From: a virus
Reading direction: 5' to 3' (one strand)
Length of the DNA stretch: 64,000 nt
Virus genome (UHGV): UHGV-2025275
In this document: one piece after another, positions 1 through 64,000 of the stretch
How positions within the stretch are numbered: the first letter of the stretch is position 1
Layout of the letters: every line of letters starts with the position of its first letter
The notes under the pieces: generated by a model
What the model saw: the letters and a program-made list of their open reading frames with translations, nothing else
Databases searched by the model: none
Told to the model about the DNA's origin: nothing
Made by a program: the position numbers and the translations under genes

Positions 1-390
1 AGCTGCTCTCTAACTTCCGTATCCATCCCCACTCATTGGCCAGTGCCTTTAACTCAGCTGGTATGTTGTCAAATACGGTGGCTATAAGGAGATGATCAGG
101 TAGCTTACCCAGCTCGGCATCACGATCAACAGGAACCACGTCGTAAGCGGCATCCAGTATCATCTTGATATTGGCGATCGCCGCTTCGAAGATGTTGAAT
201 GTACGCAGTTCATCTGCCCAGCTATTGTCACGCATTCCGGCACGAACAATCCAATCATATTCTGTGCCGTGTGCCCAGTTCAGTCCGCGATCGGTGATTG
301 GGTCAAAACAGGCAATTGGCAGTTGTTCAAAGTCTTCCGCGGTAACGTGCGCAGTGCTGATAATAGCTGTCTTGTAGGCTTCAGTAATTT
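1..390 (-). CDS. hypothetical protein, partial (C-terminus runs off window start); no ATG start, possible TTG start near 390
   Basis: Open minus-strand frame from ~390 to position 1 without stops (…KITEAYKTAIISTAHVTAEDFEQLPIACFDPITDRGLNWAHG…); protein-like composition; not in ORF track because no ATG. Confidence 0.3.
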
Positions 391-960
391 TCAATATTAC
401 TTAAATCTCTTAACTAGTTGTTTTCTTATTTTAGTTATTATCAGAGATAAGAATAGGTAGAAAACATTTTGTTTGAAGCAGTGCGGCTGCCTCGATACTG
501 TCATAGCGATAATCAGGCGCATAGTGTCAAAGCTAAGTTCAGATGTTAGGGGCAGGGCAAAGTTGAAATGTCCACTTCGTGCCAGGAGCGGAAGTTGCTA
601 AGTTTGGTCTGCATTAATTTGAAGGGAGCAGAACACATGAGCCAAGAACGAATTTCTGCGAAATTTTTTTCGTGCACCGCGGAGGTGAAAGGTCATAAAT
701 GGTACGCCAGCACCGACTTTACCTAGCTTTTTTTAAGTTCAGCAGCAAAACCTGCCTTGCAGGTTTCCTGCGTCGGGATAATCGATACTGAACCTTGTGC
801 ATACCGTTCTCATCAGTTAAATTAAAGATTCCACACTCTTTACCGATATCACCTTGGTTCTTGCTTGTGATGCGTTCAGTGTTCAGCGCTGTTTGCTGTA
901 GCCCTCCAGACTGATTACAGACTGCCTCTTAAAAGCCAATCCTTACTCTAAAGGGAACTT

Positions 961-1902
961 ATGAGATTAAAATACTCAGCACTCTTACTCGCCGTTGCCA
1001 TTACAGGCTGTGATAACAAAAAAGACGTGATCGGTTGTTCCTCTGAAATGACCCAGTCAGCTCTCATGGATTTAATAAAAAAATCTGCTTATGAAGGTCT
1101 CTCTGAACAGGTCGACAAATACCCTGACGTCACTAATCAGACCAAACGAAGCGCTTTGGACAAGATTAAACTGACCATCTCTGAAATCTCCACAACTTCA
1201 AGTGACACGGGCAGCACAATGAAAACTTGTGAAGGGACCGTGACGATGACCCTACCTGCGAACGAGTACGCACAGCTTTCTGATGCTTACAGAAAGAACT
1301 TTAACCGTAATCTCGACAAGCAAATGGAAAGCCTGTCTTTGGATAACAACGCAAACGCCTTTTCAAAACGCATCTCCTACACCGCACAGGCAACCGACGA
1401 TCAGAAAAACGTTTTTGTGAAAGCTACTTCTAACAACCCAATATCAGTGGGTGCCGCTGCACTGACATCGCTTTCCATCATCAACCCGATCGTTGAGCAG
1501 CAAAAAATCCAGCAGGCTAAGGATGCCCAGCGAAGTCAAATTGAAGCGGAACAACAAGCACAACTCAGGGCGCAGCAACAGGATAAATATGAGGCGGAGC
1601 AGCAGGTTCAGCAAACCATTCAACAACAATCCTACCAGCAGCCTCAGCAACAAAAAGCTGACAACCTTGATCAGTCCCGAATGGCTTTTGCGAATGCTGA
1701 CTCTGATTTGAATACCGCTTGGAGCACATTAACACCAGAGAAGAAAAAAGAGTTGCTGCCTTCTCAGCGCCAGTGGATCAAAACTAAGGACGCTATGTGC
1801 GGCAAAGTTTCAATGCAGGGAACAGATGCTGAAGTCAAGAAAATGGTCGACTGCCAGACGCAAATGACCCTTTCAAGGACCGCGTTCTTCAGAAATCAAT
1901 AG
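961..1902 (+). CDS. lipoprotein with Gln-rich coiled-coil and C-terminal DUF1311/LprI-like (lysozyme-inhibitor-like) domain
   Basis: Signal peptide + lipobox LAVAITGC; C-terminal W…R…W…C…C pattern typical of DUF1311; one of the few plus-strand genes. Confidence 0.7.
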   Translation: MRLKYSALLLAVAITGCDNKKDVIGCSSEMTQSALMDLIKKSAYEGLSEQVDKYPDVTNQTKRSALDKIKLTISEISTTSSDTGSTMKTCEGTVTMTLPANEYAQLSDAYRKNFNRNLDKQMESLSLDNNANAFSKRISYTAQATDDQKNVFVKATSNNPISVGAAALTSLSIINPIVEQQKIQQAKDAQRSQIEAEQQAQLRAQQQDKYEAEQQVQQTIQQQSYQQPQQQKADNLDQSRMAFANADSDLNTAWSTLTPEKKKELLPSQRQWIKTKDAMCGKVSMQGTDAEVKKMVDCQTQMTLSRTAFFRNQ

Positions 1903-2104
1903 CGGAAACTCCCTTCAATCTGGTGGCCAAGGCTAAGCTGGCGCCAGCGTAATGCGGGATAATTTCAGCCGTTGTTCCATGATGCCCCACGCCGGATATT
2001 TTACTCGCGGTTAGAACGGGATTTTGGGACGTAAATATTTCATTAAAGGCGATGACCATCATAGTCATCGACTACATGAATTTTCTGTTAAAGATATGCA
2101 AGTA

Positions 2105-2299
2105 TTAAGACATCTTACTTTCCGTGATTACCAATGATGTTAATCGTTGCAGGCACTCAAAACCGTCCACATGAGTCTTGCCCAACCAATAGCCGCCACC
2201 ATACTCTCTCTCGCTGGAAAAAGACGCACTGGCCAGGTTTGAATGTTTAAGTGTCTCGCCTCTGTAGACGATCTGATAACTGGTGTCTTTTCCGCCCAT
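2105..2299 (-). CDS. small hypothetical protein (64 aa)
   Basis: ATG-initiated ORF in otherwise empty 550-nt spacer; weak SD. Confidence 0.25.
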   Translation of the reverse strand: MGGKDTSYQIVYRGETLKHSNLASASFSSEREYGGGYWLGKTHVDGFECLQRLTSLVITESKMS

Positions 2300-2400
2300 T
2301 TTATCATCCCAAAATACTGTATATTTAAACAGTTACTCTTTGATGAAATGCAGTCAAGTTTGACAGCGGGGATAATAACTTGTTGGTGAAAACAAATTAT

Positions 2401-2424
2401 TTAAGGCTATATCAATAGCCTTAA
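2401..2424 (-). terminator. stem-loop TTAAGGCTAT-ATCA-ATAGCCTTAA followed by T-rich tract on minus strand
   Basis: 10-bp perfect inverted repeat immediately 3' of the 242-aa gene stop. Confidence 0.5.
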
Positions 2425-2449
2425 ATTGGTGAAACCAGTTACGACCTCA

Positions 2450-3178
2450 TCATGATTCGGTGGCGTGTGGGTTTTGCCGCTGCAGTGTCTTGACCTGTTC
2501 TTCAAGCTCACGCACATACTCAACGAGAGATCCGCCTGGCGGTATTTGGCACTCTTCCATGAGTTGATAGTAAACGTCGGCTGCCGCGCGAATGTTTGAG
2601 CCTTTGGTTAACTGATCACTGAGCAGTTCGTCACGCTCTTTCATAAGCCGCACGCATTCCCCATTGCGTTGGTCGACTACAGCCTCAAGCTCTGCGATGC
2701 GCTCGCCTGGCGTTTTGCCATCCTTACGTTGAGTCGTAACCGTGAAACATCCAAGTTCAGGAACGTCGTAGTTCAATTCCAGATAGTTTTTTGCACCGTG
2801 TCGAACAAATTCGCCGGCGAACATGGTGGCGAACATGGCAGAGGCCAGCTCTCCGTTAAACAACGACTCCAGATCTACAGGAGTGCCAGCAGCAAGAGCG
2901 GCGCGCGCAGCCTCTATGACATGCATAAACTCATCATAATGTCTGGCGCGCTTCTCCAGCTCTGCCCACTGCTGACTGTTTCGACGCACCAGGTACTCAA
3001 TAAAAATCAGCGCTGATTCGTCGGCGTCGCCTTCAAATGAGACCTTACCCTTATCGACAATAATCGTGCCCACAGCGGTTGGGTTGTTGCCCTGAAGGCA
3101 AAATCTGAAAGGAGTCCCCGTGTTCATCGGTGATACAGCCTGTATATCCATAGAAGTGGCTTTATTCCTGCTTTCCAT
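2450..3178 (-). CDS. hypothetical protein (242 aa)
   Basis: ATG with AGAGGGA SD 8 nt upstream. Confidence 0.6.
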   Translation of the reverse strand: MESRNKATSMDIQAVSPMNTGTPFRFCLQGNNPTAVGTIIVDKGKVSFEGDADESALIFIEYLVRRNSQQWAELEKRARHYDEFMHVIEAARAALAAGTPVDLESLFNGELASAMFATMFAGEFVRHGAKNYLELNYDVPELGCFTVTTQRKDGKTPGERIAELEAVVDQRNGECVRLMKERDELLSDQLTKGSNIRAAADVYYQLMEECQIPPGGSLVEYVRELEEQVKTLQRQNPHATES

Positions 3179-3239
3179 GTGTTTTTCCCTCTAAGTATCG
3201 CGTCATTATTCTTACATAAAATAAGTATGTGGTTACCTA

Positions 3240-4925
3240 TTATTTTATGCGTTTGAAGACATACACACTGACAGTTATCCCCGTGTCATCAAACTCGCCT
3301 GTGAACGACTTACCTTTGGCGTAGACGAAATTCTCCAGCATCATCCAGTTCAGGGTTGGTGAGTCCCCCGGCAAAACAGCAACAAGGCGCCCGCCGACTT
3401 TAAGATGCTCCAGCGCGGCCAGCGTATGCTCTCTGTGACGGCCAAGAGAGTAGGGCGGGTTCATGACGATTTTGTCGAACTGATAGCCTGCGTTGTCCTC
3501 AGACCACTTCATGAAGTCACAGCAGACCGTATTTGTGTACCCCTTGCCAAGCAGGATATCAGCGAAGAGAGGTGCGACTTCTATGCAGGTAACGTCTTCC
3601 GGATTGGCGTCGATGCAGGCCAACAGATCTCCGCGCCCGGCTTCAGGCTCCAGCAGCTTCTCACCTGGCTTCAGCTCGATGGCTCTGGCAACGTACTCCG
3701 CTATCAAACGTGGGGTAGGGTAGAACTGGTGTGATTTTGTATCCGGTATTAAGCCGGTGGCCACAATCGTATTGAGCGTATGGCCGATCTCATACGGGAA
3801 CTGCCAGTGCTTTTTCTCCTGCACGCCGCCAATGAAGTTCAGTGTGCGCTCAAGCTCTTCCACCTGTGACTTCTGTAGGTTGGAATCAGAGAAGTACCAG
3901 ACGCCTTTGTCTTTGCTGAATCGCCCGTCGCGCAGCGCGGTACGAACCGGCTCGGAGATCGTCTTCTGGATTAACCCGAACTCTTTTGGTGCCCGTATTT
4001 TGGGTGCAGTACGGCATGGCGCCGGGATTGCTGCAGGCATACTGTAAGCCAGCACCTCATTCAGCTTCCAGGCCACGTCAGGATGTATTTCAAAGTGAAC
4101 GTTGCCGTTCTTGAACATCTTCACGCGCATCAGGTTTCCGTCGACATTCATCCAGTCACCGGTCTGGCAGTCGTTTGCCCGGTACGCAGCTGATAGCATC
4201 TCAGTTGTGCGGTTGATGGTGATGAACTCTTTGTGTGCGAAGAAATGAAGCATGACGCGCAGGTCGTCGATGTAGTCCTCTTTCCGGTAGTTCACGCTGA
4301 CGCTGTCCCGCCAGAACTCTGAAATGCAGCTGGCGATGATCAGCCGCTCGCTAAAGCCGTTCGTTTTATTGGTCTTGTGCGCAGGGCTTAGCGCCTTAAA
4401 CAAACCGTACACGCGCTCAGAGAGATATTTATGCCTGTCATTCAGCAGATTGACCATCGTGGGGATGACCGTCTCTGCTTTGAACTCAGGTACGCCAACG
4501 AACTCCTTAACCTTCATCTGGTAGCCGGTTCTGTCAGTCTTGATGGTTTCCTGCTTGCCTTCTATGAACTGTTCGCGCCACTCATCTCGGCGGGAAGCTG
4601 GCATGATCAGCAGAACGTTTGTCATATCTGTGACCTTCTTCCAGTATTCGGCCCAGATATTCTGCTTCACCCACTCAAGATCGACCTTATCCAGCCAGGC
4701 TCTGTTGAAGCGTGTGCGTTCGTCATCCGGCCGGTGGTTGAGTCGAAGCAGGCGGTTAATCATGTTGTGACGCTCATCGCCATAAACGAAGTCGTGAACC
4801 TGATGCATGAATGCGATCTCTTTCTCGCACTCGGCCACAATTTCGTGGATGACGTTCATTTCCTGCCGGTAGTCGATATCAGTGTTTGGGGTGATAGCGT
4901 CAATGATGGAAAGGGCTGTATTCAT
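3240..4925 (-). CDS. putative DNA methyltransferase (N6-adenine/N4-cytosine class, NPPY motif) with ~400-aa N-terminal extension
   Basis: Motif I-like EPEAGRGDL followed by IVMNPPYS near C-terminus; ORF-track start at 4943 is TTG, first ATG at 4925. Confidence 0.6.
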   Translation of the reverse strand: MNTALSIIDAITPNTDIDYRQEMNVIHEIVAECEKEIAFMHQVHDFVYGDERHNMINRLLRLNHRPDDERTRFNRAWLDKVDLEWVKQNIWAEYWKKVTDMTNVLLIMPASRRDEWREQFIEGKQETIKTDRTGYQMKVKEFVGVPEFKAETVIPTMVNLLNDRHKYLSERVYGLFKALSPAHKTNKTNGFSERLIIASCISEFWRDSVSVNYRKEDYIDDLRVMLHFFAHKEFITINRTTEMLSAAYRANDCQTGDWMNVDGNLMRVKMFKNGNVHFEIHPDVAWKLNEVLAYSMPAAIPAPCRTAPKIRAPKEFGLIQKTISEPVRTALRDGRFSKDKGVWYFSDSNLQKSQVEELERTLNFIGGVQEKKHWQFPYEIGHTLNTIVATGLIPDTKSHQFYPTPRLIAEYVARAIELKPGEKLLEPEAGRGDLLACIDANPEDVTCIEVAPLFADILLGKGYTNTVCCDFMKWSEDNAGYQFDKIVMNPPYSLGRHREHTLAALEHLKVGGRLVAVLPGDSPTLNWMMLENFVYAKGKSFTGEFDDTGITVSVYVFKRIK

Positions 4926-4935
4926 GATTGCACCA

Positions 4936-4966
4936 TTAAACAAATTGTTTTCTTGTTGGTGTTATT
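4936..4966. promoter_or_regulatory. motif-2 copy (AAACAA-A-TTGTTT palindrome) just upstream of the 567-aa MTase start
   Basis: ttaaacaaattgttttcttgttggtgttatt; one of >=7 dispersed copies. Confidence 0.5.
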
Positions 4967-5026
4967 TTCCCAAAGTTGAAAAGGCGTAAAAGCAGCATTC
5001 ACAGGCGTTGCAGCTGATTTAAGGCG

Positions 5027-5050
5027 TAAAAAAGGGGGCTTTCGCCCCCT
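5027..5050 (-). terminator. intrinsic terminator after 199-aa gene
   Basis: AGGGGGCTTTCGCCCCCT hairpin followed (minus strand) by T-run. Confidence 0.6.
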
Positions 5051-5066
5051 GTCGGCAGGTGAGAAA

Positions 5067-5666
5067 TTAGTGGTGTACGTGCTGCGTTTTGTGCGGCTGT
5101 TTGTTCAGGTCGTGGCGATGGGTCAGCTCGCGCATCATGTCTTCAAGACGGCTCTTGGTGTCGTCAAGCTGGTCGGCCATTGCCCCCAGCAGCTGGCGAA
5201 CGGCCATCGGATCGTCGCTGTTCAGATCAGGCATTTTGAACCCAGCCTGGGAAGACATCAGTTTGAAGGCGGCCAGCAACATCGCCAGAGAAGACTTCAG
5301 TCCGGCGATTTCGCGATCTTTGCTGGCGTTGGTTTCATCTGCCTTGACTGAATCCGGTGAGCACTTCGGCTTGCTTACCATTTCCAGAGTTGCCTGAAGT
5401 TTGTCGGCGCGTTCTTTCTCTTCCAGATACGCTTCGCCGAAATGACGCGCCAGCATCACAATTTCAATCGGATCATCAATCATGCTTGAGAACTTGAGAA
5501 CGCTGAAAAGGCGGTCGATAGGGGAGGCGTCGTCTTCGTGACCAACCACAAGACCCATGATCTCAACCAGTTCGGCCGCACCAACTTTTTTAATCACGCT
5601 TTCAACTTTGGCATTAGTTTTTTTGCATTTTTCGCACATGTGTTTTTTCCTTATGTTTTTAAACAA
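5067..5666 (-). CDS. hypothetical protein (199 aa)
   Basis: ATG with AAGGAAAA SD; motif-2 copy at 5659-5689 upstream. Confidence 0.6.
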   Translation of the reverse strand: MFKNIRKKHMCEKCKKTNAKVESVIKKVGAAELVEIMGLVVGHEDDASPIDRLFSVLKFSSMIDDPIEIVMLARHFGEAYLEEKERADKLQATLEMVSKPKCSPDSVKADETNASKDREIAGLKSSLAMLLAAFKLMSSQAGFKMPDLNSDDPMAVRQLLGAMADQLDDTKSRLEDMMRELTHRHDLNKQPHKTQHVHH

Positions 5667-5747
5667 GTTGTTTTCTCGATGGCGTTATTGTGGCGTGACT
5701 GAAAAGGTGGGCAAACGCTACGTAAAGGCGGACGCCCACACTGACGG

Positions 5748-6590
5748 TTAATGAAGACGTTTGGATTCCTCCATTTCACGTTCGACATGCTCACGACACG
5801 GCTCATACTCAATGGCGCTGGCGGTAATTTTCCCGGCAGCAATTAGCTTCACGGCAGCAAAGCAAAGTCCTTTAAAGGTGAACTTGGCCTGGTTGCGTCC
5901 GTTTCCGATGACAACGTTTTTGCCATATCCGCGGTCAATGAAGATCTTGAGGAACTGGCGGTTAACAGTGGTGTATTTGCGCTTAACGTACACATCACCC
6001 AGCGAGTCCATCAGCGCACCCAGAACAGCCCCGGACGTTCCGAGAATGCGACCAGCTTCATTCAGCCCATAAAGCTCATCAGCAGTGCCGCAAATGGTGT
6101 CCATGAGAATGGCTTTTGGCCTTGCCACCGACAGCTTGCGCTCAAGATCAGCACGCTGTTCTTCAAGATCGGCTGCCAGTCGAAGTGCTTCTGAAAAGGT
6201 TTCCGGGATGCTGGGGTAGGCACCGTAAAGCGCCCCGCTTGAAACACTCATTTCCAGCTCATGCCAGCGCTCAATGACAGCAGCGCGGTACTTCAACGAG
6301 TAGCCGGTAATGAGAACATCGGTATGCTTTCGGTCGAGCATGTACTCGCCTTCCATTCCCCGGTAATCGATGTTGACAACAATGCCTTCAACAATTGTAA
6401 GCAACTGATTTTTCTCATAACGCAATTTTGCGTTATGGTAATCGTCGGCATACAGCTCATTCAGCACGCTACGGATGTCGCGAAGAATGTCGCTGTGTCG
6501 TTTACCGGTCAGCTTTGAGATTTCTTTTGAGGACATCAATGGTCTGTCCGGGAGCACACCGGGAATCGATAAAGTAGTCATCTCAAACAT
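5748..6590 (-). CDS. phage antirepressor (N-terminal Rha/AntA-like domain, C-terminal KilA-C-like domain)
   Basis: MSSKEISKLTGKRHSDILRDI matches Rha family N-terminus; GGAGAA SD. Confidence 0.7.
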   Translation of the reverse strand: MFEMTTLSIPGVLPDRPLMSSKEISKLTGKRHSDILRDIRSVLNELYADDYHNAKLRYEKNQLLTIVEGIVVNIDYRGMEGEYMLDRKHTDVLITGYSLKYRAAVIERWHELEMSVSSGALYGAYPSIPETFSEALRLAADLEEQRADLERKLSVARPKAILMDTICGTADELYGLNEAGRILGTSGAVLGALMDSLGDVYVKRKYTTVNRQFLKIFIDRGYGKNVVIGNGRNQAKFTFKGLCFAAVKLIAAGKITASAIEYEPCREHVEREMEESKRLH

Positions 6591-6605
6591 ACATTCTCCA
6601 TTCAG

Positions 6606-6635
6606 TGTAAAAAGGGCCGTCAGTGGCCCTTGTTG
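6606..6635 (-). terminator. terminator/attenuator-like hairpin ~25 nt upstream of the antirepressor start codon
   Basis: AGGGCCGTCAGTGGCCCT followed by TTTTT on minus strand, lying between motif-2 copy (6658-6676) and ATG. Confidence 0.45.
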
Positions 6636-6698
6636 TTAACTCTCATTGGTTAATTGGCTAAACAATTTGTTTTAACAGTGCCGAAAATGGATTCGGCA

Positions 6699-6887
6699 TC
6701 AAAAGAACCCGAGAATGCTGCCCACCGGAACAACGAAAATTCCCACGACACGCGCAAGTGTCATTCCGGCATCAAACTGAAGATCACCACCGTTCACGAG
6801 TTTCACTAGATTCATGATCCAGCCACCAAGTAGAAAAATGGCGAGGCCAACAATCATCGCGGTGACTTTCCGGAAGGTCCATTTCAT
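6699..6887 (-). CDS. small two-TM membrane protein (62 aa), holin-like
   Basis: Two hydrophobic helices; ATGA overlap with upstream ORF. Confidence 0.5.
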   Translation of the reverse strand: MKWTFRKVTAMIVGLAIFLLGGWIMNLVKLVNGGDLQFDAGMTLARVVGIFVVPVGSILGFF

Positions 6888-7135
6888 GCAATAGCCTCAG
6901 TCACAGCAGAAGGAAGATCCGGAGTTGCAGGTCGAGTTGGAATCGTGTCCAACAGCATCCCATCCAGAGAGACAGGAGGTCGTTCTGGCAGGGGTGTCGT
7001 CTGCAAGGTTGTGGTGGAAGTAGTTGTGTCCGGTATCAACAGACTCTGACCGGCTGGTACGGCTACCGCTGCCAGGGTTGCTAAAATTACTCCGTAGGCC
7101 ATTGGCTTCAGTCGATTTCGTTGAAAATTTTCCAT
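6884..7135 (-). CDS. small protein with N-terminal TM/signal anchor and Thr/Pro-rich tail (84 aa); alternative frame to 6897..7391
   Basis: ATG preceded by AAGGACAG SD; stop overlaps start of 62-aa membrane protein. Confidence 0.4.
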   Translation of the reverse strand: MENFQRNRLKPMAYGVILATLAAVAVPAGQSLLIPDTTTSTTTLQTTPLPERPPVSLDGMLLDTIPTRPATPDLPSAVTEAIA

Positions 7136-7391
7136 GAGAACTGTCCTTGTGCGTCTGGGATTCACGCAACACACGAGAGGCGACGGAATCACGCACCTTC
7201 TCCATGCCTACTGTCGCACCCAGATTTGCTATGGCGGTAGCTTGCGCATCAATGCGCTTCTCCAGCTCAAACACTCGTTCTTCCAGTTCCGCAAGGCGTG
7301 CAGAAACACGACCGCTAAACAGCTCGGTCAGAACCAGGCGAATTGAACGGGGACGTTTATTGAAAGAAGTGAAAGGCGTTTGACGTGCCAT
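6897..7391 (-). CDS. hypothetical coiled-coil protein (164 aa); C-terminal half low-complexity, overlaps 84-aa ORF in other frame
   Basis: N-terminal 85 aa look protein-like (LAELEERVFELEKRIDAQ); weak SD; C-terminal S/T/G-rich stretch may be non-coding. Confidence 0.35.
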   Translation of the reverse strand: MARQTPFTSFNKRPRSIRLVLTELFSGRVSARLAELEERVFELEKRIDAQATAIANLGATVGMEKVRDSVASRVLRESQTHKDSSHGKFSTKSTEANGLRSNFSNPGSGSRTSRSESVDTGHNYFHHNLADDTPARTTSCLSGWDAVGHDSNSTCNSGSSFCCD

Positions 7392-7521
7392 TTGGATTCC
7401 ATTCAGTGTCAGAAAGAGTTGCGGCTGGCCAAGCCAGCCGCCTTTTGGCGTTCCATCCTGGAACAGTACCTAACCGGTACTTCGTCATCCTGACGAACGG
7501 TAAGATACCTGATTTAAAATG

Positions 7522-7541
7522 ATAGGTAAATACTTACCTAT
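7522..7541. promoter_or_regulatory. motif-1 palindrome ATAGGTAAATACTTACCTAT
   Basis: Near-perfect 20-bp palindrome, one of ~16 dispersed intergenic copies. Confidence 0.5.
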
Positions 7542-7799
7542 CATTTTGTGACAAAAATCCAATATCACGCTTGTGAGGCATATCAGCTGCGGAGTAGACG
7601 GCGATCTTCGACAGGCGGTCACACATTAAGTCGGCTTTGAGCGAGGAGCGGACGTTGACTTAGCCGGATCGCTTAGGGCTTTTAATATTACTGGCGCGGA
7701 TTTCTGGGATACTTTCAAGCTCTTTCCTCAACTAAAACGGAAAATTTCGGCGGACTTTCTACTAGATAGTCCGCCATTATAGTTGCTTTTATATAGTTA

Positions 7800-9482
7800 T
7801 TAATCAACCTTCCAAACGTTGACAGCTTGCTTTGACATCCATTTCTGAAAATCATTGACAGTTTCTAAATTCCACTCTGCATATTCAGTGACTTTTGAAG
7901 CCAGAAAATATCCAGATTTTGTATATTCTTTTTTCTTATCTTCAAATGATGAGCGCTTTAAGTTATCTTTATCCATTAAAATCATGTTTCCAAGCCTATC
8001 TTTTACATCATTAATTCCTTCACCAAAAGAATCGCACCATTCTTTTTCGGGGTGATAAGGACAAATATGTTCTAATGTGGTTTTTTCATAATCACATTGA
8101 TTACCTAAATGCCCCTCAATCTCAGAAAGTAAAAACCGTATTTTTTTTGCCGTTTGCCTACTTGGCATCCTATGAAACTCAAAAGCATTAAAGAATGAAT
8201 TATCATCAGGATACAAGCGTTTAAATTCTTCACTATTTTTTACATGACTAGCTCTTAAAAACTCTCGATTATAAACTTTGTTAGCAATTTGATTGTAAAT
8301 ATTCTCTTGCTCGCTGGGCGATAAGTGGCAAATAACGTTATAACGAATAGATAATACGTATAAATATCTTACGAGTTTAACAAACTCTTCAGGAGAAAAG
8401 TTACCGAAGGCAGCAAGGAATATCGTAAGTGGTTGCTTGATATTGAATAACCTTATTCCATTAAGATAATGCAAAACATTTCTGTATTTCTCATCTTGAT
8501 CTCCCCACCATGCATCATTAGGGTTAATCAATGATGCATAGATAGGTGAGTAGTCAATTAATGATTTTAAATACTGATACGCTTCTTCCGGTTTCGTTAA
8601 TATCTTTCTCATAGAGGAAAACAGGTTGTTCTTAGTGACCATTTTTCTCTGCGAGTTATAGTGATATCTAATGTAATCAGAAACATTGCTTTCGCCAAGT
8701 TGGACGATCATTTCTGACCATTGCTCGTCCAAATCATTGAGTTCATCTTCTCCGATTTGATCATCTTTTGTCACAATTGAGAATAAATAGTTCTTAAGTA
8801 GATCTGGGGTGGAAAGTTGAACACCTCTCGCATTCAAAGTTTCAAAAACTTTATAAGCATTAAGATCATCTTGCACTATTATCTTTGTGAAAACCATGCT
8901 CGAAGAAAAATCTGCAATGAACTGAGCAATATCAGCACCTGTTCTACCAAAATCTTTCTTAGTAAAAAAATCAAAACATTTTCTTATCAATTTATTAGTC
9001 GATGTTATACCTCGAGGATTTTGAGTCTCTAAATGCGATGACATTCTTTGAAAATAACTTTTATTGTTTCTATTTAGTTCTAATTTATTAATCACTTTGA
9101 GCGTAACGAAGTTCTTACTTCCTACAAAGTTTTGAGTTATACCATTGAGTCGCTCAGTGTTTCCCTCTACATCCTCTCCATTATCAATTAAGGTTTTGAT
9201 AGCTTTCATTGCAGCCAGAACTATAATCGATAACGTAACTAAACGTTGTTGCCCATCGATAATTTCATGTTGATACTGTTCTTTTTGCTGAAGGACAATG
9301 TAGCCCATATAATGGAACCCTTCATCATCAAGTGCATTTATATCCCCCCACAAGTCCTCCCATTGCCCCACATCCCATGCGTAGTCTCGCTGGAACCTGG
9401 GTACAATATATTTGTTTGGACCACCAATTAATTCATTAAAATTCTCATTTTTTGGTTCCATCAACATAAATTGCTTTGCCAT
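7800..9482 (-). CDS. DUF262 (ParB-like NTPase/nuclease) + C-terminal DUF1524 (His-Me finger) protein, GmrSD-like type IV restriction-like enzyme
   Basis: PRFQRDYAW … IDGQQRL (DGQQR motif of DUF262); C-terminal LEHICP…H region; gene markedly AT-rich vs neighbours. Confidence 0.65.
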   Translation of the reverse strand: MAKQFMLMEPKNENFNELIGGPNKYIVPRFQRDYAWDVGQWEDLWGDINALDDEGFHYMGYIVLQQKEQYQHEIIDGQQRLVTLSIIVLAAMKAIKTLIDNGEDVEGNTERLNGITQNFVGSKNFVTLKVINKLELNRNNKSYFQRMSSHLETQNPRGITSTNKLIRKCFDFFTKKDFGRTGADIAQFIADFSSSMVFTKIIVQDDLNAYKVFETLNARGVQLSTPDLLKNYLFSIVTKDDQIGEDELNDLDEQWSEMIVQLGESNVSDYIRYHYNSQRKMVTKNNLFSSMRKILTKPEEAYQYLKSLIDYSPIYASLINPNDAWWGDQDEKYRNVLHYLNGIRLFNIKQPLTIFLAAFGNFSPEEFVKLVRYLYVLSIRYNVICHLSPSEQENIYNQIANKVYNREFLRASHVKNSEEFKRLYPDDNSFFNAFEFHRMPSRQTAKKIRFLLSEIEGHLGNQCDYEKTTLEHICPYHPEKEWCDSFGEGINDVKDRLGNMILMDKDNLKRSSFEDKKKEYTKSGYFLASKVTEYAEWNLETVNDFQKWMSKQAVNVWKVD

Positions 9483-10422
9483 TTAATCAATTCCCGTTAT
9501 TTTAAAATGACGTCATCATAAGGCTGCTAATTATTAACAAGGAAATATGACGAAAGTTTGCATAATTTTGATGTACTATGAACAATTCAAGCATTAAAAG
9601 GGACTCTTGACGCTCGACTTCATAAAAGATAATCATCTAGGCAGCCTTGAGCAAGCTATAGAGTTGTTAAAAGTCATCCTATATATCTAAACCACTGTCT
9701 GGAGCAACTGTAACTTAGAGCGCGAACACTCAAGAATCCCCGCTGGTAGTGGCAACTTTTGACAATTCGCTCCCATCGCCGGTTGACTGGCCTGTCCTCA
9801 GTTGATTAACACATTTTGAGGTCAGCTATGTCCGCTTATGGCACATTGAAGACATTGCGATGGGCGATTTTTTTCTCTCGCGCGCGTGCGTGTAAATATT
9901 AAAAATGTTTAGAAAATAAAAACTTACTTCCCAGAACAGGTTTTAATAAAACCTGAACTGAACGAACGAAGTGAGTGAAGTTCACCTCGAACGAAGTGAG
10001 AGGTTGTCTTTTCAGGTAATACTCTCCCAGGGAGGTGAGTACAAAATCTCCTCACCAACCTGGTCGTTACATAACCTGAAAAGTTATGACCTAAGTCTAC
10101 TGCCAGCTTAGGCTTGGGAAGTTATGGATGACAGCACCCCAGAACCGAGATCTTCCCACACTTTATGAAGGGGAGTACTGGATTCAACCTCTCGAAACAC
10201 TCCAGACTCGACAATCATAAAGTGACCCTTCTCTCCGCTCACTTTGGTTCCCCCTTCCCCAACCCCTAAGCGGTGCCGGTTCTACGCTGGTAGTGAGCTT
10301 TTTTAAACCTGACGCCAGTGACGCTATCCCCCACCCATCAGGTCGAGCTGCCGGAATCAATCCGGAAAGCGAGTGGATTTTATCACTGGCGATCTGCGTT
10401 TTAAATGGTAAGTACTTACCGA

Positions 10423-10653
10423 TTATTTCGATTGATTATTTTCTCGACCATGAAGCTGGACGTTCAGGGCAAACACCTCATTGATGAGTTCCCCTAACAG
10501 CTGCTCCACCAGCTCTTTGTGCTCGCCTGAATGAAGACATTTGAGCGACCATTCGTAGAGACTGAAAGCCTTATCGCGATCTTTCATCATGTCGCGCACT
10601 TTGGCCAGAAAATCGCTCTCAACGAGCGCTACGACGTTCGTCGGGTATACCAT
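10423..10653 (-). CDS. hypothetical protein (76 aa)
   Basis: ATG with AAGGAA SD. Confidence 0.5.
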   Translation of the reverse strand: MVYPTNVVALVESDFLAKVRDMMKDRDKAFSLYEWSLKCLHSGEHKELVEQLLGELINEVFALNVQLHGRENNQSK

Positions 10654-10857
10654 GATAGTTTTCCTTACTGTGGTTCATAAAATCGATTCTAGAGCGTCTG
10701 AAGAGGGGTTCCAGTGGGTTCTGGAGGTGTAAAACGGTCTGGGAGTTGTTTGGAAATCACGTCTTAAAAAGCCTGCGTCTGTATATATTAATAATTAGTA
10801 CTTAGTTATTTATATATATACGGAAGCAGGTTCTCAAACTAACTCCCAGACTGGTGT

Positions 10858-11451
10858 TTACGCTGCCTTTTTACGTGGTCTCTTCTTCCTGACAACATTG
10901 GCAGGATCATAACCACCCAGCTTTTTCATCACCGCCAGCGGTATCTTGCTGATGGTGTGCCCAGCTTCCTGACAGTAGCCACGGAAGATAAGCAACATGC
11001 TACCACCAGGGTTGATGTTCACCTCCACCAGCCCAAGTTCAACATCCGGCTCAACGAACGCCACGCGGCCGCCAGACAAGATGACGGTTTCGTTGGCGCA
11101 TTCAGCCGCACGCTCGTACCACTGCGTATCGAGGGATTGTGGTATCAACATGACTGTCGTCACTCCACGCGCCTGCTCGCGAATGGCTGCGTCTATCCAG
11201 GGGGTGATTTTGGAGTAGGGCGGGTTAAGGAACGCCACAGTGCCAGGTTCTCCCCAGCTGCACTTGAGCGCATCACGCTCAACACCGATAAAGTTCGGCA
11301 GGAGGGCATTATCTTTGTTGCAGGCGACGTCCACATCGAACTTTACGCCTATGTAACGTTGGATGGCGACAAACAACCACTGCGGTGTGCGCCAAAGGTC
11401 GCGAAGAGAGGCATCACGCTCTCGCTTTTTGATTTTTTCGGCTGCGATCAT
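10858..11451 (-). CDS. dam: DNA N6-adenine methyltransferase, phage Dam family
   Basis: LWRTPQWLF … AFLNPPYS motif characteristic of phage/T1-type Dam; ORF-track GTG start reads through the palindrome, first ATG at 11451 preferred. Confidence 0.75.
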   Translation of the reverse strand: MIAAEKIKKRERDASLRDLWRTPQWLFVAIQRYIGVKFDVDVACNKDNALLPNFIGVERDALKCSWGEPGTVAFLNPPYSKITPWIDAAIREQARGVTTVMLIPQSLDTQWYERAAECANETVILSGGRVAFVEPDVELGLVEVNINPGGSMLLIFRGYCQEAGHTISKIPLAVMKKLGGYDPANVVRKKRPRKKAA

Positions 11452-11463
11452 TACTTTGCTTTG

Positions 11464-11483
11464 ATAGGTAAACACTTACCTAT
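11464..11483. promoter_or_regulatory. motif-1 palindrome ATAGGTAAACACTTACCTAT 13 nt upstream of dam start
   Basis: perfect palindrome arms TAGGTAA/TTACCTA. Confidence 0.5.
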
Positions 11484-11635
11484 TTTTTCATTTAATCCAA
11501 CGGATAGCAAACAAAGAAGAACGCGCCAGATCCGCAAACGGGAAGCTCTCTGGCGCGTTTATCGATGCTGGGTATGCGATTGGCTTACCCAGCGTCCTAA
11601 AGCTCTCAGGGGGCTTTAGATCGGGTAGGGGAACA

Positions 11636-12478
11636 TCATCCAATGGAATACTCCGCTATGAATTTTTTGACGATCGGCGACTCTTTATTAAGGGTTAGAT
11701 TTCCACCTTCCCTGGTGGCAATGCCAGTAGCTGGAAACACAGCCATCATCTGGCCAGCCTGAGTCGAAGCGGTGTTGAGCGGATATGGTTTTTCCGGGTT
11801 GCTCATTAGCGCCAGTTTAATGCTATTGCTGGTCGCCGTGTTCGCGTCAAGGATATGGCGCATTGCGATTACCGTGTAGACGCTGATTTCCGGCCCACCA
11901 CTAAACCAGTTCAAAAGGTTTAAGATCTTGTCTTTCGCTTTGACTGGCGCCCCTTCGAATGCGGCAGTAAAGCTCTCACTTTCCAGACCGGCTGTCGCAT
12001 AGAACGATTCGTCCTTACCTTCCAGCGTGAAGCGAGGTTTGGCCGGTGTACGCTCTGATTTTGCCTTCTGGCGTTTTGGCTGCTCTTCTTCAGGTTTAGG
12101 CTCTGACGCCACTGAAGGTAAAGGGGTTGGATCTGTACCGGTAGTCTCAGTACTTCGAGCGTCAAGTTCAGGCGCTGTCTCGTTCACTATCTCCGCAACA
12201 AGGTCACGCTCTGGTTCCTCGACCTTCACCGATTCGTGCTCAATCTCAAGCTCTTCCAGAACGCTACTCAGATCGCCGGTAGAGCTGGCATTCATGACTT
12301 CATCCGCCACCGCCTCGACTGGTTTTGCGATTGCATCATCCAGACCAGAGAGAAGATTGTCGATCTCGTCGACACCGCTCATTTTCGCAGCTTTCTGCAC
12401 TGGTTCGTCGAGAGATTGCAACATTGCAGTCAGTTCGTCCAGGTCATCGTTTTTAACAGTGTTTGTAACTGCGCTCAT
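11636..12478 (-). CDS. acidic hypothetical protein (280 aa from ATG with strong SD; ORF extends to 12562)
   Basis: CATAAGGAGTTAAAAATG; D/E-rich. Confidence 0.55.
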   Translation of the reverse strand: MSAVTNTVKNDDLDELTAMLQSLDEPVQKAAKMSGVDEIDNLLSGLDDAIAKPVEAVADEVMNASSTGDLSSVLEELEIEHESVKVEEPERDLVAEIVNETAPELDARSTETTGTDPTPLPSVASEPKPEEEQPKRQKAKSERTPAKPRFTLEGKDESFYATAGLESESFTAAFEGAPVKAKDKILNLLNWFSGGPEISVYTVIAMRHILDANTATSNSIKLALMSNPEKPYPLNTASTQAGQMMAVFPATGIATREGGNLTLNKESPIVKKFIAEYSIG

Positions 12479-12606
12479 TTTTAACTCCTTATGTTTTCGT
12501 TGGTGCGTTTCCGCGTTTTGGTTGAGCGTATTCTGGCAAAACCTATCAGGCGGAAAAGTCATAATTACAGGCAGTTAGAAGAACTGAAGGCAAAGAAAAA
12601 GCGCCA

Positions 12607-13164
12607 TCAGGCGCTTTCGAATGGGAGTTCGAAGAAGCCGTATTTCTCTCGGGCTTTGAAGAAACACTGCATCATCAGGTCAGTATCGTAGAGAGCGCTG
12701 TGGGCCTTCTCACGGTCGTAAGTGAACCCAAGTGAGAACGCCAGCTCTTCCAGGCGTGGGCGCTTCCCATCCTCGGTAGCCCACAAGCCATCCAGCATGG
12801 AGTCAACCAGAGGGATATCTGGCAATTTCACCCCATAGCTACCGAACTCGTGGCGAATGAACGGAAGGTCAAAAGCCTCTCCGTTATGGGCGACTAACGC
12901 GCTACATGCGCCCATGTACGCAGCAATCTTGCCTGCGTGGTCAGCCAGTAGCGGTTCCGTCGCCAGATCTTCCAGTGAAATGCCATGCACTGCCTGCGCC
13001 TTCGGATCGATACTGCGACGCGGGTTGAAGCGCATCTCAAGGCTGTCGATGTGCTTCTGGGTTTCCAGTTCATAACGGGTTATCGCGATTTCGATAATTT
13101 TGTGGCCGGATGTGAAGTCCAGCCCTGTGGACTCAATATCGACGCCACCGACAATCGTGGTCAT
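12607..13164 (-). CDS. DEDDh 3'-5' exonuclease, DnaQ/epsilon-like (putative proofreading subunit)
   Basis: VDIESTGLD (Exo I), HNGEAFDLPFI (Exo II), HSALYDTD (Exo III); AAGGAG SD. Confidence 0.8.
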   Translation of the reverse strand: MTTIVGGVDIESTGLDFTSGHKIIEIAITRYELETQKHIDSLEMRFNPRRSIDPKAQAVHGISLEDLATEPLLADHAGKIAAYMGACSALVAHNGEAFDLPFIRHEFGSYGVKLPDIPLVDSMLDGLWATEDGKRPRLEELAFSLGFTYDREKAHSALYDTDLMMQCFFKAREKYGFFELPFESA

Positions 13165-13173
13165 TGGTACTCC

Positions 13174-13593
13174 TTACAGCTTCTTCGCGCCTTTCAGCAG
13201 TGCGCCACGCACAAACTGAGCAGCCTTTTTCAGTGCGTCCTCGCCACTTTCGCAGACGACCGGCTCGCGCCATTCGCCCGTTGATGTGTTGAGGATCTGG
13301 ATTTGGTTGGTCTCCAGGCAGACGGACACGTACAAAACCGTACCGCCTGAGAGTTTGAGGTGCATAGGAAACAGAGGGCGCTTGGTGCCGCCATTGAACT
13401 GCGACATCGCCACATTGATGGCTTCGCCAACCTCTTCCCCAACAAGCCCTTGAACGGACTCAAACACTGCGCGGATAGCCAGACGTGCTTCACGTTCACT
13501 CATCAAAGAGCGGGATTGTTCGTCAGCAATGCGGATCAGTGCTTCAATCGCTTTACGATCTAATTCATCCGAGAGGGGAAGTTCATCTATCAT
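13174..13593 (-). CDS. hypothetical protein (139 aa)
   Basis: GAGGAAA SD. Confidence 0.55.
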   Translation of the reverse strand: MIDELPLSDELDRKAIEALIRIADEQSRSLMSEREARLAIRAVFESVQGLVGEEVGEAINVAMSQFNGGTKRPLFPMHLKLSGGTVLYVSVCLETNQIQILNTSTGEWREPVVCESGEDALKKAAQFVRGALLKGAKKL

Positions 13594-13656
13594 TCTGTTT
13601 TTCCTCGATTCATTTCGCGTGTCTTATTGTCACACTGCCCAACAGGGGAGCAATAT

Positions 13657-14301
13657 TCAGTGGAAGGTCACTCGTCCTGTTATACGGCGCTCGATGTTTT
13701 CAGCGGCTCTGTCCAGCACTCGCAATACCGATCTGGCTCGCGCTTCAACCGTGCGGCACTTTTCAGAGATAACGAACACCTGCAGATCGCCGGTTTGGGG
13801 AAGCGTGTTGATTTTCGTCAGCTCACCGCACATAAGTGCATCGATGCGAGCAACATAGAGACGGTCAAGCGATCCTCGCTGGGGACGCGCGAGATCTTTG
13901 CTGGAAAGCTCAACGCCCGGGCGAAGACCCGCGATAGCATTGAAGTTGGAAATGGCCGCTTTGTGGCAAAACTGCTCAATGTCGAGAGCCAGCTCGATGC
14001 AGCGGTCTTCGTTGGTCTGGCCGACCAGGTCAAGCGTATAAGCCATGACATCGGCTGGCGTGCGGTCGATAACAAAACCTTCAACGCCGCGGGTGATCAT
14101 CTCGATATGTCTGGCAATCTCCATCTGAACCTGAAGACGTTCGTAAAGGGGCAAACGCTCGCCAACCTTCACCCCCAGACTGCTCATCAGCTTGCCAACG
14201 CCGGCATCCACATACGGAATGCCATAATGCGCATCGATGTATTTTGCCAGGGTTGTTTTTCCACTGCCCTGTGCGCCAGTGATTCCAATCCGGTAATCCA
14301 T
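13657..14301 (-). CDS. P-loop nucleoside/nucleotide kinase (putative dNMP kinase)
   Basis: Walker A ITGAQGSGKTTLA at N-terminus. Confidence 0.65.
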   Translation of the reverse strand: MDYRIGITGAQGSGKTTLAKYIDAHYGIPYVDAGVGKLMSSLGVKVGERLPLYERLQVQMEIARHIEMITRGVEGFVIDRTPADVMAYTLDLVGQTNEDRCIELALDIEQFCHKAAISNFNAIAGLRPGVELSSKDLARPQRGSLDRLYVARIDALMCGELTKINTLPQTGDLQVFVISEKCRTVEARARSVLRVLDRAAENIERRITGRVTFH

Positions 14302-14777
14302 TACGACCTTCTGTATACGATCTGCAAAAAGCCAGGCTCATCCTCATTTGCACGTTGGGTATAAGCCGTTTCGACTGGTACGAACCCTAAAGAACGCATC
14401 ATTGGCGCCGGGAAGAACGCATCCGCGCCCGGCACATCCACGCCAATATGCGACAGCCAGATCTCTTCTACGTGTGGCATAAAGAGCGAGTAAATCTGCC
14501 CGCCACCAATCACCCAGACCGGATCTGGTAGTCTCAAAACGTCATCGATGCCAGCGGGGTAGAACCCATTGGGGATATAGCCACGAGAGCGCGTCAAAAC
14601 GAGGTTATGGCGCTCTGGCAGCGGGCGCTTGAGACTTTCCATCGTCTTACGTCCCATCACGACAGTGGCGTTTTTGGTGAGTTGTTTGAACAGTTTCAGA
14701 TCGGTCGGGCAACGCCAGGGAAGTTCGTTGCCAATGCCGATTTCATAGTTGCGGCCGACACCTGCAATCATCTTCAT
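14301..14777 (-). CDS. folA: dihydrofolate reductase
   Basis: MIAGVGRNYEIGIGNELPWRCPTDLKLFKQLT…VVMGRKT matches DHFR N-terminal fold; stop overlaps next start. Confidence 0.85.
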   Translation of the reverse strand: MKMIAGVGRNYEIGIGNELPWRCPTDLKLFKQLTKNATVVMGRKTMESLKRPLPERHNLVLTRSRGYIPNGFYPAGIDDVLRLPDPVWVIGGGQIYSLFMPHVEEIWLSHIGVDVPGADAFFPAPMMRSLGFVPVETAYTQRANEDEPGFLQIVYRRS

Positions 14778-15187
14778 TGGCTTACCTCATAGATGGTTGG
14801 TCGCTGGTGAGAATCTGCCAGCGCAGAACGCAGACGCGGATCATGAACCAGTGCGGCGATAAGTAAGTCGCCTTTGTGCTCTGCCAGCGTGCGCTTGATA
14901 TGGGTTTCAAAACTGACACCGCGCGGAACTAGGTGGAGCCAGTCATAATCAATGCCGAAGTCCTTCAGCCAGCGTTTGGTTGGGCCTTCGAGCGCTTCCG
15001 GACGACTACTGATAAGCACCACTTCAGCACCGGAGCGAGCAAAACCACGCAACATGCGGCTGGTGGGAAAGATGAGTTCATCACCGGCAATGAGAGCGCC
15101 TGCATCCGCATCAGGCACTGCTTTGCGATGGCTGGCTCTCGCCAGCACACCCTCAATTTCACACAACACATACATCCCTCTGGCCAT
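14774..15187 (-). CDS. HAD-like hydrolase (putative deoxyribonucleotidase/phosphatase)
   Basis: ATG 1 nt after thyA stop; upstream part of ORF-track entry overlaps thyA and is rejected. Confidence 0.5.
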   Translation of the reverse strand: MARGMYVLCEIEGVLARASHRKAVPDADAGALIAGDELIFPTSRMLRGFARSGAEVVLISSRPEALEGPTKRWLKDFGIDYDWLHLVPRGVSFETHIKRTLAEHKGDLLIAALVHDPRLRSALADSHQRPTIYEVSQ

Positions 15188-15188
15188 A

Positions 15189-16304
15189 TCACACCGCCAC
15201 TGGAACCTTGATCCACGGAAGAGGGCTGTAGCCGCACACCTGCACGCCTTCCCATTTGAAGTCGTCCAGTTCGGCCCATTCATGCGGGAAGATGACAACC
15301 GGGTCGGACTCTTTGGGCGGCTCGCGCTTCATCAGTTCCTCAACGCCTTCCATGTGGTTGTCGTAGAGATGAACGTCAAAGCCAAAATGCACGAATGCGC
15401 CAGCCATATGGCCGGTGATCTTCGCGAGGAAGTGGGTGAGAATGCCGTAACCGGCGATGTTGAACGGCATACCAACAAAGGTATCGACGCTGCGTTGAAC
15501 CAGGCATGAGTTCAGAATGCGTTTCGGGATGCCCAGCTCGTCCAGCATGTTCTCAGTAATGCCACCATCTCTTTCCAGAAGACACAGCATCTGGGTGTAA
15601 ATGGACTCGTGGCCGTGGCGGTTGTGCTGGATGCCAATGTCGGTGGCCATAGTCAGTCGGGTCTCAAAGTCCAGCTCGCGACTCCACAGTGAAAACACGA
15701 AATGGCATGGCGGCAGCTTCATATCTTCCAGTTCGCCAACATTCCAGGCATTCAGCAGGATGCGACGATCTGTCGGGTTGGTGCGAAGCGTGTGAACGAT
15801 ACGCTGTAGCTGGTCGATTTCACGGGACAACACAACGCGATCTTCACTTACGCCCAGATACCCCTCGACCTTGTACCCGCGCTCACGGAACGTGTCGATT
15901 TTGCTCAAATACTCGCTATGGCTCACGATGCGGGTATCTTCCCACCGACGCCATTGTTTGCCATAGACCGGGCCTAAATCGCCATTTTCATCAGCCCAGG
16001 CATCCCAGATTTTGACGCCATTGTCTTTCAGGAACTGGATGTTGCCCGTTCCTTTGAGATACCACTCCAGCTCAATCAGTAACGACTTCAGGTTGACGGC
16101 TTTTCCGGAGATAAGTGGAACAGAGCCGCCCGTCAGCATGTAGTAGGAAGGGACATATGAAACGCTTTTTGTGCCGGTTCCGGTGCGATCACCCGCGTGA
16201 ACGCCAGTGTTGAGCACCGTTTCAACCACTTTGGCATACGAACCACTGGCAAACTGACCGTTCGTAAAGTCTCGATTCAGTAGGGTAGACAAAATCAACC
16301 TCAC
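15189..16304 (-). CDS. thyA: thymidylate synthase family enzyme (ThyA fold) with large internal insertion
   Basis: GDRTGTGT, GDLGPVYGKQWR, LPPCH (catalytic Cys), PFNIAGY (Asn => dUMP-type); 371 aa vs ~264 typical. Confidence 0.8.
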   Translation of the reverse strand: MRLILSTLLNRDFTNGQFASGSYAKVVETVLNTGVHAGDRTGTGTKSVSYVPSYYMLTGGSVPLISGKAVNLKSLLIELEWYLKGTGNIQFLKDNGVKIWDAWADENGDLGPVYGKQWRRWEDTRIVSHSEYLSKIDTFRERGYKVEGYLGVSEDRVVLSREIDQLQRIVHTLRTNPTDRRILLNAWNVGELEDMKLPPCHFVFSLWSRELDFETRLTMATDIGIQHNRHGHESIYTQMLCLLERDGGITENMLDELGIPKRILNSCLVQRSVDTFVGMPFNIAGYGILTHFLAKITGHMAGAFVHFGFDVHLYDNHMEGVEELMKREPPKESDPVVIFPHEWAELDDFKWEGVQVCGYSPLPWIKVPVAV

Positions 16305-16481
16305 ACAAGATAAGTAAGTACATACATATTATTTTATACAAGTTTATCTGTCAGAAGTGTGTAAGGCTAGGAGGGGAGTAAAAAAAATGGTGGCTCTTAG
16401 GCCACCATTGCAATGAGCAATTAAGAACTTGGACAATAAAACACGCCCAGGCAATATATAATGATAAGTAGATACTTACAA

Positions 16482-17378
16482 TTATTTTTTTACCATCTCG
16501 TAAAGAGATGAGGCTTTCGCCTTCTCAACAAAGCGAGTCAGATCCACATCGCTGTAGGTTGGGGATTTGAGGATCTTGCCATCAGAAACTCTGAAGCCAA
16601 TCATCATGTCAGTCCCTTCAGCGTGGCGGAAGCCCAGATCTTCCTTGTCGTATTTGCAATTCTCTACCGCCACACGACGCTCTTCGGCGTCAGCCGGCCA
16701 CAGCTTGGTCATGTTGGAACGATGGATTTCTGCCACCAGCTCAACAATATCGATACCGAGAAAATCAGCCAGGCGGTAGGTCATCATGCAGGCAACGTAG
16801 ATTTTATTCATCACGCGGCGCAGCTCCTGCACCAATTCGGAATCGCTAATCGGCTTCGCTTCGAGTTTGTCAGCCAGCGCATTCAGCATTAATGCAGCTT
16901 CTTTTGCTTCTTCAAACGGGATGGCCATGTCGTCAAAGACCGTGTTGCCTGGAACCATGATGGTGTGGATGAAGCGATCAACACTCTGCTCTTGGGTGTA
17001 GTAGCTCATACCTGTAGAGATACCGCCTTTGATGGCCACCATTGTGCCGACGCCCACGTAAAGGAAGTCAGCCATCGCGTCCAGCAGTGCCGTGATATCC
17101 CCATTTTTGGCTGCCGGGATGCCCTCGGTAACTGCTTCTTCGTGGATCAGCTTGGCACGCAGACGCAGTAATGCCGGATCTGGAATGGCACGGCGTGGGT
17201 GCTGAAACAGTGTGTGGAACTGGTCAACCATCAAGTAGATGCTTTCCGTTGCCTTGCCAAAACCAGGATTCAACTCGTAAGGCTCAGGCTTAAATCCCAC
17301 GAGTTTGTCTGCGGCAAGTTTCAGATGATCGGTCAGTTTCGTAAATTTCATGTCTTCTTTCTTTCCTTTGGACTTCAT
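16482..17378 (-). CDS. putative MazG-like/all-alpha NTP pyrophosphohydrolase
   Basis: EE..…DxL-type acidic motifs (IHEEAVTEG, LLDAMADFLYV); ORF-track TTG start at 17417, ATGs at 17378/17351. Confidence 0.45.
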   Translation of the reverse strand: MKSKGKKEDMKFTKLTDHLKLAADKLVGFKPEPYELNPGFGKATESIYLMVDQFHTLFQHPRRAIPDPALLRLRAKLIHEEAVTEGIPAAKNGDITALLDAMADFLYVGVGTMVAIKGGISTGMSYYTQEQSVDRFIHTIMVPGNTVFDDMAIPFEEAKEAALMLNALADKLEAKPISDSELVQELRRVMNKIYVACMMTYRLADFLGIDIVELVAEIHRSNMTKLWPADAEERRVAVENCKYDKEDLGFRHAEGTDMMIGFRVSDGKILKSPTYSDVDLTRFVEKAKASSLYEMVKK

Positions 17379-17433
17379 TTGATGCGTCAATTGTGACCCA
17401 GCAGCGCCAGGCCACAAAGTGGTTAAACTCGGC

Positions 17434-18576
17434 TTAAAGGTCTGCGAACTGGCTCAGTCCGGAGCGATCGACAGCGGAATCAATCTGGCCGACGAGGTAG
17501 TTGCTTTGTTCAGCTTCCTGCGGAGCTATCTGCAGGGTGTCTGACAGCAGCCATTTGTTCATCCATACCAGTGGATCGTCTTTAATTTCCGGGAACAGCG
17601 GTCGCAGCCCCAGACGACGCATTGCCAGGTTGGTGCGGTATTTCACATAGCTTTTGAGGATGTCGGCATTCAAGCCAATCATTGAGCCGTCTTTAAACAG
17701 ATAGTCAGCCCAGCGCATTTCCTGTCCGGCCACGTCCATCATGGTCTGATAGATGAAGCTCTCTTCTTCTGCGGCAATCATCTTCCACATCAGACCTTCA
17801 CGACCGGTACGCATAAAGCGGATCATGCGTTCAGTACCTTCGCAATGCAGAGCCTCGTCGCGCGCGATAAAGCGCATGATCTTCGTGTTGCCCTCCAGCA
17901 GCTTCCGCTCACCAAAGGCGAACGTACACGCAAAGCTCACGTAGAAGCGAATCGCCTCCAGTGCATTCACCGACACCAGTGTTCGGAACAGCTGGCGCTG
18001 GAGAGGGTAGGGCTTGCCATCAAACTCGCTGACATACAGCCGTTCAAATTCGTCTTCGCCAAGATGCTGGCGAGCGCAGGTCATTTCGTACAGTCTGTCA
18101 TATTCGCTTGAGATGCTTACAGCCCGGCTGATGATCTCTTCGTCCGTGACGATGCCGTCGAAAACGATGCTCGGGTCATCCACCATACCGCGGATAATGT
18201 GCGTATAGCTGCGGCTGTGAATCGTCTCGGAGAACGACCAGGTCTCGACCCATGTCTCCAGCTCAGGAATGGAGATCAGCGGCAGCAGTGTTGCGTTAGG
18301 ACTGCGACCCTGAACGGAATCCAACAGCGTCTGGTAACGCAGGTTGCTCAGGAAAATATGGCGCTCGTGCTCTTGCAGCTTGGTATTGAAGTCGATGCGG
18401 TCAGTGGTAATGTCGACTTCTTCAGGGCGCCAGAAGAACGAAAGTTGTTTCTCAATCAGCTTTTCGAAGTCACGGTACTTTTGCTGATCGTAGCGTGCTA
18501 CGTTGACAGATTGGCCGAGGAACATAGGTTCCTTCGTTGCGTCGTTAGCGCCCAAACGGAAAGTAGAATAAGTCAT
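17434..18576 (-). CDS. nrdB: ribonucleotide reductase class Ia beta subunit
   Basis: di-iron ligand pattern [16 protein letters not shown]; adjacent to nrdA. Confidence 0.85.
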
Positions 18577-18605
18577 GTGTTTCCCTCTGAATGTTATCGA
18601 GTTGC

Positions 18606-18641
18606 TTTAAACAAATTGTTATCTTATTGGTTTAAACAAGG
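18606..18641. promoter_or_regulatory. tandem motif-2 copies upstream of nrdB
   Basis: tttaaacaaattgttatcttattggtttaaacaagg. Confidence 0.5.
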
Positions 18642-18649
18642 TGCTCAAC

Positions 18650-18680
18650 TCAAGGAAAAGGTGGGGATTTCTCCCCACGC
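18650..18680 (-). terminator. intrinsic terminator after nrdA
   Basis: GTGGGGA-GAAA-TCCCCAC then CTTTTCCTT on minus strand. Confidence 0.65.
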
Positions 18681-18683
18681 TCA

Positions 18684-20999
18684 TCAGATTTTGCACGCGC
18701 CATCGCACTCATCTTCTGGCTCAACAACCTCCGCAACTGAAGGTTCGGACACCTGATCGTCGTCGTCACGCTTACCAGCGCCATCACGCGTGTTGTGGTA
18801 ATAAAGCGTCTTCACACCTTGCTGATACGCAAACAGCAGATCTTCCAGCAGCTTCATCATTGGAACCTTGTCGCCAGGGAAGCGAGTCGGGTCGTAGTTG
18901 GTGTTCGCAGAGATGGCCTGATCGAAGAACTTCTGAATGATGGCCACCTTAGTCAGATAGCCGCGGTTATCCGGCATATCCCACAGGTACTCGTACTGGT
19001 CTTTCAGTTGCGCGAAGTCCGGAACGACCATCTTCACGATGCCGTCTTTGGAAGACTTCACGGACACCGGGCCGCGGGGCGGCTCAATACCATTGGTGGA
19101 GTTGGTGATCTGGCTGGACGTCTCACACGGCATTTGAGCGGTCAGAGTGGAGTTACGCAGACCATGCTCACGGATACGGCCACGCAGCTCTTCCCACGGC
19201 ATTTTCAGCTCGAAAGAGGTCTCCGGGTTGGTATCCAGTGTTTTGCGATAGTGGTCGACTGGCAGCTGGCTCTGTGCGTATTTGGTGTGGGAGAACCAGT
19301 CACATGCACCCTTCGCTTCGGCCAGTCGGCAGCTCGCATCGAGCAAGTAGTACTGAATGGCTTCGAAGGTCTCATGCACCAGCTGGTTGCCTGCAGCGTC
19401 AGAGTAGTTAAAACCATTCTTCGCCAGATAGTAGGCAAAGTTTGTCACGCCAATACCCAGACTACGACGAGCTTTAGCCGGGATTTCTGCAGCAGCCATC
19501 GGGTAGTCCTGATAGTCGAGCAGAGAGTCCAGTGCCGCCACAGCGTAAAACGCCACGTCTTTCAGTGAGTCCAGCGTGCGGATCGCGCCCAGGTTGAACG
19601 CAGACAGAGTGCAAAGCGCGATTTCCCCGTTCGGATCGTCAGTGAACGCCAGTGGCTTGGTCGGTAGCGTGATCTCCATACAGAGATTGGACTGGTGTAC
19701 CGGTGCAATTTCCGGAACGAATGCGCCGTGATCGTTCATGTGGTCGACGTTGGCAATGTAAACGCGACCAGTAGAGGCACGCTCCTGCATCAGCGTAGAG
19801 AACAGGTCGACGGCCGGGATAGATTTCTTACGAATGCTCTCGTCGGCTTCGTACTTCAGGTACAGCTCTTCGAACTTGTCCTGATCAACAAAGAACGCGT
19901 CGTACAGGCCCGGCACATCGTGTGGGCTGAACAGCGTAATATTTTCGTTGCGCACCAGGCGGCGATACATCAGACGGTTAATCATCACGCCATAGTCGAG
20001 ATGACGAACGCGGTTCTCTTCAATGCCACGGTTGTTTTTCAGTACCAGCAGACTTTCAACTTCCAAGTGCCAGATCGGATAGAACGCTGTAGCAGCGCCG
20101 CCGCGAACACCGCCCTGAGAGCAGGATTTCACAGCTGTCTGGAAGTGTTTCAGGAATGGAATAACGCCAGTGTGGGTGGCCTCGCCATTGCGGATCTCAC
20201 TTCCCAGCGCACGCAGACGCCCAAAGCCAATACCAATGCCCGCGCGACGTGACACGTAGTCAATGATTGCGGAAGACGCAGCGCTAATCCCTTTCAGACT
20301 ATCAGCTGCTTCAATCAGCACGCAGCTGGAGAACTGGCGAGTAGGGGTGCGCACGCCGGCCATAATTGGCGTTGGCAGAGACAGCTTGAATGTACTGGTC
20401 ACATCGTAGAAGCCTTTGACCATCTCCAGACGCGTCTTACCGGCGCAGCCATCTTCCCAATTCTGGAACAGGCACATGCCGACCAGCATGTAGAGTTGCT
20501 GTGGCCCTTCGTAGATAGCGCCAGTTACTCGGTTTTGAACGAGATACTTGCTCGCCAGCTGCACGGTGGCGGCATAGCCGAAGTATTCGTCGCGCTTAGG
20601 CTTGATGTACACGCCCAGCTCGGCAATTTCTTCCTGAGAGTAGTACTTGAGAAGGTCTTCATCGTAAACGCCACGACTGACGTTGCTGACGATGTGATTG
20701 TAGAAATTCGGGTAGTCATACTGGCCGAAGGCGTCCTTGCGGATCTTGAACAGGCTCAGTCGCGCGGCAACCTGCGAGTAGTTCGGGGTTTCCGGAGAGA
20801 TCAGATCGGCAGCGGACTTTACCAGCGCTTCATGCAGCTGGCAGGTGGTCATTCCGTCGAAAATGCTGGCAGCAGCGCCCATAGCGACAGCAGACGCGCT
20901 AACGTTGCGAATGTTTTCGACTCCCCACATCACAACGCGGTTGTATTTTTCCTCTGACAACGGCTCAGTGGAACCGTTACGTTTTACGATGCTTATCAT
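18684..20999 (-). CDS. nrdA: ribonucleotide reductase class Ia alpha subunit
   Basis: N-terminal ATP-cone (VKRNGSTEPL), NLCMEI active-site motif, C-terminal Cys pair. Confidence 0.9.
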   Translation of the reverse strand: MISIVKRNGSTEPLSEEKYNRVVMWGVENIRNVSASAVAMGAAASIFDGMTTCQLHEALVKSAADLISPETPNYSQVAARLSLFKIRKDAFGQYDYPNFYNHIVSNVSRGVYDEDLLKYYSQEEIAELGVYIKPKRDEYFGYAATVQLASKYLVQNRVTGAIYEGPQQLYMLVGMCLFQNWEDGCAGKTRLEMVKGFYDVTSTFKLSLPTPIMAGVRTPTRQFSSCVLIEAADSLKGISAASSAIIDYVSRRAGIGIGFGRLRALGSEIRNGEATHTGVIPFLKHFQTAVKSCSQGGVRGGAATAFYPIWHLEVESLLVLKNNRGIEENRVRHLDYGVMINRLMYRRLVRNENITLFSPHDVPGLYDAFFVDQDKFEELYLKYEADESIRKKSIPAVDLFSTLMQERASTGRVYIANVDHMNDHGAFVPEIAPVHQSNLCMEITLPTKPLAFTDDPNGEIALCTLSAFNLGAIRTLDSLKDVAFYAVAALDSLLDYQDYPMAAAEIPAKARRSLGIGVTNFAYYLAKNGFNYSDAAGNQLVHETFEAIQYYLLDASCRLAEAKGACDWFSHTKYAQSQLPVDHYRKTLDTNPETSFELKMPWEELRGRIREHGLRNSTLTAQMPCETSSQITNSTNGIEPPRGPVSVKSSKDGIVKMVVPDFAQLKDQYEYLWDMPDNRGYLTKVAIIQKFFDQAISANTNYDPTRFPGDKVPMMKLLEDLLFAYQQGVKTLYYHNTRDGAGKRDDDDQVSEPSVAEVVEPEDECDGACKI

Positions 21000-21045
21000 G
21001 TATCACCCAATAAAAAAGGCCACTAAATATAGTGACCTCATGTTA

Positions 21046-21066
21046 ATAGATAAGTACTTACCTATC
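21046..21066. promoter_or_regulatory. motif-1 palindrome ATAGATAAGTACTTACCTATC upstream of nrdA
   Basis: between resolvase stop and nrdA start. Confidence 0.5.
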
Positions 21067-21076
21067 AATTACCGAC

Positions 21077-21646
21077 TTATAAAATTCCTGCAAGAACATC
21101 GCGAACCTGACGGAATTGATCTGTTTGCATACCGGTGTAAATCGACGCGACAGCGTCCGCAAGGTGCTCGTTTTTATTCACCAGCACTTCCTTACCAGAT
21201 TGCTTACGGCGCAACCACGGGGCGTTTGGCTGCTTCTGCGTAGCCCACTGAATGATCTCTTCCTTCGACGTGGTCAGCTTATTCCCGACATAGTGCTTAA
21301 TCTCGTTTGGCGTGACCTGTATCAGTGGCTTATCCACGCACGCCAGTACGCCAATACAGATGCCGTATGAGGTCTGAGAGCGACTCGATTGGCTACCAAC
21401 CGGCAATTCGCAAAACACCATATGAGCCTGCTCGATTATGGGCTTGGCGGTACGCCAGATTTCATTAGCGCGGCGCAGATCGTCGCTGTTTACGCGAACA
21501 GTCTTCTTGTTGCCGCCAGCTTTGGTTTCCACCAATGTCAGGCCATGAATGTCCAGCTTATCCGTTTCCAGATCCAGCGTGCCAATCGCCAGGCCAAAGT
21601 TGCTCATTGAAGGGTCGACGCCGACCACACGAATGGTTTTACTCAT
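21077..21646 (-). CDS. RuvC-like Holliday junction resolvase
   Basis: VVGVDPS…GLAIG and EHLADAVASIYTG motifs; start at ATG with AAGGAG SD (ORF extends to 21682). Confidence 0.7.
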   Translation of the reverse strand: MSKTIRVVGVDPSMSNFGLAIGTLDLETDKLDIHGLTLVETKAGGNKKTVRVNSDDLRRANEIWRTAKPIIEQAHMVFCELPVGSQSSRSQTSYGICIGVLACVDKPLIQVTPNEIKHYVGNKLTTSKEEIIQWATQKQPNAPWLRRKQSGKEVLVNKNEHLADAVASIYTGMQTDQFRQVRDVLAGIL

Positions 21647-21657
21647 TTTTGGTCTCC

Positions 21658-22404
21658 TTACCACGTAGCCCAGGTTGGGCATTCCATTAGTTTCTGTTCA
21701 AGTGTCTTTTCCGGCTCGCGAGTTGGCGGCTTCGGAATGTCGCTAACAACGTGAATGCTATCGTTGGTTAGAACGCCTGCAGCAATGTCTGCATCGATCA
21801 TGCTCTGGCCGATGAAATGCCGCATGATGTCGATCAGATGGCGTGCAGCCGTTTCATTCGCGCTGAATACATGGGGGAGAAGTACTTCAATAATCGCTAC
21901 TTCACATCCCTCCTCGTAAAAGCAGAGTTTCGCCCGCTTTGAAATTGGCGCGTGTCGGTCATAGTCAACAGAGAAGCTGGCGAAAGCAGCACCCGGCATT
22001 GCAACGTGATCCGCGCGTGCGTTAGCGTGTCGAATCAGATTAGTGAATGCGGTGCTGATGTGCGTCTCCATCGCATTGAAGAGCGCATTTTCTTGGATGT
22101 TCAGCGTTCCGGTTTCAGGAATCACAACGAACCCCGGCCCAGAATGTGGGAGATATCCACCTTCCGTAAATGGATTAATAAGGATCGGCGCAGTGCTTCC
22201 TGACGGCAGCATAGACAAACTCGGCATCAACGGAGTCGATGACAACAGACTGGTTAATACCGAGAACTGGTCGTCATTGATGTTTTCGTTTTTCCACAAA
22301 AGTGCAGGCGCAGCTGCTTTTGCCGTATGGTGGTTTATCAGCTTTATAGACTGCATCACGGCAAACATCTGCAAAAACTGCGTTCGGCTCAAGTTAAACG
22401 ACAT
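21658..22404 (-). CDS. hypothetical protein (248 aa)
   Basis: start overlaps sbcC-like stop. Confidence 0.55.
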   Translation of the reverse strand: MSFNLSRTQFLQMFAVMQSIKLINHHTAKAAAPALLWKNENINDDQFSVLTSLLSSTPLMPSLSMLPSGSTAPILINPFTEGGYLPHSGPGFVVIPETGTLNIQENALFNAMETHISTAFTNLIRHANARADHVAMPGAAFASFSVDYDRHAPISKRAKLCFYEEGCEVAIIEVLLPHVFSANETAARHLIDIMRHFIGQSMIDADIAAGVLTNDSIHVVSDIPKPPTREPEKTLEQKLMECPTWATW

Positions 22405-24310
22405 AGCTGCGACCCTCTTTGACTTCGACTGTGATGGTTTCCCGGAACCACGATTTCATCTCTTTGTGGGAAATGATCATCACTGTGCCGCGTTCACGCG
22501 CTTTGGCTTCCAGAATCCCCATGAGACGCTCCAGACCGGCAGTGTCGAGCGCGTCGTCAATTTCATCCCCGATAAACAGCTCGATATTCTTACTGGCGCG
22601 ACTGGCAACCAGATCCTGCAAAGCAAGAGAGCACGCAATGCGTACCTTACGCTTCTCGCCACCAGACAACGTCTGGAAGGATTTGCTGGAGCCTGTTTTG
22701 GTTACGCTGATATTGAATTTGTCGCGATACTCGCCTTTCTTCGTTGTCTCCATTGTCGACCATTCGGCAACGATGTTGCCGTCCGACAGCGTGTTGAGAT
22801 ACTCCGCAGTTCTGATGTTCAGGAAAGGCGTAACAGAGGTCAGGATGTGTGAACGCACACCAGCTGGGGAGTAAACCTGGCGAGCTTTCTCCAGCAACAG
22901 AGCCTGCTCCTGAATACTCTTTAACTCATTTTTAAGTACTGAATGATTAGATTTATTGGCAGCAAGGTTGTCTTCATGACGTTTAATAACGGCCAGAAAT
23001 GGGTTTACCTCTGCCATAATGCGATTCATGTCGGTACGTGCCCGCGCCACCATCGCTTCGACGGCCACAACTTCACGTTCTCGATGACGCAGCGCACTTA
23101 GCTCATTGGTCAGGCGTTCGATTCTGGCGATGATTTCTGATACGTCGGGTGTGGCTGCGACCAGTGCAGACTCGATGTCGAGCGCTTTCTCAAGACGAGC
23201 TTTGTGTTGAGCCACTGCCGCTGCTGATGCCTGCGCCTGGCCGATCTCATTACGCGCTTGTTCAATGAAACTCTCCTTTACGGTGGACAAATCTTCTTCG
23301 CAGTAGGGCTTTCCGCACGTAACACAAGGTGCTCCGACCTTTGTGCCAACCTCTTCTGCTTTGGTTTTAAACGAGCGAGCACGGTTCATCGACTCGTTCT
23401 GTGCTGCTTCTGAAGTGCGGATGCTTGAGCGGATCTCCGTAATCGCACCGCGCACCTTCAGCAGTTTGGCGTCATGCTCTTCTTTGGAGGCCAGCTTGCT
23501 GCGTTCGCCAGCAATCGCGTTTTCCGTATCCCGGATCTGTTCCGGCAGCGAGCGAATTTCCATCACGACTTCGGACAGCGTTACCTCCGCGCCAGCCAAA
23601 TCGACGCGGGCCTTGTCCAGACGTTCGCCGCGATCGCGCTCCCAACTATCAGAGGACGCTTTGGCCGCCTCAATCTCTGACTGCGCGGTCTCGATAAGCG
23701 TGAGACAGGCGTCCATTTTGGATTTGGTAACATCCATGCGTGCGGCAGCTGCATTAGCACGCTCGCGAGCAATGGCATAGGCTCGCGTTAACCGGTCGAC
23801 GCCAGCGGCTTCTTCAACGATGGTTTTGAGGTTCTTGTCGGACATACCCGGCAGATCAGGCATTGCTTCCTGACTGGCGTAGATGGACGCCATGAACACC
23901 TCTTTCGATGCACCAATCAGGCGTTCAACGAACTCCTGCGTCAGTGTGTCTTTGCCTTTGGTCATATCACCGTCTTCGCCACGGACGATCAGCCGGTTCT
24001 TGAACTCTTTGTGTTTGCGGTGGCGAATGATGGCGTAACGCTTTCCTTCATCCTCAACAGTCACCATCACACGACAGTTTTTCTCGTGACCTGTAGACAG
24101 CACGTCGTCACCTTTGACGCCATGCGCAGTTTCGCCATACAGACACCACATCAGGCTGTTCATCAAAGTCGATTTGCCCGCACCATTGCTGGCAGCAGAA
24201 GAGTCGCCACTGTTAACACCCTGAATGAGCACCAGACCGCGTTGGTCTAACTCAACTTCGGCGCTGGCTAACGCCATGAAGTTCTCAACCTGGAGCTTTA
24301 GAAATTTCAT
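22394..24310 (-). CDS. sbcC: SbcC/Rad50-like recombination ATPase (T4 gp46-like)
   Basis: Walker A GVNSG…NGAGKST, coiled-coil middle, C-terminal LSGGEKRK signature and DEIDDALD Walker B. Confidence 0.85.
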   Translation of the reverse strand: MKFLKLQVENFMALASAEVELDQRGLVLIQGVNSGDSSAASNGAGKSTLMNSLMWCLYGETAHGVKGDDVLSTGHEKNCRVMVTVEDEGKRYAIIRHRKHKEFKNRLIVRGEDGDMTKGKDTLTQEFVERLIGASKEVFMASIYASQEAMPDLPGMSDKNLKTIVEEAAGVDRLTRAYAIARERANAAAARMDVTKSKMDACLTLIETAQSEIEAAKASSDSWERDRGERLDKARVDLAGAEVTLSEVVMEIRSLPEQIRDTENAIAGERSKLASKEEHDAKLLKVRGAITEIRSSIRTSEAAQNESMNRARSFKTKAEEVGTKVGAPCVTCGKPYCEEDLSTVKESFIEQARNEIGQAQASAAAVAQHKARLEKALDIESALVAATPDVSEIIARIERLTNELSALRHREREVVAVEAMVARARTDMNRIMAEVNPFLAVIKRHEDNLAANKSNHSVLKNELKSIQEQALLLEKARQVYSPAGVRSHILTSVTPFLNIRTAEYLNTLSDGNIVAEWSTMETTKKGEYRDKFNISVTKTGSSKSFQTLSGGEKRKVRIACSLALQDLVASRASKNIELFIGDEIDDALDTAGLERLMGILEAKARERGTVMIISHKEMKSWFRETITVEVKEGRSYVV

Positions 24311-24498
24311 ACAATGCCTCTAACTTTTTGATTCAAATGCTGGCCTTTTCGCAGTTGAAACTCTGTGTGGGCCGGGAAAGATCTCCGTTTCAGTACGCCT
24401 TGTTTGCTCAGTCTTCCCAGATAAAACGCCACAGGGTTTCCGTTGGGTGGGTAGGGCTTGTGGAACATCACCGTCTGGCCTCGTTCAAGTCTTTTCAT
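24307..24498 (-). CDS. small hypothetical protein (63 aa)
   Basis: ATG MKRLER…; fills gap between sbcD and sbcC; weak SD. Confidence 0.3.
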   Translation of the reverse strand: MKRLERGQTVMFHKPYPPNGNPVAFYLGRLSKQGVLKRRSFPAHTEFQLRKGQHLNQKVRGIV

Positions 24499-24539
24499 CG
24501 TGGAGATGAAGTCCCGAAAGCTCCCAGAATGGCTCGTAC

Positions 24540-25625
24540 TCACATTGCCTCCGCACTCTCCGCTTCGGTCAGGATCTCCTGACACAGCATGTCCAGCTTG
24601 CTCAGGTCGAAGCCGCCGTCAGTGTCGTGAACGATCTTGCAGTACGCCGCGACGGACTCGCCCAGGCTGTCTATTTTGCTGGTCTCCGCAGTACTGGCAG
24701 TGCCTTCCATCATCGATGCCTTGCGGATGAAGTTGCAGACGACACCCTTCGCGCCCATTGTTTTCAGGACGTTCTGGATTTTGATGCCCTCTTCATCGCT
24801 CTCCACAACGGCACGGAAGCGCACGTAGTTACCACGAATTTGGTCGTCTTCCACATCGTCCTCAAGGTTGACGAACTTGGGTGCGGAGGTTTCGTGGTGG
24901 GTGAATGTGCCGTCAGGGTTGACGATCATGAAGCCAGCCAGCGAGCCAACATCGCCCCAATTCTGGTGCGTCAGCGCCCCGATGCTAACCACTCCAGGCA
25001 GCACTTCTTTGTGGTTGTGGTAGTGTCCGGACAGCAACAAACGGAAGCCGATATCTTTCAGTTCCTGTGCGTCGATGCCGACATCAGGCATGGTGGGGAT
25101 CGCTTTGTTGATTGAGGTATGCACAACGACATCGTGGTTGTCGCCATCCAGCCCGGAACGCAGTGTTTTGAGGTCGCTGATAAGCTCTGCGTGGTTATTG
25201 CGCCAGCTAATCAGATGGACGGTAACGTCGCCCACTTTGATGGAGTGAGGACGTTTGCCGCAGACGATTTCCACACCGATTGAGCGCAGAGAGGCCGCTG
25301 CATTGGCGCTGTATACGGAATCGTTGGTTTCGAGGTCGTGGTTGCCGGCCAGCATAACCACTTCGAGGCCCAACTCTTTGATGATCCACTCGTAAGTTTC
25401 ACTCACGAAATGCAGGACGGAAGGTGATATAGCACCACGAACATGGAAAGTATCACCAGCCACCAGCATGTACTTACAGCCCGCAGCTTTCATGGCTTTG
25501 GCTGCTTCTTTCGTGGCGTCCAGTTGGATCTCCAGTCGAGAGTTCAGCCCGTCAGCGTTTGTTGTCGCAAAAGCATCCCAACGATGATAATGGGGATCTG
25601 ATATCACCCCGTATGGCAATGTCAT
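24540..25625 (-). CDS. sbcD: SbcD/Mre11-like nuclease (T4 gp47-like)
   Basis: calcineurin-like phosphoesterase motifs ISDPHYH, GDTFH, GNHD. Confidence 0.85.
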   Translation of the reverse strand: MTLPYGVISDPHYHRWDAFATTNADGLNSRLEIQLDATKEAAKAMKAAGCKYMLVAGDTFHVRGAISPSVLHFVSETYEWIIKELGLEVVMLAGNHDLETNDSVYSANAAASLRSIGVEIVCGKRPHSIKVGDVTVHLISWRNNHAELISDLKTLRSGLDGDNHDVVVHTSINKAIPTMPDVGIDAQELKDIGFRLLLSGHYHNHKEVLPGVVSIGALTHQNWGDVGSLAGFMIVNPDGTFTHHETSAPKFVNLEDDVEDDQIRGNYVRFRAVVESDEEGIKIQNVLKTMGAKGVVCNFIRKASMMEGTASTAETSKIDSLGESVAAYCKIVHDTDGGFDLSKLDMLCQEILTEAESAEAM

Positions 25626-25853
25626 GTGTCTTTTCCTTTGTGGTTATTTTGATACAGATGTTAAGCGTGTTTGAGAGGCGAGCAACCCAGACAACACGGC
25701 ACAGAAGAAAATCTACAGGCACACGATTATGACAAAATATATAAGTAAGTGAATACCTATTTTATGAAGCGACATAGATTTCTAAATGTTACAAGCCACT
25801 CTATAATCGCAGTCACTCATTGATGACAACTAAACGAAAAAGGAGAACGGACG

Positions 25854-26357
25854 GTGAAACGCGTAATTATAGGGACGATGGCCATTGCTCTGATCGGATG
25901 CGTGCCAAAGCCGCCTCAAGATGAAAAGTCAGCTGGCGGGTACGTTGATATTTATTCCACTTCAAGCGTAGCTATTGCCCAAGACAGAGCCGACAAATTG
26001 TGTGGAAGCCATGCCTATTATGTCTCCAACGACAATGATTTAACCAAAGTCATGGGTAAATACGCGCCTTCATTCCCAAAAATCCGTTTCAACTGTGATC
26101 TTGAAATGGCCGCTTATCTCGGTAGCAAAGAGGCAAAGGAGATCAAGATGAAGCGCATAGAGGAAGCCTACAAGGAGATGTACAAGGCCCAATATGAGCT
26201 GAAAGAAGTGCGCCGTAAGAACGCTGATCCGAAGAAGCTGGAGTCCTACACAGAACGCGATCCTGACGGCACTATTCGCAGCTACAGCTTCTTGAACGGC
26301 AAGTCGTGCGAATCCATCGTATACCCAGACGGCACTGGCAAAACAACTTGCGATTAA
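25854..26357 (+). CDS. lipoprotein (167 aa)
   Basis: lipobox ALIGC; plus-strand moron between minus-strand operons. Confidence 0.6.
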   Translation: MKRVIIGTMAIALIGCVPKPPQDEKSAGGYVDIYSTSSVAIAQDRADKLCGSHAYYVSNDNDLTKVMGKYAPSFPKIRFNCDLEMAAYLGSKEAKEIKMKRIEEAYKEMYKAQYELKEVRRKNADPKKLESYTERDPDGTIRSYSFLNGKSCESIVYPDGTGKTTCD

Positions 26358-26388
26358 TTCTTCAGAAGCACCTCATATGGGGTGCTTT

Positions 26389-26883
26389 TTACTTTGGATC
26401 GCGAAACAGCATCTGCGTGCCTTTGGGTGACGTGTCGAAAAGGTGAAAACCTCTGCGTTTTAGCATGTCGGCCATTTGCGAGGATTTGACGTAGCACTTC
26501 GCCATCATCGGCTGGCTCGGGTTTGAATCGATCATGTCGGACACCAGCATTGACCCATAGCCTTTCCCGCGCAGCTCTTTGACGATACTGACGGCACGGA
26601 GTTCAAGTCGTGGCGCACCGGTTGGATCGAGTGCGGCACAGAACCAGATTAGCCCTGCTTTTTTGTCATCAGAACGGCGCAGCAGGATGTAGATATAATG
26701 CCCGGAGTATTGGCCCTGCTCGTTCGTCTGGATGGCCAGCCTGGTCTGCTTCTCAAAGGTTTTACCACCCTTTGATGTGAGGATCTCTTCGTAGAAGTGA
26801 CCCTTGCGTGCGCCGTCTTCGAACTCACCCATGATAAATGGCATGTCTGCCACAGTTGCTGCCCTTGAATAAAATTCACTCAT
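26389..26883 (-). CDS. GNAT-family N-acetyltransferase
   Basis: ELRGKGYGSMLV acetyl-CoA binding motif. Confidence 0.65.
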   Translation of the reverse strand: MSEFYSRAATVADMPFIMGEFEDGARKGHFYEEILTSKGGKTFEKQTRLAIQTNEQGQYSGHYIYILLRRSDDKKAGLIWFCAALDPTGAPRLELRAVSIVKELRGKGYGSMLVSDMIDSNPSQPMMAKCYVKSSQMADMLKRRGFHLFDTSPKGTQMLFRDPK

Positions 26884-26958
26884 GTATTAATCCCTAAAGC
26901 TCTCAGTGTCTTTCTAAGACACCATATTTTATGCCCCGGTAAAACCATGAGTTTACGT

Positions 26959-27603
26959 TTAAAACGTCTCAGAGGGCTTCTGACGCGCTACGCTGATGTC
27001 GATTACCCCAGCTTTTGGGCGAGGGTCGACAAGATTCAACTCTTCAGCACTGTGATACTCCGTATCGAACTCCCGATCGACATGGCGAATGTAGATGGCC
27101 GTAAGAAGGCTGTCGTCGTTCAGGAAGTGTCCGTAGGATTTGCGGATCACTTCGCCAACCTTCTCGATCTTCTCTCCACCCATGCAGAGATGGTTAAACC
27201 GGCTGTGTTTCCGCAGCATCTCATCCACCGGGCCGGAGTAGACCTTATCGACTCTCCCGAACCGGATGATATTTCCAGTATCAGCCTCAACCAGACAAAC
27301 GAGCTTGCCAGGTTCGACCCGGTCTCGCCATGTTACACCAGAGCGGAGTGTGTTGAAGTAGGGTGCGTCTAATCCGATGATCGGTTTACGAAATGCCAGC
27401 AGTGGCACGTAACGTATGCAGCTGTTCAGGTGGAAGTGCGCCCCGGCGTCGTGGAGTTTGAGCCGGGTTTCGTTAATCGGGCACTTCGACGCAATGCCGC
27501 ACAGGTCGCAGAGCAACTTCTGTTTGTTCAGGCTAGTGTTCGATTCAATGGTGTAGGAGCCATCTTCAAGACGGCGAACCCAGCGCGTGCGTTTGAGATC
27601 CAT
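26959..27603 (-). CDS. hypothetical protein (214 aa)
   Basis: long ORF, no recognisable motif. Confidence 0.55.
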   Translation of the reverse strand: MDLKRTRWVRRLEDGSYTIESNTSLNKQKLLCDLCGIASKCPINETRLKLHDAGAHFHLNSCIRYVPLLAFRKPIIGLDAPYFNTLRSGVTWRDRVEPGKLVCLVEADTGNIIRFGRVDKVYSGPVDEMLRKHSRFNHLCMGGEKIEKVGEVIRKSYGHFLNDDSLLTAIYIRHVDREFDTEYHSAEELNLVDPRPKAGVIDISVARQKPSETF

Positions 27604-27689
27604 AATTCTTATTCAAATAGTTTTGTCCGGGGCAACGATAACTGACAAGGCGCACCGATGTTTGCAAATGCCTGTTTTACTTATACCCA

Positions 27690-27780
27690 TTATTCACAGG
27701 ACCGATCCAATAATTAGATCCCCAGAGAGATCCTACAGAAGATCAAAAGAGATCCCCGATCGTCTCCAGCCGTTGCGGTT
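27690..27780. repeat. GATC-rich ~90-bp module, copy 1 (6 GATC sites)
   Basis: direct repeat with 28070-28160; dense Dam sites. Confidence 0.7.
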
Positions 27781-27794
27781 ACTGGCCTGAGAGG

Positions 27795-27900
27795 GGTTTA
27801 CTATCCACTATGGGGAGGAAAGTAACCTCTGTAGAGAGCATAATAACCGCTATGAAGAGCAAAACAACCTCTCTGGAGAGTGGTCGGTATCCACTGTAGT
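27795..27900. repeat. iteron array upstream of rep (5 copies, 21-22 bp period)
   Basis: units like TATCCACTGTAGTGAGTAGGAT / CTATCCACTATGGGGAGGAAAG. Confidence 0.8.
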
Positions 27901-28069
27901 GAGTAGGATACATTGTCTTAACTGGATAACTCAGTGCCTGTTTTTCTACGTCAGGTGGCTGATATTCATAGAGATGTTGGAAGTTTTGCGTTCAGGCGTG
28001 TTTGTTTCGACCACACATTATCCCCAGAAGGGGAGTGATGGCTGGTTTTGCAATTACCTGATTTTTATA

Positions 28070-28160
28070 CACAGGCCCGATCCAGTAATTCAGATCCCAA
28101 AGAGAACCAAAGAGACCCACAAAGACCCAAAAAGATCCCCGCACCCCGCAAACCGTTGTG
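28070..28160. repeat. GATC-rich module, copy 2 (3 GATC sites)
   Basis: direct repeat of 27690-27780. Confidence 0.7.
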
Positions 28161-28184
28161 CCACATGGCCTTAGAGGTGATCGA

Positions 28185-28320
28185 TATCCACTATAGAGAG
28201 AAGATCAGCCACTATGAAGAGCAAGCCAACCACTGTAGAGAGTAGAAAAACCACTATAGGCGGTAGGATAACCGCTGTGATGAGTGCTACTATCCACTGT
28301 AATCAGCAAAGGCCACCAAA
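28185..28320. repeat. iteron array (6 copies, 21-22 bp period) immediately upstream of rep
   Basis: GATATCCACTATAGAGAGAAGA, CAACCACTGTAGAGAGTAGAAA etc. Confidence 0.8.
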
Positions 28321-28347
28321 GCGGTCGAATAAAAAGAGACACTTGGA

Positions 28348-29403
28348 ATGAGCGAAAACGGCAATAAAAACATAGCGATCGTTGAAGCATTCTCAGAAAC
28401 AGACAAAAAGACCGGTGAAGTTGTTACGTTAGTTCCTAACACCAACAACACAGTTCAGCCTGTTGCTCTGATGCGTCTTGGTCTCTTCGTTCCGACGCTG
28501 AAATCGACCGCCAGGGGCAGAAAGGGGCAAATGGTCTCTATGGACGCCTCTGCTGAACTCAAACAGCTGTCTCTGGCCAAAGCCGAAGGGTACGAGGACA
28601 TAAGGATCTCCGGCGTTCGTCTGGATATGGATAACGACTTCAAAACGTGGGTAGGCATCATCCACGCGTTCGCCAAGCACAAGGTTGTTGGCGACACCGT
28701 CACGTTACCGTTCGTCGAGTTCGTCAGGCTCTGTGGCATACCAACGGCCAGATCGTCCGCGAAGTTACGCAAGCGCCTGGACAGTTCTCTAACTCGTATT
28801 GCCACAAACACTATCTCATTCCGCAGTAAAGGCTCTGATGAGTATTACGTGACGCACCTTGTGCAGACAGCAAAGTACAGCACAAAGAACGACACGGTCT
28901 CGCTGCAGGCTGATCCTAAGATTTTCGAACTCTACCAGTTCGACAAAAAGGTTCTTCTGCAACTCCGGGCAATTAACGAACTCTCCAGAAAAGAATCCGC
29001 GCAGGCGCTCTACACCTTCATCGAAAGTTTGCCACCTGACCCGGTACCAATCTCGCTGGCTCGCTTACGCGCCAGACTTAACTTAACCAGCCGCACCATT
29101 ACCCAGAACGCGACAGTCAGGAAGGCGATGGAGCAGCTGCGTGAGATCGGCTATCTCGATTACACCGAAGTGAAGCGCGGCAGCTCGGTCTACTTCATCA
29201 TCCACTATAGGCGGCCGAAATTACGCCCAGCACTGCCACCAACTAAAGCTGCGCCTGAAGAACCAGAAGACATCTTGCCTGGTGATGATCAGGAGGACAT
29301 TATCGATGTTGTTCCTGAAGAAAAAGAGGGTGAGATGGTCATGTTGAGCAAGGAAGAACTGGCGATTCTCGAAGAGCTACGCAAGGCAAAAGCTCGCAAA
29401 TAA
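28348..29403 (+). CDS. repA: iteron-binding plasmid-type replication initiator RepA (RepFIB/P1-RepA-like class)
   Basis: flanked both sides by iteron arrays; N-terminal …[24 protein letters not shown]… recalled as RepFIB-like (from memory, unverified). Confidence 0.75.
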
Positions 29404-29404
29404 C

Positions 29405-29960
29405 CCAACCACTGTAGAGAGTAGAAAGGCTCACTATCCACTGTAGTGAGCCTTTTGTTTATCTGAAATCCGCTATCCACTGTAGTGAGTAACAACAACC
29501 GAAGAGTAACCACTGTAGGCAGTAGCGCTCAAATAACGAAATAAATGTTAGTGGTTACAAACCTAGATGAAACAAGGGCTGCGAGGTTAGTGGTCACTGG
29601 GTATCTTGTTAAATCCTCTCTATAGTGGTTATCGTTGTTCCCGTCGTTATTGGCTATCCACTGTGGAGAGCAGAATCGGTTGGCCGGATTTACTAACCAC
29701 TGTAGTGAGTAGATATCCGCTGAAAACAGTGAAGGTTTACTCTCTATAGTGGATACCCGCTGGAGAGCGCATTCCATCACTCTCTATAGTGGTTGTTTGC
29801 TGCGAATGAACGCCTGTTTACTCCCTACAGTGGATAGCGACGTCGATAATCTCCACTTTACTCACTACAGTGGATACCGGATGTCACGGCAGGCGTTTTA
29901 CTCACTACAGTGGTTATGGGCCGGATACGCACGCGGTGAGCTGGCTACTCACCGCAGTGG
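29405..29960. repeat. downstream iteron field (>=12 copies, both orientations)
   Basis: CCACTGTAG(A/T)GAG direct and CTC(A/T)CTA(T/C)AGTGG inverted copies. Confidence 0.8.
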
Positions 29961-29969
29961 TTAGTGTTA

Positions 29970-30185
29970 TCAGTGGATTTTCTTCAGCAGACCCCAGAGT
30001 GTCCCGGCCTTCGTCGTGAGCTTACCTGTTTCCGGATCGTACATGCGCCATTCGCGACGCTGGTGGACAATGACACCGTCCTCACGTTCCAGACGCTCCA
30101 GCACGCCGGTCTGCTTAAACCCTTTGGCACGCCAGTAGCCACTTGTTTTTTCGATTTCCAGACCTGCCAGTGTAACCGCCATCAA
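29970..30185 (-). CDS. hypothetical protein (71 aa)
   Basis: ATG ORF, overlaps start of next gene by 4 nt. Confidence 0.45.
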   Translation of the reverse strand: MMAVTLAGLEIEKTSGYWRAKGFKQTGVLERLEREDGVIVHQRREWRMYDPETGKLTTKAGTLWGLLKKIH

Positions 30186-30517
30186 CCAACCTCCTTGCAG
30201 TCATCGAAAAGGTAGCTGGCGTTCTTCGCGTGAACGCCGTAGACATCACCTGATTTGTTGTAAACGAACTTATCTTCACCCACGCCAGACAGTTTGCCGT
30301 TACGTTTGGTGAGATAGGGGGAAGACAGGACGCGATCATCGCGAACAACATAAAACTGTTCGCCGCTGTCCACAACCATCGCGCCGTAGCTGGCTTTGAC
30401 GACATTGCGGATCACGTCGTTTTTCACTTCGGCCACTGACATCTCACACTCATAGACGTGCGTGTCCGCGTAGACAGGGAGGGAGAGCAGCGCCAGAGCC
30501 AGGGCTAGTTTCTTCAT
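30182..30517 (-). CDS. secreted/periplasmic protein (111 aa)
   Basis: signal peptide MKKLALALALLSLPVYA. Confidence 0.55.
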   Translation of the reverse strand: MKKLALALALLSLPVYADTHVYECEMSVAEVKNDVIRNVVKASYGAMVVDSGEQFYVVRDDRVLSSPYLTKRNGKLSGVGEDKFVYNKSGDVYGVHAKNASYLFDDCKEVG

Positions 30518-30693
30518 GCCACGACTCCTTTGATAACGCCGAATGCTGAGTCGAATACCAGCACTACGGCCAGCGCATTAACCATCGCGCCATTAACAGG
30601 CGCCAGCGCTTTACGGATTGCTCCGGTGAAGATGCAATCGAGCACAAAAGCTATCGAGACAATAAGTAATAAAGTGTCTAATACAGTTTTCAT
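30514..30693 (-). CDS. small membrane protein (59 aa; below ORF-track cutoff)
   Basis: MKTVLDTLLLIVSIAFVLDC…; TGATG overlap with downstream gene; motif-1 copy 2 nt upstream. Confidence 0.4.
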   Translation of the reverse strand: MKTVLDTLLLIVSIAFVLDCIFTGAIRKALAPVNGAMVNALAVVLVFDSAFGVIKGVVA

Positions 30694-30733
30694 GATAGGT
30701 AGATACTAACTTATATATTTTTTGCTGTAAATA

Positions 30734-31009
30734 TCACTCAAAAGTGCTGATGCCTAAGATACGCTCAAGATGAGCCGCGTCTTCATCGCTTACCGGCATC
30801 GTGTCGCCGACGTACCAGCAACTACCGTTGTGCCAACAAACACCGTCATCATCGACATACACAGAATCTGCATCCATGCCAGTGTACTCAACGAGATTGC
30901 GCTCAATTGCCGCTTGAATTTCTTCATCGTTCAGCCCATCGCACTTGACCATGAATAGCGGGTAAACGTCATAGTCGGTGCTGGCTGAAATTCGAACCAA
31001 AATCTTCAT
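30734..31009 (-). CDS. hypothetical protein (91 aa)
   Basis: ATG with AAGGAGA SD; ORF-track 5' extension to 31072 rejected. Confidence 0.5.
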   Translation of the reverse strand: MKILVRISASTDYDVYPLFMVKCDGLNDEEIQAAIERNLVEYTGMDADSVYVDDDGVCWHNGSCWYVGDTMPVSDEDAAHLERILGISTFE

Positions 31010-31077
31010 GTGTCTTCTCCTTGTTGGTAAGTACTTATTTATATTAATGTGCGCCATGCGGCGCACAATCATTGTGT

Positions 31078-31488
31078 TCAGGCTGGTGGAAAGAACTTCT
31101 CCAGCGTGCGGTCGACAGCTTTATCGATGTGCATCAGATGCCAGACGACCATATCTTTACTTCCCATACCGCGGGTGTAGATCACGTCGAACTTACGCCA
31201 GGCGGCGTGAAACCAGTGCGGTGTATCATTAACCGGCAGATTCTCTCCAGCCTCCTTGAAGTACTTGAGCAGCATGGCCTGTTCAGCGGTGGGCGTCGGG
31301 CCAATCTCTTCCGCGTACATTCTGATGAAACGCTGCCAGTCGGCTTCATCTTCTGAAGGTTCCGGTGCGTTCATCTCTGCAATCGCCTCACGCAGCTGCG
31401 TCGCCCATTCTGGCTCTGGGAAGCCCTGGGCAATTTCGGTATCCACTACATCCAGCGCAGCGTTGGCCGCGTCATACAGTTTCTTCAC
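31078..31488 (-). CDS. hypothetical protein (136 aa)
   Basis: ATG ORF in operon. Confidence 0.5.
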   Translation of the reverse strand: MKKLYDAANAALDVVDTEIAQGFPEPEWATQLREAIAEMNAPEPSEDEADWQRFIRMYAEEIGPTPTAEQAMLLKYFKEAGENLPVNDTPHWFHAAWRKFDVIYTRGMGSKDMVVWHLMHIDKAVDRTLEKFFPPA

Positions 31489-31861
31489 GCTTTTTCTCCT
31501 GCATTAAAAGGAACACGGTCATTGCCGCTCTGAAAGGGTTAGGGTTCTGGATCAGATGTTGTGGCGTTGAGCTATCCACCTTTCTGTGGGCCGCTCTCCA
31601 CTCGCCAGGCTGTCTGGCGGGGATTACGCCGATTCTGTGTCGATAAATAATGTCCCACGCATCTTCCGGATCGTTACACCAGTCGAAGGTTCCGGCTCCG
31701 TTCGGGCCGATGGCGACCACTGCTGTGTAATCGCCTTCCTGTGAGCCTTTCCAGCCATATTGTGAGATAAGCGGTCGATGGCCGGTGGCTTCCGCGACCA
31801 GGCAGTTAATCTCAAAGTCCGTCATCTCGCTGTAATTTTTCATTCCCGATCTCCTTCTCAT
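31472..31861 (-). CDS. hypothetical protein (129 aa)
   Basis: GAGAAGGAGATCGGGA ATG SD. Confidence 0.55.
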   Translation of the reverse strand: MRRRSGMKNYSEMTDFEINCLVAEATGHRPLISQYGWKGSQEGDYTAVVAIGPNGAGTFDWCNDPEDAWDIIYRHRIGVIPARQPGEWRAAHRKVDSSTPQHLIQNPNPFRAAMTVFLLMQEKKREETV

Positions 31862-31962
31862 CCGTTGCCGAACAACTATGTGGCGTTGTCACTTTGTACT
31901 TCTACGGATGCTAATTCCGTATTAGTAACCAATTTGTTTTCTTGTTGGTGATAATACGGAAA

Positions 31963-31987
31963 TAAAAAAGGCGTCCAAGTGGACGCC
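31963..31987 (-). terminator. intrinsic terminator after SPFH gene (GGCGTCCAAGTGGACGCC + T-run)
   Basis: near-identical hairpin recurs at 33101-33127. Confidence 0.65.
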
Positions 31988-32005
31988 GTATCTTTGAAAA
32001 GGCTG

Positions 32006-32836
32006 TTACTTCAACGCGATAAACGGAGTATTAGCCCCTTCAGTCATGTACTGAGGCAACTGGCCATTCCATTTGTTGATGGCTTCCAGCTCCATGACGT
32101 TCGGGTTCTGACGTAATGCTTCACCGCGCAACTTGATGGCATCAGCTTCTGCTTGAGCACGCTTGCGGATAGCGTCGGCTTCACCTTCGGCTTGTTCACG
32201 CAGCATGTTCGCTTCTGCCTTGCGCTGCTCAACTTCCTGCTGGCGCTGGAGCGTTTTCTGGTTCGCGGTCACTTTGGCATTGATAGATTCGATGACAGTG
32301 TCCGGGTAGTCTGGTTTGCCCACCCATGACAGGCTAATAACCTCAATACCTACCGGTGACATTTCTGCCTGAATGTCTTTCAGCGCATTGTCGAGCAGAG
32401 ACGCCTTGCCACCGTCGATGAACGTGTCGGTAGTCATGCGGCTGGCCAGACGGTTCAGTGAGTCCGCAATCTTCTGGCGCAGATCAGTGTCGGTAATGTC
32501 ATCAACACCTTTGCGATAGGTCTGGAATACGGTAGTTACTTTGTCGCGATTAACCAGATATGCCACACCAATTTTGTGGCCGATGGCTGTACCGTCGCTC
32601 ATCTGGAATGTGAACGGCTCATCGTAGGTTTTCATCTGTTTGAAAGTGGGGAAGGTGTACAGCTCGGTATTCAGACCAGTCCACTGACGGCCAACGCCGA
32701 CAACTTCACCGATACCTTTGTCTTCACCCAATTTGTTTACCTTAATGCCAACGTATCCCGGTTCCACGCGATCGCAGCCGGTCAGACCCATTGTGCAAAT
32801 AGCAGCCAAAGCCACCGCCAGTAAACCTTTCTTCAT
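32006..32836 (-). CDS. SPFH/band-7 (stomatin/prohibitin-like) lipoprotein
   Basis: lipobox GLTGC; PHB-domain-like core then Ala/Glu-rich coiled coil. Confidence 0.65.
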   Translation of the reverse strand: MKKGLLAVALAAICTMGLTGCDRVEPGYVGIKVNKLGEDKGIGEVVGVGRQWTGLNTELYTFPTFKQMKTYDEPFTFQMSDGTAIGHKIGVAYLVNRDKVTTVFQTYRKGVDDITDTDLRQKIADSLNRLASRMTTDTFIDGGKASLLDNALKDIQAEMSPVGIEVISLSWVGKPDYPDTVIESINAKVTANQKTLQRQQEVEQRKAEANMLREQAEGEADAIRKRAQAEADAIKLRGEALRQNPNVMELEAINKWNGQLPQYMTEGANTPFIALK

Positions 32837-32839
32837 TAC

Positions 32840-33040
32840 TTACTTCTCCTTAGTTTTGTTGAGTGAGTTGATATACCTGTGGCCAGTTTTTAACAAGGCA
32901 ACCGGGAAGACTACAGCGATGGCAAGTCCGATAAATAAGGCCAGATCGCTTTTAGCTGAGATAAGCGATGGAACCAGTAAACCGTAGATAAAGCAGACTG
33001 ATATCACCGCTGAAACAGCCATGAGATAACCCTTGATCAT
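32840..33040 (-). CDS. small two-TM membrane protein (66 aa), co-operonic with SPFH gene
   Basis: two hydrophobic helices; 4-nt gap to SPFH gene. Confidence 0.5.
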   Translation of the reverse strand: MIKGYLMAVSAVISVCFIYGLLVPSLISAKSDLALFIGLAIAVVFPVALLKTGHRYINSLNKTKEK

Positions 33041-33100
33041 GTGTTTCCTTTTGTCGTTTTGGTGTAGGAATGATAAGTAAGTGCTTATATATTTTCAAGT

Positions 33101-33127
33101 ATAAAAAAGGCGTCCAACGGACGCCTT
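33101..33127 (-). terminator. intrinsic terminator after recA-like gene (GGCGTCCAACGGACGCC + T-run)
   Basis: hairpin + A-run on plus = T-run on minus. Confidence 0.65.
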
Positions 33128-33131
33128 GTGA

Positions 33132-34208
33132 TTACGCTTCTTCTGTCTCTGCTGGGGACGACTCTTTCGCTCGCCGTTCGTCTATCGCCTGGAGTGCTGC
33201 GATGATTTCCGGGAGTGGCTTCTCGCGGTACATCTCGACGATCTGCGATTTGGTGTATTTCTTATCGCCAATTTCTACACGCCCGCTGGCGTTCTTGGGC
33301 AGGTATCCTTCCTCCAGCATGTACTCAACCAGCGATTCGATGACGTCCAGCCCGCGAGTCGGGTCGAAGTAGAATTTCCATGAGCATTTGCCAAACGGAG
33401 GTGCGACTTTGTTTTTAATGCACTCGGCGCCAACGTCCTGTCCGATCTTCTCTTTGCCATCCTTCATAACGGATGCGCCCAGACGGATGCGCACCGACGC
33501 GTAGAACTTCGGAGAGTCGCCACCTGGAGACGTCGTCGGATCGCCAAACATCACGCCAATTTTGGTACGCACCTGGTTCAAGAAGATGATGCACGCGTTG
33601 TACTTACGCGCCCAAAGCGCCAGAGTAGGGAAGTTCGCACTCGTCGCGCGCGCCAGCGCCGTGTTGTCGTTCATGTTCAGCTGATCTTTGTCCTTCGCAG
33701 TGCCTTCTGCCATCTTGTCGAACTTCTCAGCCTTCGAGTTCGGAACCATCGACGCCAGAGAGTCGGCAACGATGCAGATAGGGGCTGTTTCCGGGATAAG
33801 CTCTTCGTCGCGCACCAGCTTGAGGATTGTGCCGATCAGCTCGACGGAGTCTTCGAAGGTATCCGGCTGTTTGTAGACCCACTGACCGTCGTCTTCGTCG
33901 GCGTTCAGTCCGTTCGCTACCGCCAGACCAACGTCGAAACTGTTTTCGTGGTCAAGGAATACGGCCAGACCATCCTGTTTCTGTGCTGACACCATTGCAG
34001 CCGTCGCCAAAAAGGTTTTACCGGCGCTTGGTGGCCCGAAGACTTCAACGATACGCCCACACGGAAAACCACCGTCGTAACGTCCGGAAATGGCTTTGTT
34101 CAGTGGAGGGAAACCGGAGTCAATCCAGTGGGAGACCTTCTGGATCTCGTCATTGCTGCCGATTTTCTTTTTCAGCGCCAGTGCCAGTGCGGATTTGCCT
34201 TTTGCCAT
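33132..34208 (-). CDS. RecA/UvsX-like recombinase
   Basis: Walker A GPPSAGKTFLA; RecA-fold length (358 aa). Confidence 0.75.
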   Translation of the reverse strand: MAKGKSALALALKKKIGSNDEIQKVSHWIDSGFPPLNKAISGRYDGGFPCGRIVEVFGPPSAGKTFLATAAMVSAQKQDGLAVFLDHENSFDVGLAVANGLNADEDDGQWVYKQPDTFEDSVELIGTILKLVRDEELIPETAPICIVADSLASMVPNSKAEKFDKMAEGTAKDKDQLNMNDNTALARATSANFPTLALWARKYNACIIFLNQVRTKIGVMFGDPTTSPGGDSPKFYASVRIRLGASVMKDGKEKIGQDVGAECIKNKVAPPFGKCSWKFYFDPTRGLDVIESLVEYMLEEGYLPKNASGRVEIGDKKYTKSQIVEMYREKPLPEIIAALQAIDERRAKESSPAETEEA

Positions 34209-34210
34209 GA

Positions 34211-34477
34211 TTAGGCTCCTTTTGATTCGTTGATTCGCTTCGAAGCAGCGGCTTCGTCAAACTTAATTGCGTCGTGGTTCAGGTGTTTGGCGACGCGAGC
34301 GATGATCTTCACGACCTGCTCGCTAACCAGCGCGAACTCACGCTCAGTAGCAGAAATGCCAGCAGCGCCCAGAATGTTCGGCAGCGCCACCACAGCGTGC
34401 TCGCCGTGGCAGAATACAATCTCTTTAGCCAGCATGGTTGGCGTAGTTGCCCCGCCATTAATGATGGATTTAAGCAT
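34211..34477 (-). CDS. hypothetical protein (88 aa)
   Basis: tightly packed between recA-like and flap nuclease genes. Confidence 0.45.
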   Translation of the reverse strand: MLKSIINGGATTPTMLAKEIVFCHGEHAVVALPNILGAAGISATEREFALVSEQVVKIIARVAKHLNHDAIKFDEAAASKRINESKGA

Positions 34478-35472
34478 CAGCAGTACCTCTCAAATGGCAG
34501 AACAAACACTTCCAGATCTTCCAGAAACGACCGGAAATTCAGCTCGTAACACATCTGTTCGAAGGCATTCATGTCGCGTGCGCCTTTAATCGACTCGATT
34601 TCGCTGGGTGGGAATTTTGTGTCGATAAGGTTCATCAGCATCATGTTGCGCTTAAAGGCTTCGAGCATCCGGCAGCCCGTCTTCTCGTTGAAGGCGTTCT
34701 TTGCCAGCTTGTTGAATGCCGTCTTATAGCGACCCTTATTGATGACAATGGAGCCGTCGTTAATGCCGCGTACCATTGCGGCCACGCTTCCCCACTCATG
34801 AAGCAGCTCTTTCGCGCCACCATCACCAATGCCGCCGACGCCTTTGATGTTGTCCGAGTTATCGCCCTGCAACGCTTTCGCTTCCAGAAACGCGCGTGGT
34901 GTTGGCAGACCTGTCAGCTCTGCGAACTGTTCGAAGTTCACCTGCTTGTGCTTGGCATCTTCACGCAGGCTTACCCAGCTCACATTCTCGCGAACCAATT
35001 GGAGCCAGTCGCCATCGCCCGTCAGCAGGTAGATGTGATCGACGGTCGGCTGCGGAGCCAGGCGAGAGACCAGCATTCCAGCCAGGTCGTCCGCTTCTGC
35101 GTCCTTTGCAATGAGTTGGTTAACGCCCAGCGCGGTCATCATTTTCAAGATGTACGGCTTCTGGATGGCAAAGCCTTCTTTCATCTTCTTCATATCCGGG
35201 TCGTCATCGCGATTCGCTTTGTACTCCGGGTAGAAGTCGCGACGTTTGTCGCTGAATCCATCCCACAAGATCATTGGCCGGGCATGGAGAATTGAGGCGT
35301 AACGACGAACGTTCTTCACGAAGCCAAAAGCCGCCTGAACTTCCATCTCGCCGTTGTGTAATTTGTCGGATTGCTGGTGGTAATAGCCCAGGCTGTTACC
35401 GTCCACAAAGAGATAATTCACCGGTACACTCCTTCCAAAAAGTAAGGCGTCCGTAGACGCCTTACTGGTCAC
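34477..35472 (-). CDS. 5'-3' exonuclease / flap endonuclease (T5 D15 / T4 RNase H class)
   Basis: LFVDGNSLGYY PIN-like N-terminus, acidic metal-binding clusters. Confidence 0.8.
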   Translation of the reverse strand: MTSKASTDALLFGRSVPVNYLFVDGNSLGYYHQQSDKLHNGEMEVQAAFGFVKNVRRYASILHARPMILWDGFSDKRRDFYPEYKANRDDDPDMKKMKEGFAIQKPYILKMMTALGVNQLIAKDAEADDLAGMLVSRLAPQPTVDHIYLLTGDGDWLQLVRENVSWVSLREDAKHKQVNFEQFAELTGLPTPRAFLEAKALQGDNSDNIKGVGGIGDGGAKELLHEWGSVAAMVRGINDGSIVINKGRYKTAFNKLAKNAFNEKTGCRMLEAFKRNMMLMNLIDTKFPPSEIESIKGARDMNAFEQMCYELNFRSFLEDLEVFVLPFERYC

Positions 35473-35481
35473 GTTATGGGA

Positions 35482-36510
35482 TTACAGAGCGTCCAGTTCA
35501 GCCAGCAGGTCGTCGAGACCTTCGTCAGCTGGTTCAGATGCAGCGGCAGCTGATGCTGAAGCACTTGCAGCTGCGGCGGCTTCCGGAGCTTTAACTTCTT
35601 CCGGTTTAGTTTCCGGTTTGAACTCAGCTTCAGCGGCACGCAGGATCTCTTCATCAACCAGGCTGGTGGACTCTGGAGCCGGAGTGTGTGCTGTAGCGAC
35701 AGCAGCTGCGCCTTCCGTATGACCAGTGATAGATCCAAAACCTGGCAGTTCAGCAGCGGCTGATTTTGCAGCGGAAGAAATGGCCGGAGAGGACATTGTT
35801 GCTGCCGGAGCCGCGATACCAATCAGACGACCCATAGTGCGAGCCGTAGACAGCAGACGGGTTTCGTCAGCCTGGTTCGCGTATGCGATCAGATCGTGTT
35901 GGGTAGTCCAGAGCTTCTCAGGAATGTCGCCTTTGTAGACTTTACGTTTCGGGGATACGTCGTACTTGGTGTCACGACCGGAACCGGTACGCTTAATCAG
36001 GAACGCATAGCCTTCTTCTTTGCTCAGTGGGTTGCCGATATCATCCGCAATATCTTCGGACATCACTTTGCAGATATCGTCGAAGACCGTAGACGGCAGC
36101 TCAATCAGTTGGCATTTCTCTGCGTCCGCAAAGTCTTCACGCGCAGACAGAACACCGTTGACCAGATAACGAGGTGTAGCACGCATACTGTTAATGCGCT
36201 CTTCCATCGCTTTGTTGCCCTTAAAGCGAGCACGACCTTCCATAACCATCTCACACAGCTGGCAAGCGTGGCCGTGGGTGTGCTGTTCGCAGATGTAGGC
36301 GGTGGTTACATCTTTGCCTTCCTCATTCTGATGCTTAACGTAGTGCATACCGAAAGTCTGGAAGAACACGCCATTCGGGTCGTCCTTGTTCGGAAAAATG
36401 CGCAGATAGTTATTGCCGTCTTTCAGACGGGTCAAATCAACGTTATTGCCACGTTTAGAAGCAATATCGCCACGGGTCTTGTTAAGCAGATCAAGTAATG
36501 ACTTAGACAT
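35482..36510 (-). CDS. gp32-like single-stranded DNA-binding protein with Zn-binding motif and acidic C-terminal tail
   Basis: CEQHTHGHACQLC zinc cluster; C-terminal …DEGLDDLLAELDAL. Confidence 0.65.
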   Translation of the reverse strand: MSKSLLDLLNKTRGDIASKRGNNVDLTRLKDGNNYLRIFPNKDDPNGVFFQTFGMHYVKHQNEEGKDVTTAYICEQHTHGHACQLCEMVMEGRARFKGNKAMEERINSMRATPRYLVNGVLSAREDFADAEKCQLIELPSTVFDDICKVMSEDIADDIGNPLSKEEGYAFLIKRTGSGRDTKYDVSPKRKVYKGDIPEKLWTTQHDLIAYANQADETRLLSTARTMGRLIGIAAPAATMSSPAISSAAKSAAAELPGFGSITGHTEGAAAVATAHTPAPESTSLVDEEILRAAEAEFKPETKPEEVKAPEAAAAASASASAAAASEPADEGLDDLLAELDAL

Positions 36511-36629
36511 GTATTTCTCCTTGTTGTGATTGTGGCCATTGGCGCTATGCGCGTTGGGCGTTCGTTTATTCGTGGCTCTTTCGAGCGAGAAGAATGATAG
36601 ATCAGTACTTACTTACGATCTAGCATAAA

Positions 36630-37061
36630 TTAACGGGGAGAGTGGAAACGTTCGGCGCCCAAACGTTCAATCTCCACGATAGCCATTTTGGACGCCTGGA
36701 CAATCATGTCGCGGCGGTGAGAGAAGGCGGCTACAGCGTGCTTGTACAGATCTGCAATGTGCTGGGCATCGTCGAGTTTCTGGCGCTTTGCGAGGTATTG
36801 CGGGTTGGTTCTGACCTTCGCCTCCAGTACGGATTCATTGAACTTTATGCCGTTCATGCTCAGGTTCTTACGCTCATTGTCGTAGATTTTTGCCTCAATC
36901 GCATCGAGGGAGAGTTTTGCATCCGCGACCTCACGCTCTGCCCGCGCCAGCTTAGAGCCATACTCCATCAACAGGCGCGGTTGCTGACGCCAGACTTCCT
37001 CCAGATTGTCGCGGTCGAACTCCAGATCGGACATGATTTTTTTGTAGATATCGGTGCTCAT
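36630..37061 (-). CDS. hypothetical protein (143 aa)
   Basis: ATG ORF. Confidence 0.5.
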   Translation of the reverse strand: MSTDIYKKIMSDLEFDRDNLEEVWRQQPRLLMEYGSKLARAEREVADAKLSLDAIEAKIYDNERKNLSMNGIKFNESVLEAKVRTNPQYLAKRQKLDDAQHIADLYKHAVAAFSHRRDMIVQASKMAIVEIERLGAERFHSPR

Positions 37062-37306
37062 TTTGATAGCCTCTCACTTATTAATGTGTATTGATTATAG
37101 AGATTCAGTTAACGCTAATCCAAGATAGACCGTTATGCTATCTGCTCGAACAACTACTTCTTAGGGCTTGTTAATTGCAGGAGTCTCTCCTATTGTGTTC
37201 GTGAATTTTAATTGAAAGAAATATGGATTTTGAAAGGGATAGAGCCTTCATGTTTCCGCACGGTATTTATCATTAATTATTCAAATTAAAAGGAAATGTT
37301 ATCATC

Positions 37307-37897
37307 ATGTTTGATATTTATAATTTATTAAAGCAAATAGAAGAGAATACGAAACCTGATAATTCTGCTATTTGGATTGCTATAATATCTTCAATATCAG
37401 CTATTGCTGGCGCTGCTATTGGTGCATTTTTGTTATATCGAGGCACAAACAAGCAAATTAAGTCTGCTGCTGCTACTGAAGATAAAAAATTAAAAGCAAC
37501 TATAATTACCGCAGAAAGACTTCGTTGGCTTCAAGAACTAAGATCAAGAAGTAGTGAGTTTTATGCGAATCTCGATATGAATTACAGCTTATTAAAACGA
37601 CAAATAAATCCGCAGACAACCCCGGCATATCAACAAGCTGGGGACGAGTTGGCGAAAACTGTAATGATTGAGTGTAATCAGATAATTTTGTTACTTAATC
37701 CAAAAAAACATAATCAACAAACAATGCGCGATAAATGCAATGAGGCTCTTACTTTTTTTCAGGAATGTGTAGAACTAAGAAATAGAGGTAGTTTTAATTT
37801 TGATGATGTAAAATACGCAGAAATAAAAAGTCAGTATTTTAATGCCTTGACAGAAATTGGCATTGAAACATGGAAGCAGATTAAAGAATTAAGTTAG
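37307..37897 (+). CDS. AT-rich orphan membrane protein (196 aa, one N-proximal TM), opposite strand to flanking operons
   Basis: AAGGA SD; TM IWIAIISSISAIAGAAIGAFLLY; strongly AT-rich codon usage. Confidence 0.6.
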   Translation: MFDIYNLLKQIEENTKPDNSAIWIAIISSISAIAGAAIGAFLLYRGTNKQIKSAAATEDKKLKATIITAERLRWLQELRSRSSEFYANLDMNYSLLKRQINPQTTPAYQQAGDELAKTVMIECNQIILLLNPKKHNQQTMRDKCNEALTFFQECVELRNRGSFNFDDVKYAEIKSQYFNALTEIGIETWKQIKELS

Positions 37898-37961
37898 CAT
37901 CTTACTGGTGTAACATGATTAATAACAATCTCTGCGGTAAGTCTTAAGCTGTTTTCAACAA

Positions 37962-37990
37962 TAAGGCTCGCCATCCGGCGAGCCTTATAA
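37962..37990. terminator. bidirectional terminator GGCTCGCC-ATCC-GGCGAGCC
   Basis: 8-bp GC-rich stem flanked by T-rich tracts on both strands. Confidence 0.7.
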
Positions 37991-38434
37991 TTAAGCGACT
38001 TTCTTCCCAAAAATGTTGGATAGCGTGACTCTGGTCTGGCGCTTCAGCCGATACTGTCTCACATCGCCAATCTTGTTCACTTCCATAAACTCTTTGGCCA
38101 CCTTCAGTACCAGCCGATTGCGGAACACTTTGAACGCCTCCAACTGTTCCTCTGGGTTATCCGATTCGTAGATCTCCAGCAGATACTGGCACGCCTTCGG
38201 ATCTTGCGTTTTAAGCGCCAGCGCTCTGGCACATTTACGTAGGCGACTGATTCTATCGGCTCCATCCAGCCCGGCGAACGCCAGCGCCAAATCTAACGTG
38301 ACCGGGCAGTCGATGATTTCCCAGAACTGCGACCGCATGGTGGCCGCAACTGCTTTATTCTGAAAATCCGCAGGGATAGCCACCAGCGCTTGTGCAATCT
38401 TCTGTGCCTCGTTCATGGTGTTCTCTTTGTTCAT
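37991..38434 (-). CDS. hypothetical protein (147 aa)
   Basis: ATG overlaps dnaE stop. Confidence 0.5.
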   Translation of the reverse strand: MNKENTMNEAQKIAQALVAIPADFQNKAVAATMRSQFWEIIDCPVTLDLALAFAGLDGADRISRLRKCARALALKTQDPKACQYLLEIYESDNPEEQLEAFKVFRNRLVLKVAKEFMEVNKIGDVRQYRLKRQTRVTLSNIFGKKVA

Positions 38435-41400
38435 TTGCTAATAGTCTCCGCTACCTCTGCCAGAATTGCTTCCAGCTTTTCGCCTTCCTCTGGGCGAAAG
38501 TACAAAATGTTCGGGTTAAATCCGTAGAAAACGGTCACATCCAGCTCTGGCAGATACTCTTTGCGTCCAACCAGATCGGATGGTTTGCTCTTGTTGTTGA
38601 AGAGTGACGTCGCCCGGCTGCCACACGTCAGCACATAGGTCGGACGCACCAGATTGATCTCTTCACGCATAAAGTCGGTGAACTGGCCGATCTCGTCTTT
38701 GGTGTAGTCCTTCTCTTTGTCCTTCACCTTTTTGCACACGCCGGTGACGTAGAGATCGCCCATGCGCAAATCGCCTGCAGTAAGCAACTTCGCCTTGAAG
38801 TCGTCGTAGCCATTCTCCATGAAGTAGCCGGTACGCCCATCATTGCCGTTCGCGTGGTCCAGAATGACCATGATTTTCGGCTTAATGCCAATGCTTGGGC
38901 GGATCAGGTCGTCTCCCAGACCCATTTCAGCCGCCATGCGAGTCATCAGTACATTCACTTCAGCAGAGCGCTTAGGGTTCATCTCGAACGGTCGAGAGGC
39001 TTTTACAGCGTCGATCACCAGATTGCCCATCAACTCTGCCTGGTCGCGCAGTCGTTCCGGATCTGTCGCTGGCAGACTGCCAGGCTCAATCGATGCGAAC
39101 GCACCTACTTTTTGCAGTGACTCGCGTACTCGGCTGTTACACGCACGCTTCTCGACCGCTTCCTCAAATTGCTCAAGTGACTCGAATTTGCCGCCAACTT
39201 TCTCACGCGCTCTCATGATGGCCTGGCAACCATTCTCAGAGCAGCCTTTCACAGCAGAGAAGGGCGCATACAGAACCTGGCTGCCGTCTTCCAGCGTGCG
39301 GATCTCAATTCGGTTAGATGACACGTTAACGTCTGGTGGCAATACGCGAATGCCATAGGTCAGCGCATCCTTAACCAGCCCCTGGTGCTTATCCTCGCCC
39401 AGAATGGTGAGCGCAGCAGCGAAGAACTCAGCAGGGTAATGTGTCTTTAACCACATAGACTGATAGCTGATCAGCGAGTAGGCAACGGAGTGTGATTTGT
39501 TGAACTGATACGCACCGTTCTTCTCGAAGGCATCCCAGATCTCCTTAGCTTTCGTCTCAGACAAGCCCGGTTGTGACCCTGTAACGCGTACAGCAGCCAT
39601 AGGCAATTTCACACCTGCCTCCAGCGCTTCTTCGACCGTCCGCAGTGCGCCGTCCTCACATTTGAAGTGTTCCGCGCGGTGAATACGCTGCGTGGTGCCG
39701 TCTTCCATCTCAACGTCGATCCAACCCGCTTGAGCCTGAACGACGAACTTCTCGCCCATGCTCTTCATCTTTTCCATATCCTTTTTACCGATCGCTTTAC
39801 GCACACCATCTGCTTCGGCCATCGTGAAGCCGGCCAGCAATCGTGTCGCGTTCATCGTCTGTTCCTGATACAGAATCACGCCGTTGGTTTCCGCGGTAAG
39901 TTCGTCCAGTACCGGGTGCAGCGACTGTGGAGCCATGAAGCCTTTGGCCACCGAGACATAGTCGTCCAACATGCCGGATTGAATCGGGCCAGGTCGGAAG
40001 AGTGCGGTTGTGGCGACAACGGTTTTGAAGCTCATTGGCTCAATGCCACCGCCCAGATCTTTAAGCAGCTTGCGCATGGGGCCGGACTCCAGCTGGAATA
40101 CGCCCTGCGTGTACCCTGCAGCGAACCCATCCAGAACCTTGCGATCGTCCAGTGGGATAGCATCGAGATTGATGTCTTCCCCGGTACTCTCTTTGATGTA
40201 GCGTTTCGCGCTATCCAGCAGATCGAGCGTTGCCAGACCGAGAACGTCCAGCTTAATCAACCCCATTGCCTCGCAGTAATGTTTATCGAATGCAATACAG
40301 CGAGCATTGCCACGCAGCTCGACGGGCGTGCGCTCTACCAGTGGAACGCCAGCGACGATCATCCCCGCTGCGTGACGGCCAAAACCACGCATCAGGCTTT
40401 GCAGCTTACACGCCGCTTTGAACGCTTCCGGGTTTTTCGTGGCGTATTTGTCCAGGCTGGCCAGTTGCTCGCGCAGCTCTTCCAGCGACAGGCTATCGTC
40501 CTCCAGATTCTTGAACTCTTTGGATACCGCCATATCCGCAGCGTCGACACCGTAAATACGCGCAGTGTCACGCAGCGCCGAAGCAGCGCCCAGATAGGTG
40601 AAGTTCGGAATACCGGCAACGTAATCTTCGCCATAGCGTTCATTCAGATACTCGATCACCTCATGACGACGTGCCTGGCTGAAGTCCAGATCCACATCCG
40701 GCAAGTCGAGACGTTCAGGGTTAATGAAACGCTCAAACAGAAGACCGTGACGGATAGGATCAACGTTGGTTATGCCTATGCACCACGCCACCAGAGACCC
40801 GGCAGAGGAACCACGACCTGGCCCGACAGGAATGCCAGTTTCACGACTGTGATTCATCAGGTCGCGCACCATTAGGAAGTAGCCACAGAAGCCCAGGCGG
40901 GTCAGAGTGTCCATTTCGTACTTCAGGCGATCAACATACACACGGTGCTCAGAAGCCGGTGGTGTGTAGCCAAACTCTTTGGTAGTAAGACGCTTGCGCA
41001 GCCCCGCGACAGCCAGCTTCATCAGCGTTGCAGGCTCGTCGTCTGCCATCTTGGGCAGTGCTGGTGGCAATTCATGCCAGCGCCATGTGCAGGCTTCAAT
41101 AATGGTGTCCTGCGTTGTTGAGGCCATTGCAGCTGTTACCGGCACATCCATTCGAACGGAGAAGGCTTTCAGCGCTTCAAGGAGATGGCGGCGACCATTA
41201 ACGGCGTTATCTCGCTGGTGGGGAATACGCAGACGATGCGGCTGGTCGATTTTGATGTTGTTCGTAACCATGTGCGCAATGTCTTTAATGTCAGCGTCGT
41301 CGACCGCTTCGTAATAAGCGGGATAGAACGCCACTGGCTCTATTTTCAGTGCGCTCGCCACTTTCATCGCCCGGACGTTAATCTGGTCGTAGAATGGGGT

Positions 41401-41949
41401 AGGGTGCGGATAAACCACGCTGTAGAAGTTATCGCGTCCTCCAGCTGTCACCAGCGTCCCGATAATCTTTGCGAAGTCCCGGCGCTGGAATACACTGCCA
41501 ATGTCAGACGTCAGCAGGATGATGTTGCCTTTGGCATATGCGGCCGCCAGCTGGTCAAGCGCCAGACGCGGGACAAAGTAGAATTGCTCGCGCTTGTTGG
41601 CTAAGGTCATCAGTTCGCACACGTCGCGATAACCTTGCTCGTTCTTTATCAGTGCCGTGAAGCAGTAGCTGCGATCACGTACCAATGATTCCATACATCT
41701 CCCTGACTCTTTCGCCAGGCGAGCGCGGTGCTCGTATGTCGGATCGTCGACAACATTCAGCTTAACACCACAAATAACCGCCATGTCGTCGCCAGCGGCA
41801 CGCTGCAGGGGGATCACACTGGCAATGTTCATGCTGTCAGCGGAAATGACAGCGGTGTAGCCAGCGTCTTTCGCGATTTTCACCGCGTTTTCTGCTTTAA
41901 GAGCCGACTCTCCCAGGGAGAAGTCAGTTCTGACCATCAGAGCCTTCAT
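38431..41949 (-). CDS. dnaE: DNA polymerase III alpha-type (DnaE/PolC family) replicative polymerase
   Basis: GPGRGSSAGSLVAWCIGITNVDP…LLFERFINPER…LPDVDLDF palm/finger motifs of Pol III alpha; degenerate N-terminal PHP domain. Confidence 0.9.
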   Translation of the reverse strand: MKALMVRTDFSLGESALKAENAVKIAKDAGYTAVISADSMNIASVIPLQRAAGDDMAVICGVKLNVVDDPTYEHRARLAKESGRCMESLVRDRSYCFTALIKNEQGYRDVCELMTLANKREQFYFVPRLALDQLAAAYAKGNIILLTSDIGSVFQRRDFAKIIGTLVTAGGRDNFYSVVYPHPTPFYDQINVRAMKVASALKIEPVAFYPAYYEAVDDADIKDIAHMVTNNIKIDQPHRLRIPHQRDNAVNGRRHLLEALKAFSVRMDVPVTAAMASTTQDTIIEACTWRWHELPPALPKMADDEPATLMKLAVAGLRKRLTTKEFGYTPPASEHRVYVDRLKYEMDTLTRLGFCGYFLMVRDLMNHSRETGIPVGPGRGSSAGSLVAWCIGITNVDPIRHGLLFERFINPERLDLPDVDLDFSQARRHEVIEYLNERYGEDYVAGIPNFTYLGAASALRDTARIYGVDAADMAVSKEFKNLEDDSLSLEELREQLASLDKYATKNPEAFKAACKLQSLMRGFGRHAAGMIVAGVPLVERTPVELRGNARCIAFDKHYCEAMGLIKLDVLGLATLDLLDSAKRYIKESTGEDINLDAIPLDDRKVLDGFAAGYTQGVFQLESGPMRKLLKDLGGGIEPMSFKTVVATTALFRPGPIQSGMLDDYVSVAKGFMAPQSLHPVLDELTAETNGVILYQEQTMNATRLLAGFTMAEADGVRKAIGKKDMEKMKSMGEKFVVQAQAGWIDVEMEDGTTQRIHRAEHFKCEDGALRTVEEALEAGVKLPMAAVRVTGSQPGLSETKAKEIWDAFEKNGAYQFNKSHSVAYSLISYQSMWLKTHYPAEFFAAALTILGEDKHQGLVKDALTYGIRVLPPDVNVSSNRIEIRTLEDGSQVLYAPFSAVKGCSENGCQAIMRAREKVGGKFESLEQFEEAVEKRACNSRVRESLQKVGAFASIEPGSLPATDPERLRDQAELMGNLVIDAVKASRPFEMNPKRSAEVNVLMTRMAAEMGLGDDLIRPSIGIKPKIMVILDHANGNDGRTGYFMENGYDDFKAKLLTAGDLRMGDLYVTGVCKKVKDKEKDYTKDEIGQFTDFMREEINLVRPTYVLTCGSRATSLFNNKSKPSDLVGRKEYLPELDVTVFYGFNPNILYFRPEEGEKLEAILAEVAETISK

Positions 41950-42127
41950 GTGTTTTTACCTTTCTGGTTTTCTTGATTTTGTCATTGGGGAAGCCAACGA
42001 ACTTCCCATACATCGAAATCGCAACCTCTTTGGCTGACTGGTGGCACTCGGGCCTATCCGGACACGCCAGACAAGCCCGGCCAGTTTCAGACGCTGCGAT
42101 AAGAGAGCCGAAACATCCTTTACGCAC
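41924..42127 (-). CDS. small Cys-rich protein (67 aa; possible Zn ribbon)
   Basis: C5, CLAC, EC-H cluster; overlaps dnaE start by 26 nt. Confidence 0.4.
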   Translation of the reverse strand: MRKGCFGSLIAASETGRACLACPDRPECHQSAKEVAISMYGKFVGFPNDKIKKTRKVKTHEGSDGQN

Positions 42128-42129
42128 GA

Positions 42130-43365
42130 TTAACCGAAGATCTTCTGAACCACTTCACGCGCTGCCTGTGCAGACGTGGATGGAAGTTTATTGATAAACG
42201 ACTTTTCGATGCCGGCAGAGAAATCACCGCGCATCATTCCGATTTTTGCGGACAGCAGCAGCTCGCGAGGGCCGATTGGCTGGCTGATCAGATGCTGTTC
42301 ATAACCTTCACGGACAAGGTTCGCGAATTTCACCATCTTCTCGGCGTATTCGCGGATAACACCAGCCTCAGCCAGCATGTTGACTTCAGCCTTAGTGCTC
42401 ATGTACTTCACGTTCGAAACAATGCCGAAGCGCGAGAAGTTCGCCGCGTTCTGGATGTTCGTACCTTGATAGAGACCCGTTTCGTCGCCAGAGCCGTTAG
42501 TGTTGCCAGTGCCAATGAAGGCAAAGCGTTTATGCGGAGTGATACGGCGCCAGTCCGGAGTTGCCTCTTTGATGATCAGCGGCTCTCCTTCAAGAACTGG
42601 CTGGTACACACCCAGAATCTGCGGGAACGCGAAGTCATATTCATCAGCGAGGTACACCCAGCCATTTTTCATCGCCAGCGCCAGCAAACCAGGCTCGAAG
42701 TAGGTGGAACCATCGCGAGCGAGGATCTGGCCTGTAACGTGTGCCTCTTCCATAGACGCCGTATGCTGTGCGCGGATCAGTGGTCGATTCAGCAGGGCGC
42801 ATAGCTGCGTAGGAAGAGAAGATTTACCGGTTCCTGCATGGCCCCAGAGATAGCCTGGGATTCCGATTTCCAGCATCATGAAGATGTCTTTAATCAGGTC
42901 GAAGTCGCCATACACATAGTTCTTCTTCGCTTCCGGTACGAACTCCGGATATGGCGTGTTGACGTTGACTGTCACCTGTAGTGGTTTTCCGCGTGGCGTT
43001 CCCAGCTCTTTGATCGTTACGCCAAGCAGCTCGTGCGCGGCCACCAGTTCGGTCTTGTATTCGACCGTTCCTGCGTAGCCCGGATGTGCGCTAATGTCCG
43101 CCACTTTTCCTTCACCTGAATGCTTTTCGGCACGCTTCTCATTGAGTTTGGCCAGTGCCGTGCGAGAGATCGTTGGTTCATCCGGAAACGCAGTGGTGTA
43201 CATTTTCACCACCTCGTCCACGTCCAGACCTTTCGCGGACTCAGGAATGTTCTCGCAGCGGCCCATAGAGATATGGGATTTCAGGTAATGAAAGGATTTG
43301 CCACACCACTTGCAGACGATGGCTTCCGGCAAATGTTCTTCTTGCTGTAGTGCAGTAGCGGTCAT
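42130..43365 (-). CDS. cobS: CobS-like AAA+ (MoxR-type) ATPase
   Basis: Walker A GHAGTGKSS, Walker B VYLADEYD; paired with VWA protein. Confidence 0.75.
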   Translation of the reverse strand: MTATALQQEEHLPEAIVCKWCGKSFHYLKSHISMGRCENIPESAKGLDVDEVVKMYTTAFPDEPTISRTALAKLNEKRAEKHSGEGKVADISAHPGYAGTVEYKTELVAAHELLGVTIKELGTPRGKPLQVTVNVNTPYPEFVPEAKKNYVYGDFDLIKDIFMMLEIGIPGYLWGHAGTGKSSLPTQLCALLNRPLIRAQHTASMEEAHVTGQILARDGSTYFEPGLLALAMKNGWVYLADEYDFAFPQILGVYQPVLEGEPLIIKEATPDWRRITPHKRFAFIGTGNTNGSGDETGLYQGTNIQNAANFSRFGIVSNVKYMSTKAEVNMLAEAGVIREYAEKMVKFANLVREGYEQHLISQPIGPRELLLSAKIGMMRGDFSAGIEKSFINKLPSTSAQAAREVVQKIFG

Positions 43366-43461
43366 GTGTTTTTCCTTACTGTTTGTCGTTCGTGGGGTAT
43401 ATCTTATATAAATATATTAGACTGCATAGTAAGTGATTACTTATTTTTACGGGTAAATCCA

Positions 43462-45834
43462 TTACCCAAGAATGATACGAGATAGTTCTGTGACGACTGA
43501 CGGCCCTAACTCTTCTACGCTGTTTACCAGTGCGTAATTTTTGTAGTAACGCCGTGGTGCGTCGGTCAGAACGCCGATAGCCATCAAATCGATGTCACTC
43601 AACGTCTCAATTTCTTTGGTGACGGTTCGCAAATGCTGATGGAACCCGTCGCCTGCAGCACATGGCGCCCCGTCGCTCATAACCAGCATGATCTTCTTGT
43701 CCTCCATTCGCCCTGCAAACAGAGTCGCCAGCTGCGCGACGCTCTCACCATCGACGTTATTGAGCAGGGGGAATGTCTCACACACGCAGCCCATGCGGGC
43801 GCGGATCTCTGGAGAGTTGGCTTTCTCATTCCAGTTTTTGATAATGGGCAGCATTAGCGCCTCGAAACGAGTAAACCCGCGCTTCGATATGGTTTCATAA
43901 TCTGGGCTACCAAACGTGGTAAAGCCGGTGATGATGTTAGGCACATTGATACGATCCAGAGCATCCGCAATGGTGTAGGCGCTTGCGATTGCCAGCTGAA
44001 TCTTCCTGCCGCCCATTGAGCCGGACAAGTCGATCACCTGCTGGACGCACGCGTTCACCGCTCTGTGGTCTTCTTTCTTGCGGAATACGCGGTCGTCGTT
44101 CATTGCCAGACGATACAGGTTCGCGCCATGTATCCGCCCACGTCTCTGGCCTGGGATAAACTGAACTCGGTTGCGGCTGGCGATAGCTCGCTCCAGGTCT
44201 TTGGCCAGAGTCGAAGAAACGCCTGCTGACAGATGTTTTTCGATTTTCAGTTCAAAGAGCTTTCTGCCTTCCGGAACCATGCGGTAGCGATCGACCGGTG
44301 AGTGCATCGGGATTGCGCCGAACGTCTTTCTGGTGCGCTTTACATGCTCTTCAGCCTCATCAATCAACCCGATAAAGTCGTATGAACGATCGTATGGGCG
44401 ATACTCAGAAAGTGAGGTGCTCATAAGCTCTTTGCTGATGGTGGCCGACAGTGCGTCTTCGGTCATTTCGCCTGTTCCGTCTTCCATCTCGTCGAGCGCC
44501 TTGAGTGCGTCCTCCAGAGTCATTTCATCCGGAGCAGGAACAAAGCCTGACTCACTGTCTTCAGGCGCTTCCGCAGCATCCTCATTTTCTTTACCTTCGC
44601 CGTCTGTTTGATCGGCGGCATCATCTTCCTCTTCGCCTTCTCCTTCCGACTCCCCGTGACCGGCATCGGAGTCTTCGCCGTCATCACTATCACTATCCCC
44701 ATCGCCAGCGGCGCCAGAGCCATAACCATCGGAGTCATCGGCGTCTTCGCGAATGCCATCACCAGGCGTTGGAGAGCCAGTGTCATCACTACCACCTTCG
44801 TCATCAGAATCACCTGATTCCATGCCGGCATCATCGGATTCTGAGGTGTCTCCTGATTCCTCTTCGCCTGCTTCTGTATATTTACTTTCTGTATCACTAA
44901 TTTCTTTATCTTCTGTAGGTAAGTTCTTATCTACTGATTCAGGCAAATCAGAATCCCCAGACTCTTCCTCTTCTGAGGCATCATCTTCTTGCTCTTCCTT
45001 GTCGTCGTCTTCGCCTTTGGTACGCTTTGGTGCTGATTCACTATGAGTCGGTTCGTCACCGGCTTCTGGGGTTTCCTCTGACTCATCCTCACTCTTCGAC
45101 GGCTTCCTAGCAGACGATTTAAGCTCTGGTAATTTGCCCTCTGGCTTGTCTTTCATATCCTGCATGATTTGGGCGATAGCAGCTGCTACCTTCACGCAGT
45201 CTTCTGTGTTCGACATATTGCGAACGGCCACGTCGATACCATGCTCTTTGAGCAAGGCCACAGGCTTCTCGATGAGGTGCCAGTGTTCTTCCATAAAGTC
45301 GATGAAAGGGCTTTGGCCATCCCAGGCGCGAACGACCGGGCAAAGGAAGAATTTCAGGAACAATTCACGCTGGTTGCCGTGGCAGATTGAAACCGCCTCT
45401 GAAACTTTGCCCTTGAAGTATTTGTCGATCACCACGTTCTGTGTGGCCAGCAAATTGCGACGAGTTCCGTTGAATACCTGTCCCATTCTGCGTTCAATAA
45501 AAACGTCTTCCAGCGCGTTCCAAAGCCCGGTAGACGGAGCCTTTCCTTTCTCGCGCATCTTCATTGCGACTTTCGGATCAGTAAAGAGGATATGGGCTAC
45601 CTCATGGTCGAGAAAACCACGTACTGCGTTCATGAGGGTTGGTGACGCGTCGTCCGGTATAGATGGGATGTTTACCAGCACTGGTTCGCCGCGCCGGTTG
45701 TAGCGGACATATGCTTCATTACCTCGCTCTGCAACAGGTATCTGTTTGCCTGATAGCATCGCTACAACTCGTTTTACGCAGTCGCGAAAGTCCTGTACCT
45801 CTTTCAGCACAGATCTGGTCATGGCTTTGGACAT
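43462..45834 (-). CDS. cobT: CobT-like protein with long acidic low-complexity region and C-terminal VWA domain
   Basis: MIDAS DLSGSMGG; ~300 aa D/E/S-rich; start at ATG with AAGGAAA SD (ORF extends to 45903 across motif-2 copy). Confidence 0.7.
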   Translation of the reverse strand: MSKAMTRSVLKEVQDFRDCVKRVVAMLSGKQIPVAERGNEAYVRYNRRGEPVLVNIPSIPDDASPTLMNAVRGFLDHEVAHILFTDPKVAMKMREKGKAPSTGLWNALEDVFIERRMGQVFNGTRRNLLATQNVVIDKYFKGKVSEAVSICHGNQRELFLKFFLCPVVRAWDGQSPFIDFMEEHWHLIEKPVALLKEHGIDVAVRNMSNTEDCVKVAAAIAQIMQDMKDKPEGKLPELKSSARKPSKSEDESEETPEAGDEPTHSESAPKRTKGEDDDKEEQEDDASEEEESGDSDLPESVDKNLPTEDKEISDTESKYTEAGEEESGDTSESDDAGMESGDSDDEGGSDDTGSPTPGDGIREDADDSDGYGSGAAGDGDSDSDDGEDSDAGHGESEGEGEEEDDAADQTDGEGKENEDAAEAPEDSESGFVPAPDEMTLEDALKALDEMEDGTGEMTEDALSATISKELMSTSLSEYRPYDRSYDFIGLIDEAEEHVKRTRKTFGAIPMHSPVDRYRMVPEGRKLFELKIEKHLSAGVSSTLAKDLERAIASRNRVQFIPGQRRGRIHGANLYRLAMNDDRVFRKKEDHRAVNACVQQVIDLSGSMGGRKIQLAIASAYTIADALDRINVPNIITGFTTFGSPDYETISKRGFTRFEALMLPIIKNWNEKANSPEIRARMGCVCETFPLLNNVDGESVAQLATLFAGRMEDKKIMLVMSDGAPCAAGDGFHQHLRTVTKEIETLSDIDLMAIGVLTDAPRRYYKNYALVNSVEELGPSVVTELSRIILG

Positions 45835-45847
45835 GAGAATTTCCTTG

Positions 45848-45872
45848 TTATTAAAACAATTTGTTTTCTGAT
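45848..45872. promoter_or_regulatory. motif-2 palindrome upstream of cobT-like
   Basis: ttattaaaacaatttgttttctgat. Confidence 0.5.
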
Positions 45873-45964
45873 GTGCGTAATTTATCACTGTACGAACAGG
45901 CAACTAAGCTGTTCGTACAGGCATCTAAGCTGTTCGTACAGGCATCTATAGGCAGGAATGTATT

Positions 45965-46177
45965 TTAAATGGTTCTCACGGCAAGGGAGCCGCAACCGGT
46001 ATTGATGAGAGTGAAATGTTTATTTTTTAGCTCAAAAGTGAAAACCGTCGTATCAACCATCTCCACGGGAAGCTCTTCAGATTCTAGTTCTGTCAGGATC
46101 GTCGCGACGCCATCCAGTCCAATCGCATATGCGTGTCCAACCTCAAGGGCGGTCAATTTAGAAGTTATATTTTTCAT
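45965..46177 (-). CDS. hypothetical protein (70 aa)
   Basis: ATG ORF. Confidence 0.4.
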   Translation of the reverse strand: MKNITSKLTALEVGHAYAIGLDGVATILTELESEELPVEMVDTTVFTFELKNKHFTLINTGCGSLAVRTI

Positions 46178-46440
46178 TTCATATCATCCAACTGAACACA
46201 TTTGAAAGTTCGGCAATACTACTACCTATTGTATCAATATGGAATGCACCTATATCAGATACGTCTTACTTTTTTCTGTAAGCGAATGGTGACAAATTGC
46301 TTAAAAACCATAGTATAATGGCGGTACACCGGGGTTTTGTGCCTATCGAAATTAAATAGATAAGTCTTTACAACCCTGGCCTTTGCTGTAATATCAGTAA
46401 GCACTTACCAGAGATAAACAAAACACGCAAGGTTCACTAC

Positions 46441-46827
46441 ATGGCTACCAACGAAACAGAGATCAAACAAGGTCGCTACGCAGCTTACATTGACTCGTTA
46501 ATCACAATCTCGCCTAAAAGTCAGGCTACCATTGCCAAAGAGGTTGGGTACAAGAACGCCAACAACCTCTCCCTCATCAAAAGCGGCAAAATCCCACTTC
46601 CAGTCGATAAGGTTCGAGCTTTAGCCGAAGCACTGGAGGCAGATCCGGTTCGACTGATGCTGATGGTTCTGGAAGAACGTCATCCTGAGCTGCTTGAGTT
46701 TTTTCGCGAAGAGGGCACTGCACCTCTCTCCGCTGATGAAAAACTCGTTCTAGAAGCGTTCCGTAACCGTTTTGACGGTCAACAGGGTGCGTCAGAAAAG
46801 GTGGTAGAAGCCATCAAGTCACTGTGA
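46441..46827 (+). CDS. putative HTH (XRE/Cro-like) transcriptional regulator
   Basis: SQATIAKEVGYKNANNLSLIKSGK helix-turn-helix-like; convergent with recombinase gene. Confidence 0.55.
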   Translation: MATNETEIKQGRYAAYIDSLITISPKSQATIAKEVGYKNANNLSLIKSGKIPLPVDKVRALAEALEADPVRLMLMVLEERHPELLEFFREEGTAPLSADEKLVLEAFRNRFDGQQGASEKVVEAIKSL

Positions 46828-47925
46828 GAAATTTACACGAATAAGCTCCGTGGCTAGACGATCTCCCTTGAATTTGTGGTCTATCTCGTCTAAGTCTGTT
46901 TGATTAACGATAGATGCGATGTACGTTGAGAAGTTATTCAAGGCGTCTCGCATCTCATCCATATAATCGTGGCGATCATAGACGCGATCTATCCCTTCAA
47001 GACTGTGGTTCATAATCTTACGGGCCACCTCCTGATTAATCCCCAGAGCAGGGAAATAACTACGCGCTGTACGTCTCAGATCGCGTGGGGTGAATGACTC
47101 AACCTCCATCAACTCAGGTCGTTCCAGTATCCTTCTCAGTGCCTGGGCAATGGCCACCTTAGACATTGGCGTATCCACGCCCTTCTTCTTATTCGAAGGA
47201 ACGAGCCACTGGCTGCCTTTCCCGTACTCAAACAACTCTTCTACGCATTGGCGCATCAATGGGCTTAACGGCAGCGCGTGCTGTCTGGCCGATTTGTTTC
47301 GCGTACCTTGATTCCATACATCACGTTGAAGGTTGAACTCATCCTTTCTGGCCCGGAGCACTTCATCGGGTCGTCTGGCGGCGACAAGACAGAGCCTGGC
47401 CGCCCACTTTGTGCCTTCGCACACATTGAAGTAATCCCAGACGTTCCAGAATACCCAGACCTCGGCGTCGGTCAGCTTACGTTCTCGCGGTACTGGCTTC
47501 GCGCCACCGGCAACTTTATTGAGCGACATATCATTCAACGGCGATGTATTAATCAGCCCCTGAAAAGCGCACCAGCTCAGGAACTGTTTCATTAGGGAGA
47601 ATACGCGTCTGCCCTGGACGATCTTACCTTCCAGTATCAGTGGGTTCACCAGTTGGTTGACCAAGACCCTACTTATATCACTTACCTTTACTTCAGAGAT
47701 ATGCGGCATTACATGTATCAAAACACAATGAACGGCTATTTCAGGTCGACGTCTCGTTATCAGTAAAGATAAGCGAGTGAATAACATGAAGGCGGAAGAA
47801 AACGACATGTCTCCGTCGAAATTGGCGGTCGACACTGCCGACAAACCGGAAGCGCGTTCGAGGTACTCGATGGCTTCCCGAGAGGTGTTTTCTGCTGCGC
47901 GTGCTTTATCAAAGGTGTTTTTCAT
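46819..47925 (-). CDS. tyrosine recombinase (integrase/resolvase family)
   Basis: …RDLRRTARSY… and HSLEGIDRVYDRHDY (R…HxxR…Y catalytic set); true start uncertain (internal ATG at 47709). Confidence 0.7.
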   Translation of the reverse strand: MKNTFDKARAAENTSREAIEYLERASGLSAVSTANFDGDMSFSSAFMLFTRLSLLITRRRPEIAVHCVLIHVMPHISEVKVSDISRVLVNQLVNPLILEGKIVQGRRVFSLMKQFLSWCAFQGLINTSPLNDMSLNKVAGGAKPVPRERKLTDAEVWVFWNVWDYFNVCEGTKWAARLCLVAARRPDEVLRARKDEFNLQRDVWNQGTRNKSARQHALPLSPLMRQCVEELFEYGKGSQWLVPSNKKKGVDTPMSKVAIAQALRRILERPELMEVESFTPRDLRRTARSYFPALGINQEVARKIMNHSLEGIDRVYDRHDYMDEMRDALNNFSTYIASIVNQTDLDEIDHKFKGDRLATELIRVNFSQ

Positions 47926-48097
47926 CGTCCACTCACTGAGTGAAACCTTTTACTGTATGTATGAACAGTATATTAGGCTTAAGTTTTTGTATGATCAACC
48001 ATAAAATAGCCTGTTTTGTACAATGATTCCATACTTAATAGGTATGGAATCATTTAAGGCTGGAAATTTAAATTCTGAGATTTTATTAGCGTGATTG

Positions 48098-48508
48098 TCA
48101 CGGATTAGTGAGAGCTTGAAATGCGGCGGCGTATGCAGCGATATCGGCCATGATTTTTGGATCTTTCGCATACTGATGTGCATTGCCCGGGAAGATTGCT
48201 AATAGACTATACACATCTTGGAAATGTGCATGTTGACTGTAAACGAGTGCGCGGTCGCTTGTGCAATTGAATCTGTTGCGGCTGCTGGTTCGTTCTTGCT
48301 TCGTGAACAAGAGATGAACGTGATAAACGCGGGAGGACACGATAGCACCCGGAGCCGTATACGGGCCATCTTTGCCTAATACGGCTGGGCACATGCCTTG
48401 TTTAAGCGACGTGAAATCGTCGAGTAACGTGATCTTTAAGTCAGGCTTTATATCGAAGGTCGGCTGTAAAAATTGGGCGTAACTATCACTGTTCCATGTG
48501 ACCTTCAT
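48098..48508 (-). CDS. hypothetical protein (136 aa), possible YafO-like toxin
   Basis: size and YHVHLL motif vaguely reminiscent of YafO (weak). Confidence 0.45.
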   Translation of the reverse strand: MKVTWNSDSYAQFLQPTFDIKPDLKITLLDDFTSLKQGMCPAVLGKDGPYTAPGAIVSSRVYHVHLLFTKQERTSSRNRFNCTSDRALVYSQHAHFQDVYSLLAIFPGNAHQYAKDPKIMADIAAYAAAFQALTNP

Positions 48509-48517
48509 CGTTCAACC

Positions 48518-49126
48518 TCAATGGAATGAGAAGTTGGCGAAGACGTCCTCATCAATGAGGCCTGTCTGCGATTCGATGACGTCTACGTCGTTAAAACACT
48601 GATTTAAAATCAATAGCAGATCAGAGATAGCCAAACGATACTCAGTTACAGAATCGCTCAGGCGCTTCAAGTATGGATGAGGTTGCTCAGAGTCACGAAT
48701 CAACTTGTTAACGAATCCCTCCAAACCACGAATGGTCAGGTCAACGTTCTTCAGTTCTTCGTAACGGCTTTCACCGAAGCTGCTGCGAATCTTTTCCGCT
48801 TTCCATCCAGAGATGGCATTAGCCAGGCGAACGTGTTTCGCTGTCAATTCTGCGAGTTTGCTTTCGATCTCTGCCAGCTGTGCCGCATCGCTGTTCTCTT
48901 GAACAGGGATACCTGCGGTTCTCACATAGGCTTGTTCTTTGAATCCAGCAAATTTCGCAGAGTGCTTCACCGTGCCACGGAAGCGTCGATAGCCAAGCGG
49001 CTCAATAAAGGCACGCCCAGATTTAGCTTTAGGCTTTGCAGTTGAAAAGCGCGAGGCGTTAGAGGTCACAGTAGCAAGGGCATTGCTAATGACACTCATA
49101 TCTTCCAGGCAATTTTCTAAACGCAT
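48518..49126 (-). CDS. hypothetical coiled-coil protein (202 aa)
   Basis: ATG ORF, operon with 136-aa gene. Confidence 0.5.
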   Translation of the reverse strand: MRLENCLEDMSVISNALATVTSNASRFSTAKPKAKSGRAFIEPLGYRRFRGTVKHSAKFAGFKEQAYVRTAGIPVQENSDAAQLAEIESKLAELTAKHVRLANAISGWKAEKIRSSFGESRYEELKNVDLTIRGLEGFVNKLIRDSEQPHPYLKRLSDSVTEYRLAISDLLLILNQCFNDVDVIESQTGLIDEDVFANFSFH

Positions 49127-49221
49127 AAAACCTCTTAACTACTCAATGGCTCGTAACTAAGTGTACGCTGTGTTGATGAAAGCGACAAATAATAAACGGC
49201 CCCAAAAGGAGCCGTATTGTA

Positions 49222-49470
49222 TTACAGAGTGCTCGCAAAAGCAGCAAATTCTGTATAGCCGCCGATAGGTTCACCATTAACGAACACCTGCGGTATGGTT
49301 TCCACCGGTTTGCCAACCAGGTCGCTCAACTTCTCTTTGTCGATGCCGGCAGACACAATATCGATGTATTCGTAATCGCCAAAGCCGTGGCCGTACAGCT
49401 GCTTCGCCAGCTCGACCGCACGTTTGCAGTATGAGCAATTATCGCGTCCGTAGATAACGACCTTCATCAC
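49222..49470 (-). CDS. glutaredoxin (NrdH/Grx-like)
   Basis: VVIYGRDNCSYCKRA CxxC motif. Confidence 0.75.
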   Translation of the reverse strand: MMKVVIYGRDNCSYCKRAVELAKQLYGHGFGDYEYIDIVSAGIDKEKLSDLVGKPVETIPQVFVNGEPIGGYTEFAAFASTL

Positions 49471-49832
49471 TTCACCCCGTGCAGCTGCTGCTTGAGAAGA
49501 TAGCCTTCCAGGGGCCAGATTTTGGCAATTGCGTTCTGGCGTGCAATTTTACGCCCGATCTCCGGATCAAAGTTCTCCGGGCTGGCGCACGCAGACTCGC
49601 CGGTTACGGTGTAGCCGTTCTCCAGCACAAGAACGCAGAAGGTCAGCAGTTCGAGTGATTGCGGGGCCGGTTCAGGCTCTTCCTGCTTCAGCCACAACGG
49701 TGAGCTGCGATATCCGTCCGCGCCGGTAAAGTAAAACTCGCCTGAGATAACAGCTTCAATGCGTTCCGGGGTAACACGCGCGGCCGTTTTGCCTTTGGCC
49801 ACAATCTCGTTTTCGATATCCATATCGGTCAT
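49467..49832 (-). CDS. hypothetical protein (121 aa)
   Basis: ATGA overlap with grx. Confidence 0.5.
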   Translation of the reverse strand: MTDMDIENEIVAKGKTAARVTPERIEAVISGEFYFTGADGYRSSPLWLKQEEPEPAPQSLELLTFCVLVLENGYTVTGESACASPENFDPEIGRKIARQNAIAKIWPLEGYLLKQQLHGVK

Positions 49833-49847
49833 TTTGGTTTCCTTACA

Positions 49848-50051
49848 TTAAAAACGAGCGATCCGGGCACGAAGAATTATGTCATACGCCTTCATCGTGT
49901 CCAGCTGCTTAATGAGGATGATGCGGTCGACATACAGCAGGCGAGCAAACTCGTCGCCGGTAATGTACGCCTCCAGTTCTTGTATGCGGCCACACAGTTC
50001 TTCGTGTTCATCCATAACACGTTTCTGGTGTGGCAGGTACTCTTTGGTCAT
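49848..50051 (-). CDS. hypothetical protein (67 aa; ORF-track 5' extension overlapping phoH rejected)
   Basis: MTKEYLPHQ… start. Confidence 0.4.
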   Translation of the reverse strand: MTKEYLPHQKRVMDEHEELCGRIQELEAYITGDEFARLLYVDRIILIKQLDTMKAYDIILRARIARF

Positions 50052-50061
50052 TGGCTTTCCC

Positions 50062-50835
50062 TTACTGATAGGCTTCCAGAGCGACTTTGCATAGCTCAGA
50101 ACGCACGCAGTCTTCGGTCGCAAACTCAATAAGGCCAACATGGGAGGAAGGTTTAAAACGCTCCAGTGCATCTTCCAGACCAGACTTAACATTGCCAGGC
50201 AGGTCGCATTGCGTCACATCTCCGTTCACAATGACGGTTACGTTCTCGCCCATACGGGTCAGGAACATTTTCATTTGTGACGCTGTAACGTTTTGCGCCT
50301 CATCGAGAATGACTACAGCGTTCTCGAACGTGCGCCCACGCATGTAAGCAAAGGGGGCAATCTCTACTTTGGCCACCTCTGGCTTTAAGCAATATTCAAG
50401 GAACGAGCCACCCAAACGCTTCTGTAGCACGTCATAGACGGGCCGGAAGAGCGGAGCGAACTTCTCGCTCATGTCGCCCGGAAGGAAACCCAGATCTTCT
50501 TCTGCTTGCAATACCGGACGCGTCACGATGATCTTCCCGACTTCCTTATCCAGCAGACGCTGCGCTGCGACGGCAGCAGCCAGGTAGGTCTTGCCGCAAC
50601 CGGCTTCACCAGTGGCGAACGTCAGAGGTTTGGTATCGAGGGAGATAAGATAGTGGGCCTGGGCCTCGTTACGCGCTTCGATGGGAGAGTTGTCGCGTTT
50701 AGGTTTTGGTGGCAGAGTAGGGGCTGCAGCCAGCTCGTCAACGATGATTGTGTCAATTTCGTAGCCGTGGATGCGTGGCTTTGACTTCAGTGCCTGACGA
50801 GCTGCGCGACGCGCCTGTTTACGTTTGTTTCCCAT
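50062..50835 (-). CDS. phoH: PhoH-like ATPase
   Basis: Walker A GEAGCGKTYLAAA; ATG with AAAGGA SD. Confidence 0.8.
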   Translation of the reverse strand: MGNKRKQARRAARQALKSKPRIHGYEIDTIIVDELAAAPTLPPKPKRDNSPIEARNEAQAHYLISLDTKPLTFATGEAGCGKTYLAAAVAAQRLLDKEVGKIIVTRPVLQAEEDLGFLPGDMSEKFAPLFRPVYDVLQKRLGGSFLEYCLKPEVAKVEIAPFAYMRGRTFENAVVILDEAQNVTASQMKMFLTRMGENVTVIVNGDVTQCDLPGNVKSGLEDALERFKPSSHVGLIEFATEDCVRSELCKVALEAYQ

Positions 50836-50882
50836 ACTGAGTCCTTTCAAGTGAGTCACTGAAAGAACTATACCCGTAAATA

Positions 50883-50902
50883 ATAGGTAAGTCATTACTT
50901 AT
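50883..50902. promoter_or_regulatory. motif-1 palindrome ATAGGTAAGTCATTACTTAT upstream of phoH
   Basis: intergenic, 48 nt from start. Confidence 0.5.
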
Positions 50903-50955
50903 TATTTGTGGTTCTGGACATCCCCATCTAGGGATGGGAAATCCCATCCAACGGC

Positions 50956-52347
50956 TTATGCTTCATGTTGCTTTTTGAGATCGCTTCTAGCATAGCTCCA
51001 CTCAATAATGTTGTCGGGTCGTTGCTGATCGAAAAGGATTCGGGATTCAATACCATTACCTAAAAAGCTGGTATGCCCATCTACGTAAGAAGCTATCCCT
51101 TGCGAACCAACATGAAGAATATTTTCTAATGGTTGTTTTGTTCTCGCCGTATTGCTAAGGAGAAATAAACCTGGGTACGCTTTGTTAGCACGGTGAAAAA
51201 AAAGTTCATTGTCAAAACACATGACGATGATTATTTGTCCCGACATGAGATCGGAGAGCATTTCAGTTGGCAGATGCAAACTCATAAATGGCCGAGACAA
51301 AGGGTCAAAGAATGAATCGTTTATATTCACAACAGGGCTTTTTATATCGAGGCCATCCATCCATCCATTGAAGGCAACAAAACCCATTTTAGAATCACGG
51401 TACATACCTAAGAACAAACATTCATCAATAGTATCAATTGCCCAATTTTTTCCTCCGCGAATAATCTCCCACATTTTAACTAAACGGTGGGTATAAAACT
51501 CAGATGGATGGTCTATCTCATCGATTTTAACTTTAGATTGATGAAGATTGTCAAAGCCCTCGCCAGTATTAATCGCCTCCAGCACATTCATACCACGAAC
51601 GATTTGCCTTTTTATGCGATTAAATTGCTTAACATCATTTTCAGGCATATTGCTAATGAAGTTTTCTTCAAAGTTCGGACACTCTGAGATAACAGAAAAT
51701 TCGGCAGCTTCATAAAGCTCATTATTCTTTTTGCCTGTTTTAACTTCCACGAGTTGAAAGCCATCCAGTGGATTAAAGGTGACTAAATCCCCCACATGAA
51801 CAAATGTACTCATGTCAGAGACAATCGCTACGGCGTGTTTGTCCTGATTGATAAGATCGGCTGCGACCATAGAATCAATTATGTTATCTTCTGATAGATT
51901 GTCATTGCCTGTATTAATAGGTAAACGCCGCAAACTCGAGTGATCTTCATCAAGTATGCTCCAAATTAGTGAGTCAATACAACGGCGAAGAATAAGAATT
52001 TCAATTTTTTTTAAATTTATTTCATCAATACACTTTTCTTTCTTTTTTTTATCCTTGTTTCGATGATGCTCTTTTTTTTCAACTTCCAATTTTTTTATAT
52101 CTCGCAACCGAAAAATAATCTCAAAAGATATAAGTTTCTGTGCGTCTTTCCAATTTTTGAGACAGATTTCATACTCTTCAAGAAAAATTTCATCATTGGA
52201 AGGTTGTTCTTGAATTGGGTCTTCACCCCTTATCATTTTGGCAAGTGAATGCAGTTGAAATACAAAGTGAGGTGATAAAATTGTCCAAAATTTTCTAAAC
52301 GGTTTGTATTTTTCAATAAAAGTTGATTCGTCAGTATAATTTATCAT
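50956..52347 (-). CDS. AT-rich hypothetical protein (463 aa) with central PD-(D/E)xK-like nuclease motif
   Basis: …VHVGDLVTFNPLDGFQLVEVKTGKK… (D…E-V-K); own TATAAT-like promoter in 89-nt gap; ~30% GC. Confidence 0.6.
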   Translation of the reverse strand: MINYTDESTFIEKYKPFRKFWTILSPHFVFQLHSLAKMIRGEDPIQEQPSNDEIFLEEYEICLKNWKDAQKLISFEIIFRLRDIKKLEVEKKEHHRNKDKKKKEKCIDEINLKKIEILILRRCIDSLIWSILDEDHSSLRRLPINTGNDNLSEDNIIDSMVAADLINQDKHAVAIVSDMSTFVHVGDLVTFNPLDGFQLVEVKTGKKNNELYEAAEFSVISECPNFEENFISNMPENDVKQFNRIKRQIVRGMNVLEAINTGEGFDNLHQSKVKIDEIDHPSEFYTHRLVKMWEIIRGGKNWAIDTIDECLFLGMYRDSKMGFVAFNGWMDGLDIKSPVVNINDSFFDPLSRPFMSLHLPTEMLSDLMSGQIIIVMCFDNELFFHRANKAYPGLFLLSNTARTKQPLENILHVGSQGIASYVDGHTSFLGNGIESRILFDQQRPDNIIEWSYARSDLKKQHEA

Positions 52348-52436
52348 AACTAAACTACCTCTTATCTATTTTTCTTAAGGTACAAACTGCCAGCCTTATT
52401 TTTTTACACAATTATAGTTATAATGTGAAGTCTCAT

Positions 52437-53306
52437 TCAGATATCTTCATACTGCACGTAAGAAATATTTGAGTCTCTGACATCATAATCTTCTAAGCTG
52501 CCTGACTTTTCCTCACCTCTATATAAAGCAACTATCCATCGAGCATTTTCTTGGATGCTTTTATTTATTTCAGCGAAGTATTCACCGTCAACTTCGGCAA
52601 GCGAATGGCCTAAAACAATGACCTCATCCACATTTTTAAGCGACGAGAAAAAAACGCTCTCTTCTTTAATTATGTTTTCGCTGGGCTTGAATGTATTACC
52701 GAAGTATTCGTCTATGCTGTCGTATGCCTCTGCTATTCTTGTATCTTGATCCGGCCCTATATATGGATTTAGTGACTTTTCAACCCTAAAACTGTGACCT
52801 AGTATGAGATCGTCATCGTAAATACAATTGCCGTGAATATGCATGATTTGCGCGTCTGGAACGGCATAGATCTGCTGCAAGGTATTGGTATAATTAAATG
52901 AAAAATAGAGGCTTTCTCTTGATATGGGCGGGATGTATTGCTCAGAATTGCAAGCATCGGTTATGTTAATCCCTTTAACCCAATCAGCGAATTGCTCCTT
53001 CAAGCGAGCTGACAGCATCCGTGTGATTTTATCTACTTCATATTGGTAATCGTGATGATAGGCATCGCTCCAATCATCGGTATTGTACGAAGCCAAAAAC
53101 ATCTCACTGTTTTGAAGGATAAGCTCATAATCAATTGCGCCTAAAGCACTTTCTAACTCGTTCCATTCGTCTCCAGCAGGCAGGTATTCTTCTATCGCGT
53201 CATATAGTTCTTGGTCATGTTTTGCTACATACGACTTAAAGTGCTTGTATCCTGTTGGCAAGCCATGTCGAATATCAAATCCGTTTCCTATTATGTAAAG
53301 CCTCAT
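52437..53306 (-). CDS. AbiH-family (abortive-infection-like) protein
   Basis: N-terminal MRLYIIGNGFDIRHGLPTGY…F, later FNYTNT and HIHG motifs typical of Pfam AbiH; start at internal ATG with AAGGG SD (ORF extends to 53420). Confidence 0.6.
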   Translation of the reverse strand: MRLYIIGNGFDIRHGLPTGYKHFKSYVAKHDQELYDAIEEYLPAGDEWNELESALGAIDYELILQNSEMFLASYNTDDWSDAYHHDYQYEVDKITRMLSARLKEQFADWVKGINITDACNSEQYIPPISRESLYFSFNYTNTLQQIYAVPDAQIMHIHGNCIYDDDLILGHSFRVEKSLNPYIGPDQDTRIAEAYDSIDEYFGNTFKPSENIIKEESVFFSSLKNVDEVIVLGHSLAEVDGEYFAEINKSIQENARWIVALYRGEEKSGSLEDYDVRDSNISYVQYEDI

Positions 53307-53423
53307 CGTTTTTCCCTTAGTCGAATGGTAAAAAGATACTAACCGACTAAAGAAAAACATAAAACCAAAAGTCGCTATCAAATACAACCACGAATTTTCA
53401 ATCTGACTACCAACCTCCATAGA

Positions 53424-53449
53424 CGCAAAAAAGGGGCCGAAGCCCCTTT
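53424..53449 (-). terminator. intrinsic terminator upstream of AbiH cassette
   Basis: AAGGGGCTTCGGCCCCTT + TTTTTT on minus strand. Confidence 0.7.
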
Positions 53450-53601
53450 GGAATTTGCGCTAAAAAGTGTTGATACAATGCTAGGAATCAATGGTTAAGA
53501 ACGTCTGCCGTGTCTATCACAGCGCTGAACGGTCTGGCGACATTTGCGGAGTCTTTCCGTTCGGACGGTGGTGGCGAACTCCAAACCGTTCAGCGCTGTG
53601 T

Positions 53602-53676
53602 TGGCGATGGTGGGTGGACTCGAACCACCGACCAGTTGATTAACAGTCAACCGCTCTACCACTGAGCTACACCATC
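53602..53676 (-). tRNA. tRNA-Asn (anticodon GTT), CCA encoded
   Basis: GATGGTG acceptor/ TAGCTCAGTGGTAGAGC D-arm / anticodon loop CTGTTAA / GGTTCGAGTCC T-arm / CACCATC-G-CCA. Confidence 0.85.
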
Positions 53677-54686
53677 ATTATTCGCGGCGGTACTTGTTCA
53701 TGGACAACCAGGCAACCAAGAACTTTCCCGCAACTTGCACTTTACGTTAGTGCCAGACGAGGCTTGTGGCTCGCTCACATAGAGCGAAGATCTGGAATCC
53801 TTCTCGGCGGTTGATGGCCGCCAGACTCTTCGATCTTATTGTATGTATGGAATCATCCATGTTGTGAAACCAGGGGCTACATAGGCAACAATGATTTCAC
53901 CAGAGGGTTAAAGAATCCTGCTTTCACAACGTTGAGGCCACTGAACCGATTTATGTTCGACCCAACATATTGATCAGTCACTACAGCTCTGTGGAATCAC
54001 CTGTATGATTAAAAGAAAAACAGTGACCTCAACGTTGTGCGCTGGCTAACCAAGCCAGCCGGGTTACGTCGCCGCTTTTAACCCAAAATAAAACGACATA
54101 AGTAATGGAAATGACGTAACAGGATGGGCGGTCAGCTGTCTGAAACCGGGATGATGGAATGGAATGAGGAAACCAGCCGCCCATCCTGTTACTTCATCGA
54201 ATAGGGCATGGGTGGTGCAACATGCCCTATCCTGCGTTCTGCAAGGGGTGAGTTTGGAGATCGGAAATTATTGTACGTTAAGCCTGTTTTTTGAACAGAT
54301 CGCGCTATCGCAATAGGGTGTACTCCTGCACTATACGGCATTTAGCCTGTATGTTTGGGTAATGAGAAAACCTAAATGCGACAGCGTGAGCGCAATAACT
54401 TAAATGCGATAGTCAGTGACAATAAATCAATCAGTTACCAATCAGAAACGGTTAAATTATGTTCTTAACGTACAATAATTTCCGTTTCCCAAACCGACCC
54501 CTGCAATCACACTCGCTCAGTGTGTCCCATTTCGGTGACGAGGCTGGAAACTGACCTCGCTGGTGTTTGGCTTCTTAGGCTACTGCCAGGTACGTATCTT
54601 CGTTTGCAGTTATATTTAACGTTCAAACAGTCGCGTCTCAACGAAAACAAATGAATCTTATACATAATAGATAAGTAAGTAAATAC

Positions 54687-54992
54687 CTATTTTTCTGTAA
54701 CTCGTTCAGTTGCTATCTTTTTGATCAAGCTCACCTTCTGTTCTGGCGTTCTCGTGATGATGGCCGTAAAACGCTTCGCTTGAATAGTGATAGTTTCGTT
54801 CTCCTTCAGTTCGCCGTAGTGAGTCTCCAGCAGAGAACCCAGGCGCCACAGACCGTCATCTATGCGTTTATGGCTGGCAAATCTGATCAGCAGTAGCTTT
54901 ACGATTAACTGACCAATGTAAAAGGCATATCCGAAGCCGGCCGCCACAAGGTAGGTTGCCAGCCACCAGTCGAATGAGGTCAAATTGCTCAT
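54687..54992 (-). CDS. membrane protein (101 aa)
   Basis: N-terminal TM; stop codon embedded in motif-1 copy. Confidence 0.5.
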   Translation of the reverse strand: MSNLTSFDWWLATYLVAAGFGYAFYIGQLIVKLLLIRFASHKRIDDGLWRLGSLLETHYGELKENETITIQAKRFTAIITRTPEQKVSLIKKIATERVTEK

Positions 54993-55141
54993 TTCTGCAC
55001 TCCCGTCTCGTGAACAACCCGATACAGACGCTTACCGATGCGAAGCGTTTTGGTTTTCAGTTCCTGCCTGACCAGATCGCGACAGATACTGAAGCCGAGG
55101 GCCACGCCCCCAGCAAAAGATAATAGGATGTATGGAATCAT
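54989..55141 (-). CDS. small membrane protein (50 aa), paralogue of 55337..55513
   Basis: MIPYILLSFAGGVALGFSI…RIGKRLYRVV; TGATG overlaps at both ends. Confidence 0.4.
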   Translation of the reverse strand: MIPYILLSFAGGVALGFSICRDLVRQELKTKTLRIGKRLYRVVHETGVQK

Positions 55142-55353
55142 CAGAACGCCCCCGCCTCAGTCAATTGCTGCAACAGTGAGTGTCCTTTTTCAGTGAGTTG
55201 ATAGTTCTCCACACATCCCTTTGGCGAAACGTTAGCGACAAGATTCATACGTTCCAGTTTGGCGCGGGTCTTTGGCTTCCAGTTGGCATAGAACTCCTTC
55301 CACTGGCTGATTTCACGCAGAGTTTCTTTCTCCCGTTTACTTAGCATGATCAT
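55141..55353 (-). CDS. hypothetical protein (70 aa)
   Basis: ATG ORF. Confidence 0.5.
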   Translation of the reverse strand: MIMLSKREKETLREISQWKEFYANWKPKTRAKLERMNLVANVSPKGCVENYQLTEKGHSLLQQLTEAGAF

Positions 55354-55513
55354 CCTTAATATCCTTCAGTGTGTACGTGATATCTACAATGCGGTAAATG
55401 CGGCCACGTCTCTGCATGACACCGGCTTTTACGTAATCGTTGATGCAGCTGGACGTAACCAGACTGCCGATAACAATGCCGACGACCAAAAATACAATCA
55501 TCCAGCCGAGCAT
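55337..55513 (-). CDS. small membrane protein (58 aa), paralogue of 54989..55141
   Basis: MLGWMIVFLVVGIVIGSLV…RRGRIYRIV; ATG shares A with ligase TGA. Confidence 0.4.
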   Translation of the reverse strand: MLGWMIVFLVVGIVIGSLVTSSCINDYVKAGVMQRRGRIYRIVDITYTLKDIKDDHAK

Positions 55514-56835
55514 CAGTCTTTATCTCCAATACGGTCTTCGGTATCTCGCAGACATTTCGGCCACTTCAGACGTGGGTGGCGTAAGCTACCGTCTGGCGTT
55601 TTCTCATGGCAGTGAACCTCAACGATGCGTCCACGATACTTCTCCTGATTGTTCCAGATCTCATCCAGGTACTTATGCTTGATACCGCTGGCACGAACGA
55701 TGACGCCGTTCTCCAGACGAATCACTATCTTACCCAGCGTATGCGCAAAGCCAGAGTCCGGGTCGCCTGGCTCGAAGTCGATGATTTCACCGTCTTCGGA
55801 ATCCTCGTCTTTCAGCTTCCACCAGCTGCGGGTGCGTTTGAACTCGTAAACAGAATCCGGATCTTTGCCCATCTCCCCCTCTTCGTTCTCGTCCAGGCGC
55901 TTCATGAAGCGTTCGATAAAGTCTTCATGGCTATGGATGATGTAGAACGGATGCAGGTGGACATCTTGCGCGTAATCTTCCCCGCAAGTGTTGCGGAACA
56001 ACGCCACCAGCATAGCCAGGCGCTCTTTCAGCTTCATGCCGGTCTTCAGGTACTCTTTGCTTTTTGCCTGAGCACGCCACTCCGGTAAGAAGAAATCGAA
56101 GATGTGGTAAACGGCACCAATGGCTTTCACGTTCTTCTTGCGAAGTGCCGACACGGACTGGTTGAACGTACCTGCAGTACCCTCACCATCGAAAAAGATA
56201 TGCTTGAAACCGGAGAGTCTGCCTCGCTCAAGCATGGCTGGTTTAAGGTGATCGAGTGACGTAATCGGATTGCCGGTACGCGTCAGGAAGTTCACCTCTT
56301 CCTCGTCAACGATGACTTCGCAGATAACCCGGAGACCATCGAGTTTGAGGCTGCCGATCATTGGCCACTTGGCCTTTGGATTTGGTTTAAATGGGTATTT
56401 GTCGCCTTTCTCCTTGTACGGAGACGCCAGCTGTACCTCAAACTTCGGAATTGGGTTTTCGAACACCTTGTTGCACAGGCTGATACCGACGCCGGCTTTC
56501 GGATCTTTCAGCAGGAAGCGACGAAACACGTCCTGCCCGTCAGCGCACATTGAGGCAACGAGTGATTCGACAGCAGTAATGGCCGCGTTCCCGGTCAGTT
56601 CGCGCGCCGCCAGCTTCTCCAGCAGCTCGACTACCTTCTGGTCGCTGGGTACGGAAGTATCGAGTGGCTCGGCCACTTTGTACTTCTTCACACCGAATCG
56701 AATGAATGGGTTGAGCATTAGCGAGACCATGCTCTGCTCAAATTCATCAAGGTTGGCCAGTGCCTCTTTCTTGGCGTTGGTTCCCATCGTTTTTATGGCA
56801 TCCAGCTTGTGCTTTAGGGCGATCAGTTTTTCCAT
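55513..56835 (-). CDS. ATP-dependent DNA ligase
   Basis: motif I IGSLKLDGLRVI (KxDG); GGAGG SD. Confidence 0.8.
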   Translation of the reverse strand: MEKLIALKHKLDAIKTMGTNAKKEALANLDEFEQSMVSLMLNPFIRFGVKKYKVAEPLDTSVPSDQKVVELLEKLAARELTGNAAITAVESLVASMCADGQDVFRRFLLKDPKAGVGISLCNKVFENPIPKFEVQLASPYKEKGDKYPFKPNPKAKWPMIGSLKLDGLRVICEVIVDEEEVNFLTRTGNPITSLDHLKPAMLERGRLSGFKHIFFDGEGTAGTFNQSVSALRKKNVKAIGAVYHIFDFFLPEWRAQAKSKEYLKTGMKLKERLAMLVALFRNTCGEDYAQDVHLHPFYIIHSHEDFIERFMKRLDENEEGEMGKDPDSVYEFKRTRSWWKLKDEDSEDGEIIDFEPGDPDSGFAHTLGKIVIRLENGVIVRASGIKHKYLDEIWNNQEKYRGRIVEVHCHEKTPDGSLRHPRLKWPKCLRDTEDRIGDKD

Positions 56836-56841
56836 TAGTGT

Positions 56842-57357
56842 TTAACCTCCATCGGTCGCTCGGGAGTTTTCATGTGTTTTTTTGGTTGCTTCTTCAATGA
56901 GTGCCGCGTACACGTCAGTGACGGGCGCCAGTGAATCGGTGGACGTGGTTTCGGGTTTGGCTGATTCTGTTTTCTTCGTGCGTTTAACCAGACTGTTAAT
57001 CGTCATGGTGTTGCGCTTCCGGGTAAGCGTTCTGGCGTGGTCGTTTTGCTCTTCCACTTCTTTGATAAGCGCAGCCATATCGATGAAGTAGAGTTGTTCG
57101 CCTTTGCGGATCTCTTCGACCATCATCTTCAGCGCCTGGCATTTTCCAGCAGCAATGGCCGCAGCGCAGGACTGGAACGATGTAGCCGGGAGACGCTTCT
57201 CTTTGTAGGCGAGGATGGTGTGCTGGCAGACTGTATAGCTGCAATGGGCCTCATGGCCGTTGATCTTCACTTCCGGGCAGCGCAGCGAATAACCGTTGTT
57301 TCCGGAGATAGACGGGATTTTCGACAAATCTGTTCTTGTGGACATGCTTCTAACCAT
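56842..57357 (-). CDS. hypothetical protein (171 aa) with Cys/His cluster
   Basis: CPEVKINGHEAHCSYTVCQH; start overlaps motif-1 copy so true start may be downstream ATG. Confidence 0.45.
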   Translation of the reverse strand: MVRSMSTRTDLSKIPSISGNNGYSLRCPEVKINGHEAHCSYTVCQHTILAYKEKRLPATSFQSCAAAIAAGKCQALKMMVEEIRKGEQLYFIDMAALIKEVEEQNDHARTLTRKRNTMTINSLVKRTKKTESAKPETTSTDSLAPVTDVYAALIEEATKKTHENSRATDGG

Positions 57358-57425
57358 AGTCGTGTACTTACTTATTGAGCGCAGTTTAAAAAAGCCCCAC
57401 CAGGGGCTAAATGGTTTATCGAGGC

Positions 57426-58220
57426 TTACCAGGTCGCCCAGCCAGTCATTTTGTCCTGAGCGGCTTCGAACCGGTATGGCTCCAATAAATCGTTGGCATG
57501 GTGGACGGCGTAGGATTTTGCCTCCTGTTTAATCATCGGCAGCTCGTTGGCCAGGCGTGCCACCTGCCCTGCAAAACTGGCGAGTACACCGTCACATGCT
57601 TGACCCGCGTCGACAATGATGCGCACCAGGTCTAAGTCGCTGCGGCACATATCGCAGATGATGCCGTATTCCACCTCACGAATGCGCTCAACGGCTTTTT
57701 TGGTATCACCACTGACCACCAACTCCAGCAAACCAGGTGGTGTTGTCAGAGCTGTAACGCGTTCGGTAACTTCAGGCAGTTCGACAATGCTCAGGAACGC
57801 CGCGATGGACGGGTCATCATCTACACTGGCTCTGCCTTTGATCGCGCGAAGAGTCGCGTCAACAATATCCTCAAACCGTTCACCTTCATCGCACACCGCC
57901 TGATTGGTGTAGACAACGCGGCCGTCGTACCATGCACCGGCGCGTACTTCTATCGTTGCATCTTTCATCTCGCGAGTGAACGTGACGAGTGCCGCGCGTT
58001 TCTGCTTAACACCAGGCAGCTCCGGGGACTCTCCAAAACGAACCCAGACCTGCATGTACTTCGAGCCTTCCGCAAGAGGTGCGGTACTCACAGACGTGGC
58101 GATGTGTTCCAGCGCAGTTTGGATCGCCTCATCGATAATGTTCTGGCGCTCTCCTGAATCAATTTCTACGCTTGATTTGTCGATAATTTCGGTAACGGAC
58201 TTCTGAATATCTGCTTTCAT
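57426..58220 (-). CDS. hypothetical protein (264 aa)
   Basis: long ORF. Confidence 0.55.
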   Translation of the reverse strand: MKADIQKSVTEIIDKSSVEIDSGERQNIIDEAIQTALEHIATSVSTAPLAEGSKYMQVWVRFGESPELPGVKQKRAALVTFTREMKDATIEVRAGAWYDGRVVYTNQAVCDEGERFEDIVDATLRAIKGRASVDDDPSIAAFLSIVELPEVTERVTALTTPPGLLELVVSGDTKKAVERIREVEYGIICDMCRSDLDLVRIIVDAGQACDGVLASFAGQVARLANELPMIKQEAKSYAVHHANDLLEPYRFEAAQDKMTGWATW

Positions 58221-58300
58221 AAAGGTTCCTCAATTCCTTCTTCGCGCATATTCTTACAGAAAAATAAGTATATATCTACTTATCATTAGCGGCGTGCAAT

Positions 58301-59422
58301 TTATACAAGAGCTTTAATGCCGAGTACCTTGCTTTGTAGCTCCAACTGTCTGGAGTACGGCTTGGCACGATAATAGGCTTTGAGGATCTGCTCTGGCGTC
58401 GCGTCGCCAGGGTCGAGACCTTCCTCGCCCAGACAGGCCACTTTGACATTTAGTCCGATGCTGGTGAGACGTTTGGCCGCCGACATGGTGTTGCGAATTG
58501 CTTGTTTCTCGCTATCCCACATCATGATGACGTTGCGTAATCCACGCGCCTTGAGCGTCAGGAACGCGCCCAACTGATCTTCAGCGTCCTCATTCATATT
58601 TCCGGACAAGTGCATCCCGAACGTGCCAATTGGCTCCACGTAATCACGCAGCGTCTCTTCGTCGAAGATGGCTCGCTTCACGCCCATTACGTCAAATGCC
58701 CCTTCACACACAACGACCGTTTGCTTTCCGACTGCGTTGTGGCCGTTGTAGAGAAACTTGCCCGACGCCGGCAACTGCATTGGGAAGAGATATCGGCGTT
58801 CTGCTGCGCCGGTGACGTCACGCCCCTGGAATGTCTTCATCACCCCATTCAGATCGTAAATCGGTATCAGGATGCGCATATCGAATGCCTGCCCTTTAAC
58901 CTGATCGGTATATGGGTCGACATAAGCATGTTTTCCCTCGACGCAGTAACGCAGGTCAAAGTATTTGGCCAGTTCCGGGCTAATGTTCCGCTCAACAAGA
59001 TAGTCCGGCAGCCGACCGTCAATTGGTAGTTCATAATGCCGCGGTAAAGCCACCGGGCCTTCAAGTTCCACAGCACTGGCCAGCACAACCTCTTCTTTTT
59101 TTGGCGCCCAACCTTGAGACAGGAGTGCGTTATGTACGTATTCCTCGAAGGCACGACGAGACTTACCGCTGTAGTGTTTGAGGAAAACCAGCTTATTAAA
59201 TTGAATTTCTTCTGGGTGATCACCGGCGAAGCATTTCCCGACGTTGTTGGTCAGGTTGAAATAGACCTTCCAGTTAGTGCTTCCACATACCGGACATTCT
59301 TTGATATTCACTTCGCGGCCGCGGGCGCTTACACCGCCGCGACGATAGATGATGCCTTCCATATCCAGCCATTGTTCGAAATCCAGCTCGGACAGTAACT
59401 CTTTGAGGTCACTCATTGTCAT
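58301..59422 (-). CDS. DnaG-type DNA primase (Zn-finger + TOPRIM)
   Basis: CPVCGSTNW…KCFAGDH zinc ribbon; VVVCEGAFDVMG and MMWDSE TOPRIM acidic motifs. Confidence 0.8.
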   Translation of the reverse strand: MTMSDLKELLSELDFEQWLDMEGIIYRRGGVSARGREVNIKECPVCGSTNWKVYFNLTNNVGKCFAGDHPEEIQFNKLVFLKHYSGKSRRAFEEYVHNALLSQGWAPKKEEVVLASAVELEGPVALPRHYELPIDGRLPDYLVERNISPELAKYFDLRYCVEGKHAYVDPYTDQVKGQAFDMRILIPIYDLNGVMKTFQGRDVTGAAERRYLFPMQLPASGKFLYNGHNAVGKQTVVVCEGAFDVMGVKRAIFDEETLRDYVEPIGTFGMHLSGNMNEDAEDQLGAFLTLKARGLRNVIMMWDSEKQAIRNTMSAAKRLTSIGLNVKVACLGEEGLDPGDATPEQILKAYYRAKPYSRQLELQSKVLGIKALV

Positions 59423-59568
59423 TTACCGCAGTTTTTAAAAGGCAATATCTTGATAAGCCTCGTTTTTTGAATACCATAAAGGCTCATGTGTTTTTCCTTT
59501 TGTGATTAAACAAAAGGTAATTTTTAAGGGCGTGGGGCTGTTATCCGTCTTTGCCCCACGCCTATTTT

Positions 59569-60909
59569 TTAAAGAACTTCCATGATCCGCTCGATGAAGC
59601 GCATCTGTTCGAGGTTCTGCTTAACGCGAATACTCACCCCGCCCTTCTGGTTACGAGAACCAGCAAAATAGAGTCGTGCTTCGCCTTTGGCTTCTTCCTC
59701 CTCAGTCTTGTTGATAGTGATGACTAAGTCGGCAATACGGACTTTTTCGATATTGTCCGCGGCGTGCATCATGGTGGCCACTTCGGATGAACCACCTTCA
59801 CGGTTGGTCTGGGATGCCGTGATTCCTGCAACGTTGTGCTTATCGTAGAGAGCACGCAAATCGGTGTAGATAGAGCGGATGTTCGCCCGGTCGTCACGGA
59901 GGTCGTAACTGGCTCGCATCAAGTCCGCATAGTCGACCACCACCATATCCGGGATCATACCATTCGCTTTCATGCTATTGAGCATACGATCCAAATCTGC
60001 AGGCGACATGCTTCCTGATGGGCGCTCAACCACCCACAGATTCCCTACCCCTTTCGTCGCGCCAAGCTCTGCGAGTTTCCGGTGAACGTCGTCACGCTGC
60101 TCTACCAGCTTTGACATCTCCGTTTCAGACAGCCGTGCATCGAAGCGATCGGAGAGAATCGAGGTATGCACTTCGAGAGAAAGATACAAAACGTTGTAGC
60201 CGGCCAGCGTTGCGTTAATGGAGAACTCCCCCATCGCTGTCGATTTACCTGATTTCGCAAACCCCATGAAGAGCACCATCTCACGTTTCGCCCAACCTTT
60301 TTGATAGAGCATACGATCCAGCAGCGGAAGACCGGTGGTGATGCTGTTCGGCACGTAATCATCAGAGGCTTCATATTCACGGGCCTTGTAACGTTCCGCT
60401 GCAGAGGCGTAATAGTCATAAATGCCCGTCGCTTCGTTAGAACCGATCTGCTGCACTTTGGCCATGATGGCCATCGCCCCCTGGAAGTCGCCCTTCTCCT
60501 TCATCTCGGCCGCTTTAATCAACGCATCGTCGAACGCTACACTTTTAGCGAACGTTGCAACTTGGTCGACCATGTAAGCCGTATCAGAGAGTTTTTCCGA
60601 GAGCACCCGCTTAAATGCCGCCACAACGTCCGGGAACATCTCTTCTCTGATCGTCTTATCGCGTTTAGCACGCTTCAACATATCGAGGATGGCAGCCGAT
60701 GAAGGCGCGCTCTTATACATTCTGAAATAGCCCGATACCATGTTCACCAGTATGGCGTTCGCCGCATTGGAGAATTGGTTGGGGGCAACCAGATCGCCGG
60801 CACGAGTCAGAAACTCATGATCGCGGCAAAAATACGCCGCCAGACGATTCTGGAAGTCGTCGTCGAACTCTTCAGACAACCCTCGTCCCGTGTGGCAAAG
60901 TTCGGTCAT
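59569..60909 (-). CDS. DnaB-family replicative helicase
   Basis: Walker A GFAKSGKST, RecA-like C-terminal domain, N-terminal helical domain. Confidence 0.8.
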   Translation of the reverse strand: MTELCHTGRGLSEEFDDDFQNRLAAYFCRDHEFLTRAGDLVAPNQFSNAANAILVNMVSGYFRMYKSAPSSAAILDMLKRAKRDKTIREEMFPDVVAAFKRVLSEKLSDTAYMVDQVATFAKSVAFDDALIKAAEMKEKGDFQGAMAIMAKVQQIGSNEATGIYDYYASAAERYKAREYEASDDYVPNSITTGLPLLDRMLYQKGWAKREMVLFMGFAKSGKSTAMGEFSINATLAGYNVLYLSLEVHTSILSDRFDARLSETEMSKLVEQRDDVHRKLAELGATKGVGNLWVVERPSGSMSPADLDRMLNSMKANGMIPDMVVVDYADLMRASYDLRDDRANIRSIYTDLRALYDKHNVAGITASQTNREGGSSEVATMMHAADNIEKVRIADLVITINKTEEEEAKGEARLYFAGSRNQKGGVSIRVKQNLEQMRFIERIMEVL

Positions 60910-60927
60910 GTGTTTGTTATCCTTTGG

Positions 60928-60950
60928 TGCTTAAACAAGTTGTTTTCTAA
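60928..60950. promoter_or_regulatory. motif-2 palindrome upstream of helicase gene
   Basis: gcttaaacaagttgttttctaat. Confidence 0.5.
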
Positions 60951-60973
60951 TCGTAAAAATATGGAGCAGGCGA

Positions 60974-61699
60974 TCAACACAGTCGCCGTGCTTCTTCCAG
61001 TTCTTCCGGGTAATGGGCATAGATAACGCGCTCAGGCACCAGCTCCATCAACCAGACAGCAGAGAAGATGGTGCGGATACGCTTATCACGGGTTATGTGT
61101 TTCAAACGCTCCAGAACCCATTCAAAGTAACGTTCCTGAATTGGGTCATGCTGCATGTCTCCTAAGTGCTTAAAACTCACTACAGAGTCATCCAGACGCG
61201 TTCCCGCACGACTGGCGAGTTTGTTTTCGAAGATCTCAATCAGTTCTGGCTGCCAGAGGTGCTGAGGGCGAGGTAATTTGTCCCAGAGCCGGCGCGCAGC
61301 TGCAGAGAGAACGGTTGATATAAAATAGTCATAAGAGCAGCAATATCTATCTGCAAACTGGCGAGCTTTCCAAAGGGATGTTTTGTTCACCGCCGCGAGC
61401 TCTTGGTAAGGCAAGCGTTTCAGGCCAGTACTAAATGGCGCCGTCTCGAAATGCTCGCGGCCATGGGATAGCATGATCTGTGAGTATGAACGCTTATAGG
61501 CTTCTGTGAACAGGCAGGTTGCCATCAGCGGGTGCATGTCGCGATAGTCAAACCACTTTGTATCAAAGAGCTCAGCCTCCCCCTGGCATCGTGAAAGACC
61601 GATGTTTTCCGCAACCCACTTGTCCATGGCAGCTGTGTTCCACTCCATCATGAAGTCGTACTGGCCGTTGTTTATGGTGTCAAAAAAGATCTGGCTCAT
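60974..61699 (-). CDS. hypothetical protein (241 aa)
   Basis: motif-1 copy 10 nt upstream. Confidence 0.55.
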   Translation of the reverse strand: MSQIFFDTINNGQYDFMMEWNTAAMDKWVAENIGLSRCQGEAELFDTKWFDYRDMHPLMATCLFTEAYKRSYSQIMLSHGREHFETAPFSTGLKRLPYQELAAVNKTSLWKARQFADRYCCSYDYFISTVLSAAARRLWDKLPRPQHLWQPELIEIFENKLASRAGTRLDDSVVSFKHLGDMQHDPIQERYFEWVLERLKHITRDKRIRTIFSAVWLMELVPERVIYAHYPEELEEARRLC

Positions 61700-61708
61700 G
61701 CCCTCACC

Positions 61709-61731
61709 GATAGGTAACTACTTACTTATTG
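61709..61731. promoter_or_regulatory. motif-1 palindrome GATAGGTAACTACTTACTTATTG
   Basis: intergenic. Confidence 0.5.
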
Positions 61732-61871
61732 ATTGACAAATCATAGCGACTGGGAAGCTGTTTGGAAAGAGGAATTAGAAGGGTGTGCCCTGGTGTGTTC
61801 TTGTATCAAAGACCTGCTTCTGTATATTATTATACTTCCAGTATTAAAATTACTACAGAAGCAGGCAAATA

Positions 61872-63635
61872 TTAATCAATATCTATCTTTAACAATCTTT
61901 CAACTCTTATTTTATTCAATTGCGAAGTTCTTGCCACTCTTTTAATTGCAGCTATTGCTTTATCAGTTATTTGAGTCTGGCCAGGTATAGGATCAACGTG
62001 GTCGTCAAATTTAAGAAGGCCATGCCTAATCTTATCTAAAACATCTTCGTTACAGGTAACAATCCAGTTGTAATAATCATCTTCACTGTATGCATTTAAA
62101 GCATCAATATGTAATGAAGAGTAATTATTACTGCTCGATAACCGGCCAAGCAACTCATCTAAATCATATTCGGCCTTTCTTATTTGATTTAATTTATTAT
62201 TAATCAATTCATATAAGCCTTTATGCTCAATGGTGCTGTTCATCAATAAATTATATTCTTTATTAAGTGAACCTCTACTAATAAGATCATCAACATATTG
62301 AGTAATATAACTATCGCAGTTAACGCCTAACTCCTCTAGAATAATAAAAATCGAGGAAACCTTGCTAAGAGGTATTCTCGACCTATACTCCTCTATTGCT
62401 CCTTTCAATGCATCAACAAAATCATCTTGGTTTGTATTGAAAGAATCTCTAAAAACACTCCATATTTCATCTAACTTTCTATTTATCGCTATATCTTCAT
62501 AATCTTTATTTTTAGCCTTCACCGCACTTTCAAAACTGAAGTTGGAAGGCAAATATCCATGCTTAAAGTAATAATCAATCCCGTAATCAAATAAATTATC
62601 AGAATTTGTAAATGACATATCTAACTGCTCTATGAATTTTTCAGTGGCTGACATTTCGTCATCATTAGTATGATAACTATCAGCCATTGCTCTGGGTTGT
62701 ATTTTTTTGAAAAATTCATCATAGGGCAACTCATCAGCCCATGAGTAAAATACATATGCAAAAAGAACAACTCTGAAAGTAAAATCTTTCCGCACTTCCC
62801 TGCACGCTGTTGTGAATTCAGACTCATATGCGTAAAGAGTCTTTTTTATTTTATTCAATATTCTAATATTTTTTAAATTTAAAGCATCTGCCGCACTTTT
62901 TATAAATTCAAAATTCGGATCGTTATGTGGAAATATTTTTCTGACATTATCAATGACGTCAGGTTTATACATAATGTCACGATCGACAATTTTTTCTCGA
63001 TATTCTATAAATTGTCTTTCTTCATCATTCTTAGTTAAGTTATTTTCATTGTAAATCAATATTATCTTACATGCTTTTGATCTTGCAAGGTCATCAACTA
63101 ACCCCATGAAGTCTTTTATCTCTAAAGAGCTACCTTTTCTCTCAAGATCGTCAAAACAAATTAAATATTTACTTACATAATTATAACCATCAAAAATTGT
63201 AAATTCGGAGGATTTAAGGCCAAACCCGCTTATCCCTATGCTAAAGTTATTAAAGATCGTTTTACTTACTTTGTTATACCTTACGCACTTATATACTCCC
63301 GAGAAAAACCTCTCCATCATTTGTTGTTTTTTCTCTAGTAAATCCTCTCTATAAAGTTTTTGATTAAGCGGTATAGTGGAAGGGAATAGTTTTTTCTTAA
63401 TTTCTTCAATAGAATTAAGACCAAATAGAGAAACATATGAATATGCAATCTGATCAATTTCTCTTTTATTTCTTTTACCTTCGTAGTAACGGTTCCAAAA
63501 ATGTGTTTTCCCTACTCCCCATTCACCTTTAATTACTGCAACCCTGTCATCAGAAGCCAAAAATTCATCTAAAATTTTTGTTATGGACATAATTAATGCT
63601 CCTAAGAAAAAGGCGCCTAACGCGCCTTCAATCAA
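61872..63635 (-). CDS. KAP-family P-loop NTPase (587 aa), AT-rich
   Basis: Walker A KGEWGVGKTHFW (GxWGxGKT hallmark of KAP NTPases); ~28% GC vs ~50% backbone. Confidence 0.6.
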   Translation of the reverse strand: MIEGALGAFFLGALIMSITKILDEFLASDDRVAVIKGEWGVGKTHFWNRYYEGKRNKREIDQIAYSYVSLFGLNSIEEIKKKLFPSTIPLNQKLYREDLLEKKQQMMERFFSGVYKCVRYNKVSKTIFNNFSIGISGFGLKSSEFTIFDGYNYVSKYLICFDDLERKGSSLEIKDFMGLVDDLARSKACKIILIYNENNLTKNDEERQFIEYREKIVDRDIMYKPDVIDNVRKIFPHNDPNFEFIKSAADALNLKNIRILNKIKKTLYAYESEFTTACREVRKDFTFRVVLFAYVFYSWADELPYDEFFKKIQPRAMADSYHTNDDEMSATEKFIEQLDMSFTNSDNLFDYGIDYYFKHGYLPSNFSFESAVKAKNKDYEDIAINRKLDEIWSVFRDSFNTNQDDFVDALKGAIEEYRSRIPLSKVSSIFIILEELGVNCDSYITQYVDDLISRGSLNKEYNLLMNSTIEHKGLYELINNKLNQIRKAEYDLDELLGRLSSSNNYSSLHIDALNAYSEDDYYNWIVTCNEDVLDKIRHGLLKFDDHVDPIPGQTQITDKAIAAIKRVARTSQLNKIRVERLLKIDID

Positions 63636-63994
63636 CTCTTTTTCATCAGCTCACGCTTTATTTCGTCAGTACGCATCGTCACATCAGCAGCGGTGATCGC
63701 CTCGTTCATCTTTACGATGTCCTCAATTTCCTGCGGGGACTTCTCTGCCAGATGGAAAATGGCTGCTCGTATCACATCAGAACGGGTGAACTTCTCGAAG
63801 CGAGGGATGAACTTCATCATCTCCAGTAATTCGAAATACTCGTCTTCAAGCGACATCGTGCGGCTTTTGATTTTCTCTTTACCACGTGTTGGACGGCCTT
63901 GTGGACGGACAGGCTGGCGCATCGGTGTGCTGCTTTTAGGCGCAGCAGCTTCCGCAGCCGGACGTTTTGCCAGATCACCCATTTTCATGGACAT
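63632..63994 (-). CDS. hypothetical basic/acidic protein (120 aa), possible DNA-binding
   Basis: ATG ORF whose stop overlaps KAP start. Confidence 0.45.
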   Translation of the reverse strand: MSMKMGDLAKRPAAEAAAPKSSTPMRQPVRPQGRPTRGKEKIKSRTMSLEDEYFELLEMMKFIPRFEKFTRSDVIRAAIFHLAEKSPQEIEDIVKMNEAITAADVTMRTDEIKRELMKKS

Positions 63995-64000
63995 TATTCA

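Follow-up and report, generated by a model that had tools for sequence, protein, structure and literature searches.

The closest described systems are the FIB plasmid replicons, the replicon of the plasmid prophage P1 and the maintenance replicons of the SSU5 group. In RepFIB of F, P307 and pO157, repeats flank the rep gene, with the upstream repeats BCDD'D'' forming the origin and the downstream repeats E-K exerting control (PMC11983097). Experimental work on FIB replicons has assigned origin function to the upstream iterons and control by handcuffing to the downstream iterons, which constitute a control and incompatibility block (PMC11983097). The P1 replicon is arranged as oriR/incC - repA - incA. 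SSU5 is a recognised phage-plasmid whose group has been typed as IncFIB (PMC7969092; bioRxiv 10.1101/2025.09.12.675607). Among phage-plasmids of the SSU5/pHCM2/pMT1 type, whose host range, copy number and incompatibility are set by a replicon that typing schemes already include, are the murine-toxin plasmid of Y. pestis and elements that carry resistance genes.

The locus analysed here lies within a 64-kb stretch of DNA, referred to in its entirety as the window, and it is the plasmid-type, theta-type, iteron-controlled maintenance replicon of an SSU5/pHCM2/pMT1-type phage-plasmid. Its initiator belongs to the RepFIB/P1 RepA family and its replicon type is IncFIB(pHCM2). The locus is 100% identical to its counterpart in the Raoultella plasmid p3_SCLZS62, a circular, non-mobilizable plasmid of 116 kb that is listed as IncFIB in PLSDB and was typed as IncFIB(pHCM2) with PlasmidFinder (PMC8907287). 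It matches phage SSU5 at 96.8% identity over 2.4 kb, with the same flanking genes, and was found in 338 plasmid records, including 63 from Yersinia (Yersinia pestis plasmids among them); many of the 338 are closed circular molecules of 106-116 kb. The identity to p3_SCLZS62, the match to SSU5 and the 338 records establish that this SSU5-type replicon has already been catalogued, and the less-documented detail is its ancient tandem duplicate origin. The first 25 kb of the window matched the same plasmid family, and the window is a mosaic variant that no record matches over all of its length. Around the copy in the near-identical reference plasmid, the annotated neighbours are a DnaB-like helicase, primase, ligase, DNA polymerase III alpha, a recombinase, exonucleases, nrdAB and thymidylate synthase, in agreement with the initial annotation, which had placed the replicon within a phage replication cluster.

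The same annotation had argued that the element replicates as a plasmid prophage and does not integrate. The 338 plasmid records, the match to SSU5 and the identical copy on a circular plasmid with phage structural genes bear out the plasmid-prophage state; the terminase, portal, capsid and tail genes are those of p3_SCLZS62. Since a tyrosine recombinase gene of the Phage_integrase family exists in the window, the statement that the element does not integrate rests on database context. The recombinase could be taken to mean that the element persists in an integrated state and that the replicon is a silent remnant, but this is most improbable given the presence of the locus on so many plasmids, the intact repA and the conserved iterons. 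P1, too, has a tyrosine recombinase, Cre, and it serves dimer resolution (PMC7969092).

The gene repA is so annotated in the records identical to the locus, and both Pfam domains and homology place its product in the RepFIB/P1 RepA family. The Rep3_N (WH1) domain was detected with an E value of 4.9e-11 (43.6 bits against a cut-off of 22.4), and Rep3_C (WH2) scored 21.0 bits, marginally under its 21.1-bit cut-off. The BLASTP comparison proposed with the initial annotation gave 64% identity over 300 aa to RepA of the plasmid F RepFIB (E 4e-143), the closest characterised initiator, and 49% identity over 267 aa to P1 RepA (E 1e-92). No match to RepA was obtained by phmmer against PDB sequences and none in the NCBIfam scan. 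An iteron-like 13-mer inside repA (29202-29214) was considered as a conserved site and rejected; it is probably incidental, because the codons for IHYRR produce it and many relatives with the same amino acids lack the sequence.

Table 1. Features of the replicon and of two further genes in the 64-kb window.
Feature	Position	Strand	Description and basis
Dam-family N6-adenine methyltransferase ORF	10858-11451	-	Pfam PF05869 Dam and TIGR01712
Distal tandem DnaA boxes	27681-27698	+	TTATACCCA (one mismatch) and TTATTCACA; consensus TTATNCACA; DnaA-box scan
Distal GATC cluster	27704-27761		6 sites in heptamer-like repeats; counterpart of the Dam-methylated P1 oriR core
Distal G+C-rich spacer	27762-27798		Separates heptamers from iterons; aligns with the G+C-rich stretch of P1 oriR
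Distal iteron array	27799-27907	+	5 copies, spacings 21, 21, 21, 23 bp; position-weight scan
Inter-module spacer	27908-28064		Varies in sequence and length; alignment of 12 orthologous upstream regions
DnaA-box-like sequence	27919-27927		CTGGATAAC; weak, reverse; inside the inter-module spacer
Proximal DnaA box	28065-28073	+	TTATACACA; single
Proximal heptamer region	28079-28137		GATC at 28079, 28093 and 28134; 3 decayed sites (GAAC, GACC, GACC)
Proximal iteron array	28182-28310	+	6 copies, spacings 21, 21, 21, 21, 22 bp; position-weight scan
Candidate repA promoter	28285-28293	+	Extended -10 (TGcTACTAT), between the last two proximal iterons
repA	28348-29403	+	351-aa iteron-binding initiator, RepFIB/P1 RepA family; Pfam domains and homology
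Downstream iteron block	29403-29966	mixed	13 strong copies; position-weight scan
Terminator-like hairpin with T-run	29424-29456	+	14-pair stem, just past the repA stop
Two iteron half-sites	29547-29558 and 29586-29597		Within the downstream block
Tyrosine recombinase	46819-47925	-	Phage_integrase family

The features of the locus are collected in Table 1. We searched the window for the iteron pattern CCACTRTAGNGAG, allowing up to two mismatches, and recovered 25 matches compared to 5.2 +/- 2.1 in shuffled sequences; none of 100 shuffles reached 25, and 22 of the 25 matches fell within 27805-29960. The distal copies, with position-weight scores of 25.4, 26.4, 16.0, 14.5 and 30.9, and the proximal copies, which lie directly 5' of repA, belong to one repeat family (D1), and all 11 upstream iterons are on the plus strand. 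The downstream block begins at the repA stop codon and its copies are oriented in the order + + + + - + + - - - - - -, with one iteron (29432-29454) embedded in the terminator-like stem-loop. These counts bear out the 5 + 6 upstream iterons and at least 12 downstream, in both orientations, that had been claimed beforehand. The upstream copies are spaced 21-23 bp apart, and those of the downstream block 29-47 bp and not 21-22 bp apart. The downstream block is the counterpart of P1 incA and of the RepFIB repeats E-K.

Both upstream modules align with the P1 oriR core at the nucleotide level, through DnaA boxes, GATC heptamers and G+C spacer. In the alignment, the distal DnaA boxes fall on the DnaA-binding site annotated in P1 oriR and the distal GATC cluster on P1 Dam sites 1-5; the cluster is the densest 100-bp stretch of GATC in the window, with six sites compared to three in the next best. 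Alignment with the distal module and with P1 showed that the proximal module lacks the second tandem DnaA box. The two GATC-rich modules with 6 and 3 sites described in the initial annotation are thus both present. A search of the inter-module spacer for vestiges of the 5' end of repA was negative (z about 1). A simple consensus promoter scan found no plus-strand promoter in the proximal array. The candidate -10 element there lies in a block, GTGAGTG(C/T)TA(G/C)TATCCACTGTA, that is near-invariant across 12 orthologues, and it occupies the position of the annotated P1 PrepA -10, between the last two incC iterons. This conservation and the position relative to PrepA point to a putative repA promoter at the site.

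By homology with P1 oriR and RepFIB, RepA monomers would bind the phased upstream iterons, and RepA and host DnaA, the latter at the neighbouring DnaA boxes, would jointly open the origin core of GATC heptamers. Once initiation has occurred, the hemimethylated GATC cluster would probably be sequestered by host SeqA. Binding of RepA to the iterons that overlap the repA promoter would repress repA, and the downstream block of 13 iterons, aided by the additional upstream array, may titrate RepA and handcuff the origin iterons, resulting in a low copy number.

Methylation gating of initiation, as proposed in the initial annotation after the P1 model, is plausible through homology to the GATC heptamers of P1 oriR. 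The proposal had also involved a Dam methyltransferase encoded by the element itself. The ORF and its family assignment were upheld (PF05869, E 4e-37; TIGR01712, 111.8 bits against a cut-off of 97), its strand was corrected to minus, and its link to the gating found no support. Enterobacterial hosts have Dam, and we do not tie the element's own enzyme to origin control because the host Dam would suffice. It is very unlikely that initiation is gated by the element's own putative methyltransferase, which would make replication dependent on a phage enzyme. Such a role would draw on the location of the gene, 17 kb from the replicon, and on an origin core that holds the densest GATC cluster of the window; however, the gene is unlinked to the replicon, and in our comparison of origin layouts the two-module GATC-rich origin was also found on Erwinia and Pantoea contigs of 450-800 kb, which are not phage-sized. 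The presence of the two-module layout on these contigs also led us to reject a lytic-cycle role for one of the modules.

The tandem duplication of the origin region is ancient, and orthologous replicons from eight or more genera (Kluyvera, Yersinia, Buttiauxella, Rahnella, Pantoea, Erwinia, Cedecea and Morganella) have both modules. Of the 338 plasmid records that contain the replicon, 335 retain 80% or more of the complete 744-bp region, and the distal core has nucleotide matches of 77-81% in more than 3000 plasmid records. The distal cores of the orthologous replicons, with 5-6 GATC retained, group with the single-copy cores of the P1, pKPHS1-type and pLF82-type replicons. A separate cluster comprises most proximal cores, with loss of GATC 3 and 4 in common across genera, and the promoter-like block is near-invariant only in the proximal array. 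The full P1-like core of the distal copy, set beside the lost GATC 3 and 4 and the conserved promoter-like element of the proximal copy, suggests that origin and operator roles may be divided between the two. The distal copy (27681-27907), with its full DnaA-box pair and six GATC, would be the working origin, and the main role of the proximal copy (28065-28310) would be that of a repA promoter/operator and an additional array for RepA binding. Our tentative reading is therefore of an ancient duplication of a P1-type oriR in which functions have split between a distal DnaA- and Dam/SeqA-dependent origin and a proximal promoter/operator combined with a titrating, handcuffing array. In P1 and F RepFIB, both tasks fall to one iteron array. 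No description of such a division was found in the accessible literature, from which the original pMT1 and pHCM2 papers are excepted.

The proximal core still carries its DnaA box and GATC 1, 2 and 5 across genera, and may thus retain origin or sequestration activity and not serve as an operator alone. Both upstream modules might even be independent functional origins, either redundant or each serving particular hosts or conditions of growth, which we consider possible but doubtful. Each module combines a DnaA box with GATC heptamers, a G+C spacer and an array of 5-6 phased iterons, and the retention of both modules in 335 of 338 related plasmids, together with the proximal sites that persist, is in keeping with two origins. 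On the other hand, the proximal cores consistently lack GATC 3 and 4, usually GATC 6, and one of the tandem DnaA boxes, and several orthologues (L011, L022, L024, L057 and L060) have proximal iterons but fewer than three proximal GATC. Brendler, Abeles and Austin reportedly found in 1991 that a single-base change in any P1 heptamer can inactivate oriR, and a sensitivity of this kind speaks against a second origin in so altered a core.

Alternatively, the proximal core could be a neutral, decaying relic, with only the iterons and the promoter being of importance and the residual GATC sites and DnaA box being functionless. The lower mean identity among proximal cores (0.54, compared to 0.69 among distal cores) and the loss of nearly all proximal GATC in some lineages are what such decay would produce. 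However, GATC 1, 2 and 5 and the DnaA box are found in most proximal cores even though the RepA proteins are only about 70% identical. When the window is compared with phage Cyrano, conservation is 93% in the proximal core, as against 82% in the distal core and about 83% over the whole locus, a poor fit to a simple decaying proximal copy, and we regard the relic as unlikely. Taken as a whole, the identity of the replicon, a mechanism based on homology and a duplicated origin provide the best explanation of the locus, and in this we have high confidence. If confirmed, the duplicated origin with divided roles would be a natural case of the separation of an origin from auto-repression after duplication. 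The downstream iterons could be of use in the design of curing cassettes, those of FIB replicons being the effective incompatibility determinant (PMC11983097).

The layout of the locus matches the annotated P1 replicon, from origin core through iterons and repA to a second iteron block, and the RepFIB/P1 architecture recognised in the initial annotation is thereby confirmed. The locus and P1 share DnaA boxes, GATC heptamers, a G+C spacer, promoter-bearing iterons at 21-bp spacing, repA and a second block of iterons in mixed orientation from the repA stop codon (incA); the origin cores can be aligned at the nucleotide level, the RepA proteins are related at the 49% identity given above, and both elements are plasmid prophages. 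They differ in iteron sequence (TATCCACTGTAGnGAGTA at the locus, GATGTGTGCTGGAGGGAAA in P1), in the number of origin modules (two in tandem, with 5 + 6 iterons, compared to one with 5 in P1) and in the number of downstream iterons (13 compared to 9). The RepA of the locus extends beyond that of P1 by about 27 residues at the N-terminus and about 58 at the C-terminus. Unlike P1, the locus has no parAB operon 3' of the replicon: beyond the downstream iterons, the next gene is a Cra-like ORF of 71 aa on the opposite strand, P1-type ParA was absent from the window by tblastn (best E 0.98), and the window contains no KGGxxK[ST] (Walker-A-type) ParA motif. The backbones are unrelated, the closest reference of the locus having long-tailed-phage genes (tape measure) and P1 belonging to Punavirus.

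The RepFIB replicons of F, P307 and pO157 resemble the locus in their initiator and in the repeats that flank rep on both sides, and the F copy has an upstream DnaA box, 5 GATC and 5 iterons. Unlike the locus, F RepFIB has one origin core only and ATAAGCTGT-type iterons, and it is carried by conjugative F-type plasmids, not by phage. The record of phage SJ1, in which the genes are annotated but intergenic DNA is missing, was set aside as a reference for the RepFIB layout.

The IncFIB(pHCM2) replicons of pHCM2, of Y. pestis pMT1/pFra and of SSU5 are the same replicon as the locus, at 96-100% identity with both modules included. The SSU5 and Y. pestis copies differ in small indels in the repA 3' end and the downstream iteron block and in nothing substantial; in both, RepA is 354 aa long, and the match to SSU5 is longer by 52 bp. 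The pKPHS1- and pLF82-type SSU5-like phage-plasmids (Klebsiella phage pJN2-26 and Escherichia phage PhiR41_1) have their replicon in the same backbone slot, between flanking genes that are 70-93% identical at the protein level, and have the initiator family and the type of origin core in common with the locus. Their RepA proteins, however, are only 49-50% identical to that of the locus, their iterons are of the CCGCTGACAG type, and they possess one origin module with 6 GATC. The shared slot, combined with the divergent RepA, the different iterons and the single module, indicates that the replicon has been exchanged as a cassette. The occurrence of three different RepFIB-type cassettes in one backbone slot highlights the swapping of replicons among phage-plasmids.

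This locus carries the IncFIB(pHCM2)/pMT1/SSU5 replicon, which belongs to the RepFIB/P1 RepA family. The 2.4-kb locus was 100% identical to Raoultella planticola plasmid p3_SCLZS62, a circular, non-mobilizable 116-kb plasmid of replicon type IncFIB, which its authors typed as IncFIB(pHCM2) (PMC8907287). Identity to Salmonella phage SSU5 was 96.8% and to Escherichia phage Cyrano 83%; 338 PLSDB plasmid records contain the locus, 63 of them from Yersinia, and a Y. pestis contig carries both origin modules with a RepA that is 98% identical. SSU5 is a recognised phage-plasmid, and the supercommunity to which it belongs is the principal group of phage-plasmids typed as IncFIB (PMC7969092); the replication gene of SSU5 is included in typing tools (bioRxiv 10.1101/2025.09.12.675607). 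The PLSDB records, the identity to SSU5 and the terminase, portal, major capsid, tape-measure and tail proteins encoded by p3_SCLZS62 all support the phage-plasmid reading of the initial annotation, whose main interpretation is right, already known and catalogued. Erwinia and Pantoea contigs of 459-797 kb (L019, L020, L029), the size of a megaplasmid or chromid, likewise carry a RepA of this clade and the two-module origin, indicating that the replicon type extends beyond phage-plasmids.

As had been anticipated, BLASTP placed RepA with the iteron initiators, at 64% identity to the RepFIB RepA of plasmid F (E 4e-143) and 49% to P1 RepA (E 1e-92). The Pfam match to Rep3_N was 43.6 bits (cut-off 22.4), and that to Rep3_C was marginal (21.0 bits against a cut-off of 21.1). 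A tail of about 58 residues (about 293-351; 29224-29400) reaches past the end of P1 RepA; it is proline- and acidic-rich and terminates in a basic helix-like segment. Within repA, an iteron-like 13-mer, CCACTATAGGCGG (29202-29214), is identical to the copy at 28251-28263. It is encoded by conserved IHYRR codons and is missing in many relatives sharing those amino acids, and is probably incidental.

Features of the replicon and of genes discussed with it (window coordinates)
Feature	Position	Strand	Details
Putative Dam-family methyltransferase ORF	10858-11451	-	PF05869, TIGR01712
ASCH-like ORF	26959-27603	-	214 aa; flanks replicon
Distal tandem DnaA-box pair	27681-27698		kept, with all six GATC
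Distal GATC cluster	27704-27761		6 GATC; densest 100 bp of the window, all others <=3
Distal iteron array	27799-27907	+	5 copies; spacings 21, 21, 21, 23 bp
Proximal DnaA box	28065-28073		single box, with three GATC
Proximal GATC sites	28079, 28093, 28134		plus 3 heptamers reading GAAC, GACC, GACC
Proximal iteron array	28182-28310	+	6 copies; spacings 21, 21, 21, 21, 22 bp
Candidate repA promoter	28285-28293		extended -10-like TGnTAnTAT, inside invariant proximal block
repA ORF	28348-29403	+	351 aa; sole long + strand ORF of region, non-coding DNA either side
Downstream iteron block	29403-29966	+ + + + - + + - - - - - -	13 strong copies; spacings 29-47 bp
Terminator-like hairpin	29424-29456		14-pair stem then T-run, directly after repA stop; encloses one full iteron
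Cra-like ORF	29970-30185	-	71 aa; flanks replicon
Flanking ORF	30182-30517	-	111 aa; flanks replicon
Tyrosine recombinase	46819-47925	-	Phage_integrase family; adjoins small regulator-like ORF
Small regulator-like ORF	48098-48508	-	beside tyrosine recombinase; YafO-family toxin nearby

The iteron 13-mer first proposed, allowing up to 2 mismatches, matched 25 times in the 64-kb window, with 22 of the matches within 27805-29960; shuffled sequence gave 5.2 +/- 2.1 matches, and none of 100 shuffles attained 25. We mapped the arrays with a position-weight matrix trained on clear copies, and the fuller consensus is approximately (T/A)A(T/A)CCACT(G/A)TAGnGAGTA. The earlier counts of five and six upstream iterons and at least 12 downstream proved right or slightly conservative, and direct counting returned the same six and three GATC sites in the two modules. 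RepA binding at the iteron enclosed by the hairpin could hinder hairpin formation, or vice versa.

We compared 80 genomic loci encoding RepA relatives alongside phage and plasmid loci. A single module was found in P1, F RepFIB, PhiR41_1 (pLF82-type), pJN2-26 (pKPHS1-type) and a Pantoea clade at 68% RepA identity, and also in SJ46, as judged from its 299-bp upstream gap. Two modules were present where RepA was about 66-99% identical to that of the window, in Kluyvera, Yersinia, Buttiauxella, Rahnella, Pantoea, Erwinia, Cedecea and Morganella. Across these two-module replicons the distal cores hold 5-6 GATC in about 50 bp together with DnaA boxes; the proximal cores keep GATC 1, 2 and 5, with positions 3 and 4 reading GAAC, GACC or GTTC in most lineages. 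A neighbour-joining tree built on the 130-nt cores placed most proximal cores in one cluster and the distal cores with the single-copy P1, pKPHS1-type and pLF82-type cores. Mean core identities were 0.69 (distal-distal), 0.54 (proximal-proximal), 0.66 (distal-single) and 0.56 (proximal-single). The tree and the identities are consistent with a single old duplication whose copies then diverged asymmetrically. At least 80% of the entire 744-bp upstream region is retained in 335 of the 338 plasmids. We did not find a description of such an ancient duplicated origin in the accessible literature; it is the one aspect that goes beyond the catalogue.

An alignment of 12 upstream regions revealed a nearly invariant block over the last two proximal iterons, GTGAGTG(C/T)TA(G/C)TATCCACTGTA; the corresponding stretch of the distal array was not conserved. 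The extended -10-like element in this block occupies the position of the annotated PrepA -10 of P1. The inter-module spacer was variable in the same alignment, and comparison ruled it out as a repA relic. We infer a division of roles, with the distal module as working origin and the proximal module mainly as operator of repA and additional array for RepA binding. Alternatively, the proximal module may be a second active origin or have a sequestration role: in different genera its core still has a DnaA box and three GATC, and its conservation between the window and Cyrano exceeds that of the distal core (93% against 82%).

The proteins flanking the replicon are 70-93% identical in Escherichia phage PhiR41_1 and Klebsiella phage pJN2-26 (L005, L006), whereas the RepA of these phages is merely 49-50% identical, their iterons are different and they have a single origin module. 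Conserved flanks around divergent RepA and iterons suggest replicon exchange in a fixed slot of the backbone; the rep cassette thus looks exchangeable within a conserved phage-backbone position. Elsewhere in the window, a 587-aa KAP-family P-loop NTPase (61872-63635, minus strand) sits where the closest reference plasmid carries other genes, and the best plasmid match to positions 1-25000 covers just 83%. These differences make the window a mosaic variant that has its own accessory genes, possibly for defence.

The initial annotation had suggested that initiation may be methylation-gated, given that the element encodes a Dam methyltransferase. The ORF does belong to that family, but it lies on the minus strand and nothing ties methylation control of the origin to the phage-encoded enzyme specifically. 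Such control is plausible by homology; enterobacterial hosts possess Dam, and a paper on pColV-K30 reportedly deals with adenine methylation in its REPI replicon, a replicon of the RepFIB type. The further claim that the element does not integrate has its basis in the large number of circular plasmid records and not in gene content, since a tyrosine recombinase is encoded. By analogy with P1 Cre, this protein could be a dimer-resolution enzyme, not an integrase.

By homology with P1 and RepFIB, RepA monomers on the phased iterons, together with DnaA, would open the heptamer region, and hemimethylated GATC sites would be sequestered after firing. RepA would repress its own promoter within the iterons, and the downstream iterons would inhibit via titration and handcuffing. 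In experiments with FIB replicons, displacement of the replicon was obtained with the downstream block alone and not with the upstream block (PMC11983097).

More than 3000 PLSDB plasmids, most of them from Klebsiella and Escherichia and many conjugative, had nucleotide matches of 77-81% to the distal origin core (27690-27786), a module that RepFIB-type replicons thus share very widely. Both upstream modules align base-for-base with the DnaA boxes, GATC heptamers and G+C-rich spacer of P1 oriR, and the iterons alone diverge. A par operon adjoins the P1 replicon but was found neither downstream of the replicon here nor anywhere in the 64-kb window; among the features compared, the locus lacks only this P1-specific neighbour. 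The P1 record annotates, in order, a DnaA-binding site, five Dam sites, five incC RepA iterons 21 bp apart, repA and nine incA iterons, with PrepA between the last incC iterons and incA beginning at the repA stop codon, as the downstream block does here. The DnaA/GATC core, phased iterons, repA and downstream iterons follow one another as in that record, supporting the RepFIB/P1 architecture originally assigned to the locus.

Follow-up and report, generated by a model that had tools for sequence, protein, structure and literature searches.

What is a markedly AT-rich gene for a KAP-family P-loop NTPase doing between the partition and the replication genes of a phage-plasmid? The window analysed here, a 64-kb stretch (64,000 nucleotides) of the virus genome UHGV-2025275, is a Klebsiella SSU5-like phage-plasmid. 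Elements of this type account for ∼726 PLSDB records and are common in clinical Klebsiella, E. coli, Shigella sonnei and Salmonella Typhi. A 2025 survey of SSU5-like elements describes AbiH, HEC-06, PD-T4-3 and other systems; neither the cargo slot described below as a defence hotspot nor the KAP gene is found there. Two further low-GC islands of the window encode AbiH and GmrSD/HEC-06.

The answer has to start from the gene itself. As the initial annotation had stated, a minus-strand reading frame ending at 61872 carries the Walker A motif GEWGVGKTHF. Where the frame begins is another matter: that annotation gave 587 aa, which is the longest open reading frame, from a TTG at 63635 overlapping the TGA of the preceding 120-aa gene (TTGA). 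The start is likely to be the ATG at 63590 instead, giving a CDS of 572 aa (61872..63590, minus strand; ORF, ribosome-binding site, PGAP, Pfam, PADLOC and PHROG evidence). An AGGAG (63599-63603) lies 8 nt 5' of this ATG, the PGAP annotation is 572 aa in near-identical plasmids (e.g., NZ_CP030306.1), and conservation of the family begins at its Met. In addition, the spacer from the stop of the 120-aa gene to the ATG measures 41, 42, 43, 48 or 51 nt depending on the allele, which means that the frame of the overlapping TTG is not preserved.

The CDS has a GC content of 31.3% (GC3 26.7%), its flanking genes have 50-52% (GC3 55-62%), and no other 1719-bp segment of the window, whose mean is 49%, is as low. 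The foreign composition reported earlier was real, and only its figure of ∼28% proved slightly low. Does this composition betray a recent arrival? AT-richness above the flanks is a property of the whole family, seen at 11/11 loci. Since the phage-plasmid KAP alleles form one deep clade, all with 30-32% GC, a recent foreign acquisition is not supported by the sequences.

As for the protein, the Pfam model KAP_NTPase (PF07693) matches it in two stretches with 32.3 bits against a gathering threshold of 20 (E 8.3e-8), and this profile search confirmed the membership that had been proposed. The E. coli allele reaches 24.8 bits in an alignment to model positions 12-278 (of 293), a precomputed PF07693 match exists for most homologues, and phrog_4740 matches the window protein at E 2e-161. 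Judged by profile and motifs together, it is a KAP-family P-loop NTPase. The N-terminal NTPase module (∼residues 1-255; 62826..63590, minus strand) comprises a P-loop core and a helical lid, with the Walker A motif GEWGVGKT at G22-T29 (63504-63527, minus strand) and the Walker B motif LICFDDLER at residues 143-151 (63138-63164, minus strand). Between the two, the AF2 model has a disordered, low-confidence insert of 34 residues (100-133). The remainder (residues 256-572; 61875..62825, minus strand) is an all-helical domain, predicted to be an alpha-solenoid and a putative sensor. The AF2 confidence (pLDDT) is 85 over the full chain and 91 in its C-terminal part. Across 58 homologues, G22, G25, G27, K28, T29, D147 and E150 are invariant and D148 and R151 are at least 90% conserved; the family keeps one architecture and has 8464 cluster representatives, 2069 of which have an E of at most 1e-30.

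The core is Orc/Cdc6/STAND-like and leads into the alpha-solenoid; the proteins most similar to it in structure are replication initiators and loaders, a point that counts against a role in defence, as does the location of the gene beside replication genes. A PDB search with the family profile gave nothing meaningful (best E 0.6), and NCBIfam offers no model for it. Transmembrane helices are typical of many KAP NTPases, and in the classical KAPs transmembrane hairpins sit between Walker A and Walker B. The published account instead places the helices outside the P-loop domain. The window protein has none (best 19-residue Kyte-Doolittle window 1.15), and such helices are no strict requirement of the family, since PifA is itself a member without them. 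No effector domain (nuclease, protease, TIR, SIR2 or pore) was recognisable in the protein, nor any winged-helix or other DNA-binding domain.

A related question is whether the gene has a partner. The 120-aa gene upstream (63632..63994, minus strand) encodes a putative ParG-like ribbon-helix-helix partition adaptor (phrog_5111, E 1e-76), with a weak match to aCcr1 (RHH-type) at residues 55-80 that falls below the cutoff (E 2e-4). In SSU5, pJN2-26, Cyrano and all the plasmids inspected it lies directly 3' of ParA, whatever the cargo; here the ParA gene is located past the end of the window. Where the KAP alleles of two plasmids share ∼52% identity, their 120-aa proteins share 97-100%. The 120-aa gene belongs to the backbone and does not form a pair with the KAP gene.

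Between its stop codon and the KAP ribosome-binding site, the spacer forms a GC-rich, terminator-like hairpin (63604..63629, minus strand), GAAGGCGC-GUUAG-GCGCCUUU plus a U tract, with a folding energy of -17.3 kcal/mol (z -2.3), and continues with UUUUUCUU. A GC-rich hairpin and a T run stand at the same place in every KAP allele and in Cyrano, with a different sequence in each. Rfam returned sub-threshold matches only, among them a sroD-like one at 63604-63686 (28.7 bits, cutoff 50). No promoter-like site was found between this hairpin and the KAP start codon, which, as far as expression is concerned, counts against defence.

On the other side, the gene is followed by a conserved long stem-loop (61813..61865, minus strand; RNA fold and comparison). 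Its inverted repeat (61813-61824 and 61854-61865) makes a perfect stem of 12-13 bp around an AT-rich loop of 27-30 nt, with a T-rich tail; the folding energy is -24.3 kcal/mol (z = -4.3), and none of 200 shuffles did as well. The long hairpin of the initial annotation is thus real, but it does not belong to the KAP gene: it is kept in SSU5, pJN2-26, Cyrano, CMS-2020a and all KAP alleles, including relatives that lack the KAP gene, and this comparison marks it as an element of the backbone. In the stem of pJN2-26 there is one compensatory change (C-G to U-A). Read on the gene-sense strand, nearly every other non-Watson-Crick position is a G-U pair, which the opposite strand renders as A-C; pJN2-26 departs from this with a C/U mismatch, as do mismatches close to the loop, one of them (in L018) being G-U on the other strand. 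The gene-sense strand folds better in 10/10 versions. Such a strand-specific G-U pattern points to a structure at the RNA level, likely a terminator or a 3'-end stabiliser of cargo transcripts. We also considered an attC-like or other site-specific recombination site and rejected it: there is no recombinase gene in or beside the slot, no attC-type core sites were seen, and the G-U pattern is strand-specific. A simple terminator scan lists no site in 61500-64000, whereas RNA folding does show both hairpins, so they are named terminator-like only.

Beyond the stem-loop, a promoter-like site, TTTCCA-17-TATGAT (61740..61768, minus strand), stands upstream of the 241aa-dnaB-primase genes, and its blocks CGCTAT[G/C]AT and TTCCA are conserved in 6/6 aligned relatives. 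The KAP gene had been placed within a helicase-primase operon; its actual place is downstream of the par operon, and the hairpin and the promoter-like site separate it from the 241aa-dnaB-primase genes that follow.

All of these elements define a slot, bounded by the partition operon (parA and the ParG-like 120-aa gene) and by the replication genes (the 241-aa gene, a DnaB-like helicase and primase), whose cargo in UHGV-2025275 is the soluble KAP-family NTPase of 572 aa. The exchangeable segment spans 61768..63630 and has no strand of its own; its limits come from blastn boundaries and sliding identity. With the sister phage-plasmid pJN2-26, blastn homology ends at 61767 and restarts at 63631; against the other KAP alleles, sliding identity falls at ∼63650 and is back up at ∼61860-61830. 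Homologous recombination within these conserved flanks accounts for the breakpoints. The terminator-like hairpin forms the upstream edge, and the downstream edge is the conserved stem-loop, followed by the replication promoter-like site.

What else does the slot hold? The occupant differs between sister elements and consists of single genes or small modules: KAP alleles; DUF2971/PDC-S31, with or without two small genes; these two small genes on their own; a 768+411-bp pair; a 352-aa gene in reversed orientation; and a PD-T4-3 gene, again reversed. The DUF2971 cargo matches PADLOC PDC-S31 (E 2e-33 and 3e-41), and the PD-T4-3 gene, of the GIY-YIG type, was found in the slot of a sister phage-plasmid (E 1.3e-23). 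The cargo of a defence hotspot (Rousset 2022) is recognised by a fixed site in the backbone at which unrelated genes, known defence genes among them, replace one another, and the slot displays this. The literature searched gives no description of this par/rep slot. It resembles the P2 and P4 hotspots in its fixed position, its alternative AT-rich and mostly single-gene cargo and its flank recombination, and the P2 hotspot also hosts members of the same KAP family. It differs from them in being carried by an SSU5-like phage-plasmid, in its par/rep position and in the conserved stem-loop that closes it.

Where do the relatives of the protein occur? At the P2 gpA-gpQ locus, a defence hotspot (Rousset 2022, PMC9122126), E. 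coli chromosomes and a metagenomic prophage carry full-length homologues with 26-28% identity (E 1e-49 to 6e-59). One homologue adjoins TIR, Kiwa KwaA/KwaB, PIN and NYN genes; others belong to an ICE or to islets linked to an integrase. No neighbour gene is conserved beside the homologues of P2 hotspots, ICEs and islands. The window protein matches the three PADLOC models of PDC-S49 (E 3.4e-24, 1.2e-17 and 3.8e-12), as does the E. coli allele; the models' lengths of 619-629 positions come close to that of the window protein. The best model aligns residues 3-222 with its positions 9-210 of 624, which counts against the defence reading, and a second one covers residues 2-422 weakly (E 3.8e-12). 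With an alignment that is mostly N-terminal, the C-terminal solenoid is not clearly the one of PDC-S49. This class is a candidate class only, and no paper naming it was found in the literature searched.

Tested proteins offer a further comparison. The founding member of the prokaryotic KAP NTPases is PifA, an F-plasmid protein that excludes phage T7; its reported triggers are gp1.2 and gp10 of T7, and the reported outcome is membrane leakage. Like the window protein, PifA is plasmid-borne, acts as a single protein, combines a KAP Walker A with an hhhhDDL[DE]R Walker B, lacks transmembrane helices and has a large non-enzymatic region after the NTPase. The window Walker B aligns to VVMDDLDR of PifA; however, the alignable stretch is only ∼68 residues around this motif (hhalign probability 48%, E 1.8e-4), and the PADLOC PifA model, which finds PifA itself at E 2.9e-290, gives no window match at E <0.1. 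PifA has 741 aa as opposed to 572 aa, and it sits 3' of the repressor gene pifC, whereas no such regulator precedes the window gene. The window protein is thus no member of the PifA family. Neither does it belong to Tmn/YobI, where a pair of transmembrane helices interrupts the P-loop domain, or to QatA, having no transmembrane helix and no PADLOC match to Tmn or QatA at E <0.1; PifA, unlike the window protein, matches the QatA model.

Further proteins, compared by description only, are EF_KAP, other enterococcal and gut-metagenome KAPs, and Reve, single-gene KAPs of mobile elements whose C-terminal regions have no known domains and which are protective. Enterococcus is protected by KAP NTPases with non-enzymatic C-terminal regions, Walker B being required, and the protection by EF_KAP is not abortive (PMC12632615), and Reve, from the P4 hotspot, protects E. 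coli (PMC13586616). EF_KAP differs in its two N-terminal transmembrane helices. STAND/Avs proteins share with the window protein an NTPase core and a C-terminal helical-repeat sensor, but the window protein has no effector domain, N-terminal or other, and KAP rather than STAND motifs, so the tripartite arrangement of STAND/Avs is absent. Some members of the KAP family show faint PF00931 NB-ARC matches, and nSTAND3 matches one allele only, below threshold.

The alleles tell a story of their own. KAP alleles occur in ∼100 of the ∼726 PLSDB relatives and are absent from ∼85%. They are 40-54% identical, against 97-100% for the ParA, 120-aa and 241-aa proteins and 92-100% for the helicase, and at least three Klebsiella alleles, 48-54% identical, are embedded in near-identical backbones. 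Pairwise NG86 estimates of dN/dS are 0.23-0.45 for the KAP gene and 0.01-0.12 for backbone genes, and the gene is an intragenic mosaic among alleles. Every NG86 comparison gave dN/dS below 1; this null result for positive selection counts against defence. We describe the evolution of the gene as relaxed or heterogeneous constraint combined with mosaicism. An unbroken frame of 572 aa is present in ∼60 plasmids, and none of the diverged alleles inspected has an interrupted one; disrupted copies occur in a few plasmids. Allele diversity, dN/dS, patchy presence and broken copies are typical of conflict genes.

What, then, is the gene for? It is probably a single-protein immunity gene, anti-phage or anti-invader, that protects the host and the phage-plasmid. 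An anti-phage or exclusion role had already been guessed, and the guess survives by association: PDC-S49, a slot that holds DUF2971 and PD-T4-3, the P2 hotspot and the Kiwa/TIR island. The evidence for defence consists of such association and of analogy with tested KAP proteins; a literature search found no experiment on the phage-plasmid KAP family. We infer the function, and every step of the mechanism, from an anatomy, a family, a slot, alleles and homologue contexts that were directly observed. Could a known phenotype be credited to it? The SSU5-like Klebsiella plasmid p2 (CP085480) cuts phage plating 10-100 fold through a determinant that is unmapped (PMC8969562). We rejected this attribution: p2 is not among the KAP carriers listed, and the slot of pKp1 (CP086286), similar to p2 according to the same paper, holds a DUF2971 module, so that the phenotype of p2 is not creditable to the KAP gene.

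How such an immunity gene might work can be sketched in a few steps. Read-through from the autoregulated par promoter across a leaky hairpin would give low constitutive KAP expression; the C-terminal alpha-solenoid would bind a protein or structure of the invader; and binding would switch the NTPase (K28, D147/D148, N181 and R243) to an NTP-dependent oligomer. Would this oligomer tie up its target, consume NTP or bring in a host factor? Any of the three could block infection, and with no effector domain found this output step is a guess.

Other explanations have to be weighed against an immunity gene. One that is unlikely, if the most plausible among them, sees competition or kin discrimination against other phage-plasmids or plasmids rather than lytic phages, with the alleles marking exclusion groups. 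Diverged Klebsiella alleles between flanking proteins that are 97-100% identical would suit it, as would homologues that ride ICEs, P2 prophages and integrase islets, and the gene stands between par and rep functions, which govern the coexistence of related replicons. Curing an SSU5-like plasmid raised transformation efficiency (PMC8969562), but the authors credit an R-M system, and pKp1, the relative of p2, carries the DUF2971 module. Moreover, the slot families with tested members act on lytic phages, namely PD-T4-3 and Aristaios, a DUF2971 protein validated as lactococcal defence (PMC11381338), and homologues are also found in chromosomal defence islands without plasmid context. It is far less probable that the gene is a functionless passenger, silenced AT-rich DNA (e.g., H-NS-bound) drifting to loss. 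A gene of 31% GC in a 49% GC element, without a promoter-like site of its own, with broken copies in a few plasmids and a dN/dS 5-10 times that of the backbone might suggest as much; yet a dN/dS of 0.23-0.45 is still purifying selection, the frame stays open in ∼60 plasmids and in the diverged alleles inspected, the motifs are invariant in 58 homologues, thousands of clusters retain the full-length architecture, and the AT-richness is family-wide.

The position of the gene invites two more readings, both of them more doubtful still. It is on the same strand as, and directly 5' of, the 241aa-dnaB-primase genes, so could its product be an accessory replication or partition factor, such as an Orc1/Cdc6- or TnsC-like loader working with DnaB and primase? 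This is very improbable for a gene that is missing from ∼85% of relatives, where unrelated genes (DUF2971, GIY-YIG and others) take its place, and that the conserved stem-loop and promoter-like site part from the replication genes; its C-terminal part is an alpha-solenoid rather than a winged-helix or other DNA-binding domain, its alleles are 40-54% identical next to a helicase at 92-100%, and its homologues stand alone in non-replicon contexts. Least credible of all is the idea that the two genes form one system, with the 120-aa protein coupled in translation to the KAP protein and acting as its partner, regulator or antitoxin. The initial annotation had proposed the coupling. In the longest frame the TTG does overlap the TGA, and some Pseudomonas homologues do have a 97-113 aa gene ∼70 nt upstream. 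Coupling is contradicted by a spacer of 41-51 nt that contains a terminator-like hairpin, the AGGAG and an ATG backed by PGAP and family conservation, and in which the TTG frame is not kept; a functional link is not supported, as the 120-aa gene follows ParA in all relatives with any cargo, stays 97-100% identical where KAP alleles differ by ∼48%, and has no counterpart as a conserved neighbour in P2 hotspots, ICEs and islands.

The immunity reading can be extended into a more daring proposal, which is a long shot. The KAP-solenoid protein would be an effector-less immune receptor, and the slot a terminator-insulated "immunity cassette" site. Expression of the receptor would leak from the autoregulated par operon, and disturbance of the partition complex, through titration of ParG by a related replicon or phage, might derepress it. 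The NTP-driven oligomer would then hit replication or packaging proteins of the invader with no toxic domain, and the allele series would represent a specificity polymorphism under frequency-dependent selection.

The locus offers handles to more than one field. The slot between par and rep genes, with its closing stem-loop, can serve to mine defence genes in hundreds of phage-plasmids, and the natural allele series in near-isogenic backbones is a ready panel for specificity. P2 gpA-gpQ, where the family turns up repeatedly, is a defence hotspot of the best-validated kind. As a soluble KAP NTPase joined to a helical sensor with no recognisable effector, the window protein would be a clear-cut example and would inform KAP immunity at large. 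If the KAP gene does block phages, it would bear on phage therapy and on the lineages that keep these elements.

On its sequence, the KAP-family NTPase gene is best described as a minus-strand CDS at 61872-63590, encoding 572 aa from an ATG at 63590 and read without translational coupling to the gene upstream. The initial annotation had chosen the longest version of the ORF, which has the same stop at 61872 and starts from a TTG at 63635 (587 aa), overlapping the TGA of the 120-aa ORF upstream (63632-63994). After that stop come GAAGGCGC-GTTAG-GCGCCTTT, a T tract, AGGAG, 8 nt and the ATG at 63590. The ATG is favored because near-identical plasmids have a PGAP annotation of a 572-aa protein from the equivalent codon, because conservation among 58 homologues begins at its Met, and because the distance from the upstream stop to the ATG is 41, 42, 43, 48 or 51 nt in other alleles, so that an overlapping TTG would fall out of frame. 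This spacer also folds as RNA into a GC-rich stem of 8 bp, with UUUUUCUU after it (-17.3 kcal/mol). With a hairpin and AGGAG inside a spacer of such variable length, neither the proposed coupling nor the TTG start is supported. The claim of a foreign composition fares better: the gene is the lowest-GC 1719-bp stretch within the window, although its GC content is 31.3% and not ∼28% (GC3 26.7%), against 50-52% (GC3 55-62%) in the adjoining genes and 49% in the window.

By profile and motifs the protein belongs to the KAP family: Pfam KAP_NTPase scores above threshold in the profile search that had been suggested, and the predicted Walker A string, GEWGVGKTHF, is present. Invariant in the 58 homologues are G22, W24, G25, G27, K28 and T29 of Walker A, D147 and E150 of Walker B (DDLER), and N181, E199, D203, N241 and R243; D148 and R151 are kept in at least 90%. 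The AlphaFold2 model built with this 58-homologue alignment has a pLDDT of 85 and a pTM of 0.71, with residues 100-133 at low confidence; this insert presumably occupies the position of the transmembrane hairpins of classical KAPs. A published account of PifA and the KAPs instead places the transmembrane segments outside the P-loop domain. Hydropathy reveals no membrane helix in the window protein, and like PifA of the F plasmid it is without the transmembrane segments typical of many KAPs. The likeness to PifA is otherwise confined to the Walker B region (probability 48%). The best PADLOC match, PDC-S49 (E 3.4e-24), covers mostly the N-terminal 220 residues, and a secure relation can be claimed for the NTPase module alone. 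The PADLOC search gave no PifA, QatA or Tmn match. The protein is not a member of these families, nor is it a STAND/Avs protein. NCBIfam and PDB sequence searches returned no match, and no enzymatic or pore-forming effector is recognizable in the protein.

What kind of element carries this gene? The DNA around it is 78-95% identical to that of Salmonella phage SSU5 and of phage-plasmids from Klebsiella and E. coli. The 706-726 matching plasmids are mostly ∼105-115 kb and mostly non-mobilizable, are IncFIB wherever typing was inspected, and reside in Klebsiella, Escherichia, Enterobacter, Salmonella and other hosts. Every relative inspected has the order ParA, a ∼118-aa gene, a variable segment, a 241-aa gene, a DnaB-like helicase and a primase. 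The 120-aa gene of the window (63632-63994, minus strand), which follows ParA, matches phrog_5111 (E 1e-76) and has a weak ribbon-helix-helix-type match; it is a putative ParG-like partition adaptor.

In SSU5 and in the phage-plasmid pJN2-26 the variable segment holds a DUF2971 gene together with two small genes; in Cyrano it holds a DUF2971 gene and nothing else. This DUF2971 protein is the PADLOC candidate PDC-S31 (E 2e-33 and 3e-41); the same domain occurs in Aristaios, which has a DarT-like ADP-ribosyltransferase fold and is a validated defence of lactococci (PMC11381338, PMC12522546). Four example loci and a sample spread over the 726 plasmids added the two small genes on their own, a pair of 768+411 bp, a 352-aa gene in reverse orientation (NZ_CP070892.1, 1320-2378, plus strand) and a 255-aa GIY-YIG gene, also reversed, that matches PD-T4-3 at E 1.3e-23 (CP088502.1, 1309-2076, plus strand). 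The 352-aa gene has no Pfam or PADLOC match and is, by position, a candidate new defence gene. The window-type KAP gene occurs in 63 PLSDB records, all from Klebsiella, and any KAP gene in roughly 100, diverged alleles counted. In CP109700.1, CP133154.1 and NZ_OX337254.1 the window-type gene is split into several annotated pieces or shows small length changes, which suggests occasional pseudogenization. Since unrelated cargo of many kinds sits at one fixed position, the slot is a hotspot in which one cargo stands in for another, and much of this cargo is of defence type. A survey of SSU5-like elements from 2025 names AbiH, HEC-06, PD-T4-3 and other systems, and describes neither the par/rep slot nor the KAP gene.

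Homology of the window to its close relative pJN2-26 ends at 61767 and starts again at 63631; against other KAP alleles, identity falls sharply at ∼63650 and returns at ∼61860-61830. At the downstream edge of the slot lies a long minus-strand stem-loop (61813-61865; arms 61813-61824 and 61854-61865) with a 13-bp stem (ΔG -24.3 kcal/mol, z -4.3) and a T-rich tail. The initial annotation was right that this is a real inverted repeat; it is, however, not a feature of the KAP gene but a backbone element, seen in all relatives inspected, including those with other cargo, and at the same place in the window and the related loci L001-L005 and L012-L019. Its stem is kept while its loop varies. The pJN2-26 version has a compensatory C-G to U-A change, and the other non-Watson-Crick stem positions among ten distinct versions are nearly all G-U on the gene-sense strand, equivalent to A-C mismatches on the opposite strand. 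Only a C/U mismatch in pJN2-26 and some mismatches close to the loop depart from this; one of the latter, in NZ_CP152333.1, is a G-U on the other strand. The gene-sense strand folds better in 10 of 10 versions. This pattern is the one expected of a structure formed by the RNA of cargo-sense transcripts, and the element marks the downstream recombination boundary of the slot. It probably acts as a terminator or 3'-end stabilizer that insulates the replication genes. Directly after it, a promoter-like TTTCCA-17-TATGAT (61768-61740) is conserved among relatives. A 15-nt direct repeat, TTGTATCAAAGA[G/C]CT, lies at 61558-61572, inside the 241-aa gene, and at 61801-61815, abutting the stem-loop; it may be due to chance.

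At the upstream edge, a GC-rich hairpin and a T run follow the ∼118-aa gene in every KAP allele and in Cyrano, each hairpin of different sequence. A sub-threshold Rfam match to sroD, a terminator-ended sRNA (63604-63686, minus strand; 28.7 bits against a cutoff of 50, E 0.007), runs over the hairpin and the adjoining 3' end of the 120-aa gene. The match could point to a small RNA derived from the 3' UTR, or just reflect the shape of a terminator. A simple terminator scan of the slot region flagged neither this hairpin nor the long stem-loop, so that for both we only infer a terminator. The sequence scan found no promoter-like site between the upstream hairpin and the KAP start, and read-through from the par promoter is the simplest reading of its expression.

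Among 1.84 billion cluster representatives, a profile search found 8464 relatives, of which 2069 reach E 1e-30 or better. The 150 best matches extend over the full length, and each of these proteins has 530-600 aa; the family has one coherent architecture and is not a KAP module plus a variable effector. In a neighbor-joining tree the phage-plasmid alleles form a single deep clade. Klebsiella alleles are 94%, 54% and 52% identical to the window protein, those of Salmonella/Citrobacter 43%, Rahnella 40% and E. coli/Shigella 39%. Klebsiella plasmids that share 97-100% identity in ParA, the helicase and the ∼118-aa and 241-aa proteins have KAP proteins that are 48-54% identical. For the window-type allele, dN/dS ranges from 0.23 to 0.45, never above 1, against 0.01-0.12 in backbone genes. 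Differences between the window gene and NZ_CP152333.1 fall nearly all in the N-terminal half (26 nonsynonymous and 19 synonymous; the C-terminal half has one of each), which points to intragenic recombination. Family members are AT-shifted relative to their own flanks in 11 of 11 loci, and all phage-plasmid alleles have 30-32% GC. The deep clade and the uniformly low GC argue against a recent arrival; the gene is a long-standing, fast-evolving, recombining accessory gene of the SSU5-like lineage.

Distant full-length homologues (25-31% identity) occur in varied company: inside an ICE transfer operon; beside a Phd-type antitoxin pair; in an island with TIR, Kiwa KwaA/KwaB, PIN and NYN genes; near a TIR/TPR-S/S8-peptidase gene; and, within islets, beside small tyrosine recombinases. 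In the Pseudomonas/Neopusillimonas islets, a short Phage_integrase-family gene of 206-208 aa (L006 7580-8200, L009 8999-9625, L010 697-1323) precedes the homologue by 0.4-1.8 kb, and the islets of Pseudomonas have a 97-113 aa gene upstream of the homologue, by ∼70 nt in L007/L008 and ∼0.9 kb in L006. Such an islet may be a small mobile unit. Three full-length homologues (E 1e-49 to 6e-59) sit between P2 replication gene A and portal gene Q, in one metagenomic prophage and in P2-like prophages of two E. coli chromosomes (NZ_OZ547033.1 4935-8611; NZ_CP027447.1 6630-8282). This gpA-gpQ interval is the P2 defence hotspot, as shown by experiment (Rousset et al., PMC9122126). One of the E. coli copies adjoins a gene annotated 'LA2681 family HEPN domain-containing protein'. 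Distant DNA matches occur in about 130 of 5426 complete E. coli genomes, all chromosomal. No neighbor is conserved across the loci compared, which suggests that the KAP gene acts alone or with host factors.

The two other low-GC islands of the window encode proteins of defence type. A minus-strand gene at 7800-9482 encodes a 560-aa GmrSD/HEC-06 type IV restriction enzyme with DUF262/DUF1524 (PADLOC HEC-06, E 2e-215; Pfam GmrSD_N and GmrSD_C). The island at 50956-53420 encodes, on the minus strand, an AbiH protein (52437-53420; Pfam, E 2e-69) and, directly downstream, a 463-aa protein (50956-52347) with no Pfam or PADLOC match, which could be an AbiH partner or another defence gene. All AT-rich islands of the element look like defence cargo.

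On the best-supported reading, the KAP gene would be hotspot cargo whose single protein confers immunity. The C-terminal α-solenoid would do the sensing, the Orc/STAND-like core would oligomerize in an NTP-dependent manner, and the output would not rely on a fused toxic domain. The mechanistic analogy comes from tested KAP proteins: PifA excludes T7 once it has sensed gp1.2 and gp10; enterococcal KAP proteins whose C-terminal regions lack known domains give Walker-B-dependent, non-abortive protection (PMC12632615); and Reve, a KAP gene that works singly and comes from a P4 hotspot, protects E. coli (PMC13586616).

Less probably, the KAP gene might serve to exclude related plasmids or phage-plasmids, a role compatible with the allele series. 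Three features argue against a replication accessory factor: the gene is present only sporadically, it is insulated from the replication genes, and its product lacks a DNA-binding domain. The two-gene system envisaged in the initial annotation, with the 120-aa gene as partner, is contradicted by the position of that gene after ParA in all relatives inspected, whatever the cargo, which makes it backbone. Nor does a silent passenger agree with intact ORFs, purifying selection and invariant motifs.

That KAP NTPases serve as defence genes, and that temperate elements carry hotspots, is already known. Our literature search found no description of the function of the ∼560-aa soluble KAP-solenoid family, of extreme KAP allelic diversity in near-isogenic phage-plasmids, or of a cargo slot between par and rep with a conserved stem-loop at its end. 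The immunity role proposed for the KAP gene is readily testable.
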